DNA of 63,810 nucleotides, the filler included, from Craspedostauros australis (Eukaryota): NCBI GenBank assembly GCA_030167865.1. It is 11 parts of 11 records of this genome, joined end to end, with 100 filler letters (N's around TTAATTAATTAA, not from the genome) between each part and the next. Parts side by side here need not be neighbours in the genome. Positions count along the whole stretch, not along the records: positions 1 to 22,384 come from JALAGF010004131.1; 10 more parts are not named here. One strand, 5' to 3'. The position numbers were made by a program, and so were the translations under genes. Under the pieces are notes generated by a model that worked only from the letters and a program-made list of their open reading frames with translations, had not been told where the DNA came from and ran no database searches. The number at the start of each line of letters is the position of its first letter. The stretch's first letter is position 1. Below, piece by piece: positions 1 to 63,810 of this stretch.

Positions 1-864
1 GGTGAAGATGCCGTCGTCACTACCACCCCTACAACCACCACCGTCGCTGCAACCACGACCACAGCTGCAACAGAGGATGCCAATCCAGCAGATGACAACT
101 CCTCACTCGAGTCAGATGTGAAGGCGATTGTCCCAGGTGAGGATGACCGAGTCACCACCACCACCACAGCTGCCACAACAACAGCAGCCGCCACAACCAC
201 AACAGCAGCAGCCACAACAACAACCACAACTACAGGTGCCACCACCACCGCATCGGCCGGTGTCCCCGACTTGTCTCCAACTGGCTTCCCCATATCCTTC
301 CCAACCATGTCCCCCACACTGTCTCCAACCGCCTCATTGGGACCAACGGACTCACCCATCCGATCAACGTGCGTGACGGGAACCTACGACTACGTCGCGA
401 ACTGGTGCGTGGAGGAGGGGATGGAGTGCTGCGATCTTGGATCGAGCAGCTGCTACTGGGAAGGCACGGTGACTGTGTGCCGTGGATCGTGCAACGGTCT
501 GGCCTCGTGCGACAAGGTGTCGGCCGGCATCCTGATCGAGGAGGACTCGTGCACTGGATACGCCGCATGCCAGGGCCTCGGAGTCGATGCGGATGTCGGC
601 TTGGGATCCTGCAATGGTCGGTACGCGTGCGGCCTTGCGAACGGTCCCATCGGCGATGGATCGTGCAATGGCGGATACCCCGCCGGATCCAACTGTTACG
701 AGGTGGATCTTGGTGTTGGTGACAACTCTTGCAACTACTACGGGAATCCCAGCAACTATCCTGCTGGATCGTACGCATGCTTGTATGCCGATACCTTCAT
801 CGAGAGTGATCGATGCAACGTGTTCTTTGGTGATGCGAGCTGCGTTGGTACTCCTCGCGGATGA
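1..864 (+). CDS. Thr-rich (mucin-like) + Cys-rich repeat extracellular protein, 5'-partial
   Basis: Frame 1 is open from base 1 (GEDAVVTTTPTTTT...) to TGA at 862-864. Poly-Thr/Ala and PT-rich linker, then a Cys-rich domain with SCNGLASC / SCTGYAAC / SCNGRYAC repeats, homologous to the protein at 61210..62517. Confidence 0.75.
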   Translation, partial: GEDAVVTTTPTTTTVAATTTTAATEDANPADDNSSLESDVKAIVPGEDDRVTTTTTAATTTAAATTTTAAATTTTTTTGATTTASAGVPDLSPTGFPISFPTMSPTLSPTASLGPTDSPIRSTCVTGTYDYVANWCVEEGMECCDLGSSSCYWEGTVTVCRGSCNGLASCDKVSAGILIEEDSCTGYAACQGLGVDADVGLGSCNGRYACGLANGPIGDGSCNGGYPAGSNCYEVDLGVGDNSCNYYGNPSNYPAGSYACLYADTFIESDRCNVFFGDASCVGTPRG

Positions 865-1171
865 GGTCATGATGCGCACTAGAACACTGTACTCGTACGT
901 ATGTGTGAGATTGGGATCATGGTTTGTGTATGATCCTGATCGAGCACGCGTTCCGAGTGTGATCGTACAGGCGCTGCTGGCCTTGGTCATGAGAAGATGC
1001 ACACAAGGAGACAAACTCCGGTACGCCCCACGTATGAGAATAAATGGAAGATAAAAGTAATAAGTCAAGCTTAGGTGAAACAACACTTTGTTTTATGCGC
1101 CGCTTCCGAACTTGGTCGCGCCGGTCATCCCTCGACTTGGCAAGAACCTCAGTCAATCCATACTTCCACAA

Positions 1172-4100
1172 TCATTGCATTGGATCATCATGATCGCTTT
1201 CGCTACCATCGCCGTCGAAACTCTCGCTCTCTTCGTCATCCTCGTCTTCTTCCAAATCAAAAAGCTCGAGCGACGACCAGCCTTGTTGTCCATGATTCAC
1301 CACGACTCCTCCAATCCCCCTGGATCCACTAAGCATCAAGTACGTGCCTTCCTGATGATCGGATCGGTGAAGGTCATTGGGCACAATACCAATCATCCTC
1401 GTGGAAGCGTGCAATTCGCCGTCTGGTAGTGCTGCGCCGAGATCTTCGGATCTCGCAAATGGCGTGACTTGAACTATGCAGCTTGAGTCGATTGTATCAA
1501 GTCCTGGCAAGATCGTTTCATGAGGAGACGCATGCCAGTTCAGGTTCTCGTATCCCATCATCCATATTTGCAAAATCGCGTCAGAAGATCCTCCGGAGTT
1601 TGCAGCTTCCTTTGGATCTGCACGATTGTCATCATCGTTATCCTCGTCATCATCTTCACCTGCATCCTGCTTTGTAAGGATGCAGAGCTTTTGACGTGCC
1701 CCCTCTTCGCCAGTTCCTTGATCGTGACCCGATGAGAGCGCACTCTTTCCGTCATCGCTGTAGAATTTGACATCGTGGACTTGGACGTTGTGGGGCAGAG
1801 AAATCTTGGTCGTCAACGTGAATGGAGTGTCCCACATGGAGTCTTCACCATCGTCCATATCATTCGTTGATGTTGATAGAGGGATGGCGAAGAGCTGAAT
1901 GCAATTGGATCCCATTCCAGCCTGCGCAATCATGCACCACTGTCTGCAGTGGTAGTCTTCGCTCGAATCATCGCCAATGTGCGTCACATGTGGTGAAAAG
2001 AAGGTATGGGATTCACCAGATTCCTCCATCTCCTGCAGTTCTTGTTCAGCAAACGGTTCCAGTTTGGAGTCTCTTCCGATGCGAGTTTGGATGGCCACGA
2101 TCTGCCTGGGTGTGCGGGGTTGGCCATTGCTTTGGGATGAGTGTTGCTCGAGCTTGGGCAGAATCAAGTCATATGGAACAACGTTTGTGGACAGCACGCG
2201 CCTTGGATAGCTCAGAACGATCTGCGTTGCAGTGTTTGCAGACTTCAAACACGATGACAACGGCTGATGCGCCGAAGACAAGGCCAGTTCTTCAGTTGCT
2301 GACTTTGGCGATGTGCTTCGCATCGTTTCGACTTCGACAGACTTCTCCTTTTCTCCATTGTCAGCACCCGTTAGCACGCACGTGAATTGCAAGTTGAGCA
2401 GTTTCTCCACCAGCGGCAAGCTTTGTCGGCCCTGTGTACATGTTGTGGTACTGGCACGCAGGTATTGCAGCAATCGATCAACCACGCCCTGCGGAGCGCG
2501 CCTCTTCATGGCATTGTCACGTTGGACGGAGTTTGGTGCCGTTCCACGGGCTTTGATTTGCGAACCAGTGGATCGAAGCCACACGATGAATTCGGACAGA
2601 CGGAACCGCGCTTGGATGATCTCGGCAAGCACGCCCTCGGCGCGCAGTAAAACTGCTTGGCATGCGAGAAGCATGTCTGTGAGCTGCTGATCGATCGACT
2701 CCGATGCGGATGGTGACGAATGCACCGCTGTGCGTGTGATGACGGATTGTCCCTGTGCTGCTTGTACGAACGTATCGAAGTCAGATCGTATGACGGCAGC
2801 CAATTCCTGGACGTTGAAGACCAGGGCTCGGGCAGGCCCCATGAGCCCTTTCCTAACCGCCACTTCGACATTTGCGACCGAGGCCTGAAGCGTCCGCTCC
2901 ATCCTTTGGACCAGCTGGTCGTTCATTTGTATCCCGGTGAAGAATTGATCAATCGCGTTCGCAATGTCAGCATTGTGGGTGGTGTGACCAAGGTTGATGA
3001 ATTTCCGCAGCACCGAGGGAATGGATTCCTGCACGTTGTAGTTTTTGAGCAGTCTTGACAGCGGCGTAATCTTATCATGCAACGGTTTCAATGAGGATCT
3101 CCAAGAGTTGCCGATTTCGGTTGTGGATCTCTGCAGGACTTGCAGATGCGTGTTGATGTGCGACGATAGGCTCGCAAAGCATTGGATCTTCGTGAGTTTG
3201 TGAAACTGCATTGGCAAGGTGACGATTGACAATTGGCTCGTCCCAACAGCATGCAGGATGAGCTTTGTGAGATCCTGCGAACAGGCCATTTCCACGCATG
3301 GGAGATGACCCAGATCGTCCATACGCAAGGGTGGCCTTGGCAGGCTCAGAAGATGGTACCGCCCATGCACAAATACATCTAGGCTTGCGGACGTTGCTGC
3401 GCACATGATGCTCATTGGCTTGGTGCATTTTGGCAGTTCGCTGAGGTACTGCTGATTGGCTTCGGATGCGGCATCGCTGTGATTGGGAGTGGAATGGTAG
3501 GCACTTGGTGGGAGGTACGCCGATGCTCTATCAACGTATCGCGATTGGTAGCTGCGATGGGAGTTGACAACGTTGTTGTGATTTGGTTTGGTTCGGTGTG
3601 AATCATCCGAGTACGGCATGGTGTGAGTGGGACGAGCAAATATGTGGCGTGAAAATTATGTGTATTGGTCACTGAAAGACGCAACTATTATACCAACGAT
3701 GCAGTTTCATGCCATGCTATGGACGTGGAACCATCCACAGATAGAGGAGAAGCCTTCGACTCAACTCATTCTGCACAACATCGTGAGCAAGGAAGGATTA
3801 TCCGCGAAGTTCACAGTGATGCAACATAGAGTACTCCATCAAGTACTCCATCGAGTACTCACCTCCACGATATGTCCTCCTCCCAGCTCTCAACAGAACG
3901 CCTCCAGGCCATCGGATGTGGACGGCCAATGTGAGCCCAAAACAAACCCACAATCTTCCCAGCAACTCGCACTCGATGCACCTGTGTCCCCACATCGTCA
4001 GCATCCGAGAGAGCGTCGTCTCCTGCGCCAGCATTCACGGAAACCCCGCCAGCGCTGACATCGCCAGTATCATTGGATAGATTCTCCACGGAATGGATCT

Positions 4101-4698
4101 CGATGAGCCCATCGCAGGCCACGGCCAGATGACGTCCATCCGGACTCCATGTGACGCATTGCGCGCCCTTCAACGGTGCAGACACCGCCTCATTCTGCTC
4201 ATCGGAGCCCTGCGCGACCGTGATCTGCGACAGCTTTTGCCACGAGACGGTGCGATGGATCCACAGAGCCGTCGCTGGGCCAACAATCTCTGATGCTGAC
4301 GCGGCCGTCGAGGATGATTGCTGTTGCTGCTGTTGTTGGTGGTGTTGCGATGCCTTCGATTTGGCTCCAAGACCCAGCACCACAAGATCCATGGAGGGGC
4401 ACATGCGACAGGCGCTCGGCGTCAGTGGCGCCCAAAGCTTTCTGGATTGCACCGACGTGAAGCAATCGCGGGTGCTGGCAGCATCATCATCATCATGATC
4501 GTGGTCGTGCGAAGCATCTTCTGCATCTCCCTCCATCGTTATCGTTTCCAAGTCTCTCTTCGCTATTTGCATTCGAAGCTCGTAGTGGTGTGAGCAGCAG
4601 CCGCAGATGCCAGAGATACCAGAGATAGCAGAGATGCTAGAAATGTTGGAGATGTGATGGAGCGTGCCTCGATTCCGTGATACAGGATCGTGTGTCAT
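1172..4698 (-). CDS. APC4: Anaphase-promoting complex subunit 4 (2 exons: 4698/4572/4536..3863 and 3551..1172)
   Basis: Exon 1 has the APC4 N-terminal WD40 pattern (CPSMDLVVL...LWIHRTVSWQKL...CVTWSPDGRHLAVA). A phase-2 intron 3862..3552 (AG|GTGAGT...CGCAG|C) joins it in frame to the long helical ORF (W-S-YQSRY). Start ATG is uncertain. Confidence 0.8.
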
Positions 4699-5127
4699 TG
4701 CTCTTCCTGTCTGCGTTTTGTGCTTGTTGCGCGGAACGTGTTTGTGGCGCCATTTTTCAAATGGAGCGATTTAGTCGACTTGATCGAGATGGTGTTACCT
4801 TGCACAGAGGGTCCAATTGGTCAATAATCGCACGACTTGAGAACTTGGCCCAATTGATTGGTCGTGCACAAAAATTGGGTTTGGTTCGTGTTGTTGTGTT
4901 CACGCAAGAGCACGTTTGAGGGTGAATCTTGTTGCCTTCGCGCAACACGCGATGGTGTTGTTGGCACTCGATTCTGCACGAACCGATGGTGTTCCTCTTC
5001 GCCTTTGTGAACATTGCACAGAGAGGTTGGGGAGGTCGTGCTGCGTTCTCACAACTTCCGAAATCGCCCACCACCCGACCATTCATCAACTCATTCCGAA
5101 CAACCAACACAACCAACACAATACACC

Positions 5128-5931
5128 ATGGTCCTCAAAAGCAAAAGCGCCCGAAACAGCGGCAGCAACAGCCGCTGCAGCAGGAAAGGCTTGCGTTGGA
5201 CAGCAGCCAGCACGCCGATAGTCTTTCTGCTGTCCGTCACCTTCCTCTGCATTCAGGCCAATGCGCAGGACTGTCTCGAGTGCACATCAAATGAAGATTG
5301 CGAACAAGCGTACGCCGGTAACAACGCTACGATGGGTCAATTCTTGGAGTGCGACACCGAGAAGAGCATCTGCAGGGATGCGGAGGGAGGTGCCGATCTC
5401 GGCTGCTCCTGCGTTCTGCGGGAAGACTGCTTCACGGGACGTTGCGAGGGCTTCATCCTCAGCGAATGGGTCTGCGTCGCCAAGCTGGATGAAGGCGAGG
5501 TCTGCAAGGAAGACTTGGATTGCAAGCTCGGAAGCTGCAAGCGCGATATCTTCCGCAAGTTCTGCAACTACGAGGAGACCATGTCACCAACCGATGCCCC
5601 GACTTCCGCTCCAACATACAAGGCCACCCAGGGCGTACGCGGTACTGACACGGACACGACAAACACAAATAGTGACGACGGCACCACAGGCGACAGTAAT
5701 GGTGATGGCAATGGAAACGTCAACGGCGGCAGTTCTCCGTCCACCAGCACGTCCAACGCCAGCGACGATGTCGATCCGGTGTGGATTATCTTGGCGATTT
5801 CGCTTGTCATCATCTTTGTGATAATATGCGTCTGCTTCAACCGAAATCGCAACTCTCCTGGATGCCCTGGATGCTATTGCGGAGACTGCGACAACAATGG
5901 TTGCTGCTGCCCCTGCGATTTAACATTGTAG
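5128..5931 (+). CDS. Single-pass membrane protein: Cys-rich ectodomain, PT/S/T/G linker, TM helix, Cys-rich cytoplasmic tail
   Basis: ATG 5128 in ACCATGG context; hydrophobic signal (IVFLLSVTFLCIQANA); Cys-rich block; TM VWIILAISLVIIFVIICVCF; tail CPGCYCGDCDNNGCCCPCDLTL. Confidence 0.75.
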   Translation: MVLKSKSARNSGSNSRCSRKGLRWTAASTPIVFLLSVTFLCIQANAQDCLECTSNEDCEQAYAGNNATMGQFLECDTEKSICRDAEGGADLGCSCVLREDCFTGRCEGFILSEWVCVAKLDEGEVCKEDLDCKLGSCKRDIFRKFCNYEETMSPTDAPTSAPTYKATQGVRGTDTDTTNTNSDDGTTGDSNGDGNGNVNGGSSPSTSTSNASDDVDPVWIILAISLVIIFVIICVCFNRNRNSPGCPGCYCGDCDNNGCCCPCDLTL

Positions 5932-8257
5932 GGCGCGCATTATCCTTCGCTTGTCGCCGTCAACTGTGGTTGGCAGTCCGGCCGTAACGGAGCAGTCAAT
6001 TGCATGGAAACAGCGAAGCGCGTCATCGCAGTTCAGGGTATAGAGTAATAGAGTATTGCGATGGCAATTGTTAAGTTAAGGCAGGTGCTCAATCCTCGAG
6101 AGAGAGAGAGAGAGAAAGATCAGTTCGTCACCGTGCGCTTCAGATTGTGCGAGTGTTGTCCATGCTGCCACTACACATTGAACACCCTCTTCGGACAGGC
6201 GTTGTTCATGAATAGCATCCTTGCTTTGGTGACCCTCGAAACGGCTCAGCACTGTTTGAAGAACAATGGCTTGTTGTCCGCATGTTCTCCTCAACGGTTC
6301 ATGGGATTTATATAACGTTCTTCATGAACAATGACATTTCTTGTGAATCTCTCCATTTATGGTCACCGTGGCAATGCGTGTATCCAAATCAATCACGCGT
6401 CCACGTTTCACGAAGCCGATGTGAGGTGCCATACTCGTAGCGACTTCCGACAAACGGAAGTTGGCATTTGTTTGAGTGTCAATTTGCTGTCACCACAAGC
6501 AAACAAGCAAACAACCAAAGCCCACTTGGCCATGGTTGCCAACGTCTGCTCTGATCGGAAAGCGAATGAGAGTACGGAGGCATACGGGTGCTCGGAGTCC
6601 ATCATGGTGGGCATCAGCGGTGACACTCCCACACATACGACCTACGAGCGACGTTTACTGTGACGATAGTGTTGTATCGCTACGGCCGACCATCTCTGTC
6701 GAGTGATAGAGCGCTGAGCAGATTGGGTGTACTACTCCTCGTGCAAGCAACAGTCCTCCACCCCGCATGTGAGGAATCTATTCGGAAGACGCGAAGTTCC
6801 CCGTTCAACCCTCAAGTTGATGGCATCGACGTTGCGGTTTTTTCAACGGGATCTCGGCGCCCTCGACGCATCAAGCACTTCCTTTGCGCACGAATGCAAG
6901 CTGCGGAGTTGCCAACAGGCAGCGATGATGCGGGGAACAAAACATGGAATGAAGTACTCTTGGGTTCGTGGGAGAAGCTTGTCGTGGATCTCCCATCGAT
7001 CTTCCGCCTCTTCGCTGGCACGCAAGTATGACAGCAGGGGAAGAAGAAGAAGTTGCTGCAGTTGAAGAATATTTCACGCAGAGCGCCATGGCGATTCGCG
7101 ACGGACGGTGCCGTCATCGCGATCATTCGCGGACTGGATTTGCCGTTCGATGCGACCCGCCACAGAGTCGCGAAAGGGAGTATCTGACGACGGCATGCAC
7201 GATGGCTGTGCTGCTGGTGGTCGCTGTGTGAGACTTCAACATGTGGGAAACAACCGGGACGCCCCAATACGAATCCCGGCAGCCCATCGATGTCTGTTGG
7301 CGTTTGTGTTGTTGTGCTCTCTTGGTATTGTCCTTGATGTTGTTCTTGCTGTTTGTGTCGCTGCTGCAAAGGAGACCGAACATGCGGGTATTGCGATGGA
7401 ATTTGGCCGTCACGTTTTGGTGGGAAAATGAGATGGTCGTTTGGTGTTGACGTTGTGCTTCGCCCAACCGTTAACAAGTCATCCACGAATCAGAAGGTTC
7501 AACACCAGAGACGATCACAAAATTTCGATTCCGTTCACATTGGAACTTGAATTCGCTCCCTCGCTGATAGCCACACCAAGCAACATCGGGAATCGTTGCT
7601 GGTCGTGCCCCTCTCTGCTGTGTGTGGCGGCAAGGTGGACTGGACCATCAGAGCGCAGTTGGAAAATGAATGTTGGTCGCAATGACCAATGGTCAACAGG
7701 CGGAAAGGGCGGGTATGACGCATGCCATGTCACGTCATTTGTGGAGGATCATCGATCACAAAAAATGAATCTTGTTCGATTTGTTGTGAAGGAATGCGGT
7801 TGCTTTGGACGTGTCGTTGAATGTTTGGCTTCCTTGCGACCCCGAGTGTCTGCGGACCGCTCAACGGCTCAGTTGAGCAGCAGTTGCGGAGTACGTTGCC
7901 GACTTTGTGAAGAGCAGAGTTCCATGTGGCACTTGTCGAGTAACACTTGCACTCTCGTTCGTCTACGGTGCGTGTTGTAGAGGGTGGTACGGTAAGTTCA
8001 ATCAGAGAGCTACTTGCTTTGGTAGCTAGACAGAGGATGGTACAGTGAAGAGACTAGGATGGTTTGACCAAGACAGCATAAGCCTGCAGACGTGCAGCTG
8101 GTGCGTGTGTACGCATACGAATAGGACGAGTAGAGAAGTGCACTCGGTAACAGTTTGTAACAAGTGGCTTAGAACACCCGCTGACGGAGAAGTGTGCTTG
8201 AGGGTTGGTGCATGGATGCCCAACTCTAACCCGTGGGTTCGTTCGTCATCTCGCGCT

Positions 8258-11200
8258 TCATATTGAGCTGGTTTCCAAAAGGTGCAGCAGGATGAGCTGC
8301 ATTCCTGCTCGCCGCGCAAGACTGCCGGAGTCCAGCACGATGGATGGATTCGGTGGCGAGCACATGCGGAGCGCCATGCGTGCCAGATGAGCGGCTGCGA
8401 GGTTGTTCGATTCCTTGTACAGCAAGCATTCGCGGAAGAAGGAGATGAAGTACACGACGACGTTGTAGGAGATCGGTTGCAAGTCCTCCAACAGTCTGCG
8501 TGTCAAGGATTGGATGGTCTCCGGTCCGACCTCCGTGGTTGGGAATAGCGCCGGGGAGATGATCGGAACCGCCAAGCTGAAGCATAACTGCTGCAATGCT
8601 TCCACGAAGCAGTGCACGGAGAGGTTGGCAGGCAGAGCGGATCCCGTGTCCAGCGCCTCTCGGATGGCGCTGGTGGTTTCGGCGTGATTGAGGGGCGTTG
8701 TGGCGAAGAGGTTGGGCGTCTGAAGTCCCTTCTCGTGGATGGCATCGACGAGCCGCCACATCTCCTTTGGAATGCAAAGCGCCTGCGTGGGGCTGATGTC
8801 CTGCTGGGGATTCTGCACGCGTTTGATGGGATCGAGGGGAACCTCACGAATTGGATCCTTGTAGAGCACGAGGTCATCGCATGTCATTCCGAAGCATGAT
8901 CTGGCGTAGGTCGCGCTGACGGTGAGGTAGTAGTCCCTGCCATTTTCCAAGCGCAGCACGAGGATGTCATCCAACACTTCTCGGCCCGTGTTGAGGACTT
9001 GGGCGGTGCTGTTGTCGAGTGTGAGTGTGACGTTGATGGTGGCAGTCTGCTCACCGGGAATTAGCAATCCGTACGTTGGTTTCACTGACAGCCAGCTCTT
9101 GCAAAGGGTGTTCTGATCATTGCCAAAATGCGGTGTCGTAGTTTGTGTGTTGCAGTGCGCAATCGAATTGAGTTGTGGGTCGCAAAGGAAGATAGCGTGC
9201 GTATGGTACGGCGGTTGATCAATTCGGTGAGCTCATTCGTTCATTCAATCGTAGAAAGAATAGATGACGGGTGACGACCAACTGATTACGAGCATGCATG
9301 CAGAAACGTCTCCTCCCACTGTTCCTTCATGCTCATAGCTTGCCCCTCGTGGTCCAGCACATCAAACGCCACAGCATTCAAGCACGCAACGAACACCGCA
9401 GCGCAAATACTCCAACGTTGCACACTCACTTCTCCGGTTTTGGGGACGAATCTGAACTTCGCAACGACGTTGCCGGTGTTGGTGATCTGGATCGGCAACG
9501 TGATGGACTGCTGGTACCGGATTTTGCCGAACTTGAGCTCGTTGACATCCAGGCCGACGGTGGGAAGGGACTGATTCTCGTAGCGATCGAGCATGGTGAT
9601 GAGCTCCTTGTATATCATTTCGCGGCGCGCGACATCGACGTGCTTGACGATGAGGTTGAGCGTGGAGTAGACGGGCTTGTGATCTGAGATCTTTGGCGTC
9701 TCGCTGCGCTTGTAGGTCCACTGCTTGATGTGGGATGGATCCTGCGCCATCCATAGGATTCGGTCGCACCATGCGGGGGCTCTGAGCTTCTTGTCGGGAC
9801 GCTGTTCGTATCTGTGCGTTCCCGGCTGGTACTTGTAGGTTGGGGCGAAGGTGATGGGTCCCTCCATGAATCCCTCGAAGACCCTGCCTTCGGCTCGTTC
9901 GATGTTGAGCTGATCGAGCTTGAGCAAGGGTCCCAGGTTGTTGGCCTCCGCGAGCTTGAGGACGTGCTCGGTGGGCATGCTCTCGTCGATGCGGTAGTTG
10001 AGATCGCCGAGCCAGAGGACGACGTCATGATCTGCGATGCCGACGGATGAGTTTCCCGACGCCCACTGCGACATGCTGCCATTGCGGATGACCTCGGCGA
10101 CGGCCGATTCGCCCACCTCGAAGGTGCATTTGTTGAGGACGTTTGCGTAGTCGGCATTTCTGCCGGCGATGTTTTCACGATGGGCGGCCAAGTGTGAGCA
10201 GACGAAGCAGAGCGTGCTGTCGTAGAACTGCAATCGGATGGCGGCACCTCCCTTGTTTCCCATCATTCCCATGACGCCGACTCCCACGACGTTGCTGGAT
10301 GCGTGCTTGACGTAGTGACGGTGCGGTATCTTGACGAGCACGCAGATGAGGAGACCGACCATGGATTGCTGATGGACGAGGACGTAGCCATTGCGCTGCG
10401 GGTCGTTCATGGTCCGCTTGGGTGCGTTGACTGTCTGCAGAATGCGCTCCACCCAGTACTGCGATCGCTGCTGGGTCTTGCTGTCCACGGCGACGTTGAC
10501 AGCGTTGAGGTCGACAATCTCCTGGAAGCCCACGGCGATAAGATCTGGCGCGTACTGATGAGTCGCACCCCAATCGCTGCAAAGGAACTCCTCGAGACCT
10601 TCATCCTTTCCTTTGGCGTTCACATTCCAAGTTCCGCAAAACATCAAGGACTGGCAATTGGCGTATGATGATTGTCAGTTCGTTGAATGTTCATTGTCAG
10701 TTCATTGAATGTTCATTGGCAAGTTGTTGAGAGGTGACATATGAGTTGAGAGGAGGTGCATGTTTTGTGTTTTTGTTCATGAGCGTGGAACGAGCATGGA
10801 TTGAAATGGTGTGTCGATGAGCGTGTGTGAGGATGTGAGATGAATGGACTGCTTGATGAAAGCAACACCACAGAACAGAACAGAACAGGACATGATATGG
10901 CAGGACACTACAGGACATGATATGTCACGTGCATACGCATGCGCATGCATTGACTAACCTGACGATAGGTGGTGAATTCTTGCACACGAGATCTGATCTG
11001 CTTGTAGATCCACGAATCCCTGATCTTGGACATCGCCTCCTTGTTGCGGATCCTGCCATCCTCGGTCTCCTGATCCGCAGTGCGCGGCACCAGCACCTTG
11101 TGCTCGAGCTGTTCGATGCGAGAGAACGATTTCGCTGGCAGCGGCGTTGCCGTGGCAGGCGCCGACACGGATGCGGGAACGCGCGTGGGCGTTGTGGCCG

Positions 11201-11633
11201 ATGGCACGGCCAGCTGTTGCGGTGGAGGCGTCGTGGATCTGGATCCAGGCTGGGACGCAGTGGAAGCAAAGCTGTGCGATGCCTGCGTCTGCCTTGCCGC
11301 TGGCTGCGCTTGCGACTGAACCATCGCTGGCACTCCACCAGGCACACCCGCGGAGGTCGGCGGAGTGATGACCGGGGTGCCTGGCTGCTGCTGTCTTTGT
11401 TGGTACGCCATCTGTTGCGCCTGCGCTTGAGCCTGGCTCTGCTGACTGTACGCATACCCCTGTGGCTGGTTGGTGGGGACCATGGCCATTTGTTGTGCTT
11501 GCGCCTGTGCCTGTGGTTGCTGCTGTTGCTGGTAGTACTGCTGCTGCTGTTGTTGCTGTTGTTGCTGCGGAGCATTGCCTCCTGGTGGCATTGCCCAGTT
11601 CGGCGCTCCTCCGTTGGGATTGTTGGACGCCAT
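8258..11633 (-). CDS. OCRL: OCRL/INPP5B-type inositol polyphosphate 5-phosphatase (5-phosphatase + ASH + RhoGAP-like), 3 exons: 11633..10959, 10650..9430, 9112..8258
   Basis: Motifs GTWNVN, GFQE, GNKGG, WLGDLNYRI, PTYKY, PAWCDRILW, SDHKPV; ASH motif DILVLRLENGRDYY; GAP-like IPKEMWRLVD. Phase-0 GT-AG introns 10958..10651 and 9429..9113 keep the frame. Confidence 0.92.
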
Positions 11634-11688
11634 TTTCACTCCTTGTGCTTTCTGTTGCTTTCTGTTGCGTTGAGTGCGCACTTTGGGC

Positions 11689-11750
11689 TGATCCCTGATC
11701 ACTGATCCCTGATCACTGATCCCTGGTTGCTGATTGTTGATCACAGATCA
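11689..11750. repeat. Short tandem repeat (CTGATCCCTGATCA-type units) just upstream of the OCRL start
   Basis: ctgatccctgatca ctgatccctgatca ctgatccctg... visible directly. Confidence 0.6.
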
Positions 11751-14700
11751 CGCGAAACTGGATGCCAAGCAAGATCGTCTCCGATCAGGTCACTCCACAC
11801 TCCAACAGCGTGTCCAAGTGCACACTGCTTCCAATGCCTTCGCCTCCTCTATGATGAACAAGTATTGGTGCGACAATGAACTCCAGAGATCAGTTGGCCA
11901 TGTCCCCTCCTCTTGTCTTCTCTTGGTATTGTCGCCTGCCAACACTTGTGACTTCTTGCTCAAAGAGGCATCCACCATGATCCAACGCAACGTGACGCAA
12001 CCAAGAGCGACCCAACGCCTCCTGGTCTCCATTTTGTCTTCTCTCTTGCTCCGTTCTGCCTCCGCAGCGGATTCGCCCATTCCCAAATCCAATCTTGTTC
12101 CCAAGTCTGTCCTTCGATGGATTGAACAGGCATTGGTCCGTTGAGTCGACATGGTTGATTCATTCCAACGAGTCACATCACATCGACAATCAAAACCCGC
12201 ACTTCAAATTTTGAATCACGTGGCGGCATGTCTGTGGCGGTTTCAAAAGCCAGTGGTAAAAATTGAAACAAGGAGGCGTTGTGTCCATCCCGTTCGAGGA
12301 ACACGCAGAGAGGTTCAAACGTTATGGCGGAATCCAATGATGTGGTGAATTGAATTTGGTCGAGCAGGGTCTTGGACAGTGGTGGGGTGTGATGGAAGAG
12401 CGCTATCGCATGTTCAACTGATGACCTGTCTGGGATGGCAATGCGCTTCAACGCATTGGTGTCTTGGGAGGCAGAGAGGGAAGAGCAGGGGCAACGAGCA
12501 GAAGCTGTCTGCCGGGCGAGTGGCGCTGCATTCAAAATGACTTTGATTCAACTGCAAATCCCACCAAAGGAGGAGGGCGAACGGATGTGATGCCCATGTG
12601 TTGGAGTCCGCCATGGCGGTATCCCACTCTGTGTCGAAGAATTGGTTGAGCAGTAAAGCAGTGTATCGTAGGTTGGACTATAATAGTGTTGCATGAGGTC
12701 TTGATTATTTGCACAGAGTGTAGTAGAAGAGCGTAGATGATGCAATAGGTCCTCCATGCATGTTCACCAAGTATTGGTGCTGATGGTTGATGAATTCAAC
12801 GGAGAGAGGGTTGGACGTTGAGATAGTTGACATGATCGAGGATAACAGTCAGAGAGAGAGAGAGAGCTACTAATTGTATGGTATCACTCACGGACTTGGA
12901 AATGCAGCATCGGCACAGCAATGGATTTGCGGAAGTGTCACTGTCGGTCTTTGGTTGGGAGGTCATGCGTGACCACATACGAGCGGGATGCAGATGATGC
13001 TCGAAGTTTGACGCAACGCACCCACTCGGCGAGCACATGGGCTATGTCTTTCGTCGAGTCGCAGGTGGCGCGATACTCAACAGAGACAGAGTGTGTCTGT
13101 GTGTGCCGTGGTGTGTGTTACGACAACTGGGAACCAGGGGATACTAACACAGGTGCTTTTTACCATACTCGGCATCCCCAAAGCATCGGCATGGTGGACG
13201 AGAGTAAGTAGAATCCCGCGATCTCATAATCGTCCACCGACGCTTCACTCTTTTTGCGTGACATGACAAAGATGGCAAGTTGGAGTTTTGGCGCCAGAGC
13301 GGATGCGTTCGCTCACATTTTTGGTTTCGGGACTTCCTCGTTTCCTCCTTTTTTCCATTCCCTGGGTTCTCAATTGCGGTTGCGTTGTTTGTGCGTGCAG
13401 ACCAGGCCGATGAGAAACAAAGGGCGGAGCAAAACAGAACAAAAACAAAAATCAAACATCAACGAGGTGGACAATAATGGCCATCCCTTGCATGAAGGAA
13501 GCGTGTCAACGGAACACCGAGCATTGGAATGCTTCGAATCAATTTTTAACAATGTGGCGGCATATCGCACGTACTGTACGATACGAGCGCATGTGGAGTA
13601 CCACTGGCTCTTGGCAGAGAGTCGAGTAAAAATGATGGCGCATGTCACAGTCTACGAACGTATCTTGCGCACGTGTGCGTACCGACGAAGAACGACGATG
13701 ATTGTGTTGATTGATTTCATGGTGGACGCAATCGTGGCTATTGACGGAGCAGAGCAGTAGCTCGTAGCAAAGTATTCTACTATGTAGTGGTAGAACGGAA
13801 GATTCGATTGAATGGTACAACGCACGGAGGTGACGATGCTTGTCAGTTGGAACGCAGTCGTGTGGAGATCAATACAACCTATCATACTCAAGATAGAATA
13901 GTATGAAATGGTTGAGCAGAACAGTGTGAAAGCCATCGAGCATGATAGATAGTTGTAGATCGTACTCTTTGAGTAGTTGTGCCTGTCTTTGATGCGTTTG
14001 ATTGTCTCTCTTTAGAATTCAAACAGGTTGAACAGAACAGACCACCCAATACTGTACCCAGAGCATCATACGTTACGAATCTAGTATAATGCTATAGCTC
14101 GTATGGTAGGTGAGAGGAGGAGGGAAGATTCGGCCAACAAAGCGCAAAGACAGATGAATTGAGTTGGAGCAGGATTGGCAGTTCTACTCCTACTCCTTCT
14201 TCTAGTCCCACTCCCGATGGTGGTAAAGTTCTCGAATCTGCGGAACGATGAAAGGCGGAGGTCGGTGGCCAAGATTGTTGGTGATGAAAAAGGAGGAGAG
14301 ACCCAGGAACGGACGCGGTGGCGAAATCGCGGGAGGACGTTTGGTCATGACGTTTTGTGTTGATCGTCGTGCGCAAATTTGTGAGGGGGGTGTTTGAAAA
14401 AATATGGGTGCAACGGCCTGTGTTCATGTGTGTTCGGAGAGGTCGACAGGCTGGCTGGCCGATGTCGACATAATTAGCCACGTCAAATCACGGTCATTAA
14501 CACGACAGTCCCTCGGGATAACCGCCTGTTTTGGCGCCTTCTCACAAAATTGCAGTTTTAAAATTTGATCTCAAATCCCCAATCCTCTTTGTGGGTGAGG
14601 AGGAAAGTTTCCCGTCGGCCAGGTGAGTTTGAGTTTGAGTCTGGGTCCGACGGTTGCCTTGACAAGAGTCTGACAGCAGTGTGACAGCAATTGATGACAA

Positions 14701-15247
14701 AGCGGACGGATAACAGTATTGGTGGGTGGAGCAGAAGCGCAAGGGAGCGGTGTACGACATGCGAAACAACAGTGGAGAAGGATGATGTGATGTCGCAGCC
14801 GCCTTTCGAACATCTGTGGCTTCAGCAATAATAGATAATAGTAGTACAAACACCCCGCGAGATACCGTACCCTGCCACACTCTGTTCTGTGTGGTTCAAT
14901 TCGATCCATGCATTGGGACGAGCAAGAGCGACTTGGTATTACCCACATGACCATCCATGTCTCCTTCCTCTTCCAAGACTTCCAACACAACCAACACAAC
15001 GACCATCTGGGATCATAGTCGTGTAGCACCATAAACTACTGCTTGTATTCACAGTACTCATACTCATAGTAGTACTAATACGCACCCACAAACGCATCCG
15101 TAGTCATACACAACAAGCACACCGATACGGGCAGAATACGCAGCGTACTTGCAACAAGGAATAAGTTGCTCATCCAACACTCACAATAACCACACTGACA
15201 TCAATCATAATATCAGCAACAATCACAACAACAATCAGCACATCAAG

Positions 15248-16672
15248 ATGTACCAATCCAACAACGCACAGAAGCTGCAGCAGCATGGAGACTCGTCTCA
15301 GCCACGCAAGATGACGCAGCCACTCGGAAGCTCGTTCACTCTGCTGCCATGCGTGTCGAAGGACGATGCCACCCACTCGGTCACTCCGAGACGCGTCGCT
15401 GCTTCGTCCGGAGTCCCTCCCTCCCAATCAGCTTCTGCTATCGCAACTGCTGTCACAACTGCTTCCAAGAAGGGCACCCAGACCAGCAGCAGGTTGAGCA
15501 GCAGGTTGAGCACTGGAACTTCGCCGACCCATGAATCCGCATCCACTGAGCCACTCAATGATCAGCGGCAGTCTGCGGAAGATGATTGCCCTCACAGAGC
15601 GAAGCAGCAGCTGCACCAGAGAGCGACCGTGTCGCCCTTCGAACCCACGTCCGCCAGCACCAACACAGGCACAAGCAGCAGCACCAACGCCAACACCATT
15701 GCTGCAGTTGCCTCTGCACGCACCAGGAAATGCATCAGCCACAGCTATTCCGGCTCTGCCAGCAAAATCATTCCGACGAGACGGGCTTCGTCGCGACAGG
15801 CCAAGCGATTCTCGACGCAGCGATACTACTTCGGACTGCCCAAGGCGTTCCAGCCAGCGGGTGGGCGTGTCACTGCTCGTACTCATGTCAACCGCAGCCA
15901 AAGATGGTCCACCCATTCTCCAACTGCCCATCAGCCACGGCAACATAGTTATCAGCCCCAACATGATTATCACCACCAGCACCAGCAGTACGCAGCGGCA
16001 CACCACCATGAGTATCAACAGCAACATTCCCACATGCAATCGCAATCGCAAACACAATCACAAACGCAGTTCCACCACTACCCACAGTCGACCGAGAAGC
16101 AGGCGCACGGTGCATTCCGCCCACCGAGATGCCCGGCCCTTGGACGTCTCCATTCCGAACCTGTCATGCGATCCGTCACACGAGACTTTGCGGAGACATG
16201 GTATGCTGCTCAACGCGCCTCGGCATACGCTTACAGCCACGCACAGGCACAAACACAGGCACAGGCGGAGCATGGATATGCTCATGCCCGCGCTTCGCAT
16301 CATGCCAACTACCACCATCACCAGATGACGGTGCCGCACATGCTCACGCCCACACCCACAACCCACGTGTCTCACAATGCGCTGTCCTCCGCATCCAGGG
16401 ACTTGCTGCAGGACTTCAGTCGCGAGGCCGGTGCAGCGCGTCCTCCTTACTCCTACCACTACGCGCACAGCTATGCCCACCCGGCCTACTTCACGCCATG
16501 CGTCGTCAGCGCCTCCACGCCTCTCAAGCAACTCGATCCGCCTCATGAGCTCATGGATCTTCCACCCACCATCTTCATCGCCAACGGATACACCTCGGTT
16601 CCCAAGGATGAAGATCTGTCGGATGAAGATGATGACGACGAGGATGAGATCGACAATGACGAAGAGCAGTAG
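15248..16672 (+). CDS. Hypothetical low-complexity (S/T, Q/H-rich, acidic tail) protein
   Basis: Long ORF (15149..16672) with first ATG at 15248; no recognisable domain. Confidence 0.55.
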   Translation: MYQSNNAQKLQQHGDSSQPRKMTQPLGSSFTLLPCVSKDDATHSVTPRRVAASSGVPPSQSASAIATAVTTASKKGTQTSSRLSSRLSTGTSPTHESASTEPLNDQRQSAEDDCPHRAKQQLHQRATVSPFEPTSASTNTGTSSSTNANTIAAVASARTRKCISHSYSGSASKIIPTRRASSRQAKRFSTQRYYFGLPKAFQPAGGRVTARTHVNRSQRWSTHSPTAHQPRQHSYQPQHDYHHQHQQYAAAHHHEYQQQHSHMQSQSQTQSQTQFHHYPQSTEKQAHGAFRPPRCPALGRLHSEPVMRSVTRDFAETWYAAQRASAYAYSHAQAQTQAQAEHGYAHARASHHANYHHHQMTVPHMLTPTPTTHVSHNALSSASRDLLQDFSREAGAARPPYSYHYAHSYAHPAYFTPCVVSASTPLKQLDPPHELMDLPPTIFIANGYTSVPKDEDLSDEDDDDEDEIDNDEEQ

Positions 16673-18617
16673 AGCCGTAGCGTGTAACGTCGCGTGCCAC
16701 CAGTAACTCTAATACAGCTCACTTTCCAACCACAATCCAACATGAACGATTCTCATCGATACCATACTTGTGGCGTACAGTGTTCCACCTGCTGCAATGC
16801 TCGTGCCATCGATCAGTCCAAAGAAGAGTGGAAAAGGAGTGCGCACGTGAAAGCCGCTTCACACAATTTGCCTGTTGCGCGATCGCGAAATTGGGCATGT
16901 TCACTATCAGCGGACAACTCGCGAAAGCCGATCAGCACATCGCTGCCAACGCAGTATCATGGAGTCGTTGGTTGGAAATGCCAAAGTCGCGAATGTTCTG
17001 CACCCTCCTCTACGCCATGGGCAACGTCCGGGCACCAGTCTGAGCGCGGCAGACCACCGCGATGAACTCAAAAACGTGTTCAACGTTGTGCCAATCAACC
17101 ATGCTGCCCTGTGGATGAGCGTCGGTATGTCAACAGCACAACAGTACTCCATTTGTTCTAGAGAGCATAGAATCAACAGCTCCAACTGACGACCGATGCG
17201 CGGAACGGCCTGGTTCCAGACGCGTCTGTGATTATCCAACCCACACAAAGGCGTCGAATATTCATACGGTGTCTCTCGTTTATGGTTGGCTCGTCGTGAT
17301 GTCTGCTTGACTTGACTCTCCCTCTCTCGACAGCATAGCACAACAATGGCCTTCGATGCGTAGACGGTGGGAATTTCCTGTCCATACAGCACTTGCATCA
17401 TCTTCATCTCACGCACTTGCCGACATCGTATTGGCGATAGTAGTTGGAATTCCGCACAATTGTTCAAACCGCGTCGTGTGAAGGAACAACCGAGACAGCG
17501 CCTCACATTTTGCGAGCGAGAAAGGATGAGTTTTCAGTCATGTCAACATCAAGACAAGCACGACATCGCGAAGTCGAAGATTTGGCGAAGTGTCGTTTCA
17601 ATTGTGAAAGGAATATGAAAAGCACAAGCACCGAATCATGAACATCCAGATTGCTCCTTGTAATTTCATTCCAAATAGCACACACGCCTATTCGTGTATT
17701 AGTTTAGTCACGCTTCTGTCTGTTGAAAGAAGCACGATAGACATATCGTGATAGAGATGGTTGAAGTACAGAGACCAAATCATGTACATCGAAATGGAAC
17801 ACTGAACAGGTAGCACAAGCACCAATTCAGTATAATAGATTTGGTACCATCAAAAAGGTTTAAAAGTTGCGGTAAATCCAATTATATTTGCATATGATAT
17901 GATGTTTGAAATAAATATACAATATTACGTACGTTAGCCGTACGTAGGCGTTTCGCCACTGATAGCCATGCAAATAAGCCTAGATATTAGTTGCTCTCGA
18001 AAGGGGCGCACTTCGTCCGTTGGTGACCATGCTTTCAGGCGATAGCTCGGTTCATGATTTTACAAAGGTTGTTTTTCATCCACATTAGCAACCGGAGATG
18101 TAGCCGCCGTTTGAGTGGATCGATGCATGAACCTGTCCTCGTGCGTTCGCTGGAATCAAATTTAGAGCAGCCGCAGAGCACATTTCTGGACTCGTACAAC
18201 CTTCGCAAGACAAGGAGCCGCCATGGCAGGAAGCAGCCCGCAAAGCACAGTGTAACATGATGGCTGAAAGATGAAACTGTCATATTTATTGGTTGTATCG
18301 TACAAAGTTGTTGCTTGTCATGTTCTCGTTGAGGAATAGAGACCTTCCGAGGCAGGTGATTGATCGATTGGTTGGAAGTGGTGGTGACTGGACGGGCAGT
18401 TCATACCCATTCATCCATCCACTCCTTCACTCATCCGCTCGTATCATTCACTCGTCTCGGTTATCAATCCATTCGTCAATGTGAGGACGTGATGCTCGCA
18501 GACGCGCTTGTACGCACATCTGTAAGTATGATCATTGTCTTTCCATCTTCGTCTTTTTCTTTGGTGGTTTTCTTTCTTGTCTGTCTTCTGTGGTTGTGCA
18601 ATAGGCTATTGCACTTC

Positions 18618-18740
18618 AAGAGCATTCCAGTTGTTCCCTACCGCGCGCATTATCACGATCAGGTTCTAACGGTTTGAACGTTGGATCTTCAACATTTTAC
18701 GAATCTCAGCACTCAATGGCTCCCGCAAACGGAATGTCTT
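18618..18740 (-). ncRNA. TPP (thiamine pyrophosphate) riboswitch aptamer, putatively in the 3' UTR of the SSS transporter
   Basis: Minus strand reads AAGACAUUCCGUUU-GCGG-GAGCCAUUGAGUG-CUGAGA-UUCGUAA-AAUGUUG-AAGAUC-CAACGUU-CAA-ACCGU-UAGAA-CCUGAU-CGUG-AUAAUG-CGCG-CGGU-AGGGA-ACAACUGGAAUGCUCUU. All core TPP motifs (CUGAGA, GAACCUGAU, UAAUG, AGGGA) are in order, with P1, P2, an extra P3a hairpin, P4 and P5 pairings. Confidence 0.9.
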
Positions 18741-19137
18741 GGAATTAGACACATCAGATAGTCTTGTTTCTGTGGTGGTTTGGTGGAACGAGGAAGGGGC
18801 GGTAAGAAAGAGGGGGAAGCATGGATGAATTGGAGTGTGAGATGGGATGGGACGCGGTGAAGGCATGATGAATCACCACCATCCGAGTATTTGTGTGCGG
18901 TTGCTGTACGCCGAAACCGCCGCCGCCGGGTGCCACTTACTTTTTCATATGTATTGGTTTGTGTTCGTGTTGTGGAAGTATCACCAATCGTTTTGCAAGA
19001 TCAGCTTCACGACGGGTAGAACCTTCACGACGGGCAGAGCCGTCAGGAAGGTGCTGCGTTGTGATACTTCAGCAAGTGAATCTCCTTGTGGTCCCATTAG
19101 GATGGACCACATGGACGAATAATCGCTTGCTCTCTCT

Positions 19138-20928
19138 CTAGGCGGAGAGCTCCGAACCAGAACGGCCGGACCCGTCCATCTTCTTGGCATCGTCATCGTC
19201 GTGCTTGGAAGGATCGTCCTTGGCGAGATCATCCTTGCGGAGTTCGTCGCTGGAGGAGTCGCCCTTGCTGAGCTCCTTCGCCTCGGCGTCGTTGGCACCT
19301 TCGTCGACGGTGTCCTTGTCATCATCGTCGAATGCGACTGGGATGAGGGGCGAGCGGGCGCGTTCGCCGCGGGCCATGATGTCGATGAAGGAGAAGACGT
19401 AGGTCATAACGGCAGAAACGGCCGGGGTCACGATGAAGGAGACCATGGTCTTGCTTCCGCAGAGGGAGCAGATGCCCTCGTTCTCGAGCCAGAAGTACTC
19501 GAAGACACCGCCGTCGACGTCGTTGATGACGCCGTTGATCAAGACAGTGGCCATGCCGCTGAGGATTCCGAGGAAGGCACCCAGCTCGGTTGGTGCCGGG
19601 AGCATGCCTCCGAACATGTCCTTCTTTTGGAGTCCGAGGAAGGTTGGGAAGGCGGCCGTCGCGGCGACGAGATCGGCGACGAGGAAGAGGGAGATGACGT
19701 CGTACTTGTCCGACGCCATGTAGACAGCCGGGATGTTGAGGAGGACGACCAAGATACGTGCGATAGTCTGCGGCTTGTATCCGATCTTGACCAAGTCGTG
19801 GTAGAAGATGGAGGTGATTCCATTCTGCATACTGTCGATGGAGGAAGCGCAGAGGGCTGTCACGAGGATGAGAGAGATGACGTGCCATCCATTCGACAAT
19901 GGCTCCAAGAGGTCAAAGAACGCGAGGAAGGCGAACTTCTCGAAGTTGTCGTAGGCCTCTGGGTCGTTGGCGTAGGCGATCATTCCCATGATTCCGAAGA
20001 ACATCATGAGAAGGAAGATGAGGAGGGAGCCAAGGCCGAACCCCTTGCGGAGGGTTGGGACGTCCTTGGCGGCCCAGACACGCTGCCAAGTGGACTGGTT
20101 GAACATCTCAGCGGCGGCGATGGCGAGGATGAGGGTGACGGCGGCCATGAGACCCTCATCGGTGATATCGGAGGCCTTGGAGAACTCGCTGGAGCTGATC
20201 TGATTGTCGTCGCTGGACGTGACCGCGCCGAGGATGAGGACGACCAGGAAGAACATCATGACACCTTGAAACTTGTCGGTGACGATGGAAGCTGGGAGTC
20301 CGGCCACGCCGGTGTAGAAGAGCGTGAAGACGGCAATCGTGATGGTGACGCCAATTCCGAACCACTCGCGCATCTCGCCGGTGAGGAGAGCGTAGACGTT
20401 GCTGATGGTGGTGAGCTCCGCCACGATGGAGATGAACATCAAGAATCCGGAGATGCAGGCGATGGACATCTGCATGACGCGGCCGTAGCGCAAACGTCCG
20501 AAGTCGGTGGTGGAGAAGGCGCGGTGGCCTTCGGACTGCTCGCGGACCTTGGGTCCGAGCCAGCAAATGATGAGGGCCGGGATGGAGCTGGCTCCGGAGT
20601 ATCCGAGGACACCCAACCAGGAGAGCTGCGGGTTGGCACCCATCTCGGTGGTTCCGTAGACGATCCATGCACCCATGCCAGAGGCGAAGTTGGACAGGGC
20701 GATGGACCAGACCCCGGCGGAGTTTCTGGCGGCGAGGAAGTAGTCGATGGCGCCGGCAGCAGTTCCGCCCTCACCCACCTTTGGCTGGTCGAGCAAGAGG
20801 AACCTGGAGACGTTCTCGGGGATGAGGTGGGACATGAAGTCGGCGGCTGCGATGGCCAACATTGTGAAGATGATGAGGACCACGAACAGGATCGCCCATG
20901 CTGCGGATTCACTCACGTTGAACCCCAT
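19138..20928 (-). CDS. Sodium:solute symporter family transporter (SSSP-like, probable thiamine/thiamine-precursor uptake)
   Basis: 596 aa, many TM segments, SSS motifs (DYFLAARN, FASGMGAW, YTGVAGLPASIVTDKFQG, QSTWQRVWAAKD); strong codon bias; TPP aptamer downstream on the same strand. Confidence 0.88.
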   Translation of the reverse strand: MGFNVSESAAWAILFVVLIIFTMLAIAAADFMSHLIPENVSRFLLLDQPKVGEGGTAAGAIDYFLAARNSAGVWSIALSNFASGMGAWIVYGTTEMGANPQLSWLGVLGYSGASSIPALIICWLGPKVREQSEGHRAFSTTDFGRLRYGRVMQMSIACISGFLMFISIVAELTTISNVYALLTGEMREWFGIGVTITIAVFTLFYTGVAGLPASIVTDKFQGVMMFFLVVLILGAVTSSDDNQISSSEFSKASDITDEGLMAAVTLILAIAAAEMFNQSTWQRVWAAKDVPTLRKGFGLGSLLIFLLMMFFGIMGMIAYANDPEAYDNFEKFAFLAFFDLLEPLSNGWHVISLILVTALCASSIDSMQNGITSIFYHDLVKIGYKPQTIARILVVLLNIPAVYMASDKYDVISLFLVADLVAATAAFPTFLGLQKKDMFGGMLPAPTELGAFLGILSGMATVLINGVINDVDGGVFEYFWLENEGICSLCGSKTMVSFIVTPAVSAVMTYVFSFIDIMARGERARSPLIPVAFDDDDKDTVDEGANDAEAKELSKGDSSSDELRKDDLAKDDPSKHDDDDAKKMDGSGRSGSELSA

Positions 20929-22384
20929 GGTCGATGGTTTGGTTGGTTACTTGGTAAGTTGGTTAGTGTTTTAGCTGCTTAATTTGCCTGCTGGTCAGTT
21001 TGTTTTTCTGAACCAGAAGCAAATTTTGTGAGTGGTGGAGTTTGAGATTCGGTGGTGCCGATGGTGGTGGTGACGATGGTGGTGGTGACCGTGATGGATC
21101 TTCACGCGTTCTTTTAAGAGTACGGAGGAGAACGGATGGACCACAGATTCCACGTGTGGGGGTGGTGTCACATCTTCAACTGACGCTTCGGAACTGATCG
21201 GATGATTGGATGATAGGCGGAAAGGCCAAATGGTTGGCTGCCCAGTGCCCTGATACCGGAAGAAGGTGGCGGCGGAGTGTAGGCACGCGCACATGTACGA
21301 TCAAGTAGTACCTGATTGCTTGAGACGCCTTGTGTGGACAGGAAGAAAGGCAAACAGATGGATTGAACAAGACCTGAAGGAGCCGCTCTCTGGCTTCCCT
21401 TGCGATGGATGGTGCTCAATCGATCGATGTGCGTTGATTCCGTCAGATCTTCAACTGACGTACCAGACCCGTCCATCGATACCCTCCCTCCCCTCCCTCC
21501 CCTTGACACCTTGACCGGGAAATGAGACGAGCTCGTCTCATCCTTGCTGCCTGTTCTTCACATCCACAAAAAATGTCACCTGTTGCGCCCTCCATTCACG
21601 AAGTCGGATTCGCCTGAACTGAACCAGTGCGACACAAGTTTGTCCTTCAACTGCCGCTCTGAAGACAACATCTGCCAGGGCGCTGTTGTTGGACGATCCA
21701 AACGATCAGAACACCATGAGCCCTCAGCTCGGCCGGAGGCAGCATCGACTGAAATACATTGCTTGATCCTTGACAGCGATCGGTATAGATTGTAGAGTTC
21801 GTGTACTTGTGCTTGTTGGCAATTTTCAGAGTGTAGACTTGTGTAGATCACAGAGGACACGGAAATGAGATGAGGCGAGGCGAGATGAAGGAGTTGCTTG
21901 TTGGAGCAGTTACTAGTAAAGCAAAATCGGCGTCCACAGGGCATCTTATATTTTTATCTAGTTTTTGAATATGTGGGTGGCTTGGTCGACAGCCCCATAT
22001 GAGCCCGATCAGCGAGTCGACCAACTGTTTGCAATCAACATTCCATATTTTTTTCCCGGATTTCAAAACTAAGTACATATTCCCAATCCTCGTAGATCTA
22101 AAACATATACCAATCCATTACAGATCTGAGGTTGGCCGTATTTTAAGTTTTATGGACCGATGGATGTGCGCATTTTTCGATCTCTTTCGGGTTTCAGCTG
22201 TTTGGCTACGACTACATCGATCCAAGTTAACGCGTTGCTGTTCTTTGTTTCAGCAAGGTTGTTCCCATTTTGAATTGTTTAGTTTCTTTTTCAGGCGTTT
22301 CGATCAGAGCATCCAACACCCTGTCCACGATAGCGCTAGTTGTAGAGTTCTGGGAGAAGCGGCGGGTGCGCGTTTACGTCCAAT

Positions 22385-22484
22385 NNNNNNNNNNNNNNNN
22401 NNNNNNNNNNNNNNNNNNNNNNNNNNNNTTAATTAATTAANNNNNNNNNNNNNNNNNNNNNNNNNNNNNNNNNNNNNNNNNNNN
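22385..22484. other. Artificial contig spacer (44 N + TTAATTAATTAA + 44 N); identical spacers start at 25102, 26901, 28699, 46768, 49225, 52775, 57187, 59054, 61099
   Basis: Same 100-nt structure each time; TTAATTAATTAA puts stop codons in all six frames. Confidence 0.97.
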
Positions 22485-22747
22485 TGCAGTATAGTACTAT
22501 CCACAACGCTACGCACAGCATTGGCAAAGCGAGCACAACGTGCAAATCAACCTTCTTTCTTTTCATTGAATGCAAGCAAAAGGGTTGAACTGGTGAATGG
22601 CTCGACATGTGCGGCGTGCCATTGGATGGATCACTGATCATCTGCTTGAATCATAGTTACTAGTACTACTCTGATTCCTCGTCTGATCCATCTTCTTCAT
22701 TCCATGACATGCTTGCTCCTCAGTCTGGTGTTGTTGTCGTTGGTGCT

Positions 22748-24211
22748 TTATTTCGCTTCCTCGGCAGCGCCGTCGCTCTCAGCCACCCTGGAGGATGTGA
22801 TGGAACGCACGAAGCGCAACAGCGCGACGCGATCCATGTACGAATCCACCTGCACAGCCCCCTCGTCTTCATCCACAACCTTGTACAACTCCATCATGGA
22901 CATGCCACCATATTCATCATCACCTCCATCGGCCACCATTCCCTCACTGCAAAGGACATGAATGTCTCCCATCAGTTGATGATGTGGAATCAGCTTGCTG
23001 AAATCTGGATGAGCAAGTAATGTCTGCATGTTTTGAGCTGCCATCCTCGTTGCCGCGTCTTTCAGCAGTGCACAGTCATGCTGATCGGCGAATATCAATG
23101 TATGCACCATGGTGTCCTGTGTGAGATGCTTGCGGGCCAACTCCGCTTCAACAACAAGCTTGAGTCGCCAGAAGCCGAACTCGTTGGCCACAAGGACCAG
23201 CTGTTGCAGATCGCCCTGTCCATTGAAGGAGCGGGGTGGCTGGTCCGTGCTATCAGGATCAGTGTCGTCACGAGTGTTGTTGCTGAAGGATATCTCACCT
23301 ATGTAGATGCATTGGAGGTTATGTTGGACGTGTTTTGGTTGAAGGTTGGGAAGAGAGACGGTTGCTTGCATGGGGGCCGCGTAGTCTTCTGTGCCATCAT
23401 TCGTGTGGTGATGTTGGATTCCTATGTCGATCAGTATCTCAATGGAGGGGAGGGTGATCATTAGGACTTCGGAGTTTGCCTTGATTGGTTACTGTTCGTC
23501 GTCCTGTCCACACAAGAAGACGGAATCTGTCCNNNNNNNNNNNNNNNNNNNNNNNNNNNNNNNNNNNNNNNNNNNNNNNNNNNNNNNNNNNNNNNNNNNN
23601 NNNTTGTGTTCATTCTCTTGCCTCTTTCGCTTCAACTGCTGTCTCAACTGTTGTTGTGGTTGTTCATTTGCTTGTTCCTTCTGTTCCTTCAGGTTCAACT
23701 GCTGCCCCAACTGTTGTTGCAGCTGTTCCTTCTCTGGCTCATTCTGTTGTGAGCGTTGTTGCGGTTGTTGCGGTTGTTGCAGTTGTGGGCGAACTGAAGG
23801 CGAAAGTCCTCTAATGAGGTACTCGATACACTTCAGCTGGTTGTTGTGGCATGCCCAATGAAAGGGAGTGTCACCATTGTTGTTTTGGCAGTTGGCGTCA
23901 GCTCCACACGATTTCATGAGGTACTCGATACACTCCAGGTGGCCAAAGCGGCATGCTGCATGAAGGGGAGTGAAGCCTTTGCTGGTTTTGCAGTTGGCAT
24001 TGGCCCCACATGATTCGATGAGGTACTGCACACACTCCAGGTGGCCATTGCAGCATGCCCAAAAAAGGGGAGTCCAACCAAGCCAGTCTGGAACCTTGTT
24101 GATGTCAACTCCTTCATCTTGCGTCTCGTTCTGCTTCTTCCATTCCTTCAACACCGACAAGCCACCTACCCTGGCAGCACGAAGGAGTTGTTGGTCAGTG
24201 ACATTCGGCAT
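22748..24211 (-). pseudogene. Ankyrin + Gln-rich linker + BTB/BACK-like gene with in-frame TAA at 23491..23489 (spans an N gap)
   Basis: About 3 ANK repeats (GWTPLFWACCNGHLECVQYL...). After the gap the frame reads TDSVFLCGQDDEQ*PIKANSEVLMITLPSIEIL...LVLVANEFGFWRLKLVVEAEL...LIFADQHDCALLKDAA, i.e. a BTB start interrupted by a stop, followed by SPOP-like BACK helices. Confidence 0.6.
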
Positions 24212-24628
24212 TTTGAGGGGATGGTCGATGGCGTTGGATTGGCTGCCAAGGAAGTGTGCAGTTTGAGCTATCTATGGCAGAGATATCGATCATGTGTCTT
24301 CAATAGCTTGTATTAGTATTCGGATGAGTACCATGCACTGTGTGGTATCTCGATGTCTGTTGCTGATGTGCTCGAGTATGGGAGTAAATGGTGTGTGTTG
24401 TCGTGGGTGTTTCGAATGCGATCCCGAGGTCCCGTCACTCAAACGAGTCGTACGAGTGAAGAGCGATTCGCGACTCCACTTTGTCGCGTGTGTGTGTATC
24501 CTTGACTCAGAAATGTTCGCCATTTGCGTTCGCTGAGATTCTCCCTCGAGAAGGCAACAACACACATCACGCAAACTTCGACCCACGATACCCAAACACG
24601 ATACGTACTCTCCTCGAGAGTAAACATC

Positions 24629-25101
24629 ATGCAACTCCCTTGCTCTACGATGATCAGATCGCATTGCCTCGTCGCGTGCTATGCGTTCGCATGCTGTCTG
24701 TCAACAAGCATTGCGTTTGTTCCTTCATTGCCTTCATGACCTTCGTCAGCTTCGATAGTAGGTCATGAGACTCATGGGGATGCTGGTGCTTGCGTCGCTC
24801 GGAGACTTCCTTCATTGCGCCTGGCAGCCAAGCAAGAGATCTCATTTGATGCGCTGGACGGAAAGAATGTCCTGGTGGTCGGTGAATCAGGACGTGTGGG
24901 CGGAAGCGTCGTGACGCAGCTGCTGAAGCGAGGATCGGCGGTCACCGTGGGTGGCACCAGCATCGATTCCTTCCTCGCGGCGCAGCAACGCTGGCGCACC
25001 AGCTTCCCCAATCTGCCGGTGGACGATGTGCAATTCCAGGCTCTGGACCGCGAGGAGGAGCAATCCGTCGCATCGGTGCTGCAGCGGGGCAGCTACGATA
25101 T
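24629..25101 (+). pseudogene. Plastid-targeted NAD(P)-binding Rossmann (saccharopine dehydrogenase-like) protein, 3'-truncated by contig end, with in-frame TGA at 24737..24739
   Basis: Signal peptide ending STSIA-FVP (ASAF-like), then S-rich transit peptide containing TGA, continuing in the same frame into KNVLVVGESGRVGGSVVTQLL. Confidence 0.6.
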
Positions 25102-25201
25102 NNNNNNNNNNNNNNNNNNNNNNNNNNNNNNNNNNNNNNNNNNNNTTAATTAATTAANNNNNNNNNNNNNNNNNNNNNNNNNNNNNNNNNNNNNNNNNNN
25201 N

Positions 25202-26900
25202 GCCGGCCCCGTAGGACCGGGTTTCGAGCGAGCCGTCGAACACCTGAATCATGCTAGGCCCAGCCAGTGACTCATCAGCCGCCGTTCACTCTGCATGGTG
25301 CGTGCCCGTCGCCGGGCAGCCACCCTAGAATGCACCTCCTGCATGTCATGTATCCACTGCCGCATCTGCGACTCCGTTCCGTATTCCATTTGATAGCCCT
25401 CCCGCAGGAGAACCATCTCTGACTCGTTCATGTCCTGGCTGGCGCTTGCCGCGATCCGCCGCACTTGTCTCCGCAGCTCTGCCAATGACGGGTGCTGCTC
25501 GCCGTCGTGCACCTTCTCGTTGCGCGCCACCCACACGCCCCAGGGAACTTTCCAAACCCACCGGACCACTTCCTTCGTCCATGCTGCCGCGTCCGGGAAG
25601 ACGCATTCGTGATGCTCCATCCATTGAGACTGCTGTTTCCGCCAATCCTTATGTAGGAACCCCAGCAACAAGGGGTACCACCCAATGTCTCCTTGGGTAC
25701 TCTGCGGCTTCTGGCGTCGCCGCCAGCGGGCCATTCCTACCCTCATTCCTGACACCAGCCTTGGGGCTGACCCAATCGTCACCATACGGTCGATAAGTGC
25801 TTTGGTCGCAAGGTTCCACGCTGTCTCGTGCTCCTTACAGCGCAGGACGTGCTGTGTCGTCTCCACGGCGCCACAGAACTGGCAGGTGGAGGACTCTTGC
25901 TGGCCCATTTGCTGCATCTTTCGCCCGACACCCACAAAACCGGAGGACCACTTCGTAACGAATTTCGACATGGCCTGGTTCTTCCTTGCTGCTCGAGCGC
26001 CTTGGTATACGTCCCAGTCAACTTGTCTTGTTGCACCCTTCGTCCACTCGAACTTCTTCTTCCAGTATCGAAGAGAGTCAGACGCCTGCAGCGTCTTGTA
26101 GAGCTCACTTTGACCCACGTGGGAGTAGTGTTGATCGCTGACTGTTAGGGTCCATCGGCCTGTTGCTGACGACCACTGCCGTGCTCGTCGTCTAGAGACT
26201 GTCGCTCCCCAAAACGCCTTGGCGCGTTTGTCGCATTCCACGTTGAGCTTCTCCAGCATCGTAAGGTCCTTACCCGTGTCGTCTTGGTGTCCTCGAACCC
26301 ACACCCATTTGAGGGTCGCCCGTATGCGTTGCCTCAACCGGCGTATTTCGACGAGAACGTCCCAGTCGCGTTGGCCTGGACTGATGGAGTCGGATTGGGC
26401 TTGACGGAGGGCCTGAAGACCGTCGAGTGCCAGCGTCACTGTGCACNNNNNNNNNNNNNNNNNNNNNNNNNNNNNNNNNNNNNNNNNNNNNNNNNNNNCC
26501 GGCGAGTTCGCTGCGGTAAGAGCTGTGGACCGACGCTGGGCCTGGCACAAAGGTATTACACGCCACGTGTTGTTGGGAACGAAGGTCGAACATTATGGAG
26601 CAAGAGGTGCCCCTTGCATCCTTGAACGACCCGTCGCTCACCACCACCAGCTTGTGGTTTCTCGCCGCCTCCAGCATCTGGCCAAATTCGGCATCCCCTC
26701 CGAGATCTTCCACCGGATCGTAGCTCGATGGCTGTGCATCCGGCTCACGATGTAGACCAATCCTGCGGTCCCAAGTGATCCCTCGTTCGGTGATGACGAC
26801 CGACACCCGATGAACAAGCTCCGGGAGACCCTGGACGGATCCTTGTAGCCGGTACATGGCCTGCCTTGTCCGGCGTCTGGTCACCGGCACGAACACCCGT
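25202..26900 (-). mobile_element. Non-LTR retrotransposon (LINE) 3' part: RNase H + CCHC zinc knuckle
   Basis: RNase H motifs VVSDGS, SSYRSEL, LALDG, WVWVRGHQDD, NVECDKRAK; C-terminal CQFCGAVETTQHVLRC; ORF stop at 25249; internal N gap 26447..26498. Confidence 0.8.
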
Positions 26901-27000
26901 NNNNNNNNNNNNNNNNNNNNNNNNNNNNNNNNNNNNNNNNNNNNTTAATTAATTAANNNNNNNNNNNNNNNNNNNNNNNNNNNNNNNNNNNNNNNNNNNN

Positions 27001-28039
27001 TGGAATGCGACAAACGCGCCAAGGCGTTTTGGGGAGCGACAGTCTCTAGACGACGAGCACGGCAGTGGTCGTCAGCAACAGGCCGATGGACCCTAACAGT
27101 CAGCGATCAACACTACTCCCACGTGGGTCAAAGTGAGCTCTACAAGACGCTGCAGGCGTCTGACTCTCTTCGATACTGGAAGAAGAAGTTCGAGTGGACG
27201 AAGGGTGCAACAAGACAAGTTGACTGGGACGTATACCAAGGCGCTCGAGCAGCAAGGAAGAACCAGGCCATGTCGAAATTCGTTACGAAGTGGTCCTCCG
27301 GTTTTGTGGGTGTCGGGCGAAAGATGCAGCAAATGGGCCAGCAAGAGTCCTCCACCTGCCAGTTCTGTGGCGCCGTGGAGACGACACAGCACGTCCTGCG
27401 CTGTAAGGAGCACGAGACAGCGTGGAACCTTGCGACCAAAGCACTTATCGACCGTATGGTGACGATTGGGTCAGCCCCAAGGCTGGTGTCAGGAATGAGG
27501 GTAGGAATGGCCCGCTGGCGGCGACGCCAGAAGCCGCAGAGTACCCAAGGAGACATTGGGTGGTACCCCTTGTTGCTGGGGTTCCTACATAAGGATTGGC
27601 GGAAACAGCAGTCTCAATGGATGGAGCATCACGAATGCGTCTTCCCGGACGCGGCAGCATGGACGAAGGAAGTGGTCCGGTGGGTTTGGAAAGTTCCCTG
27701 GGGCGTGTGGGTGGCGCGCAACGAGAAGGTGCACGACGGCGAGCAGCACCCGTCATTGGCAGAGCTGCGGAGACAAGTGCGGCGGATCGCGGCAAGCGCC
27801 AGCCAGGACATGAACGAGTCAGAGATGGTTCTCCTGCGGGAGGGCTATCAAATGGAATACGGAACGGAGTCGCAGATGCGGCAGTGGATACATGACATGC
27901 AGGAGGTGCATTCTAGGGTGGCTGCCCGGCGACGGGCACGCACCATGCAGAGTGAACGGCGGCTGATGAGTCACTGGCTGGGCCTAGCATGATTCAGGTG
28001 TTCGACGGCTCGCTCGAAACCCGGTCCTACGGGGCCGGC
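27001..28039 (+). mobile_element. Second, inverted representation of the same LINE 3' end (matches reverse complement of 25202..26240)
   Basis: End points match exactly and all overlapping ORF translations are identical; ORF ends at 27992. Confidence 0.85.
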
Positions 28040-28105
28040 AGAGGTGAGGGTAAAGCGTACAGGGCACATTTCTAATGTAATCATTGAGTTACTATTAACG
28101 GGAAC

Positions 28106-28564
28106 ATGAAACCTGTCCTGCTGTTGAAGTTTGAAGTGCAAATGGAAAGCAACCCCCACACTAAAAACGGGGAGAACAACACCGTAGGCACATTTGCGAT
28201 GGCATCAGTGGTCCAACAAGCTGATCACGTCGCGCAAGCCATCACGCGTACATCCCACCACAAGACTGCCAACNCAGGTAGGTTCGCGACGGCCGCCGAA
28301 GCAAAAACGGATTTCGACTTGTCTGCCCCAGAGAATACCATTCCAGAAGGAGATGACATGAGTGATGACAACAGTGACGACAGCGAGGAGGACAGCGAAG
28401 AAGATAGCAAGGATGGTAGCAGCAAAGAAGCGCATGAAAAGCAGGCATCCAAGTTAGTAGCCAAGAACAGCAGTGATGCCGAATCAGGTGGGTCCGACCT
28501 CATGGACACCAACAACCCAACAGGCAGCATCCCCCAGAATGCAAGCCAAGAGCAAACAAAGTAA
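28106..28564 (+). CDS. Hypothetical acidic low-complexity ORF immediately after the LINE end (possibly TE-derived)
   Basis: 152-aa ATG-started ORF with D/E/S-rich tract; no domain recognised. Confidence 0.25.
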   Translation: MKPVLLLKFEVQMESNPHTKNGENNTVGTFAMASVVQQADHVAQAITRTSHHKTANXGRFATAAEAKTDFDLSAPENTIPEGDDMSDDNSDDSEEDSEEDSKDGSSKEAHEKQASKLVAKNSSDAESGGSDLMDTNNPTGSIPQNASQEQTK

Positions 28565-28798
28565 GAGTGACTAGTATATACGTGGGAAGGAAGGGACTCA
28601 GCAAAAATCCAGCAACAAAGAAACCACAGGCACAGCCCCAACGAGAACGGCAGAAAACAAGCCAACACTATCAACAGGCAACAATAGGAACAGCAACANN
28701 NNNNNNNNNNNNNNNNNNNNNNNNNNNNNNNNNNNNNNNNNNTTAATTAATTAANNNNNNNNNNNNNNNNNNNNNNNNNNNNNNNNNNNNNNNNNNNN

Positions 28799-31099
28799 AC
28801 AAGATCATCGTCCAAGTCCTCACTCAGACCAAGATCCAACAGCAGGACATCCAGAGGATCCATCCGTCCTCCACTCAACGTCACCTTCCATCAAAACGTC
28901 GTGTCAAATGTCATGAAGTACGATGACGTGAACATCGGTGATGACGGTGTCATCGACAATATCGACCACGGTGCTACATACAACCACAGTGATGGCCACA
29001 ACGATGACGATGATGACGATGACTCCCTTGTGTGTCTCCCCGGGATGGACACAGAGCTGGAGAAGATGTCCCAAGCGGCCGTGAACAGCATCGCTGACAC
29101 CATCAAGTCAGAGCTCGAGAATGAACGCGTCGACCAAGACGACTCCCCGTCCACGGGAGACGCCGAGGATGAGGATGAGGAGAGCGAGCATCCCATGGAT
29201 GAGATAGAGATGATGGAGATGATGCAGAAGAAGGAGGTCGATGCAGCCGCAGAGCAGCTTTGGCAAGAAGAGACCAACAAGCTGGTGGACAAGCACGCAC
29301 CTCGAGGATGCAGAAGGATCGATGCAAAGCGTGCAGCTGTCAGCTCGGGCCCAAGCTCGAACTCGAACTCAAAGCCTGACCCTCGCACCAATCTTCACTC
29401 AGATGAGGGTGTGAGTGAAAGCGTGAGCGCGAGACCCAAGACAAAGATCAGTCGCAAAGATGTCGTCGCAATGGCTCATGCTGTTGTGAATAGATACTCC
29501 AATGACCCACCACCGCGGATGGGCATGCCTCCATCGACGGCAGATGCTGGAAAGGATGGAAACGAACGCATTGCGGCCAGTGGTGAGAAGACGACCAACA
29601 ACACAAACAAGAACACCATCACAAACACAATCACAAACACGGGCATGGATACGGAGCAATCGTTCAACTCCATCGAGAACGGACCCAACTTCTTCCATGC
29701 CTTCCCCACCACCTTCGACCAATCGACAGACACCGATTCTGACGATGTCCCTCCATCGCCGCCACCAGTAGCGACAGCAACAGCAACTACTACAGCAACA
29801 GCAACAGAAGAGGCGCAAACAAAAAACACAATGGATCACAACGACACTCCCTTCGATCATGGGATCCAAGCCACACCAACCACCGCGAACGAGACCACAG
29901 ATGTTCCCACCCCCAACAGCAGTCCCAACAACAGCAGCAGAAACAATGACAACAACGCCACCACCACCACCAACAACAACAACAGATATGACAGTGAGAG
30001 TCAGAACATTGACGGAGATGGTGATGGTGATGGTACTCCTGTCAAGCACGATGATGTGGACGATGATGTGGACGGCCACAATCGCAACCAGAATCGTGCG
30101 GTGTTGAATTCCCTCGTCGTGTCGGGAGGAGATCAAGGAGAGACGCATGAGATCAGCCGTCACTCCGTCCCAAACAAGGACGACGAAGTCAACGTCAACA
30201 CCAACAGTACCTCCATCACCGCCCCCAATAGCGAAAGCACCACCACCACCAACATCATCATCACAACCAACGACGTAACCGAGTGCGGAACATTCGAACA
30301 ACCCATTCTGCTGGATGACAGCGATGAAGACGATGAAGATGGTGACGACAACACCGATGTTAAACAGCAACCACAGACACAGCAGCAAGAACAACAACGA
30401 CAACAACATGACGGGTTTGCGCAAAACACCCAAGAACTTGATGACCTCAACATGGTCAGCTCTGAGTCCTTCGACCGTTTCTTCGCTGCCGAATTCGCAT
30501 CGGCTGATGATGCGAACGTCATCGATCTGTCCGATGAGCTGAGCCAGCAAGAGACCCTCCTTGAACAGGTCCATACCCACATCAGCGAGCAGTCTGCTGT
30601 GTCCAAGATGGCAGAATCAGCCATGCTCGCAACGTCGATGTCGAGGTCGAACTCTCCCATCCCAACCGCTCCATCCAAGCCAAGGCGATCCAGAGCATCA
30701 CTGCCACCATTGCCGCCACCTGTCCAGCGATCGAAGATCCTCAAGATGATGGACAGCAGCATCCCCACCCTCAGAAGCAGCAGCAACAACAACAAGTGCA
30801 AGGATCAGGATCTGATGGAAGAGCCCTTGTCGGCCCACTCGCCCTTGCTCACCCAATCCGAAACGAGTGATGCGATTGACACGTTGAGCACCTCGAGCAG
30901 CAGCAAGCGACGTCCCAGCCGTCTGCATCAACGATACCTGCAGCTTCGCAGTGGACGAATGGGTAGGTTCGTTGGCTTGGTGTCGAAGATCCCCACCGCC
31001 AAAGGCAGCGACAAGTCGAAGCGCAAGAAGAAGCGCGAGGCTGCCCTGAAGCACATCCAGATTATGAAGATGAAGGGCAAGAGCAGTGGTGTGGTCTGA
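28799..31099 (+). CDS. Large disordered acidic/Asn-Thr-rich protein, 3' part (same gene as 46868..49224 and 49325..52770)
   Basis: Open from the contig edge; translation identical to the other two copies; supplies the basic C-terminus ...KRKKKREAALKHIQIMKMKGKSSGVV*. Confidence 0.7.
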   Translation, partial: TRSSSKSSLRPRSNSRTSRGSIRPPLNVTFHQNVVSNVMKYDDVNIGDDGVIDNIDHGATYNHSDGHNDDDDDDDSLVCLPGMDTELEKMSQAAVNSIADTIKSELENERVDQDDSPSTGDAEDEDEESEHPMDEIEMMEMMQKKEVDAAAEQLWQEETNKLVDKHAPRGCRRIDAKRAAVSSGPSSNSNSKPDPRTNLHSDEGVSESVSARPKTKISRKDVVAMAHAVVNRYSNDPPPRMGMPPSTADAGKDGNERIAASGEKTTNNTNKNTITNTITNTGMDTEQSFNSIENGPNFFHAFPTTFDQSTDTDSDDVPPSPPPVATATATTTATATEEAQTKNTMDHNDTPFDHGIQATPTTANETTDVPTPNSSPNNSSRNNDNNATTTTNNNNRYDSESQNIDGDGDGDGTPVKHDDVDDDVDGHNRNQNRAVLNSLVVSGGDQGETHEISRHSVPNKDDEVNVNTNSTSITAPNSESTTTTNIIITTNDVTECGTFEQPILLDDSDEDDEDGDDNTDVKQQPQTQQQEQQRQQHDGFAQNTQELDDLNMVSSESFDRFFAAEFASADDANVIDLSDELSQQETLLEQVHTHISEQSAVSKMAESAMLATSMSRSNSPIPTAPSKPRRSRASLPPLPPPVQRSKILKMMDSSIPTLRSSSNNNKCKDQDLMEEPLSAHSPLLTQSETSDAIDTLSTSSSSKRRPSRLHQRYLQLRSGRMGRFVGLVSKIPTAKGSDKSKRKKKREAALKHIQIMKMKGKSSGVV

Positions 31100-32086
31100 G
31101 AGAGTTTTGTTTGTCTTGGAGATTGTGTGAATGTATGAACGGGTTACTCCACTTACTCCAACGGGCGTGGAGAGTTTCACCTCGTCGTGGCTGACAGATG
31201 AATGATTCCTCCGAAGAAGCTCAAACGCAAAGCCGACTCCGTTCAATCTCAATCAACACAACAGCGTCAACCGCAACGTTCAGTTCACCAACATATCATG
31301 TAGTAGTCTCGCACATACCTGCATGCAAGGAAATGGAATAAAATAATGCATAGTCTCCTCCAAGTTTGGAAGATTCAATGATGTATCAGCACCACATGGC
31401 GAATTTGTTCATCTGTTTGTTCAATCTCTGCGATCGCAAGAGTCATGTATCTTCATTTGTGTCCATACGGGACTGATAATTATTCACGAACGATCATCAA
31501 CACGCCTCTCTTTGCGCAAAAAGGTGGCAGACAAAACACAACAGAAGAACAATTACCGATGACGGTGCGTGCTGTGGAGGCTCTTCGGCAAATGGGGCCG
31601 ACCAACAGCGACGAGGATCTTGTCCATCAACACCAACAAGAAACAAAAAAAGAGCGCGAGGAGCGAGAGAGGCAGAGCAACACTGGCCCACTCTGATACA
31701 TTTTCATTGCAGCCACACCTTCACGACAACCATCGCGCCAGGCAAAGGATAGTGCAGGGTATCCAAAGTATAATACTTTCAGCCTGCATCGATCGCGCAC
31801 CAAAGTGAGTTGCAGACACTTCGCGCCGATCGTTCGTTGCGTGGAGATCAACTGTAGCGCACAACTGGGCCGCTCCACATGGCAATGGTGTGTGTGTGTG
31901 CAGGCGGTTCGATCATTTAATACCATTCTCGCTTTCCCTGCCTCTTTGCTCCATTCGGTCAAACATGTGCACAGCAAAGTCCAATTCAATCCTTGCTTCA
32001 CTTGCACTCTCATTAATTCATTTCACTCACGCAATTACTCGTCCGTCCGCTTGTGTCTAAACCTTCCATGATTTCTGCCGAGAAGA

Positions 32087-32917
32087 ATGTCCCGCACAGT
32101 AATCACGAACGGAGACACGCACCTGCATCGTGCTTGCAGATCGGGGAAATTGGCGAAAGTCCGCTGGTTGATTAGAGAAGGGAGGGAGGCGGACTTAGCG
32201 GCCAGGAACTCGAAAGGCAATACGCCGCTCCATTGTGCTTGTCGGGACGGCGCCCATCAAGTTGTGAAATATCTCCTCGACTTGGCCAAAGCCGACGCCG
32301 CAAAATACAACATTGATGTCAACGTCCAAGACAAATACGGATATACACCGCTTCATTACGCTTGCGAGCACGGGCATGTTGATGTGGTGAAGCACCTGAT
32401 CAACTTCAAGCAAAACAGCGACAGCGAAGACAACAACGAAAGGGGAAGCAGCAACAGCGACAGCAATAGCAACCGCGTCCGCATCAACCTACAAGACCTC
32501 GCCGGCGCAACGCCCCTTCACTACGCTTGCGTAGTTGGACAAGTTGATGTGGTGAATTGCCTGCTCGATTTCAGCTGTGCCAACAAGCATGCCAATGTTC
32601 GTCTTGACATCCAAGACGAGGACGGCTGCACTCTGCTTCATCATGCTTGCTTTCATGGCCAAACGAATGTGGTAGAGTCTCTGCTCGATTTCAACTTCAC
32701 CAACGACAACTCCGATGTCGGTATCAATAAAACAGATAACGATGGGCACACAGCACTTCACTTTGCCATCGATGGCGACGATGAAAGTGCCGTGGAGAGC
32801 CTGCTCCGATCCGATCGCATGCGCGAGACGAATATCACCAAAGCGGGTATCAAACTTGCTGGCGTGGCAAGGAGGCATCATCCGTTTCACGAAATTGGCT
32901 CCTATTGCGGGAGGTAG
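32087..32917 (+). CDS. Ankyrin repeat protein (about 6 repeats)
   Basis: GNTPLHCAC, GYTPLHYAC, GATPLHYAC, GCTLLHHAC, GHTALHFA. Confidence 0.88.
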   Translation: MSRTVITNGDTHLHRACRSGKLAKVRWLIREGREADLAARNSKGNTPLHCACRDGAHQVVKYLLDLAKADAAKYNIDVNVQDKYGYTPLHYACEHGHVDVVKHLINFKQNSDSEDNNERGSSNSDSNSNRVRINLQDLAGATPLHYACVVGQVDVVNCLLDFSCANKHANVRLDIQDEDGCTLLHHACFHGQTNVVESLLDFNFTNDNSDVGINKTDNDGHTALHFAIDGDDESAVESLLRSDRMRETNITKAGIKLAGVARRHHPFHEIGSYCGR

Positions 32918-33071
32918 ACTTCGGGTATTGTGTATGTAACATGAATTCGACGCTATTTAGATGCGCTTTCCTGCACGTGGTCGTCTGGCGAAATGGCAGA
33001 TCAGATGCTGTCGTGACCAGACCTGACTTTCGTTGGCATGTTCTTTTGCTCCGGCGTTGGCGCCCTCTGTC

Positions 33072-35348
33072 TCATCTCACTTTGATACGCTTCCTCGGAC
33101 GTGTTGCGTCCAACAACGCAATGACATCATCATAGCCATTCTTCTTTGCAATATCTCGTGCGGTTTCGCCCCTCTTATTTCGGACACCTGGATTCATGCC
33201 GGCTTCGATCAAAGGCTTGATCAACCTCTGTCGGTTCTTCTTGCATGCCATGTGCAATGCTGTATTGCCTTCTCTGTTTCGAAGCGCCAAGTCTGCCCCG
33301 TCTGTTCGAATCAACGATACCATCATGTTGAAGTATCCTTGGCTGCACGCAACATGCAGCGGGGTGTCACCGCAGACGTTCTGGATATTAGTGGCTGGTT
33401 GGGTTGCTTTCACCAAGTTCTCCATCATATCTCGGCTTTCGATGAGATGAATCTGGTCCAAGTTGCAGCTTGCTATGATCTTGTTGCGGATGAGCTTGTA
33501 GACCTTGGAGAGCCTCTGTTCTCCACTGAATGGGAAGCACTTGCGATCTCTGTAGGCAAGGCTGACTGGTGTGTCACCATCATTGTTTTGGATGTTCGGA
33601 TCAACCTTTTCGCAGTGCGATTGGAGGAGGTACTTGAACACTTGCTGTATCGAGTTGGAATACGCGAGATGGAGTGGTGTATCCCCTTCATTGTTCTGGG
33701 CGTTCATATCCACCTCTGGTAGGTTTGACTCAAGCAATATCTTCGCGCAAGCGGAAGTTTTTTGCATGGCTGCGATGTGCAGCGGTGTGTTGCCCAACTG
33801 GTTCGGAATGTTGGCATCGATCACAACAAAGTCGAGCCGAAGCAATTGCTGCAGGGCATCTTCATCGTGGTGTGTTATGGCAAGATGCAATGCCGTATTC
33901 CCCTTGGCATTTTGGATGGTGGCATCAACAGTCCCGTATTCAGGCTTCAGCAGCAGCTGATAGGCGGAGAAGCGGTAGTTCATGATTGCGATGTGAAGCA
34001 ATGTGTTGCCATCGTTGTTCTGCGCATTCGTGTCCATTTCGTCTTGGTGCGATTCAAGGAGATACTTGATCAATCCTTTGTCTTCACAGTTGAAGGCGAT
34101 ATGAAATGCTGTATCCCCTGATCCATTTTTCATCCGAACGGTGAAATCCACTTGGTCGGACTCAACGAGGTGTCGTACCAACGCAACATTCTGGAATCGG
34201 CATGCTGCGTGAAAAGGAGTATCGCCATCCCTATTTTTGGTGTTGAGAACGTCATCAATCTGCTTCAGCTCCAGCCAGCTCTGTACTACGTCGATAGACC
34301 CGTCCTGGCATGCTTGATGGATCGGCGTGTTTCCTTCCCAATCGCGGATCGTGAGATTGACTGTCGGGTCCAATTTGGCTAGGTACGGCGCCACAGTTTT
34401 GTCTTCAAGTGTACATGCGTTGCTAAACGGCGTGGAGCCTGATTTGTTCTTTTTGCTGAAGTCACCCTTTCCTTTGTTCGCCTTCACCATGAGCTCGATC
34501 AACTCCCTCGAATCTCTGAAGCGGGTGAGATGGAAAGCTGTATTGCCATTGTTGTCGGGAATGTCGAGATCGATTTTGAGATGATAAGCTTGAAGGAGGA
34601 GCTTACGCTTGTCAATATCATTGGCGCAAGCAATGTGGAACGGTGTTCGCCCTTCGTTGTCTTGAATGTTGGGATCAATGGGACGATTGGACGGTTCGGA
34701 GTTGATCAGTAGTTTCAATTCGTCACCATTACCATTATCACATGCATAGTGAAGAGGCGTCTTTCCTTTGCTGTCCTGCAAGTTCATATCGAGGGTGTTC
34801 GCGTGACTCGAATTGATGATGTGCGTCAGATGCTCAGAATGCCTTCGTTGGCATGCAAGATGGAGTGCTGTGCGACCAAATTTATCCGGTATATTGCACA
34901 CCGTGTTTGTCTTGTCGGCTTTCAACAAGATCTCCAGTCCCCAGGTGCGCCAATTTCTGAACACCAGGTGAATTGGTAAATCACCGTCCCGATTCCGGAT
35001 AAACTGATCGACCTTGAGATCATCCGTTTCGACAAGATACCTCATCACACAGTTGTAGCTGCAATCACAGGCAAAGTGGAGCGGGGTTTGTTTGAAATTG
35101 TTTTTCACATTCGCATTGATTGTGATTCGTTTCGACTCTACCAAGTACCTTGCGCAGTCGTCCGTCGAGTTGCGGCATGCGTAATGAAATGCCGTGTTTC
35201 CCTCATCATCTTTGACACTCCCTCTGGCGCGCACCTTCCGCGTCTTTGATTCAATCAGACTTCTGACCCAGGATAGATCCCCTTCACGGCATGCATTCAT
35301 CAGCGGCGTTCTCCCGCCGCGGCCCTTTGTGTTGATATATGCGTTCAT
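33072..35348 (-). CDS. Long ankyrin repeat protein (758 aa) with C-terminal basic NLS-like motif
   Basis: Near-continuous G-x-T-[PA]-[LF]-H-x-A repeats; ends RPRKRIKVR. Confidence 0.9.
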   Translation of the reverse strand: MNAYINTKGRGGRTPLMNACREGDLSWVRSLIESKTRKVRARGSVKDDEGNTAFHYACRNSTDDCARYLVESKRITINANVKNNFKQTPLHFACDCSYNCVMRYLVETDDLKVDQFIRNRDGDLPIHLVFRNWRTWGLEILLKADKTNTVCNIPDKFGRTALHLACQRRHSEHLTHIINSSHANTLDMNLQDSKGKTPLHYACDNGNGDELKLLINSEPSNRPIDPNIQDNEGRTPFHIACANDIDKRKLLLQAYHLKIDLDIPDNNGNTAFHLTRFRDSRELIELMVKANKGKGDFSKKNKSGSTPFSNACTLEDKTVAPYLAKLDPTVNLTIRDWEGNTPIHQACQDGSIDVVQSWLELKQIDDVLNTKNRDGDTPFHAACRFQNVALVRHLVESDQVDFTVRMKNGSGDTAFHIAFNCEDKGLIKYLLESHQDEMDTNAQNNDGNTLLHIAIMNYRFSAYQLLLKPEYGTVDATIQNAKGNTALHLAITHHDEDALQQLLRLDFVVIDANIPNQLGNTPLHIAAMQKTSACAKILLESNLPEVDMNAQNNEGDTPLHLAYSNSIQQVFKYLLQSHCEKVDPNIQNNDGDTPVSLAYRDRKCFPFSGEQRLSKVYKLIRNKIIASCNLDQIHLIESRDMMENLVKATQPATNIQNVCGDTPLHVACSQGYFNMMVSLIRTDGADLALRNREGNTALHMACKKNRQRLIKPLIEAGMNPGVRNKRGETARDIAKKNGYDDVIALLDATRPRKRIKVR

Positions 35349-36064
35349 GATGTCTGATTCGACAAAAAAGAAATTGAAATTGGTCGCAGGTGCGAGTGGA
35401 GAATGATCCTCCAGAATGCGCAGGACCTGATCCTTTGCTGCAACCTGATGCTATTGTTCGCTTCCAGTGCGCGCAGCGTACCAGTATGTACCGGGAAGGA
35501 ACACGTCGGGATACGAATGAAAGTGTTGCCGCTTCGTTCCTCGAATGGGTGAATTACCTTGTGCTGTTGCGCTCTTGTGCTCTTCCGCTCTTGTGCTTTT
35601 CTGCTCTTGTGCAGATGGGCGCTGTCCGCACAATCGAGTTGAGGTGTGTGTGAACACCTTCCTTGGGCGGCTATGTCGATGTGGGCGTCCCCTTTCCAGT
35701 GTTCTCGTTGTCATGGCTTGTGCCATCATGAGTGTTGTTGTCTCCGTGACGATGATGACGTGCACCCACAAAACAAGGATCGCGAAGGCGTTGATTGGTG
35801 TATCCGCGACTCAGCGGGAGTGTGCGATCTTTGTGTCACGGATACTGTGTTCGACTCATTCGACAGAAAACGATTGTTGCGAAAACGTCCCTCCGATCCC
35901 ATCATCACGTCGGTCGAAGCCATGCACAAATACAATCAAACTGCAAATCCAACCATGCCCTGACGACAACCTGGTACCACTTGTGTTGAAGTTCCATACT
36001 CTGGAGTGTAGTACAGTACTGGTACGCTGCGTACATCCCTTTCAGGAGCCAGCTTTGCGCAACG

Positions 36065-36709
36065 ATGACCGCCCGCTGGGCAGTCACCTCGATTGTCACA
36101 AGATTCATCCTCGTGGAGACGCAACATGGAGGGAACGTGGGATCGGCTGCGCGTGCCATGAAGACGATGGGGTTCGCGGACTTGGCTTTGGTGCGACCGA
36201 CGGATGCCAAAGTTGTTGGACGGTCAAAGACAGAGCGAATGGCAAGCGGAGCCCTCGATGTGCTGCAAAGCGCGCAGATCTACCCGACGTTGGAGGAAGC
36301 AGCCCACGGGTTCGACTTGTGCTGCGGGACAGGCATGCCGCACGACATGTTTCGGCAGCGCAGACCACGAGACTATCGGGCGCCGAGGCCCTACTTCGCT
36401 TCGATCATGGCTCATCATGATGGCACTGGTAGCAACGGCAATAACAACAGCGAATGTGGCAACATTCAACACGATTTAGGAGACGGCGGTAACGCGACGT
36501 TCGGCAGCCAAGACGATGCGCTCAAGATCGCCTTCGTTTTCGGCAATGAGCGCATGGGCATGAACGAAGAGGATATGGATCTATGCGATGTCATGCTCGG
36601 GATTCCGACCAATCCAAAGTTCGGAAGCTTGAACTTGGCCTCCGCCGTACAGCTTGTCGCGTACGACTGGAGAGAGGCGATTGATGGCTACCGTGTCGGG
36701 GACTTGTGA
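36065..36709 (+). CDS. trmJ: SPOUT RNA methyltransferase, TrmJ/LasT (TrmH group 1) family
   Basis: RFILVETQHGGNVGSAARAMKTMG; IAFVFGNERMGM; IPTNPKFGSLNLASAVQLVAYD. True 5' end is uncertain (possible acceptor CTTTCAG near 36045). Confidence 0.85.
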   Translation: MTARWAVTSIVTRFILVETQHGGNVGSAARAMKTMGFADLALVRPTDAKVVGRSKTERMASGALDVLQSAQIYPTLEEAAHGFDLCCGTGMPHDMFRQRRPRDYRAPRPYFASIMAHHDGTGSNGNNNSECGNIQHDLGDGGNATFGSQDDALKIAFVFGNERMGMNEEDMDLCDVMLGIPTNPKFGSLNLASAVQLVAYDWREAIDGYRVGDL

Positions 36710-36918
36710 GGCATGGATCTTCGATCGTTGGCTTACGTGCGAATGCTTGTTGGAGTGGATGTGTTTGATTTGTACCCATGGAAGCAGGCTTGAAATGGTC
36801 ACGTACTACTGTTGACACTGACAGCGCAGACCAGGTCTGCTTGGAGAACATCCACCCAGCCGTTGTCCATCAACGCACTCGCGCTCGCACTCATTGCAAG
36901 GGAGCGCAGATCGATCAG

Positions 36919-39549
36919 CTATCTGCAAGGAACGATCTTGATGCAGGTTTTGGCGCGCAGCGGGATGCAGTAAATCGCCCCATCCATTCCGAGAACTCCG
37001 CCTTCACACTTGTCCTTGACCTTCATCATGTCCTCACCGCATGGAATCACATCGACAGCGTCATGGGATGCAAGGCCGTCAGGAGATGGGTGGATTCGCA
37101 GAACGCCGGTGGCTCGTTGCGGTATGCCGTACAGACACCCATCTTCGCAGCAAAATCCGTTCTGAAATTTGTTGGCACCATCCAACAGCGGCGGTCCAAC
37201 CAGCTCCAATTCGTCGGTTGTCATATTCATCCTGAGAACGCGTTCTGCGTCGCATGGGAAAAGGTAGGCGAACTTGCCATCCCTCGTCAATGCGCCGCCG
37301 AGGTACTTGTAGCGATTGTCCTGCGGGATGCGATGGCGCCCGGAAAATAAGATATTCGATGAGCCGACGGTGTACACCTTGTTCAGCTTGCAATTGATGA
37401 CCAGCACCTCATCCGAGTTGTTGGGAAACCCGATGATCTTGTCTCCAGCGGCCAATCCGCCGTGCCACTTCCATTGACCAACAGGAAGAGGACGTTGGTC
37501 ATCGCTAGAACCAAGGAAGGAGACCTCGTCTGTCTGTGGATTTATCCGCAGCACCGTGTGCTCGTTGTGCGGGATGCCGTAGATGTTGCCATCGCTGCCG
37601 ACGATGCCACCAAACCACTTGCATCGACCGTTCCCCAAGTCAGGCCCGATCATGACCACCTCGTCGGTGACTGGGTTGATTTTCGCAATCCTGGGTGCGT
37701 TTGCTGGGATGCAGTAAATCCATCCGTTCTGCGCGGCCAGGTTTCCGCCATGGTAAAACCACGCATCGACGCCTTCACATGCCTCCTTCAGAACGTTGCG
37801 ACCGAATGTGTACACGCCATCATCCCCATCGCAGTGGTCGCCCGTGCCCTTTGCTGGGTTCACTTTCAAGAACGACAGGTCATTGCAGGCTAGCGCGATG
37901 CAGCATCCATCGGAGTATTCGTCGGCCTTGGGCGTGCCCGCAAACACGTGAGGAGGCACTTCGACTCCGCGCAACCATTTGAATTTGCCAACGAAGGTCG
38001 GGCCTATCCAATCCATGCGTCCAGTCTCCGTTGTGATCCGCAGCACCCGCTTGGCACCGCCAGGCACGCCGTAAACGTACCGACCACAGGGAGAGGACAT
38101 GCCGCCAAGGTACTTTTCCTGGCCGACCATCTCCTTTTGGTTGTCTGTTGTTAGCTGTACGGCCTTTGCTGGTATTGATGGTGGCACATTCGGGATAGAG
38201 TCTGTGCATGCGCATGTTCGTGTGCATATTGGTGCAGGTGCAGGAATGGAAGCAGCTGAGACCGACTGCAAGGTGGATGAGAGTATCATGGCTGGATCGG
38301 TGGCAATGACATCAGAGAAGTCCTTTTCTAATCGTACGCCACGTATCAGTGCCTTTTCCAACTCCTTCTCGCTGGCATGATACGGCACCAGCCCGTACAG
38401 CTGCGCCATTCGCTCTGATAGGATGGGCGTGCATCTTCGGAAATAGTTCCGAAACAACAAGATCTTCCTGTGCGGGCCCTCAGCGTTCAAGAGTGTGCCT
38501 TCAGTTGCAGTCGGTTGGTGACACAGTTCACGATCGACACACCAGGCAGCGGTTCGTCGTTGGTTGTAGGAATCCAGCTTTTCATTCCAAAATTTCCGTT
38601 TTTCGTCAGCAAACCATCGCGATGGCACCATCGTGCAATCGAAGACGACATGATGGCACAGATTGGCACCGATGCCATTGTATCGTGACTGATCTTCCTC
38701 CTGCTGTTGTTCGGCTCCAGAGTTATGGTTGTATTGCAACATGCACGTCATATCTGACCGATACAACAATACGTCTCCTGGTGACAGTGGTACATTGCGT
38801 ATCTTCACTGTATCGCTGTCATCGCCTCCTGCATCCACTGTTGGCTTGATCGATGCAACAATGGAACTACTTCGTGTTCCTTGGGACTCGGTCTGTGCCG
38901 TGCTTTTCTCTGCGTTGATGGTATGGTATGCGTCACATAGATCCGGCAATATGGCCAACGATCGCACAGCAATTGAGGTTCGTATTGCCGACGTGGTTGG
39001 TGTTGCCGTTGCAGAAGCCTCAAAGCAGGTACCGATGGATGGATCTTCATCTCCGACAACCCGAAATCCCTCTTTGGAGCTCAGCAGCTCTGATGTCCCC
39101 CAAAGGTGTTGGAAGACTTCATCTGCCAAGTTCTGCCGCAGACTGTTGAGCAACCAACCGGCACCGTAATGTGCACCGAACTGATGCTTGCGCACGACGG
39201 ATCTGAGATTCATCACTGCTGGGTCCAATGCATCACTATCGTTAGTGGCATTCATTGAAGACGCTCTCTTCACGAGCTCGTCCCAATCCAAGTGCCCGTT
39301 TGAAACGTCCTGCAGGAAGTGCCATATCTGTTGCATCGCCTGTTTGCTTGTGGCTTCCGGAACAGCGGATCGCAAATGAATGAACCCATCATTCAGCAAG
39401 CGTTCTTTCGCTTCTTGCGTCAGTAGGTCGGTGGACCCCGATGCTCGCAAGGCATCGCGCAACGTCTGTGACGTGCCCTCCTTCATGTCCGTGGCACGTC
39501 CGATCGAAGTTTGATCCGCAATTGCTGCTTGCGGCCGTGCGTTCGTCAT
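36919..39549 (-). CDS. Degenerate PhyH/2OG-dioxygenase-like N-terminal domain fused to an 8-repeat beta-propeller-like domain
   Basis: N-terminal LLNDGFIHLRSAVP...QQIWHFL and PGDVLLYRSD; C-terminal eight repeats of K[WY]xGG...G.IYxIP...VLRIxP. Confidence 0.7.
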   Translation of the reverse strand: MTNARPQAAIADQTSIGRATDMKEGTSQTLRDALRASGSTDLLTQEAKERLLNDGFIHLRSAVPEATSKQAMQQIWHFLQDVSNGHLDWDELVKRASSMNATNDSDALDPAVMNLRSVVRKHQFGAHYGAGWLLNSLRQNLADEVFQHLWGTSELLSSKEGFRVVGDEDPSIGTCFEASATATPTTSAIRTSIAVRSLAILPDLCDAYHTINAEKSTAQTESQGTRSSSIVASIKPTVDAGGDDSDTVKIRNVPLSPGDVLLYRSDMTCMLQYNHNSGAEQQQEEDQSRYNGIGANLCHHVVFDCTMVPSRWFADEKRKFWNEKLDSYNQRRTAAWCVDRELCHQPTATEGTLLNAEGPHRKILLFRNYFRRCTPILSERMAQLYGLVPYHASEKELEKALIRGVRLEKDFSDVIATDPAMILSSTLQSVSAASIPAPAPICTRTCACTDSIPNVPPSIPAKAVQLTTDNQKEMVGQEKYLGGMSSPCGRYVYGVPGGAKRVLRITTETGRMDWIGPTFVGKFKWLRGVEVPPHVFAGTPKADEYSDGCCIALACNDLSFLKVNPAKGTGDHCDGDDGVYTFGRNVLKEACEGVDAWFYHGGNLAAQNGWIYCIPANAPRIAKINPVTDEVVMIGPDLGNGRCKWFGGIVGSDGNIYGIPHNEHTVLRINPQTDEVSFLGSSDDQRPLPVGQWKWHGGLAAGDKIIGFPNNSDEVLVINCKLNKVYTVGSSNILFSGRHRIPQDNRYKYLGGALTRDGKFAYLFPCDAERVLRMNMTTDELELVGPPLLDGANKFQNGFCCEDGCLYGIPQRATGVLRIHPSPDGLASHDAVDVIPCGEDMMKVKDKCEGGVLGMDGAIYCIPLRAKTCIKIVPCR

Positions 39550-40006
39550 GGCACTTTGCCGTGGAATAGGATATGGACGTTGCCTCTATGTATTATAGAA
39601 TACGAAATATTGCTATTGCTATTGCTATTGCTGATGCTGATACTTCTGTTGCTATTAACGCCACCGTGTGTTGAGAGCCTCTCTGTTGATTGCAGCCGCT
39701 CGGAACGTATTCTGTGTGTTTGGAGGGTCTCAACATGCACGATCTTTGCGATGTTGTGTGGGGGGACAAATCGATGGGCGCGTTTGTGGTTTTGGGTGAT
39801 TCTGTTCACGTTCGTCAATCGTGGATTGAAGTCTACGAAATAGAATACAGATAGAGTGCACAGGCTTCGGCTTGTTTCCCAATTTCCGTTTTGTCGCTTT
39901 TTCAGAGATGGCGAGGTTGGGCAAACGAATTGAAGGAAGCAAACGCGATGGATGTGCTCTATGACTATGTATGTGTGTGTGGGTGGGGTGTTGATTTTAA
40001 CTATCA

Positions 40007-43000
40007 TCATCCCTTCCACTCGCCATCGCCGTCGTCATCACCGTCGCTGTCGCCATCATCATCTTTGGCTTCCTCCATGACCCATCGCACGGAATATTCG
40101 TCAAAAACAAACTGCGGAGTTGCTCCTATCTTGGACGATTCCAGGCTCCGTTTCCACTGCGACCGGATCTTGGCGGATTGCTGCGACGCGGAGTCAAAGA
40201 AGCGCTTCATGTGCAACCGCAGACCACCGTACCCGCCGTGCAATACTTTTCTTGCATTGCTGTTTGGGGGAGGTTGCGACGAATGCATTGGCATTGGCAC
40301 TTGAGATTGCGATCGTTCGAATGCTTGGCTGTTTCTCAAGTTCGACGGCAGCAGAGTTCGCACGTGATTGCGCATCCACTTCGGAAGATTTCCCTGCAGC
40401 TCCTGGCGGAACCCAGGCGGCATCCTGTCCGTCGTCCCAGCGCAATCCAATGCCAAAGAGTCGCAAAACCGAGAATCCATCAGAATCATGGTGCCATAAT
40501 CTGCGCCATGCCGGATGCAACGGCCCAGCGCCTGTGCGATTGCACGAAAGGCTTGCTGTTTGTACCAGCTGCTGCCGCTCAAAAGCGCTTCGTTCTGTTC
40601 GACGCGACGTTGCTGATCATTGTAGGCGCGCTTTGAGCTGACGTTGCGGTCACTTGCGTTTGGGAATGGAATACCAACGCAAATCACACAACGCGCATAG
40701 TCATCGTTGAAGGAGATGCCCTCCGACATCTTGCCACGGTACACGGCGAGCAAAATACAGCTGCCACGCTCCTTGACGATGTTCTTGTACTCATCACGTG
40801 CGTCTTCGAAGGCCTGTTGGTCGTTGCTGGGCTCGACGATGACATGACCCTTGGACTGGATCAACCGTTCCCATATGCCGCGTGCGTTGGAGGTAAAAGG
40901 GCGGCATCTGGTGGAATTTGTGCTCTTCCACGCAGCCACACATTTCTTGAGGACGCTGTACGATGACAGGAAGACCAGAACACCGCCATGCGGGACGGCT
41001 TCCACAGCTTCAGCGATCGCAGTTCCCAGTTTGGGAAAGAACGAAGGGTTCGAAGACTGGCTGTACTTCACGCTAAGTTCACTGCCATCTGGAAAGTGAC
41101 CGATAGCGACAGCCATCACTTGTTTGCAGAGATTGACGACATGGTCGGCCTCCAACGGTCTCGGTCTGATTTGCAAGCGCGCGTTCGTGGAGCAATCATC
41201 GCCATGGACGGTGGGGTCGTTCCGAGCACTTGCAGCATTTTCTCCTGTGCCAGTTTCGTCGTCATCTCTGGTCGGTGCCTCATCATCACTGGGGGACGGT
41301 CCGCCACCATTGTCCGTACGCGCACTCCTGTTTGTGTTGTCGTGTCCGTTTGCGCTTCCGCCTGCGCCTGTGTCTTCATGGGTACGAGGCCTGGTTGGCA
41401 TGGGCGCGTGCGAATTCAACAACGGAACTGAAGACTTCGAAGATTTGAGGAGCTCCAGTTCCGCGCAGACGGATCCTAAAGGCGCCAGTGATCCGCTTGC
41501 GAGAATGACGGAGTGGGCATTCCGGGCCAGACTTCTGAACGTCAGACCGGGGTTGAGCAGCCGGATCACAAAATGGCACGTCCATCGTGGATACGATCCA
41601 TCGCAATACTCGGCATGCCGCATTGCATGATGTGAATTCGCACCGGAACAGCATGATGGATGTTTGCATGGCGGCAGGGATCTTGTCGGTTCAATTTTGT
41701 TCCTCGGTGGAGCCAGCGGCACTCGTCTTGGTTTTCGGACCGATCGCTTTTTTCGTTGCGATTGTTGTTGTTGTTCTTGTTGTTGTTGGCGACGCCCATT
41801 CCGTTGGCTTTGCTGAGAGCTGTTGCGTGGTAGGGCCCCATTCTGTTCTTCGTTACCGCCCTCTTGCTCGTACTCATCCTTTATGCCTTCATGTCGATCA
41901 TTGCCATCGTCTTCGTGAATGTCATCAAAACTACGGTAATGCTGATTTCCGTTCCTGCTCAACGCATGCTTCATGTTTCCATTCGGTTTCAAGTCGAAAG
42001 CAACGTAAAATGAGCTGTGCAGTTTCGAGTATGTGGCGTGCAGTGCGAGTAAGTGAGTGGACATGGGGGTGATTAGCAGTGTGAGCAAGAACTTCGATTG
42101 CGTGTATGTGAAGGAGGTTGCTGTATGAGCATGGTGCAGCAAAGCAGTACTTGCAAAATGCGCTTGCTCGGAGTCCTTGTGCAAGAGCACATTCGCAGAC
42201 GCCGCAAAGACATGAGCAATCCGGCTTGACTTACTCTGGATTTGATGCCACCATACCCAACTTCGCGATGAGGTCAAACAAGACGTCCAACGACTTTCCA
42301 ATCGTCTTCCAGTGTTTCTTGACGTTGATCACAGTCTCTTTCAAGCGCCAGATGTCCACAAACTTCAATAATTCTGTCAGGATTTCGTGGCAGTTGTTTG
42401 GCTGTGATCCATTCGCGCCGTCACTCGACCCATAGTAGTCTACCTCAATGCTGTGGTCGTCCGGCAACGGTCTCTGCCTGTGCAAGGTCCTCGCGGTCTT
42501 GATACCTTCCCCATACTCGAATCCAAATCTTTTGTTCCTCATCATAAGCAAAAGGCGTTCCGTAAACAGCAACAACTCATGAATTGAAGCAGCGAATTGG
42601 TTTCCACTTGTGTCATTGGCACCGCCATTGCCTGCACGGGTCTGTTCGTTTGCCCACATCGAGCCAGGCTCCCCAGTTCTGTTCGGTGGTTTGTACTTTT
42701 TGGACCAACGATTGAGGTACATGATGACCGTGTACAATTCGAACTCATGATATGAACCGCTGCCGACCTCGCACAGTGCCCCTTCCACATTGTGTGCTTC
42801 GTCGAGCACGATGATGGCATCGCGGATGCTGAGCGATGATGCAGCACGGATGGATGGATTTAGCACGTAGTTGTATGGTGCGAAAATCAGTTCTGCCTGC
42901 TTTGCCAGCCCGCGAGAAATATAGTACGGGCATGGCGACGTGATGCCGAAGTGGTCCTTGCCGTGCTCATCCTCACCTTCCGTTCCACGCAAAGTCGTGA

Positions 43001-44215
43001 TCTCCGTTGGATTGGAAGCCGAGCGGTTGAGCTCCTCCTGCACCTCGGCGGGTTGCATGGCACTGGTGTCGTTCCCATTCACCTTGATGATCCAGTCTCC
43101 ATCGTCGATATCGGGCAATGCACATTCCTGGTGATTCGTCTCCGTCGCTGTCGATGCTGCAGACGATCTCGCTCTGATCACGCTGCCGTGGCCAAGCCTG
43201 TGGCTCACCATCTGGAGTTTGCGTCTGTCGGGGCCGTCATTGTAGACGGGCACATTACGTTGCAGGTACGGATGCTTTCCAAACGATACCAAGTCCTCAA
43301 TATCGTGCGCACCCATGTAGCTCTTGTCTCCCGCCTTCGATGAGCAGCATCCGACAGCCTGTGGGTTCATGGCAAACTTGGATTGGACAATCCGCGCCAC
43401 CATGGGATCTCGCAAAGCCTCATAGTGCGAACACGGCTTCTTCCATTCGCTCTTGGGCATGTACTCATCATCGTCATCGTCATCAGAAGCATCGTCTTCA
43501 TCATCACAGCCGAAGGATCCATTGAGGTCGTTTCCCTCCCAGTTCTCGGTCCTGCCACCGTACATACCAGTTGGATATCCATTGCGGTAGTGTCTGTCTG
43601 CGATTCGCTTTTTGGCGATGCACATTCGGTTCAACGACTTTGGTTTTTCATTCACTGAGCTGTGAGGTTGAGGCGCGTGGGAACGGCCATGGAATACACA
43701 CAATATGGTATGATATGGTATGATATGGTATGATATGGCACAGTATGGTATGGTGCGGTATGATACAACAGAGTGCGCGAATAGAGCAGAGTAATTGGTT
43801 TTTGTAGAATATGCAAGTGGCACGAATGTGCAAGCGTGTTGTCGTGGAAGAGGAAAGCGTCGGCAAAGGTTGCGAAAAAGTAAGCGTCGTGATCTGTTTG
43901 TTGTGGAATCGGCATTAGCACACGCAATCATGTCCCTGCGCAGCATGCCGCAGTTTGATCTCATGCAGACAACAATGGCTCGAACTCGAACGTGATTGTG
44001 CGTACCTGTTGATGCACATGCGATCACGTCCCCCGAGGACCGCCATGCGTGGCCGGTACGGCGTCTTCTTCAAACTCGCCACCATCTGCGTCACTTGCGA
44101 ATGCGTGCGGGAACAAAAGATGATTGTTGGGACCTTGCGACTGTGCTGTGCTGCGCCATGAAGTGCTGTTGTCTCCTTGCCATTTCTGCTGCTGCTGCTT
44201 GTTGCACTTTCATCG

Positions 44216-44268
<53 letters not shown>

Positions 44269-45915
44269 GCTGTCTTCTTCATTGCTGGACTGTGCCTCGA
44301 GGGCCAGCTTCATCTTGGCATAATATCGCTGCCACGAGAGGACACTGCAGAGAATCGCAGCTGATTTTCCCGTTCCCGTCGGGCTCTCCAGCACCACGTG
44401 TCTTCTGTTCTTCAGCGCTCGGAGTATGTGGATCGCGATCTGTCGCTGTGGTTTCTGGACGATGGGGTAAGGCCAACCAATTTTGATGCCCTCAACAAAG
44501 AAGGAACTGTGCAGCTGCACGGCTTGAATGTCGCCTTCCATTGGAGAAGTGTACGCACGCACGCGTGCCACTCTGGCATGCAGCGCTGCTTGCCTCTCTT
44601 TTGGTTGTTCTGATGAATCGGTTGCTGATTCCTCATGTTGATTCCGTATCCTGCTCTGTGCTTTCGAATGCGTGACTTTTGTTGTTGCTTGTTGCGACAA
44701 CGACAATTCTCGCTGCTTTGGCGTTTGTAGTTTCTGCCTCCTTCGTCGATCGTCGCGTACGGCGAGCCTGAGATCCGCAGCGAAGAGATCGCTGATCGAC
44801 TTGATTTGCCTTCCCACTTCCCGATGACGGCTGTGTGTCCAGATTGATTCCAGTTTATTTTCATCATGTGTGTTGAGAACGGGGTCGAGAACGGCGCTGG
44901 CGTTGCTGTTTGGTCCACGATGCTGTGGCGGCACCGTTTGATCCGCCTTCGTTGTGTGTGGCGTGTTATCGTCACTGCTGCTGTCAGAGAGCATTCCGCC
45001 GCAATCATCGATGCTGGATTCGTCGGAACTGTCCATCTGCGCCAGCTTGTGAAGCGCTCTTGCTGATTCGAACAGCTCGCTCGCGTGCTGCGTGCTCCCC
45101 GTGTCATTGCTGCAGTCACTATCATCGTCATCGTCGTCAACATCGTCGTCATCCCTCATTGCGTCACGAGAAGAATTGCTCGACTCAGCACCGGAGAGAG
45201 GTGGGTTCACGGTGCAGTGATTCCTCCACTGGTTGCAACTCTTTGCGGGCTTCTCGCACACTACACAAAAGCATTTGACGCAGAAGAGATGAAGCGGTTT
45301 GCCTGTATGAGCTATGCAATTCTCGCGGTGATGCCAGCATCCGATGGAATTCGCGTTCATTGGGCTGATAAGGGCGATTGATGCAGGAGGGCGGCGAGAC
45401 GCTGATGAATGACCATTGGGAAGGCTGCGTTTGCCAGATGGAACTCTTTGCGTGGGTTGTGTGTCAAATGCCAGCCGCCGTGTTGGCGTCTGTGATGTTG
45501 TGGAAGGTGTACCCTCCCTCCAGTCCACTGCGATGGGTGTGCTCTGGATAATCGAAGCGACAACATTTGGCGCTGTTGCCGCCGGTGTTACCACAGTTGC
45601 CGCCATCACAGTCCTGCTTGCTGCGTTGTTCGCGACCTGTTGCCTGCTTTTCTGAAGCAAAGGCTGAGCCGGAAGGTCAGTTGTTGCTGACATTGCTTCA
45701 TCCTCGTCTTCTGCTTTCACACGAACAGGTGAGGCAGCCACATCTGCGGTCTTTCTCTTCTTCGGAGTCCAGTAGTATGACTGACTGTTGCTACTGCTGC
45801 TGCTGTCGGTACTCTCTTTTGTGTTGTCACTGCTCGCCTTATTTCCTCCGTCATCGTCGTCGTCGTTGTCGCCTTCGACATTGTGTCTCTGTTTTAGCAA
45901 ACGCCGGCTTGACAT
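40007..45915 (-). CDS. XPD-family Fe-S DEAH helicase, FANCJ/RTEL1-like (3 exons: 45915..44006, 43659..42235, 42014..40007)
   Basis: Motif I LESPTGTGKS, Ia SRTHSQ, Fe-S Cys (MCIN, NRMC, PCSHY, CPYY), II DEAHN, III LASGSL, V GKMSEGISF, VI QALGRCIRH. Phase-2 GT-AG introns 44005..43660 and 42234..42015 join the three ORFs in frame. Confidence 0.9.
44215..44268. repeat. (GTT)18 microsatellite encoding poly-Asn in the helicase
   Basis: Perfect trinucleotide run, in frame between motifs I and Ia. Confidence 0.95.
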
Positions 45916-46867
45916 ATCGTCGATTGCCTCTGTGTTATCACTCGTACGTGCAGAGATACAGCCTTCCTGCCCTGATCTTTCCAGATGACGAACACGAGCG
46001 CGCGTGTTCTGTGGCGCGTTGTTTGTCTCCAGAGACCCCAAAGTTGACACTCACACGTGGTGGGCGAACAAAAGAAATCCACGTCAACCGTTCACAGACC
46101 AACCCGCGAGGCAAAGAACAAACAGGCGGTTCGCCTCTCCATGCGTCTCTCGTCGTCCCCAGTTCTTCCTCTTTGTGTCGTTTCGCTTTGTGAGATGGCC
46201 CAGTCGGATGCAAGTAATACGCGCAGTTGCCGCAATTCGTCTCCAGTTGTGAGGGAGGAATGAAGTTTGTGATGAATTCTCACAACAGGGAGAGAGAGAG
46301 AGAACTTCGTGCACAAACAACGGCAGAACACGCGGCTCGGCACTTCCTCTGGGGAACACGGTAATTTGTCCACTCACGACTCCATGAGCTCGTGATTGAG
46401 CTGAATCGAGTCGTGCTTTATGACGTAGTTCCCGTCAAGCGCTGAAGTTGCGCGCCGGGCGTGCCTGATCCCCGCTCTCGCCCGATCCTCAATCTCGTGC
46501 TTGGTTAGTTGTGAGGTTCGCTTGTGCAAACGAGTGTCATTTTCGTGTCGTTTGGCGGACGGGCGTGATGCCGAAAACAAGTTTCAGAGTACTGCGACAT
46601 GTTACATTGTGTCAATTCGGACAAATGTGTTCTTCATTTTTGGACAAGTCGCGATTTCGTGTCGCATACACATAATATGCTAGCTATTTCGATTATGTTT
46701 GAAATGTCCTACCACCAATGAAAAATAGTGTGTAGAAATATACGTAGCACAAGTACCAAGTTTGGCTNNNNNNNNNNNNNNNNNNNNNNNNNNNNNNNNN
46801 NNNNNNNNNNNTTAATTAATTAANNNNNNNNNNNNNNNNNNNNNNNNNNNNNNNNNNNNNNNNNNNN

Positions 46868-49224
46868 CCTTTGGCGGTGGGGATCTTCGACACCAAGCCA
46901 ACGAACCTACCCATTCGTCCACTGCGAAGCTGCAGGTATCGTTGATGCAGACGGCTGGGACGTCGCTTGCTGCTGCTCGAGGTGCTCAACGTGTCAATCG
47001 CATCACTCGTTTCGGATTGGGTGAGCAAGGGCGAGTGGGCCGACAAGGGCTCTTCCATCAGATCCTGATCCTTGCACTTGTTGTTGTTGCTGCTGCTTCT
47101 GAGGGTGGGGATGCTGCTGTCCATCATCTTGAGGATCTTCGATCGCTGGACAGGTGGCGGCAATGGTGGCAGTGATGCTCTGGATCGCCTTGGCTTGGAT
47201 GGAGCGGTTGGGATGGGAGAGTTCGACCTCGACATCGACGTTGCGAGCATGGCTGATTCTGCCATCTTGGACACAGCAGACTGCTCGCTGATGTGGGTAT
47301 GGACCTGTTCAAGGAGGGTCTCTTGCTGGCTCAGCTCATCGGACAGATCGATGACGTTCGCATCATCAGCCGATGCGAATTCGGCAGCGAAGAAACGGTC
47401 GAAGGACTCAGAGCTGACCATGTTGAGGTCATCAAGTTCTTGGGTGTTTTGCGCAAACCCGTCATGTTGTTGTCGTTGTTGTTCTTGCTGCTGTGTCTGT
47501 GGTTGCTGTTTAACATCGGTGTTGTCGTCACCATCTTCATCGTCTTCATCGCTGTCATCCAGCAGAATGGGTTGTTCGAATGTTCCGCACTCGGTTACGT
47601 CGTTGGTTGTGATGATGATGTTGGTGGTGGTGGTGCTTTCGCTATTGGGGGCGGTGATGGAGGTACTGTTGGTGTTGACGTTGACTTCGTCGTCCTTGTT
47701 TGGGACGGAGTGACGGCTGATCTCATGCGTCTCTCCTTGATCTCCTCCCGACACGACGAGGGAATTCAACACCGCACGATTCTGGTTGCGATTGTGGCCG
47801 TCCACATCATCGTCCACATCATCGTGCTTGACAGGAGTACCATCACCATCACCATCTCCGTCAATGTTCTGACTCTCACTGTCATATCTGTTGTTGTTGT
47901 TGGTGGTGGTGGTGGCGTTGTTGTCATTGTTTCTGCTGCTGTTGTTGGGACTGCTGTTGGGGGTGGGAACATCTGTGGTCTCGTTCGCGGTGGTTGGTGT
48001 GGCTTGGATCCCATGATCGAAGGGAGTGTCGTTGTGATCCATTGTGTTTTTTGTTTGCGCCTCTTCTGTTGCTGTTGCTGTAGTAGTTGCTGTTGCTGTC
48101 GCTACTGGTGGCGGCGATGGAGGGACATCGTCAGAATCGGTGTCTGTCGATTGGTCGAAGGTGGTGGGGAAGGCATGGAAGAAGTTGGGTCCGTTCTCGA
48201 TGGAGTTGAACGATTGCTCCGTATCCATGCCCGTGTTTGTGATTGTGTTTGTGATGGTGTTCTTGTTTGTGTTGTTGGTCGTCTTCTCACCACTGGCCGC
48301 AATGCGTTCGTTTCCATCCTTTCCAGCATCTGCCGTCGATGGAGGCATGCCCATCCGCGGTGGTGGGTCATTGGAGTATCTATTCACAACAGCATGAGCC
48401 ATTGCGACGACATCTTTGCGACTGATCTTTGTCTTGGGTCTCGCGCTCACGCTTTCACTCACACCCTCATCTGAGTGAAGATTGGTGCGAGGGTCAGGCT
48501 TTGAGTTCGAGTTCGAGCTTGGGCCCGAGCTGACAGCTGCACGCTTTGCATCGATCCTTCTGCATCCTCGAGGTGCGTGCTTGTCCACCAGCTTGTTGGT
48601 CTCTTCTTGCCAAAGCTGCTCTGCGGCTGCATCGACCTCCTTCTTCTGCATCATCTCCATCATCTCTATCTCATCCATGGGATGCTCGCTCTCCTCATCC
48701 TCATCCTCGGCGTCTCCCGTGGACGGGGAGTCGTCTTGGTCGACGCGTTCATTCTCGAGCTCTGACTTGATGGTGTCAGCGATGCTGTTCACGGCCGCTT
48801 GGGACATCTTCTCCAGCTCTGTGTCCATCCCGGGGAGACACACAAGGGAGTCATCGTCATCATCGTCATCGTTGTGGCCATCACTGTGGTTGTATGTAGC
48901 ACCGTGGTCGATATTGTCGATGACACCGTCATCACCGATGTTCACGTCATCGTACTTCATGACATTTGACACGACGTTTTGATGGAAGGTGACGTTGAGT
49001 GGAGGACGGATGGATCCTCTGGATGTCCTGCTGTTGGATCTTGGTCTGAGTGAGGACTTGGACGATGATCTTGTCATTGGTCTCGATCTGGATGTTGACG
49101 TTGCTCTTGATGGTGTTGATGGTGTTGAAGCTGTTGATGGTGTTGAAGCTGTTGATGCTGTTGGTGGTGTTGCAGATGTTGAGTCATGCATGGTTGCACG
49201 CGAGGAGGAGAAGGAGTTGTGACG
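46868..49224 (-). CDS. Redundant/allelic internal fragment of the large disordered protein gene
   Basis: Open across the whole contig; matches the copy starting at 49325 except in the STA/STP repeat region. Confidence 0.7.
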
Positions 49225-49324
49225 NNNNNNNNNNNNNNNNNNNNNNNNNNNNNNNNNNNNNNNNNNNNTTAATTAATTAANNNNNNNNNNNNNNNNNNNN
49301 NNNNNNNNNNNNNNNNNNNNNNNN

Positions 49325-52300
49325 CCTTTGGCGGTGGGGATCTTCGACACCAAGCCAACGAACCTACCCATTCGTCCACTGCGAAGCTGCAGGTATCGTT
49401 GATGCAGACGGCTGGGACGTCGCTTGCTGCTGCTCGAGGTGCTCAACGTGTCAATCGCATCACTCGTTTCGGATTGGGTGAGCAAGGGCGAGTGGGCCGA
49501 CAAGGGCTCTTCCATCAGATCCTGATCCTTGCACTTGTTGTTGTTGCTGCTGCTTCTGAGGGTGGGGATGCTGCTGTCCATCATCTTGAGGATCTTCGAT
49601 CGCTGGACAGGTGGCGGCAATGGTGGCAGTGATGCTCTGGATCGCCTTGGCTTGGATGGAGCGGTTGGGATGGGAGAGTTCGACCTCGACATCGACGTTG
49701 CGAGCATGGCTGATTCTGCCATCTTGGACACAGCAGACTGCTCGCTGATGTGGGTATGGACCTGTTCAAGGAGGGTCTCTTGCTGGCTCAGCTCATCGGA
49801 CAGATCGATGACGTTCGCATCATCAGCCGATGCGAATTCGGCAGCGAAGAAACGGTCGAAGGACTCAGAGCTGACCATGTTGAGGTCATCAAGTTCTTGG
49901 GTGTTTTGCGCAAACCCGTCATGTTGTTGTCGTTGTTGTTCTTGCTGCTGTGTCTGTGGTTGCTGTTTAACATCGGTGTTGTCGTCACCATCTTCATCGT
50001 CTTCATCGCTGTCATCCAGCAGAATGGGTTGTTCGAATGTTCCGCACTCGGTTACGTCGTTGGTTGTGATGATGATGTTGGTGGTGGTGGTGCTTTCGCT
50101 ATTGGGGGCGGTGATGGAGGTACTGTTGGTGTTGACGTTGACTTCGTCGTCCTTGTTTGGGACGGAGTGACGGCTGATCTCATGCGTCTCTCCTTGATCT
50201 CCTCCCGACACGACGAGGGAATTCAACACCGCACGATTCTGGTTGCGATTGTGGCCGTCCACATCATCGTCCACATCATCGTGCTTGACAGGAGTACCAT
50301 CACCATCACCATCTCCGTCAATGTTCTGACTCTCACTGTCATATCTGTTGTTGTTGTTGGTGGTGGTGGTGGCGTTGTTGTCATTGTTTCTGCTGCTGTT
50401 GTTGGGACTGCTGTTGGGGGTGGGAACATCTGTGGTCTCGTTCGCGGTGGTTGGTGTGGCTTGGATCCCATGATCGAAGGGAGTGTCGTTGTGATCCATT
50501 GTGTTTTTTGTTTGCGCCTCTTCTGTTGCTGTTGCTGTAGTAGTTGCTGTTGCTGTCGCTACTGGTGGCGGCGATGGAGGGACATCGTCAGAATCGGTGT
50601 CTGTCGATTGGTCGAAGGTGGTGGGGAAGGCATGGAAGAAGTTGGGTCCGTTCTCGATGGAGTTGAACGATTGCTCCGTATCCATGCCCGTGTTTGTGAT
50701 TGTGTTTGTGATGGTGTTCTTGTTTGTGTTGTTGGTCGTCTTCTCACCACTGGCCGCAATGCGTTCGTTTCCATCCTTTCCAGCATCTGCCGTCGATGGA
50801 GGCATGCCCATCCGCGGTGGTGGGTCATTGGAGTATCTATTCACAACAGCATGAGCCATTGCGACGACATCTTTGCGACTGATCTTTGTCTTGGGTCTCG
50901 CGCTCACGCTTTCACTCACACCCTCATCTGAGTGAAGATTGGTGCGAGGGTCAGGCTTTGAGTTCGAGTTCGAGCTTGGGCCCGAGCTGACAGCTGCACG
51001 CTTTGCATCGATCCTTCTGCATCCTCGAGGTGCGTGCTTGTCCACCAGCTTGTTGGTCTCTTCTTGCCAAAGCTGCTCTGCGGCTGCATCGACCTCCTTC
51101 TTCTGCATCATCTCCATCATCTCTATCTCATCCATGGGATGCTCGCTCTCCTCATCCTCATCCTCGGCGTCTCCCGTGGACGGGGAGTCGTCTTGGTCGA
51201 CGCGTTCATTCTCGAGCTCTGACTTGATGGTGTCAGCGATGCTGTTCACGGCCGCTTGGGACATCTTCTCCAGCTCTGTGTCCATCCCGGGGAGACACAC
51301 AAGGGAGTCATCGTCATCATCGTCATCGTTGTGGCCATCACTGTGGTTGTATGTAGCACCGTGGTCGATATTGTCGATGACACCGTCATCACCGATGTTC
51401 ACGTCATCGTACTTCATGACATTTGACACGACGTTTTGATGGAAGGTGACGTTGAGTGGAGGACGGATGGATCCTCTGGATGTCCTGCTGTTGGATCTTG
51501 GTCTGAGTGAGGACTTGGACGATGATCTTGTGATTGGTCTTGATCTGGATGTTGACCTTGCTGTTGAAGCTGTTGATGCTGTTGGTGGTGTTGCAGATGT
51601 TGAGTCATGCATGGTTGCACGCGAGGAGGAGAAGGAGTTGTGACGAGACACGGAGCGGGTGATGCTTCCGTTGGATGATCTGCCGGTTGATGGTTGGTCA
51701 TCACGCTCCGAATCACGTTGATTGCGCTCTTGCTGTTGCTTCTGTTGTTCTTGTTGTTTGCGTTCACGTTGGCGGCGCTTGCTTTCGTATGCATCGAAGC
51801 TGGCGTATTCTCTCTCATTCGATCTGCTTGTGTTGTTGTTGTTGCTGGTATTGTCTTCTTTGACATTGGTTGGGTCTTTCTCGTTGACGTGACCTGTGTT
51901 GCCCGTCCTTGCCATCAATCCATCGATGCTCTCATGTTGATCAGCGCTGAAGTGGCTGTCGAGGACAACTGTGCTTGTGCTGTTTGTGTTGGTGCTGTTT
52001 GTGTTGATGTTATCGCGAATGACCGTTTCACATGATGGATTGGGGTCAAGATCGAGACCATCCTCACTGCTGTCGGTGCTGTCGGTGCTATCGACGCTGT
52101 CAATGCTGGAAGCTCTGTCAGTGATGTCAGTGCTGTCGACGCTGTCAGTGGTATTGACGCTGTCAGTGGTGTTGACGCTGTCAGTGGTGTTGACGCTTTC
52201 AAGGCTGTTGGTGGCAAGGTCGCTATCGCCTTCATCCGACGGTTGGCTGGTTTCGGCAGTATCGACGCTGCTGGAATCGTTGATGGATTCGAAGTTCCTG

Positions 52301-52770
52301 AGTGCGTTCTTGCTTCTGGTTCTGCTGTTGCTTCTGGTCCTGATTCTGCCGTTGGTGCGGCTGCCGCTTCTGGACCTGCTGCCACTCCTGCTTCTGCTCT
52401 TGCTGCATCTCAGCCGTCGCTGGCGACGTTCTTGCTTTCGTTCTTTCTGTATCTGCTGACGGCGAGATCGAGACAGACGTCCGGTTCTGGTGTTGCGGGG
52501 ACCGGTGTCATCATCATAGTACGAATCGTAGTCTGTGTCGTACGGCAGCTCCTTGGTGACGACGGGATCGGTGACATCATCGACGAAGCATGCATTGAGC
52601 GCGCATGGATCATTATCGAGGTAGTCGTCGAGGAGGCATGCCCACAGTGTGTCGCACAAGTTTTGTTCGTTGTATGGATCGGTGATGCTGGTGTTGTGTT
52701 TGAGAGTGTGTGATGAAGATCCGTCGTTGACTCCGACCTCCGACTCGGATGCTGATACCATCAACGTCAT
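49325..52770 (-). CDS. Large disordered protein (RS-rich, TDSVN repeats, acidic), 5' part; about 1180 aa when joined to the 3' end at 31099
   Basis: ATG in CACCATG context at 52770; over 1140 open codons to the contig end. Confidence 0.72.
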
Positions 52771-52874
52771 GGTGNNNNNNNNNNNNNNNNNNNNNNNNNN
52801 NNNNNNNNNNNNNNNNNNTTAATTAATTAANNNNNNNNNNNNNNNNNNNNNNNNNNNNNNNNNNNNNNNNNNNN

Positions 52875-54632
52875 ATTCAGGTTCTGCTCTTCGGTGTCCT
52901 CGCCATCTCCCTCAAGAAGGTCGCTCCGTCCGCCCACACCGTCGCCGAGATCGTCAACGCACGATGGGGACGTTCTGCGCACAAGACCTTCCTCTGCTTC
53001 TGCTTCGCCGCCAACATCATCGTCACCTCCATGCTCTTGCTCGGTGGTGCCGCCACCGTCGAGGCCCTCACAGGAATGGACTACAGGCTGGCATCCTTCC
53101 TCATCCCATGGGGTGTCATCCTCTACACCGCCTCCGGTGGTCTCCAGGCAACATTCCTGGCCAGTTACATCCACACCGTCATCATCTTCGCCGTCCTCAT
53201 CATCATGATCTTCATCGTGTACATCAAGGTGTACTCCAGCGATGTCATCTACGCCTTCCTCGACAAGACCATCTCGTACACCGAGGAGGAGTGCAAGATC
53301 ATCTTCTCTTCCAACAACACAGTTGAGGGAACCTTCTTCGAGGCCGGAACCTACGCCTGCGGCGAGGTCAGCGGAAACCGCGACGGATCCTACCTCACCA
53401 TGCTCTCCAGCGACGGCCTCATGTTCGGAATCATCAACATCGTGGGTAACTTCGGAACCGTCTTCGTCGACCAGTCCTACTGGCAATCCGCCATCGCCGC
53501 GCGCCCATCCTCTGCCGCTCGCGGATACCTGCTCGGAGGTATCTGCTGGTTCGCCATCCCATTCTCCCTCGCCACCTCTTTGGGACTCGCCTCCACCGCT
53601 CTGCAGCTCCCAATCACAGCCGATGAGGCTGGATCTGGACTTGTTCCACCCGCCGTTGCCACGGAATTGCTCGGAGATGCCGGTGCCGTCCTCATCCTCG
53701 TCATGCTCTTCATGGCCATCGTGTCCACGGGATCCGCAGAATCTATCGCCGTGTCCTCCCTCGTCGCCTACGACATCTATCGCGAGTACCTCAACCCAGA
53801 CGCCACCGGAGAGCAGATCCTCTTCGTCTCGCGCTGCGTCGTCGTCGGATTCGGGCTGGTGATGGGAGCCCTGTCCATCCTCCTCTTCGAACTCGGACTC
53901 AACCTCGGATGGGTCTACCTCTTCATGGGAGTCGTCATCGGGTCCGCCGTCGTGCCGCTCTGGAACATGATGACTTGGAAGAAGGCATCCGGAACCGGCG
54001 CGTGCGTGGCTGCATGGACCGGGCTTCTCCTCGCGATCGTCGGTTGGCTGGTGGCTGCCCAAGCCCAATCGGGAGAGATCACCGTCGACAGCCTCGGTAC
54101 CAACGAGGTCATGCTTTCCGGAAACCTCATCGCCATCTGTTCCAGCGGCATCATCCACTTCGTTTACTCGACGGTCGTCGATCCGCAGGACTATGACTTT
54201 GCTGAGCTCGACAAGCACATCACCCTCGTCGAGGACGACCAGCGTGGACTGACCGCGGAAGAGCAGGACCCAGAGCTGCTGGCCGAGGCCGAGCAGTGGA
54301 TCACGCGCCGCGGATACGCCCTCACCTTTCTTCTCATCTTCGTGTGGCCGCTTCTCAGCATCCCCGCCGGAGTCTTCTCCGAGTCCTACTTCGCCTTCTG
54401 GGTGCTCGTCGCCATCGCTTGGGGTTTCGGTGCCGCCTTGGTCATCACCATCCTGCCGTTGGTGGAGTCCGCCGATGACATCACCCGCGTGCTCGGTGGT
54501 ATGATGGGCATGAAGCCAGAGGAAGAACCAGAGACGGAGGAGCCACAGGCCCCCGCCAAGGAGCTCTCATCCGACGAAGACGAAAGTAATGAGAAGGTCG
54601 AGCCATCTGCATCTGCCGAGGTCGAGGCCTAA
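52875..54632 (+). CDS. DUR3: Urea active transporter (SSS family), 5'-partial
   Basis: Open from the contig edge (IQVLLFGVLAISLKKVAPSAHT...); DUR3 signatures NIIVTSMLLLGG, GSYLTMLS, GIINIVGNFGTVFVDQSYWQSAIAA, GYLLGGICWFAIPFSLAT. Confidence 0.92.
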   Translation: MQVLLFGVLAISLKKVAPSAHTVAEIVNARWGRSAHKTFLCFCFAANIIVTSMLLLGGAATVEALTGMDYRLASFLIPWGVILYTASGGLQATFLASYIHTVIIFAVLIIMIFIVYIKVYSSDVIYAFLDKTISYTEEECKIIFSSNNTVEGTFFEAGTYACGEVSGNRDGSYLTMLSSDGLMFGIINIVGNFGTVFVDQSYWQSAIAARPSSAARGYLLGGICWFAIPFSLATSLGLASTALQLPITADEAGSGLVPPAVATELLGDAGAVLILVMLFMAIVSTGSAESIAVSSLVAYDIYREYLNPDATGEQILFVSRCVVVGFGLVMGALSILLFELGLNLGWVYLFMGVVIGSAVVPLWNMMTWKKASGTGACVAAWTGLLLAIVGWLVAAQAQSGEITVDSLGTNEVMLSGNLIAICSSGIIHFVYSTVVDPQDYDFAELDKHITLVEDDQRGLTAEEQDPELLAEAEQWITRRGYALTFLLIFVWPLLSIPAGVFSESYFAFWVLVAIAWGFGAALVITILPLVESADDITRVLGGMMGMKPEEEPETEEPQAPAKELSSDEDESNEKVEPSASAEVEA

Positions 54633-55202
54633 GGCACGATGCCTTCCACGCCCATCTTCCGCCGCGATCATGACATCCAATTTGAAGGGATGATGGTCCA
54701 TTTCATGGCATTTTGGATTGGTGTGGCCCTTCGCAAGCTTGTGTTGCGAGGAGGCCCACAATCGACTGCTTGAGAGCGCGGGAGACCCTTTTTCCATGTA
54801 CAACAAACCAATAATTATGAATAGTGAACCCGTAATGCCAACCATAGCTGGTGTAGTCGTAGATCGTATTGGACGTTATTGCAATTCTGGTATTGGAAGC
54901 GGTGCCTGTGGTATGTATTATACGACCATGTGTGCGGCATGTTGGTAGAGATTGTTCTATCGACGACTACACAGTTCAACCACCGCGACAGATAGTTGCC
55001 GAAAATCGTGTCCAAATCGGCAAACTGGACGGAAACAGAAACTCATGACCTCTCTTCCACCAACAACAACTGCAACACACCTCGCATGCTTTTCGTAACG
55101 ATAGAATACTAACAATCCTTCTGTCTATTGTATTTGGATGCTTCACGTTCACATCCGTTGCCATTCACATTCGCACATGCACACTGTATCGTGAATTCAC
55201 AC

Positions 55203-56309
55203 TCACGCCTTCACCGACACCATCGCCGTCCCACCAACGGGCCGCGCCACGAACGGCGACTGCGATGTCGGCACCGCCGCCGGACGAATCACCAACTTGC
55301 CCGACGGCCAAAATCCCAAATGCTGCAACGTCTGATGCAGCGCGTTGGTACCATCATCGGCATGCTGATCAGCGTGGCCGCGATCATTGCGATTGTCGGA
55401 CAAGTACAGGGGCTTGGCGTTGCGCTGATTCTTATCGAGCAGCTGCCACTGGCCGTTGAGGACGAGGTGCTCCCACGCCACGCTGGCCTGGCTCGCGACC
55501 CAATGCAGCACGTCCTGCAAGGTGTCGTCGCCGTCAAAGTTGCGCGTCAGATATTTGGTGGAACGGTTGGGCAGGGGATCCTCATCGACGCCGTCGAAGT
55601 AGACGAAGATGGGCGATCCCAACCCGCCATTGTGCGCGGACAGCGTCGGAACCTGCTGCAAGTGACTGGCACGGGCCGCACGTTCCTGTGGCGACGTCGC
55701 ATCGGAAAATATGGTGCGGATCTCTTTCGCGAATTGCAGCGAACGCTTGGCCTCGCGGTAGACTCTGGATTCCATCTGGCACTGTCCCAACGCCAGCGTG
55801 CCCATGTACATGGTGGCGGCGTCGTAGAACTGCAGCTGAAGGCTGTTGCGCTGTATCATCTGGTAGTTCATCGCCGTGAGAAAGTCCATGGCGCCCGGTG
55901 TGGCGACGAGCTTTTGGACGGCGGGCAGAGAACAGTCGATGGTCCAGTACTTGCGGTCCTTGGGATTCTGCCGCACGCGCTGGATGGTCTTGTAGAGCGT
56001 ATCGACGGCGTTGGGGTGCTTCTCCAGGCGGTTCGTGCAGCGGAAGATGCGCTCCTGCTTGGACTTCTGCTGCATGGTCGGAGGGACTTGCACGGACGGG
56101 TGCGTTTGCTGCACTTTGGAGATGGACGCAGCGAGGTTGTTGCTGTGCGGTGCTGCTGATGGTGCATTGGAAGAGGAGGAAGCAGCAGACAGCAGATAAT
56201 CAGCAGCCCTCTGGACGTTGCCGCCGAAGCGATGCAGCGCCTGTCTGGCGGATGACTCTGCGAATCCCATTCCGACCAGTGAATTCACGGGTGCTGTCTG
56301 TGCAGCCAT
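55203..56309 (-). CDS. UBA-PUB-UBX domain protein (p97/CDC48 cofactor)
   Basis: UBA: LVGMGFAESSARQAL...NVQRAADYL; PUB: RQNPKDRKYWTI...PGAMDFLTAMNY; UBX-like: TRNFDGDDTLQDVLHWV...TLQHLGFWPSGKLVI. Confidence 0.8.
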   Translation of the reverse strand: MAAQTAPVNSLVGMGFAESSARQALHRFGGNVQRAADYLLSAASSSSNAPSAAPHSNNLAASISKVQQTHPSVQVPPTMQQKSKQERIFRCTNRLEKHPNAVDTLYKTIQRVRQNPKDRKYWTIDCSLPAVQKLVATPGAMDFLTAMNYQMIQRNSLQLQFYDAATMYMGTLALGQCQMESRVYREAKRSLQFAKEIRTIFSDATSPQERAARASHLQQVPTLSAHNGGLGSPIFVYFDGVDEDPLPNRSTKYLTRNFDGDDTLQDVLHWVASQASVAWEHLVLNGQWQLLDKNQRNAKPLYLSDNRNDRGHADQHADDGTNALHQTLQHLGFWPSGKLVIRPAAVPTSQSPFVARPVGGTAMVSVKA

Positions 56310-56761
56310 TTCGGTCTCTTTCTTATTTGTGTTGTTGCTGCTGCTGGTGGTGTTGCCTCTTCTTATTGGAGCGAAACCAGTCACGAGGACTCGGCTGAGT
56401 CACGAGCAGCAGCAAACGACAACAGCCACAGAAAAGGCACAGAAGGTGCAACGCAAAGAAAAGGAAAAAGAAACAAACCGGACACAATCCGCAAATCAAC
56501 ACACTAAGATACGACTTTATACCTACCACCGTCTCCGTTTCAATAGTTTATCAGGCTTTCCGCTCCGTCGCTTTTGCTTTGGACATACAACCCCGTCGCT
56601 TGGTACACAGCGCGACCCGTTGGCCGTTTTCCCGTTGAGCAGGTTTGCGTTGAGGGAGCGCGGCCGTGAGCGTCGACACAGCTGCCGGTTGAGGGTTTTC
56701 CATCGCATCCGTCGTCGGTTCACGGGGGGTTTCCTGGTGCTGCTGCTGAAAGCGAGCAAGG

Positions 56762-57186
56762 ATGAGCCGAGCGTCGGATGATGTGTCGCTGAGCGGGTTG
56801 CTGGATTCACCAATCCGGCTCCCAGCCGAACCACCTCCAGTCACCGTCGATGTGTTGGATTACCTCACAAAGACCCTTGGATTTTCTGAGGCGTTCGTGA
56901 CTCTCGTACCGCTCTTCGAACAGAGCGAACTGGATGAAGGACTCAACAAAGACCGCATCATGATCATGTTGCTCTTCCATGCTGGACGACCACTGACGTC
57001 CGTCCTCGCAGAACTCCACTACCCTGTGGCCACCATCGCACTACGCATGGATTTCAAACGACTGTTTGCACTCCACGAAGTCAACAAGGTCCGCAAGTTC
57101 CTGACGACAGACGATGGCGTAACTACCGTCAACTACACGCTACTGGATGCAACCGAGCTGCGCGCTGCAACCATGCAGTACGAGTA
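56762..57186 (+). CDS. Hypothetical protein, 3'-truncated at contig end
   Basis: ATG-started ORF with protein-like composition, open to the spacer. Confidence 0.4.
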
Positions 57187-57286
57187 NNNNNNNNNNNNNN
57201 NNNNNNNNNNNNNNNNNNNNNNNNNNNNNNTTAATTAATTAANNNNNNNNNNNNNNNNNNNNNNNNNNNNNNNNNNNNNNNNNNNN

Positions 57287-58817
57287 AATTGCCGAATCTG
57301 CATGCTCTATGGAGTGCCGTTTCTCCATTTCTCCCTCGAATGTGGATATCCGCTCCGCATGACTCCACCAAATGCGTCACTGTACTTATTTCGAAGAAAC
57401 AAATCGCCGTGTGAAACGCGGTATCTCCTCTCTCATCCTGGATATTGACATCCACTCCACATGACCCTGCCAGATACTTCGCGATATCAAAATGATCGTG
57501 CATGAGTGCAAAATGCATTGTAGTGCCGCGACGATCCTCCTGGATATTGACATCTGCTTGGCATGACTCTACGAGATACTGCACGATATCCAAGTGACCA
57601 TTCACAATTGCAGAAAGAAGCACAGTGCATCCATCGCTTTGCCTGTAGTTGGCATCCACACCACATGTTTCCACAAGATACTTGACAATATACAGGCGAC
57701 CATAGCCGCACGCCTCATCAAGTGCCCGCCTCAGCTCATCGTGGTGAAGGTCTACCTCCACCGCCAGCCATTCCACCAAGTACTTCGCAACTTCCAGATG
57801 CCCGTTGGAGCACGCATAATCCAGCGCAGTTCCGCGATAGCTGGCTCTGATGGTGATATCTGGCGCGCAGGACTCCACAAGATATTTCACAACATTCAAA
57901 TGTCCGTTGGAGGATGCAACGTGAAGGGGCGTATGTTCGTGCTTGTTTTGAAGATTGATATTGGCTCTGCGTGATTCCATGATGCATTTCACGATGTCCA
58001 ACTGCCCGTTGGAGCATGCAACATGAAGCGCTGCATCTTTGCTGTCTCCGTGTTGGGCATTGAGATTCACCCTCGAGGATTTCGCCAAGCACTGAACGAC
58101 GTCCGAATTGGTACTGAAACATGCCTGCTGCAGCACAGTATTGCCATCGTTGTTCTGGAGATTGACATTCAGGGCATCTGACCTCAATAAATACTTCATC
58201 ACATCGACGTGACCCTTCAAACACGCATTGTGCAGTGCGGTGTTGCCGAAGTTATCCTGGATGTTGACTTTGGCTTCACATGGCCCGANCAGGTATTCCA
58301 CAACATCCAGATGACCCTGAAGACATGCACCATGGAGNACTGTTCCGCCTGCGACATCTCGGCTGGTCACATCTGCACCGAAGGATTCTACCAAGGTTCT
58401 TCCGACATCCACATGACCTTCAAAGCAGGCGTCGTAGAGGGCAGTCTTGCCTTGCGTATCTTGGAGGTCGACATCGATGCTCGGCAAGTCTGCCAGGTAT
58501 GACACCACATCCAGGTTGCCTTGAGCGCATGCGTAATGGAGTGCGGTCTCGCCGTCGTTAGATTGGACGCTGGGATCGGCTTCGCAGGATTCCACCAAGT
58601 GCAACACCATGTCAAGCTGCCCGCTGATGCATGCATGATGAAGCAGAGTCCTCTCAGCGCTGTCCTTGACTGTGTCGATGGAGGTCTGTGGGAAGCGGCG
58701 TTTCCATGCATCGATCATGTCCACATTGCCTTGTTCCGCGGCACGTATCAAGTCTAGGTTGCTGATGCTGTCGCCATCGCTGTTATCGGCGGCGGCAGCC
58801 GAGAGAGAGCCTTTCAT
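57287..58817 (-). CDS. Ankyrin repeat protein, 5' part (ATG 58817 or 58919)
   Basis: Many [GT]xTxLHxACxxGHLDVVxYLVESCxA repeats; open to the contig end. Confidence 0.88.
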
Positions 58818-59153
58818 GTTTGTATTGTGGTGTGCGGTGGTGAGTTCATTGTTGAGGATATTGCTCGTGCGCATTGGCAACACGAACAAGAAGCCAAGTG
58901 AAAGCAGATTGAATACCATGAGACGGTTTCAAAAGAGAACGTGGGTGATAGATGGGATGAAGTGAGGTGTGGAGTGCAATGCAGTGCACGAGAGTATCTT
59001 GAGACAGAATGGAGCAGTCAGGAAGGTGGTTGCTCGGAGGCTTGAATGGGCAANNNNNNNNNNNNNNNNNNNNNNNNNNNNNNNNNNNNNNNNNNNNTTA
59101 ATTAATTAANNNNNNNNNNNNNNNNNNNNNNNNNNNNNNNNNNNNNNNNNNNN

Positions 59154-60155
59154 GCAGCGCTTCATGTTGCATGCTCCAACGGGCAGTTGGACATCGTGAA
59201 ATGCATCATGGAATCACGCAGAGCCAATATCAATCTTCAAAACAAGCACGAACATACGCCCCTTCACGTTGCATCCTCCAACGGACATTTGAATGTTGTG
59301 AAATATCTTGTGGAGTCCTGCGCGCCAGATATCACCATCAGAGCCAGCTATCGCGGAACTGCGCTGGATTATGCGTGCTCCAACGGGCATCTGGAAGTTG
59401 CGAAGTACTTGGTGGAATGGCTGGCGGTGGAGGTAGACCTTCACCACGATGAGCTGAGGCGGGCACTTGATGAGGCGTGCGGCTATGGTCGCCTGTATAT
59501 TGTCAAGTATCTTGTGGAAACATGTGGTGTGGATGCCAACTACAGGCAAAGCGATGGATGCACTGTGCTTCTTTCTGCAATTGTGAATGGTCACTTGGAT
59601 ATCGTGCAGTATCTCGTAGAGTCATGCCAAGCAGATGTCAATATCCAGGAGGATCGTCGCGGCACTACAATGCATTTTGCACTCATGCACGATCATTTTG
59701 ATATCGCGAAGTATCTGGCAGGGTCATGTGGAGTGGATGTCAATATCCAGGATGAGAGAGGAGATACCGCGTTTCACACGGCGATTTGTTTCTTCGAAAT
59801 AAGTACAGTGACGCATTTGGTGGAGTCATGCGGAGCGGATATCCACATTCGAGGGAGAAATGGAGAAACGGCACTCCATAGAGCATGCAGATTCGGCAAT
59901 TTGGATGCCATGAGGTGGCTGGTGTCACGTGGGGCGGACACCAGCACCCGAGATGCACATGGAAACACCTTGCTCCACTCAGTATGTTCAACTAGCCTTC
60001 ATGGCGAGTATTTGGAGGTTGTGAAGTATCTGGTGGAGTCGTGTGGAGCTGATCTCAATGCTCGCAACAACGATGGGAAGACTCCACTCGAGTGCGTTGA
60101 GCGCGAAGGATTCTTGTATTACGGAGTTGTGAGCTATTTGGAGAAGCTCACATGA
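59154..60155 (+). CDS. Ankyrin repeat protein, 3' part of the same gene (59154..59901 = reverse complement of 57287..58034)
   Basis: 748-bp overlap with matching ends and identical translation; continues to TGA 60155. Confidence 0.85.
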   Translation, partial: AALHVACSNGQLDIVKCIMESRRANINLQNKHEHTPLHVASSNGHLNVVKYLVESCAPDITIRASYRGTALDYACSNGHLEVAKYLVEWLAVEVDLHHDELRRALDEACGYGRLYIVKYLVETCGVDANYRQSDGCTVLLSAIVNGHLDIVQYLVESCQADVNIQEDRRGTTMHFALMHDHFDIAKYLAGSCGVDVNIQDERGDTAFHTAICFFEISTVTHLVESCGADIHIRGRNGETALHRACRFGNLDAMRWLVSRGADTSTRDAHGNTLLHSVCSTSLHGEYLEVVKYLVESCGADLNARNNDGKTPLECVEREGFLYYGVVSYLEKLT

Positions 60156-60816
60156 ACGAGAGCGGAGCAGAACTGCAGCTGATGTCAAGTACAAAGTGAC
60201 GCTTCTGCGTCAATGGTTGTTCTGTGAGTGGCACAGGTGTAGGGACACTCATGGATGAACAACGTGGGAGTAAGTCGAGATAGAGGACTGTGCATCAAGC
60301 GCCTCAGTCCATCATGCTATCTCAGCATGATGCACTCTGGAGAGTATGTCCTCATAGCAACGAGCAGTGTTCTGCAAGTGTCTGCATGGTGGAGTAATGA
60401 GAGTACAGACAACAGGTAAACGTCAAGCGCGGAGGGCACCATCGAATCTGATGACGACGATTATTAGCCTTTTGAGGATGATACATACGTAGTGTGGGTA
60501 TCCTACTCTTCCTCCAATGTGCGATGGACTGCTGGTCTGCCCCATGTTGACCTTCATGCTGATCCTAGTTGTCCCAATCGCAGCGTTGGCATGTTGTGAC
60601 AGATATACCCGCCTTGATTTGGTTCACGAAGTTGCACCTTTGACCTCCAAGACCGTTGAGTAGACGAGCGAAGTTGTCCTGGGCGAGTTGGATGAGTTGG
60701 ATGATTTGTTGTACGTACACGAGATACGAGATACGAGATACGAAAGATGAAGACTCCAGTGAGAAGCAGGCGTCAACACGAAATGGGATGGCCCTCAGAT
60801 ACTTCAGTTGTTGCCC

Positions 60817-61098
60817 CTAACTGAGTGTGACTGCCTCGATCCCTGCCGCTGCGGTAGATCGTCGCTTCTCCACGGCCTTGTCTTCCGCCTCCAGCAAGCT
60901 TTGATCGCCGGTGATTTCGGCAAAGTACATGGGCATATCCTCCAAGGACCTGCCTTTCGTTTCTGGCAGATTGAAGAAGATGAAGAGCGCCGATATTGTG
61001 CAGACGGCGGCAAGCAGCAGGAAGGCCCCCGTCCAACTCATCGCCGATGCCGTGGAAAGGAAGGTGGAGGACATCAAGGTCCCCGTCAAGCGGTTGAA
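60817..61098 (-). CDS. MFS sugar-porter family transporter, C-terminal fragment
   Basis: NRLTGTLMSSTFLS...last TM...LPETKGRSLEDM (PETKG motif). Confidence 0.85.
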   Translation of the reverse strand, partial: FNRLTGTLMSSTFLSTASAMSWTGAFLLLAAVCTISALFIFFNLPETKGRSLEDMPMYFAEITGDQSLLEAEDKAVEKRRSTAAAGIEAVTLS

Positions 61099-61209
61099 NN
61101 NNNNNNNNNNNNNNNNNNNNNNNNNNNNNNNNNNNNNNNNNNTTAATTAATTAANNNNNNNNNNNNNNNNNNNNNNNNNNNNNNNNNNNNNNNNNNNNAA
61201 CTCACAACC

Positions 61210-62517
61210 ATGCCAACCATGAAGAAGGAACTCCTCGCCCTGGTCATCGGCCAGAGCCTCATGGCCAACGGCGTCGAATCGATGAGTGGTACGAACGGCG
61301 CCGCTCCAAGCATCGACAACCACGAGGAGAGGCGCGTGGCGCGCAAACAGAGGATTGCCAACGCAAAAGCTGGGCTCCGAGACGGACTTGGTACGTTCCC
61401 TTCCGCCAGGTCCTTGGAAAAGACTGATGGTGCCATTGCCAAGCCGCAGAGCAGCACCAAGGGAAGCAACGTCCGGCATCCACGTGCATCTTCCTCCACC
61501 AGCGACAGCGCCGCTACCAGCAACAACAAATACACCGATCTCGGTCGTCTCGGAAGCGTCGCTGGCAACGGTGATGACAGCGTGTCACAGGATCCCGTTC
61601 AGTTGGCTCGTCGTCAGAAGGAGATCGAAGCACACTCTGAAGGTGCCCGTCAACTCAAATCATCGAAGTCGTCGAAATCCTCCAAATCTTCCAAATCGCT
61701 CAAGTCCCTCAAATCCTTCAAGGACTTCGATTCATGCTTCACGGGAACGGTGGCAGAAGTCGCCGCGAGCTGTGCAGCCGCCGGCGCCGAATGCTGCGAG
61801 GCACCCGTCGATGCTAGCGGACCAGCATGCGTATGGACCGACAACCAGACCGTCACCGTTTGCCCGTACTCTTGCAACGGATACGACGCATGCAACTTCC
61901 AAGAACACATAACAACGCCAATCCAGATTGCCCCCAACTCCTGCAATGGCAACAGCGCCTGCTTTTTTACGAATGTATCCATTCCGCTGGATTCTTGCAA
62001 CGGTGTCTACGCCTGCACGTTCAACTACGGGAGTCTGGGCGAGAGCACCTGCAACGGCTACTCTGCGTGCAGTACCAACTATGACACGATCGCTGATTTG
62101 TCTTGCAACGGGATGTATGCGTGTGGCAATAATAACGGGGATATCGCAAAAGGATCCTGCGTGGGAGGATACGCGTGCTTCCGCAACATGGGGACGATCG
62201 AAGAGAATGCTTGCCATGGCTATGCCGCGTGCACCCGCAACACCGACAAGATCGAGGAGGATTCGTGTTTTGGAGGATTTGCGTGCGATCGCAACAAGGC
62301 GAAGATCGAGAAGAAGTCTTGTATCGGCGATGGCGCGTGCGAGAGATCCACCGGCGTCATCGGTAAGAAGGCCTGCATTGGAGAAGGGGCTTGCGTCTTC
62401 AACAAGGCCCCGATTGGCGACGAAGCCTGCATCGGTGTCAGAGCATGCTTTGCCAACAACGTCTCCGTGGCAGATGGAGAATGCATCGGCGATCGTGTCT
62501 GCGCCGTGCAAATCTAG
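61210..62517 (+). CDS. Secreted protein: signal peptide, RXL + KSSK run, Cys-rich 18-aa repeat domain
   Basis: MKKELLALVIGQSLMANG; RQL-KSSKSSKSSKSSKSLKSLKSFK; twelve CxGxxxC repeats. Confidence 0.85.
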   Translation: MPTMKKELLALVIGQSLMANGVESMSGTNGAAPSIDNHEERRVARKQRIANAKAGLRDGLGTFPSARSLEKTDGAIAKPQSSTKGSNVRHPRASSSTSDSAATSNNKYTDLGRLGSVAGNGDDSVSQDPVQLARRQKEIEAHSEGARQLKSSKSSKSSKSSKSLKSLKSFKDFDSCFTGTVAEVAASCAAAGAECCEAPVDASGPACVWTDNQTVTVCPYSCNGYDACNFQEHITTPIQIAPNSCNGNSACFFTNVSIPLDSCNGVYACTFNYGSLGESTCNGYSACSTNYDTIADLSCNGMYACGNNNGDIAKGSCVGGYACFRNMGTIEENACHGYAACTRNTDKIEEDSCFGGFACDRNKAKIEKKSCIGDGACERSTGVIGKKACIGEGACVFNKAPIGDEACIGVRACFANNVSVADGECIGDRVCAVQI

Positions 62518-63810
62518 AGTCGACGTGCTGCTACGGGCATTCATATCAGTATGTTTATGAATACATGAATGTATGGAGAGTAAGCAAGAAGAAGCGAAGA
62601 TAAGCACTCGCCATGTTAGTTTTGGCGAGGGATAGTCAGATTACAAATATAATACATCATTGAAGCGTTCTTCGTGTGCTGTAGGTGTGGTTATGTTGTG
62701 GCATGGCATGGCGAGGTCGCTGGAGTGTACATTCGTATTGCATATGATTCGATCGCTGGTGTCTACAAACTTAAATTCAGACGTACCACAGGTAGAGCGC
62801 AACTCCCTCTTCAGAATGTCGAATAGATTCGAATGGTGGGATAAGTAAGAAACGTCGTCGCCGTCATCTTTGTGTCTGCGAAGATTCAATCCATTCCGCA
62901 ATTCATCCTTTCGGATGGAAATCATGTCTCAAGTCCCATCTTCGAATCTGGAATGATCGAATCAGCTCGGTTGCCGACTCATCCTTCGATGCACCTGATG
63001 GGAAAGTTGCGTCATGGTTGTGCAGGCGTACTCGTCCTCAACTCGTGTGTCTTGGGATGGTGCGCTGCGGATAGGAAGCCTTCTTGTTCGTCATGGCCAC
63101 TTCATACTTTCTCGGAAAGGAATCCACGATTTCGCGTTTGCATCATGGCAGATTGTGAGGAAACGTCTTCTCTGATTGTGTCCACCCTGATGTGGTCATG
63201 TCTTCGTTGGTCTCATTGTTGACGCGTTACGCTGCGATGCGTTGCGTTGCGTTGCATTGCCCTGCCAAGTCAAGAGTCAAGAGGAAGGACGTTGGTGGCT
63301 TCTTGTGTGTGTTGGCTTGATGTGTTGGTGGATTTGGTGGTTGCGTGTTGGCTGACGTCACGTTGATGGGTGTGTTTTCTGTTGTCAGTATTTCCCACCT
63401 GTTTGTGGATCTCTGTTGTTGCGAACATGAATGAGCACGGCGAACCCTGTGTTGTTCCTGTCCATAAATCTGACAAGTGCGCTACTGAGCTGTACTGACC
63501 AATCACAAACCAGAAGAGAGGAAACGTCGACGCAAACTTCTCCAATCAAACTTCACACATTGCCAATGACCCACGTCATCGTCCCATCCACCCAATTCCT
63601 CTGCTGACTCCGTCGCACACATCATCTCACTTTCCCATGTCAGAAGATTCCAAACGAAACAAAACGGATGCGGAGTCGAAATGAATGCGAAACGGAAATG
63701 GTTCACGTGATGATTCGCAGTCATTCGATGTCTCCATCTCTGATGTGTGGTGTTGTTGTACGTTGGTGCGTGTTGTTGATGGTGTGAACATGTACCAACT
63801 CCGTGCAACC

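Follow-up and report, generated by a model that had tools for sequence, protein, structure and literature searches.

Introduction

A sequence resembling the thiamine pyrophosphate (TPP) riboswitch aptamer lies downstream of a sodium:solute symporter gene in Craspedostauros australis (GCA_030167865.1), which raises the question of whether it is a true aptamer, whether it belongs to the mRNA of the transporter and what it could do there. The window, that is, the whole stretch of DNA that was analysed, comprises 63,810 nucleotides in 11 joined parts, filler included, and the site occupies positions 18618-18740 on the minus strand. Diatoms account for a large share of marine primary production, and the exchange of vitamin B1 shapes plankton communities. 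Their TPP aptamers are a standing puzzle, being strongly conserved, yet unresponsive in the published tests so far.

TPP riboswitches have been predicted at the SSSP genes of numerous algal lineages, diatoms among them (McRose 2014, PMC4260697). The marine algal SSSP aptamers mostly reside in 5'UTRs, many of the genes being single-exon and without an apparent splicing mechanism (PMC4260697). In diatoms, aptamers are reported at 12 of 13 SSSP and 11 of 15 THIC genes, all of them in the 3'UTR, so that an aptamer at the present SSSP gene is to be expected (Llavero-Pasquina 2022, PMC9544697). The hosts of the diatom subclass are thiamine-related genes (THIC, SSSP, NMT1 and FOLR) and its signature combines a P2 of 'GCGG' with a P3a that lies between CUGAGA and the P2 3' strand and varies in length (PMC9544697). 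Two statements of the original prediction concern this literature, namely that aptamers are known in UTRs of algal SSS genes and that those of model diatoms were reported not to respond to thiamine; the former is confirmed in both papers (PMC9544697; PMC4260697) and the latter in PMC9544697.

The aptamer and its family

The elements of the site and its immediate downstream flank are as follows.

18618-18740, minus strand: TPP-type aptamer with extended P1, identified by RF00059, by the model R1 built here and by 35/35 conserved columns
18728-18740, minus strand: P1 5' strand, AAGA (18740-18737), CAUUCC (18736-18731) and GUU (18730-18728), from direct reading and the R1 alignment
18704-18726, minus strand: P2 5' strand GCGG, short P3 (AGC...GCU) and the pyrimidine-sensor motif CUGAGA (18709-18704)
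18726-18723 and 18672-18669, minus strand: P2, GCGG paired with CCGU
18677-18696, minus strand: P3a hairpin of 7 bp, AAUGUUG (18696-18690) and CAACGUU (18683-18677), with loop AAGAUC
18635-18672, minus strand: CCGU (P2 3' strand), J2/4 UAGAA, P4 CCUG/UAGG, P5, the GCG pyrophosphate motif and AGGGA
18666-18658, minus strand: GAACCUGAU, from direct reading
18657-18644, minus strand: P5, CGUG, loop AUAAUG and CGCG
18639-18635, minus strand: AGGGA
18618-18632, minus strand: P1 3' strand, AAC (18632-18630), bulged U, GGAAUG (18628-18623), bulged C and UCUU (18621-18618)
18596-18614, minus strand: 8-bp hairpin GUGCAAUA / UAUUGCAC with a triloop, 3 nt past P1, from folding against shuffles

Direct reading of the minus strand recovers every aptamer element that had been listed in the original prediction, each at its position, and the pyrophosphate-sensor arm is present with ACCUGAU, P4/P5, the GCG motif and AGGGA at 18672-18635. 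The proposed check with RF00059 (TPP) on the minus strand yields a significant match over the full model (1-105) at 18616-18736, with an E-value of 3.6e-7 when E-value thresholds are applied to 601 nt (18400-19000), though its 43.3 bits lie below the RF00059 gathering score of 54.3 bits, which is an operational cut-off. For this reason, an Rfam scan of the whole window at gathering thresholds returned 0 matches. At the SSSP loci of relatives (described below), just 7 of 54 Rfam matches reach 54.3 bits, so the sub-threshold score of the window is typical of the subclass, and standard annotation at Rfam thresholds would miss most of its SSSP-linked aptamers.

A second covariance model, R1, was built from 15 relatives with the window left out. 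It identifies a single site in the whole window on both strands, 18611-18741 (minus), at 56.5 bits and a rough E-value of 2.5e-11. Across an alignment containing 51 distinct relatives, the window carries the majority base at 35 of the 35 columns that are at least 90% conserved, CUGAGA at 18709-18704 falling within such columns. The near-invariant bases in the relatives are those conserved in the Rfam cross-kingdom model, namely CUGAGA, ACCUGAU, GCG and AGGGA. Judged from these profiles, 18618-18740 is almost certainly homologous to the TPP aptamer. It is assigned to the class of diatom 3'UTR TPP aptamers that McRose 2014 and Llavero-Pasquina 2022 reported, and hence to a kind already described; a 30-nt string of the window aptamer has 0 occurrences in four supplementary table files of PMC9544697.

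The folding energy of the aptamer is ordinary (MFE -34.3 kcal/mol, z -0.44, 70 of 200 shuffles equally good), and since MFE folding does no better than in shuffles, it is the profile rather than thermodynamics that supports the aptamer. The perfect 8-bp hairpin at 18596-18614 folds at -8.7 kcal/mol (z -3.3), a value that none of 200 shuffles equals; inspection by eye of 42 tails of relatives showed no evident counterpart downstream of P1. A hairpin just 5' of P1 in the window (18741-18775) was considered and rejected, 107 of 200 shuffles being as good. Directly 5' of the extended P1, the UTR alignment of a Fragilariopsis/Pseudo-nitzschia-like group holds a conserved hairpin formed by GUUGAA, about 8 nt and UUCAAC (loci L005, L006, L007, L009, L010, L012, L016, L018, L019, L026, L031, L035, L036 and L039); no significant equivalent of this type occurs 5' of P1 in the window.

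The host gene and its surroundings

The gene that precedes the aptamer on the same strand is a single open frame.

19138-20928, minus strand: single-exon ORF P0001 of 596 aa, SSSP-type sodium:solute symporter homologue, stop codon at 19140-19138

A search of 5.8 billion proteins returned 379 relatives of P0001 with E<=0.001, many with precomputed PF00474, and none identical to it. The closest are diatom proteins of 50-70% identity, with query coverage of up to 98-100%, and the source names of the best ones include Seminavis robusta, Epithemia, Pseudo-nitzschia (Psemu1), Conticribra, Thalassiosira and Cyclotella. P0001 shares 64% identity (321/505) with P0038, whose gene-model name is that of the Pseudo-nitzschia multiseries SSSP with a 3'UTR aptamer in Table S1b (PMC9544697). 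TIGR00813 'sss', with a cut-off of 184, matches residues 63-401 of P0001 at a sub-threshold score of 57.9 bits and an E-value of 9.3e-16. No Pfam family is found in P0001 even at E<=10; for PF00474 the same holds for the published SSSP P0038, and the homologue P0025 is matched by PF00474 at 52.3 bits. Because the best relatives are diatom proteins, one of them the SSSP P0038, the host gene is a diatom SSSP homologue, and the sodium:solute symporter named in the original prediction is thereby upheld by relatives, TIGR00813 and the identity to P0038 together. P0001 is predicted to be a thiamine transporter. PtSSSP is required for thiamine uptake, which is abolished in its knock-out (PMC9544697).

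No thiamine-related family was found in 16 neighbouring ORFs between 8 and 31 kb, and no Pfam family was recognised in ORFs of 16.0-18.4 kb on either strand. A 522-aa open frame at 15104-16669 (plus) has a high content of Q, H, S and T, carries an acidic tail and matches no Pfam family; it is convergent with the SSSP gene, and the 16.7-18.6 kb interval between the two is without recognised coding sequence. Further away, 8261-10674 (minus) holds an inositol polyphosphate 5-phosphatase gene (Exo_endo_phos2, OCRL-like ASH and RhoGAP) in two ORFs; part of the ASH domain lies in each, which implies a short intron near 9232-9289. The junction of this OCRL-like gene at about 9232-9289 is ambiguous, so it provides no splice-signal reference for the organism. 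At 22751-24271 (minus), adjoining ORFs carry ankyrin repeats and a BACK domain, with a masked N run inside (23533-23602).

Aptamers at the SSSP loci of relatives

Alignment of 20 SSSP proteins led to a set of 80 SSSP loci on metagenome contigs. At E<=0.01, Rfam gives a sense-strand TPP match in 54 of the 80 (17, 14, 12 and 11 per batch of 20), and R1, run on 81 sources, finds 54 loci and the window; it adds L030, L032, L045, L046 and L055 to the Rfam set and misses five matches of the upstream type. In union, the two models place a sense-strand aptamer at 59 of 80 SSSP loci, 53 downstream and 6 upstream of the coding sequence. The upstream cases (L053, L062, L066, L076, L078 and L080) belong to distant relatives of 42-49% identity, in agreement with the variable position that McRose et al. 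describe (PMC4260697).

Among the 21 loci without a match, 13 have less than 150 nt past the stop or no stop on the contig, the contigs of L011, L028 and L063 end within a recognisable aptamer, and six loci with more than 200 nt of downstream sequence still have no aptamer match. A second aptamer core downstream in L049 proved to be an artefact, the anchor pattern having fallen inside a long insertion. P3a varies in length among the relatives, and in many of them P3 is very short (AGC-GUA-GCU).

These counts bear on the possibility that the site matches by chance, is a decaying relic or belongs to another gene, for instance to the 5' region of a minus-strand gene further downstream or to an antisense transcript. 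The score under the Rfam gathering threshold and the ordinary folding energy would accord with it, as would a 105-aa plus-strand ORF (18360-18677) that overlaps the aptamer site. It is opposed by the E-values of Rfam and of the independent R1, by the sense-strand aptamers at 59 of the 80 SSSP loci, by the retention of all 35 invariant columns, and by ORFs of 16.0-18.4 kb and 16 neighbours in which, respectively, no Pfam family and no thiamine gene is seen. An origin of this sort already looks refuted and is very improbable.

Covariation and the long P1

The secondary structure was evaluated on 55 matches (51 distinct), fitted to the model and with 15 of the 55 rows forming the seed of R1, in which standard pairs occupy 91.4% of cells, against 71.4% in shuffles and 32-44% when the partner is slid by 1-3 columns. 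Double-sided changes occur at 37 of 41 pairs, and on none of the five measures does any of 500 shuffles attain the observed value. In P4 and P5, 98-99% of cells hold a pair and compensatory changes are present; one pair of P5 is GC in 24 sequences and AU in 23. The junction architecture of P1-P2-P3 and P4-P5 is backed by this covariation, P1 being confirmed by an alignment-free comparison as well. At the DNA level, a blastn query of 1.1 kb (coding end, UTR and downstream sequence) aligns to relatives only at 18625-18679, the P2'-P4-P5 core, in 9 matches of 39-54 nt and 83-91% identity; the aptamer is thus an island of purifying selection.

P1 consists of two stacked helices of 8 and 5 pairs, which are paired in 88.5% and 84.9% of cells, with compensatory changes at 13 of 13 modelled pairs across relatives. 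For the alignment-free check, the 22 nt before P2 were paired with the 27 nt past AGGGA, 12 of the 55 matches being dropped as their anchors were unmatched. Cognate flanks form duplexes of -12.5 kcal/mol on average compared with -6.6 for non-cognate ones, and in 36 of 39 distinct sequences the cognate pairing is more stable than the average over ten foreign partners; for the window the values are -14.9 kcal/mol with its own and -5.2 with foreign flanks. On the evidence of these alignments and pairings, P1 is a conserved clamp of 12-20 bp, general in the SSSP aptamers. In the window it is a 13-bp clamp, stable enough that it should form whether or not ligand is present, which argues against a mechanism of P1-strand exchange.

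The presumed 3'UTR and a candidate intron

Two further features lie between the coding sequence and the aptamer.

18741-19137, minus strand: presumed 3'UTR from stop codon to aptamer, 397 nt, by position
18770-18940, minus strand: candidate 3'UTR intron of 171 nt, by sequence signals (GTAAGT at 18940, pyrimidine-rich tract, CAG ending at 18770)

The distance of about 400 nt originally estimated between stop and aptamer is accurate, the stop codon at 19140-19138 being separated from 18740 by 397 nt. In relatives this gap spans 9-229 nt with a median of 63 (45 loci with positive distance; three further loci gave negative gaps with the crude stop finder), so that the gap of about 397 nt (397-401) in the window exceeds all 45 measurable relatives.

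Inclusion of the aptamer in the transcript can be approached through the contigs of relatives. Of the 48 downstream Rfam matches, 36 lie on contigs shorter than 3 kb that consist of the coding sequence, short flanks and the aptamer; 35 of the 36 extend at least 30 nt beyond the aptamer (median 120 nt), and 4 finish in runs of at least 5 A, 88-184 nt past it. Since these short contigs hold coding sequence and aptamer and run beyond, the aptamer would be retained in transcript-like molecules, and by comparison with them the window aptamer probably belongs to the SSSP mRNA.

The signals of the candidate intron bear on a further explanation, in which the aptamer is a switch that controls the removal of the 3'UTR intron 18940-18770 or the choice of a downstream 3' end, altering mRNA stability in the manner of plant THIC. 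Between stop and aptamer there is only one GT[AG][AC]GT and only one YAG with a pyrimidine tract of at least 70%, and the candidate acceptor CAG ends 29 nt before P1. The same GTAAG...YAG layout (CAG|GTAAGA or AAG|GTAAGT) recurs in L008 and L023-25, with the YAG 24-37 nt before the aptamer. Among the 48 downstream Rfam matches, no others have a stop-to-aptamer gap as large as these four, which lie on contigs of 12-23 kb. The mutual similarity of L008 and L023 returns just past the proposed acceptor, which also speaks for such a switch. In these two relatives the candidate intron would span about 4367-4482 (L008) and about 4310-4427 (L023).

The window donor region pairs with the 5' part of the aptamer at -25.5 kcal/mol, a value matched by 1 of 300 shuffles and again favourable to a switch of this type; as a conserved feature, however, this pairing was rejected, L008 and L023 lying at the 13% and 69% shuffle quantiles. 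Also adverse is L049, a 12-kb contig read by eye, with a 66-nt gap and no GTAAG, as are seven other loci on contigs longer than 3 kb, where gaps of at most 85 nt leave little room for an intron. From its sequence signals, the 3'UTR intron 18940-18770 is a tentative candidate, which may be real with a likelihood somewhat under even; that its splicing is regulated seems a distant prospect. A switch acting on this intron or on 3' end choice is accordingly rated as quite unlikely.

Comparison with known TPP systems

A TPP riboswitch in the 3'UTR of plant THIC was reportedly described by Wachter in 2007. The plant THIC 3'UTR switch works by changing mRNA stability. It shares with the present case the status of a eukaryotic 3'UTR TPP aptamer, here possibly adjoining a 3'UTR intron; the two differ in that the host here is a transporter and there THIC, and a thiamine response has been shown for the plant switch and not in diatoms. 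Plants and green algae use an AG acceptor inside P2 ('AGGG'), whereas diatoms have 'GCGG' without such an acceptor (PMC9544697).

The nearest systems are the diatom SSSP 3'UTR aptamers (Fragilariopsis cylindrus, Pseudo-nitzschia multiseries, Phaeodactylum tricornutum, Thalassiosira pseudonana and others), with which the window has in common the host family (PMC4260697, PMC9544697), the sense-strand site downstream of the stop codon, and a structure with P2 GCGG lacking the AG acceptor, P3a, P4/P5 and an A-rich start of the P1 3' strand. The window P5 is CGUG/CGCG compared with CAUG/CAUG or CGGG/CCUG in four SSSP aptamers of Table S1a (PMC9544697). Its P3a is short (7 bp), unlike the published diatom SSSP ones, and its gap is the longest seen, possibly by way of the intron. 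The covarying P1 clamp of at least 13 bp in the window and relatives contrasts with Table S1a, which gives P1 as 3 nt (PMC9544697).

Prasinophyte and other algal SSSP/SSSF riboswitches likewise combine this transporter family with a TPP aptamer in a UTR, but the algal SSSP aptamers are mostly found in the 5'UTR and that of the window is downstream of the coding sequence (PMC4260697). With the bacterial TPP riboswitch or THI element (RF00059), the core motifs and three-way junction are common and the full-length model aligns. Differences are the absence of a terminator or ribosome-binding-site platform in the window, one flipped P2 pair (GGGG/CCC to GCGG/CCG), an inserted P3a hairpin, a far longer P1 and a score under the family threshold.

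Proposed function

The functional record of the diatom aptamers is largely negative. PtTHIC and PtSSSP transcripts were unresponsive to 10 uM thiamine or HMP; with the PtTHIC 3'UTR, isoforms were unchanged and no reporter regulation was seen; mutation of the PtTHIC aptamer left thiamine levels unchanged; the TpTHIC test was also negative, and thiamine lowered TpSSSP by about one third (P 0.03) (PMC9544697). A chimera in which only P3 and L2/4 were of diatom type, the remainder being that of a working Chlamydomonas aptamer, gave no response, so that either the binding of TPP or its transduction may be lacking in diatom aptamers, the authors leaving undecided which of the two fails (PMC9544697). 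No new functional test of diatom aptamers appeared among the papers that a search of the literature after 2022 listed.

These published negatives are substantial and give weight to the main alternative, a conserved element that descends from a TPP riboswitch but has lost the ability to sense thiamine status, its fold being kept for another job, be it protein binding, recognition of another small molecule (a thiamine precursor or breakdown product), or stability or localisation through the 3'UTR. The thiamine and HMP results, including the failed P3/L2-4 chimera, point in this direction (PMC9544697), and so do the very short P3 of many relatives and the long, ligand-independent P1, which are unusual for a switching aptamer. 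However, the invariant bases are those of the Rfam cross-kingdom model, a pattern difficult to account for unless selection has maintained the same ligand pocket, and the association with thiamine genes has been maintained. Furthermore, the published tests dealt mainly with THIC, and with supplementation rather than starvation (PMC9544697). The main text of that paper contains no mention of starvation, deprivation or limitation, and the low-thiamine regime, the relevant one for an uptake gene, appears untested in it (PMC9544697); thiamine-deprivation qPCR was run in Micromonas by McRose et al. (PMC4260697). A co-opted element is a possible explanation, though a somewhat doubtful one.

The preferred reading is that of a feedback sensor. 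The aptamer would be part of the SSSP 3'UTR, as in the relatives, would still bind TPP or a very close analogue and would act on the fate of the transporter mRNA through its stability, 3'-end processing or translation. The mechanism is probably not classical P1-strand exchange; as P1 would form with or without ligand, the effect of the ligand would arise from docking of the two sensor arms in a domain that is always closed. Such an effect may appear only at low cellular TPP, and a sensor active only in that range would explain the null result of thiamine supplementation in prototrophic model diatoms. Taken as a whole, a feedback sensor that keeps its TPP pocket in a permanently closed domain, working probably only when TPP is scarce, is a reading that comes close to even likelihood and stays slightly beneath it. 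Regarding its parts, the putative binding of TPP or an analogue is evenly poised, and the putative regulation of expression by thiamine status is rather unlikely.

A more specific form of the sensor would involve a eukaryotic mechanism that is so far undescribed, in which ligand compaction of the P1-clamped domain (12-20 bp) controls the adjoining 3'UTR intron or a downstream 3'-end site, either in the low-TPP range only or with a thiamine precursor or breakdown product as ligand. A clamped sensor of this kind, acting only at low TPP or on another ligand, would equally explain the supplementation nulls; it is regarded as improbable.

Implications

Compared with what has been published on the subclass, the additions made here are small, namely a conserved long P1, covariation over 51 distinct sequences, the observation that the Rfam threshold misses most of the subclass, and a candidate intron. 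The puzzle of the diatom TPP aptamers is left unsolved by the C. australis instance, but the comparative set sharpens it: 59 aptamers at 80 loci, every ligand-contact position kept, a covarying long P1 and a possible adjoining intron.
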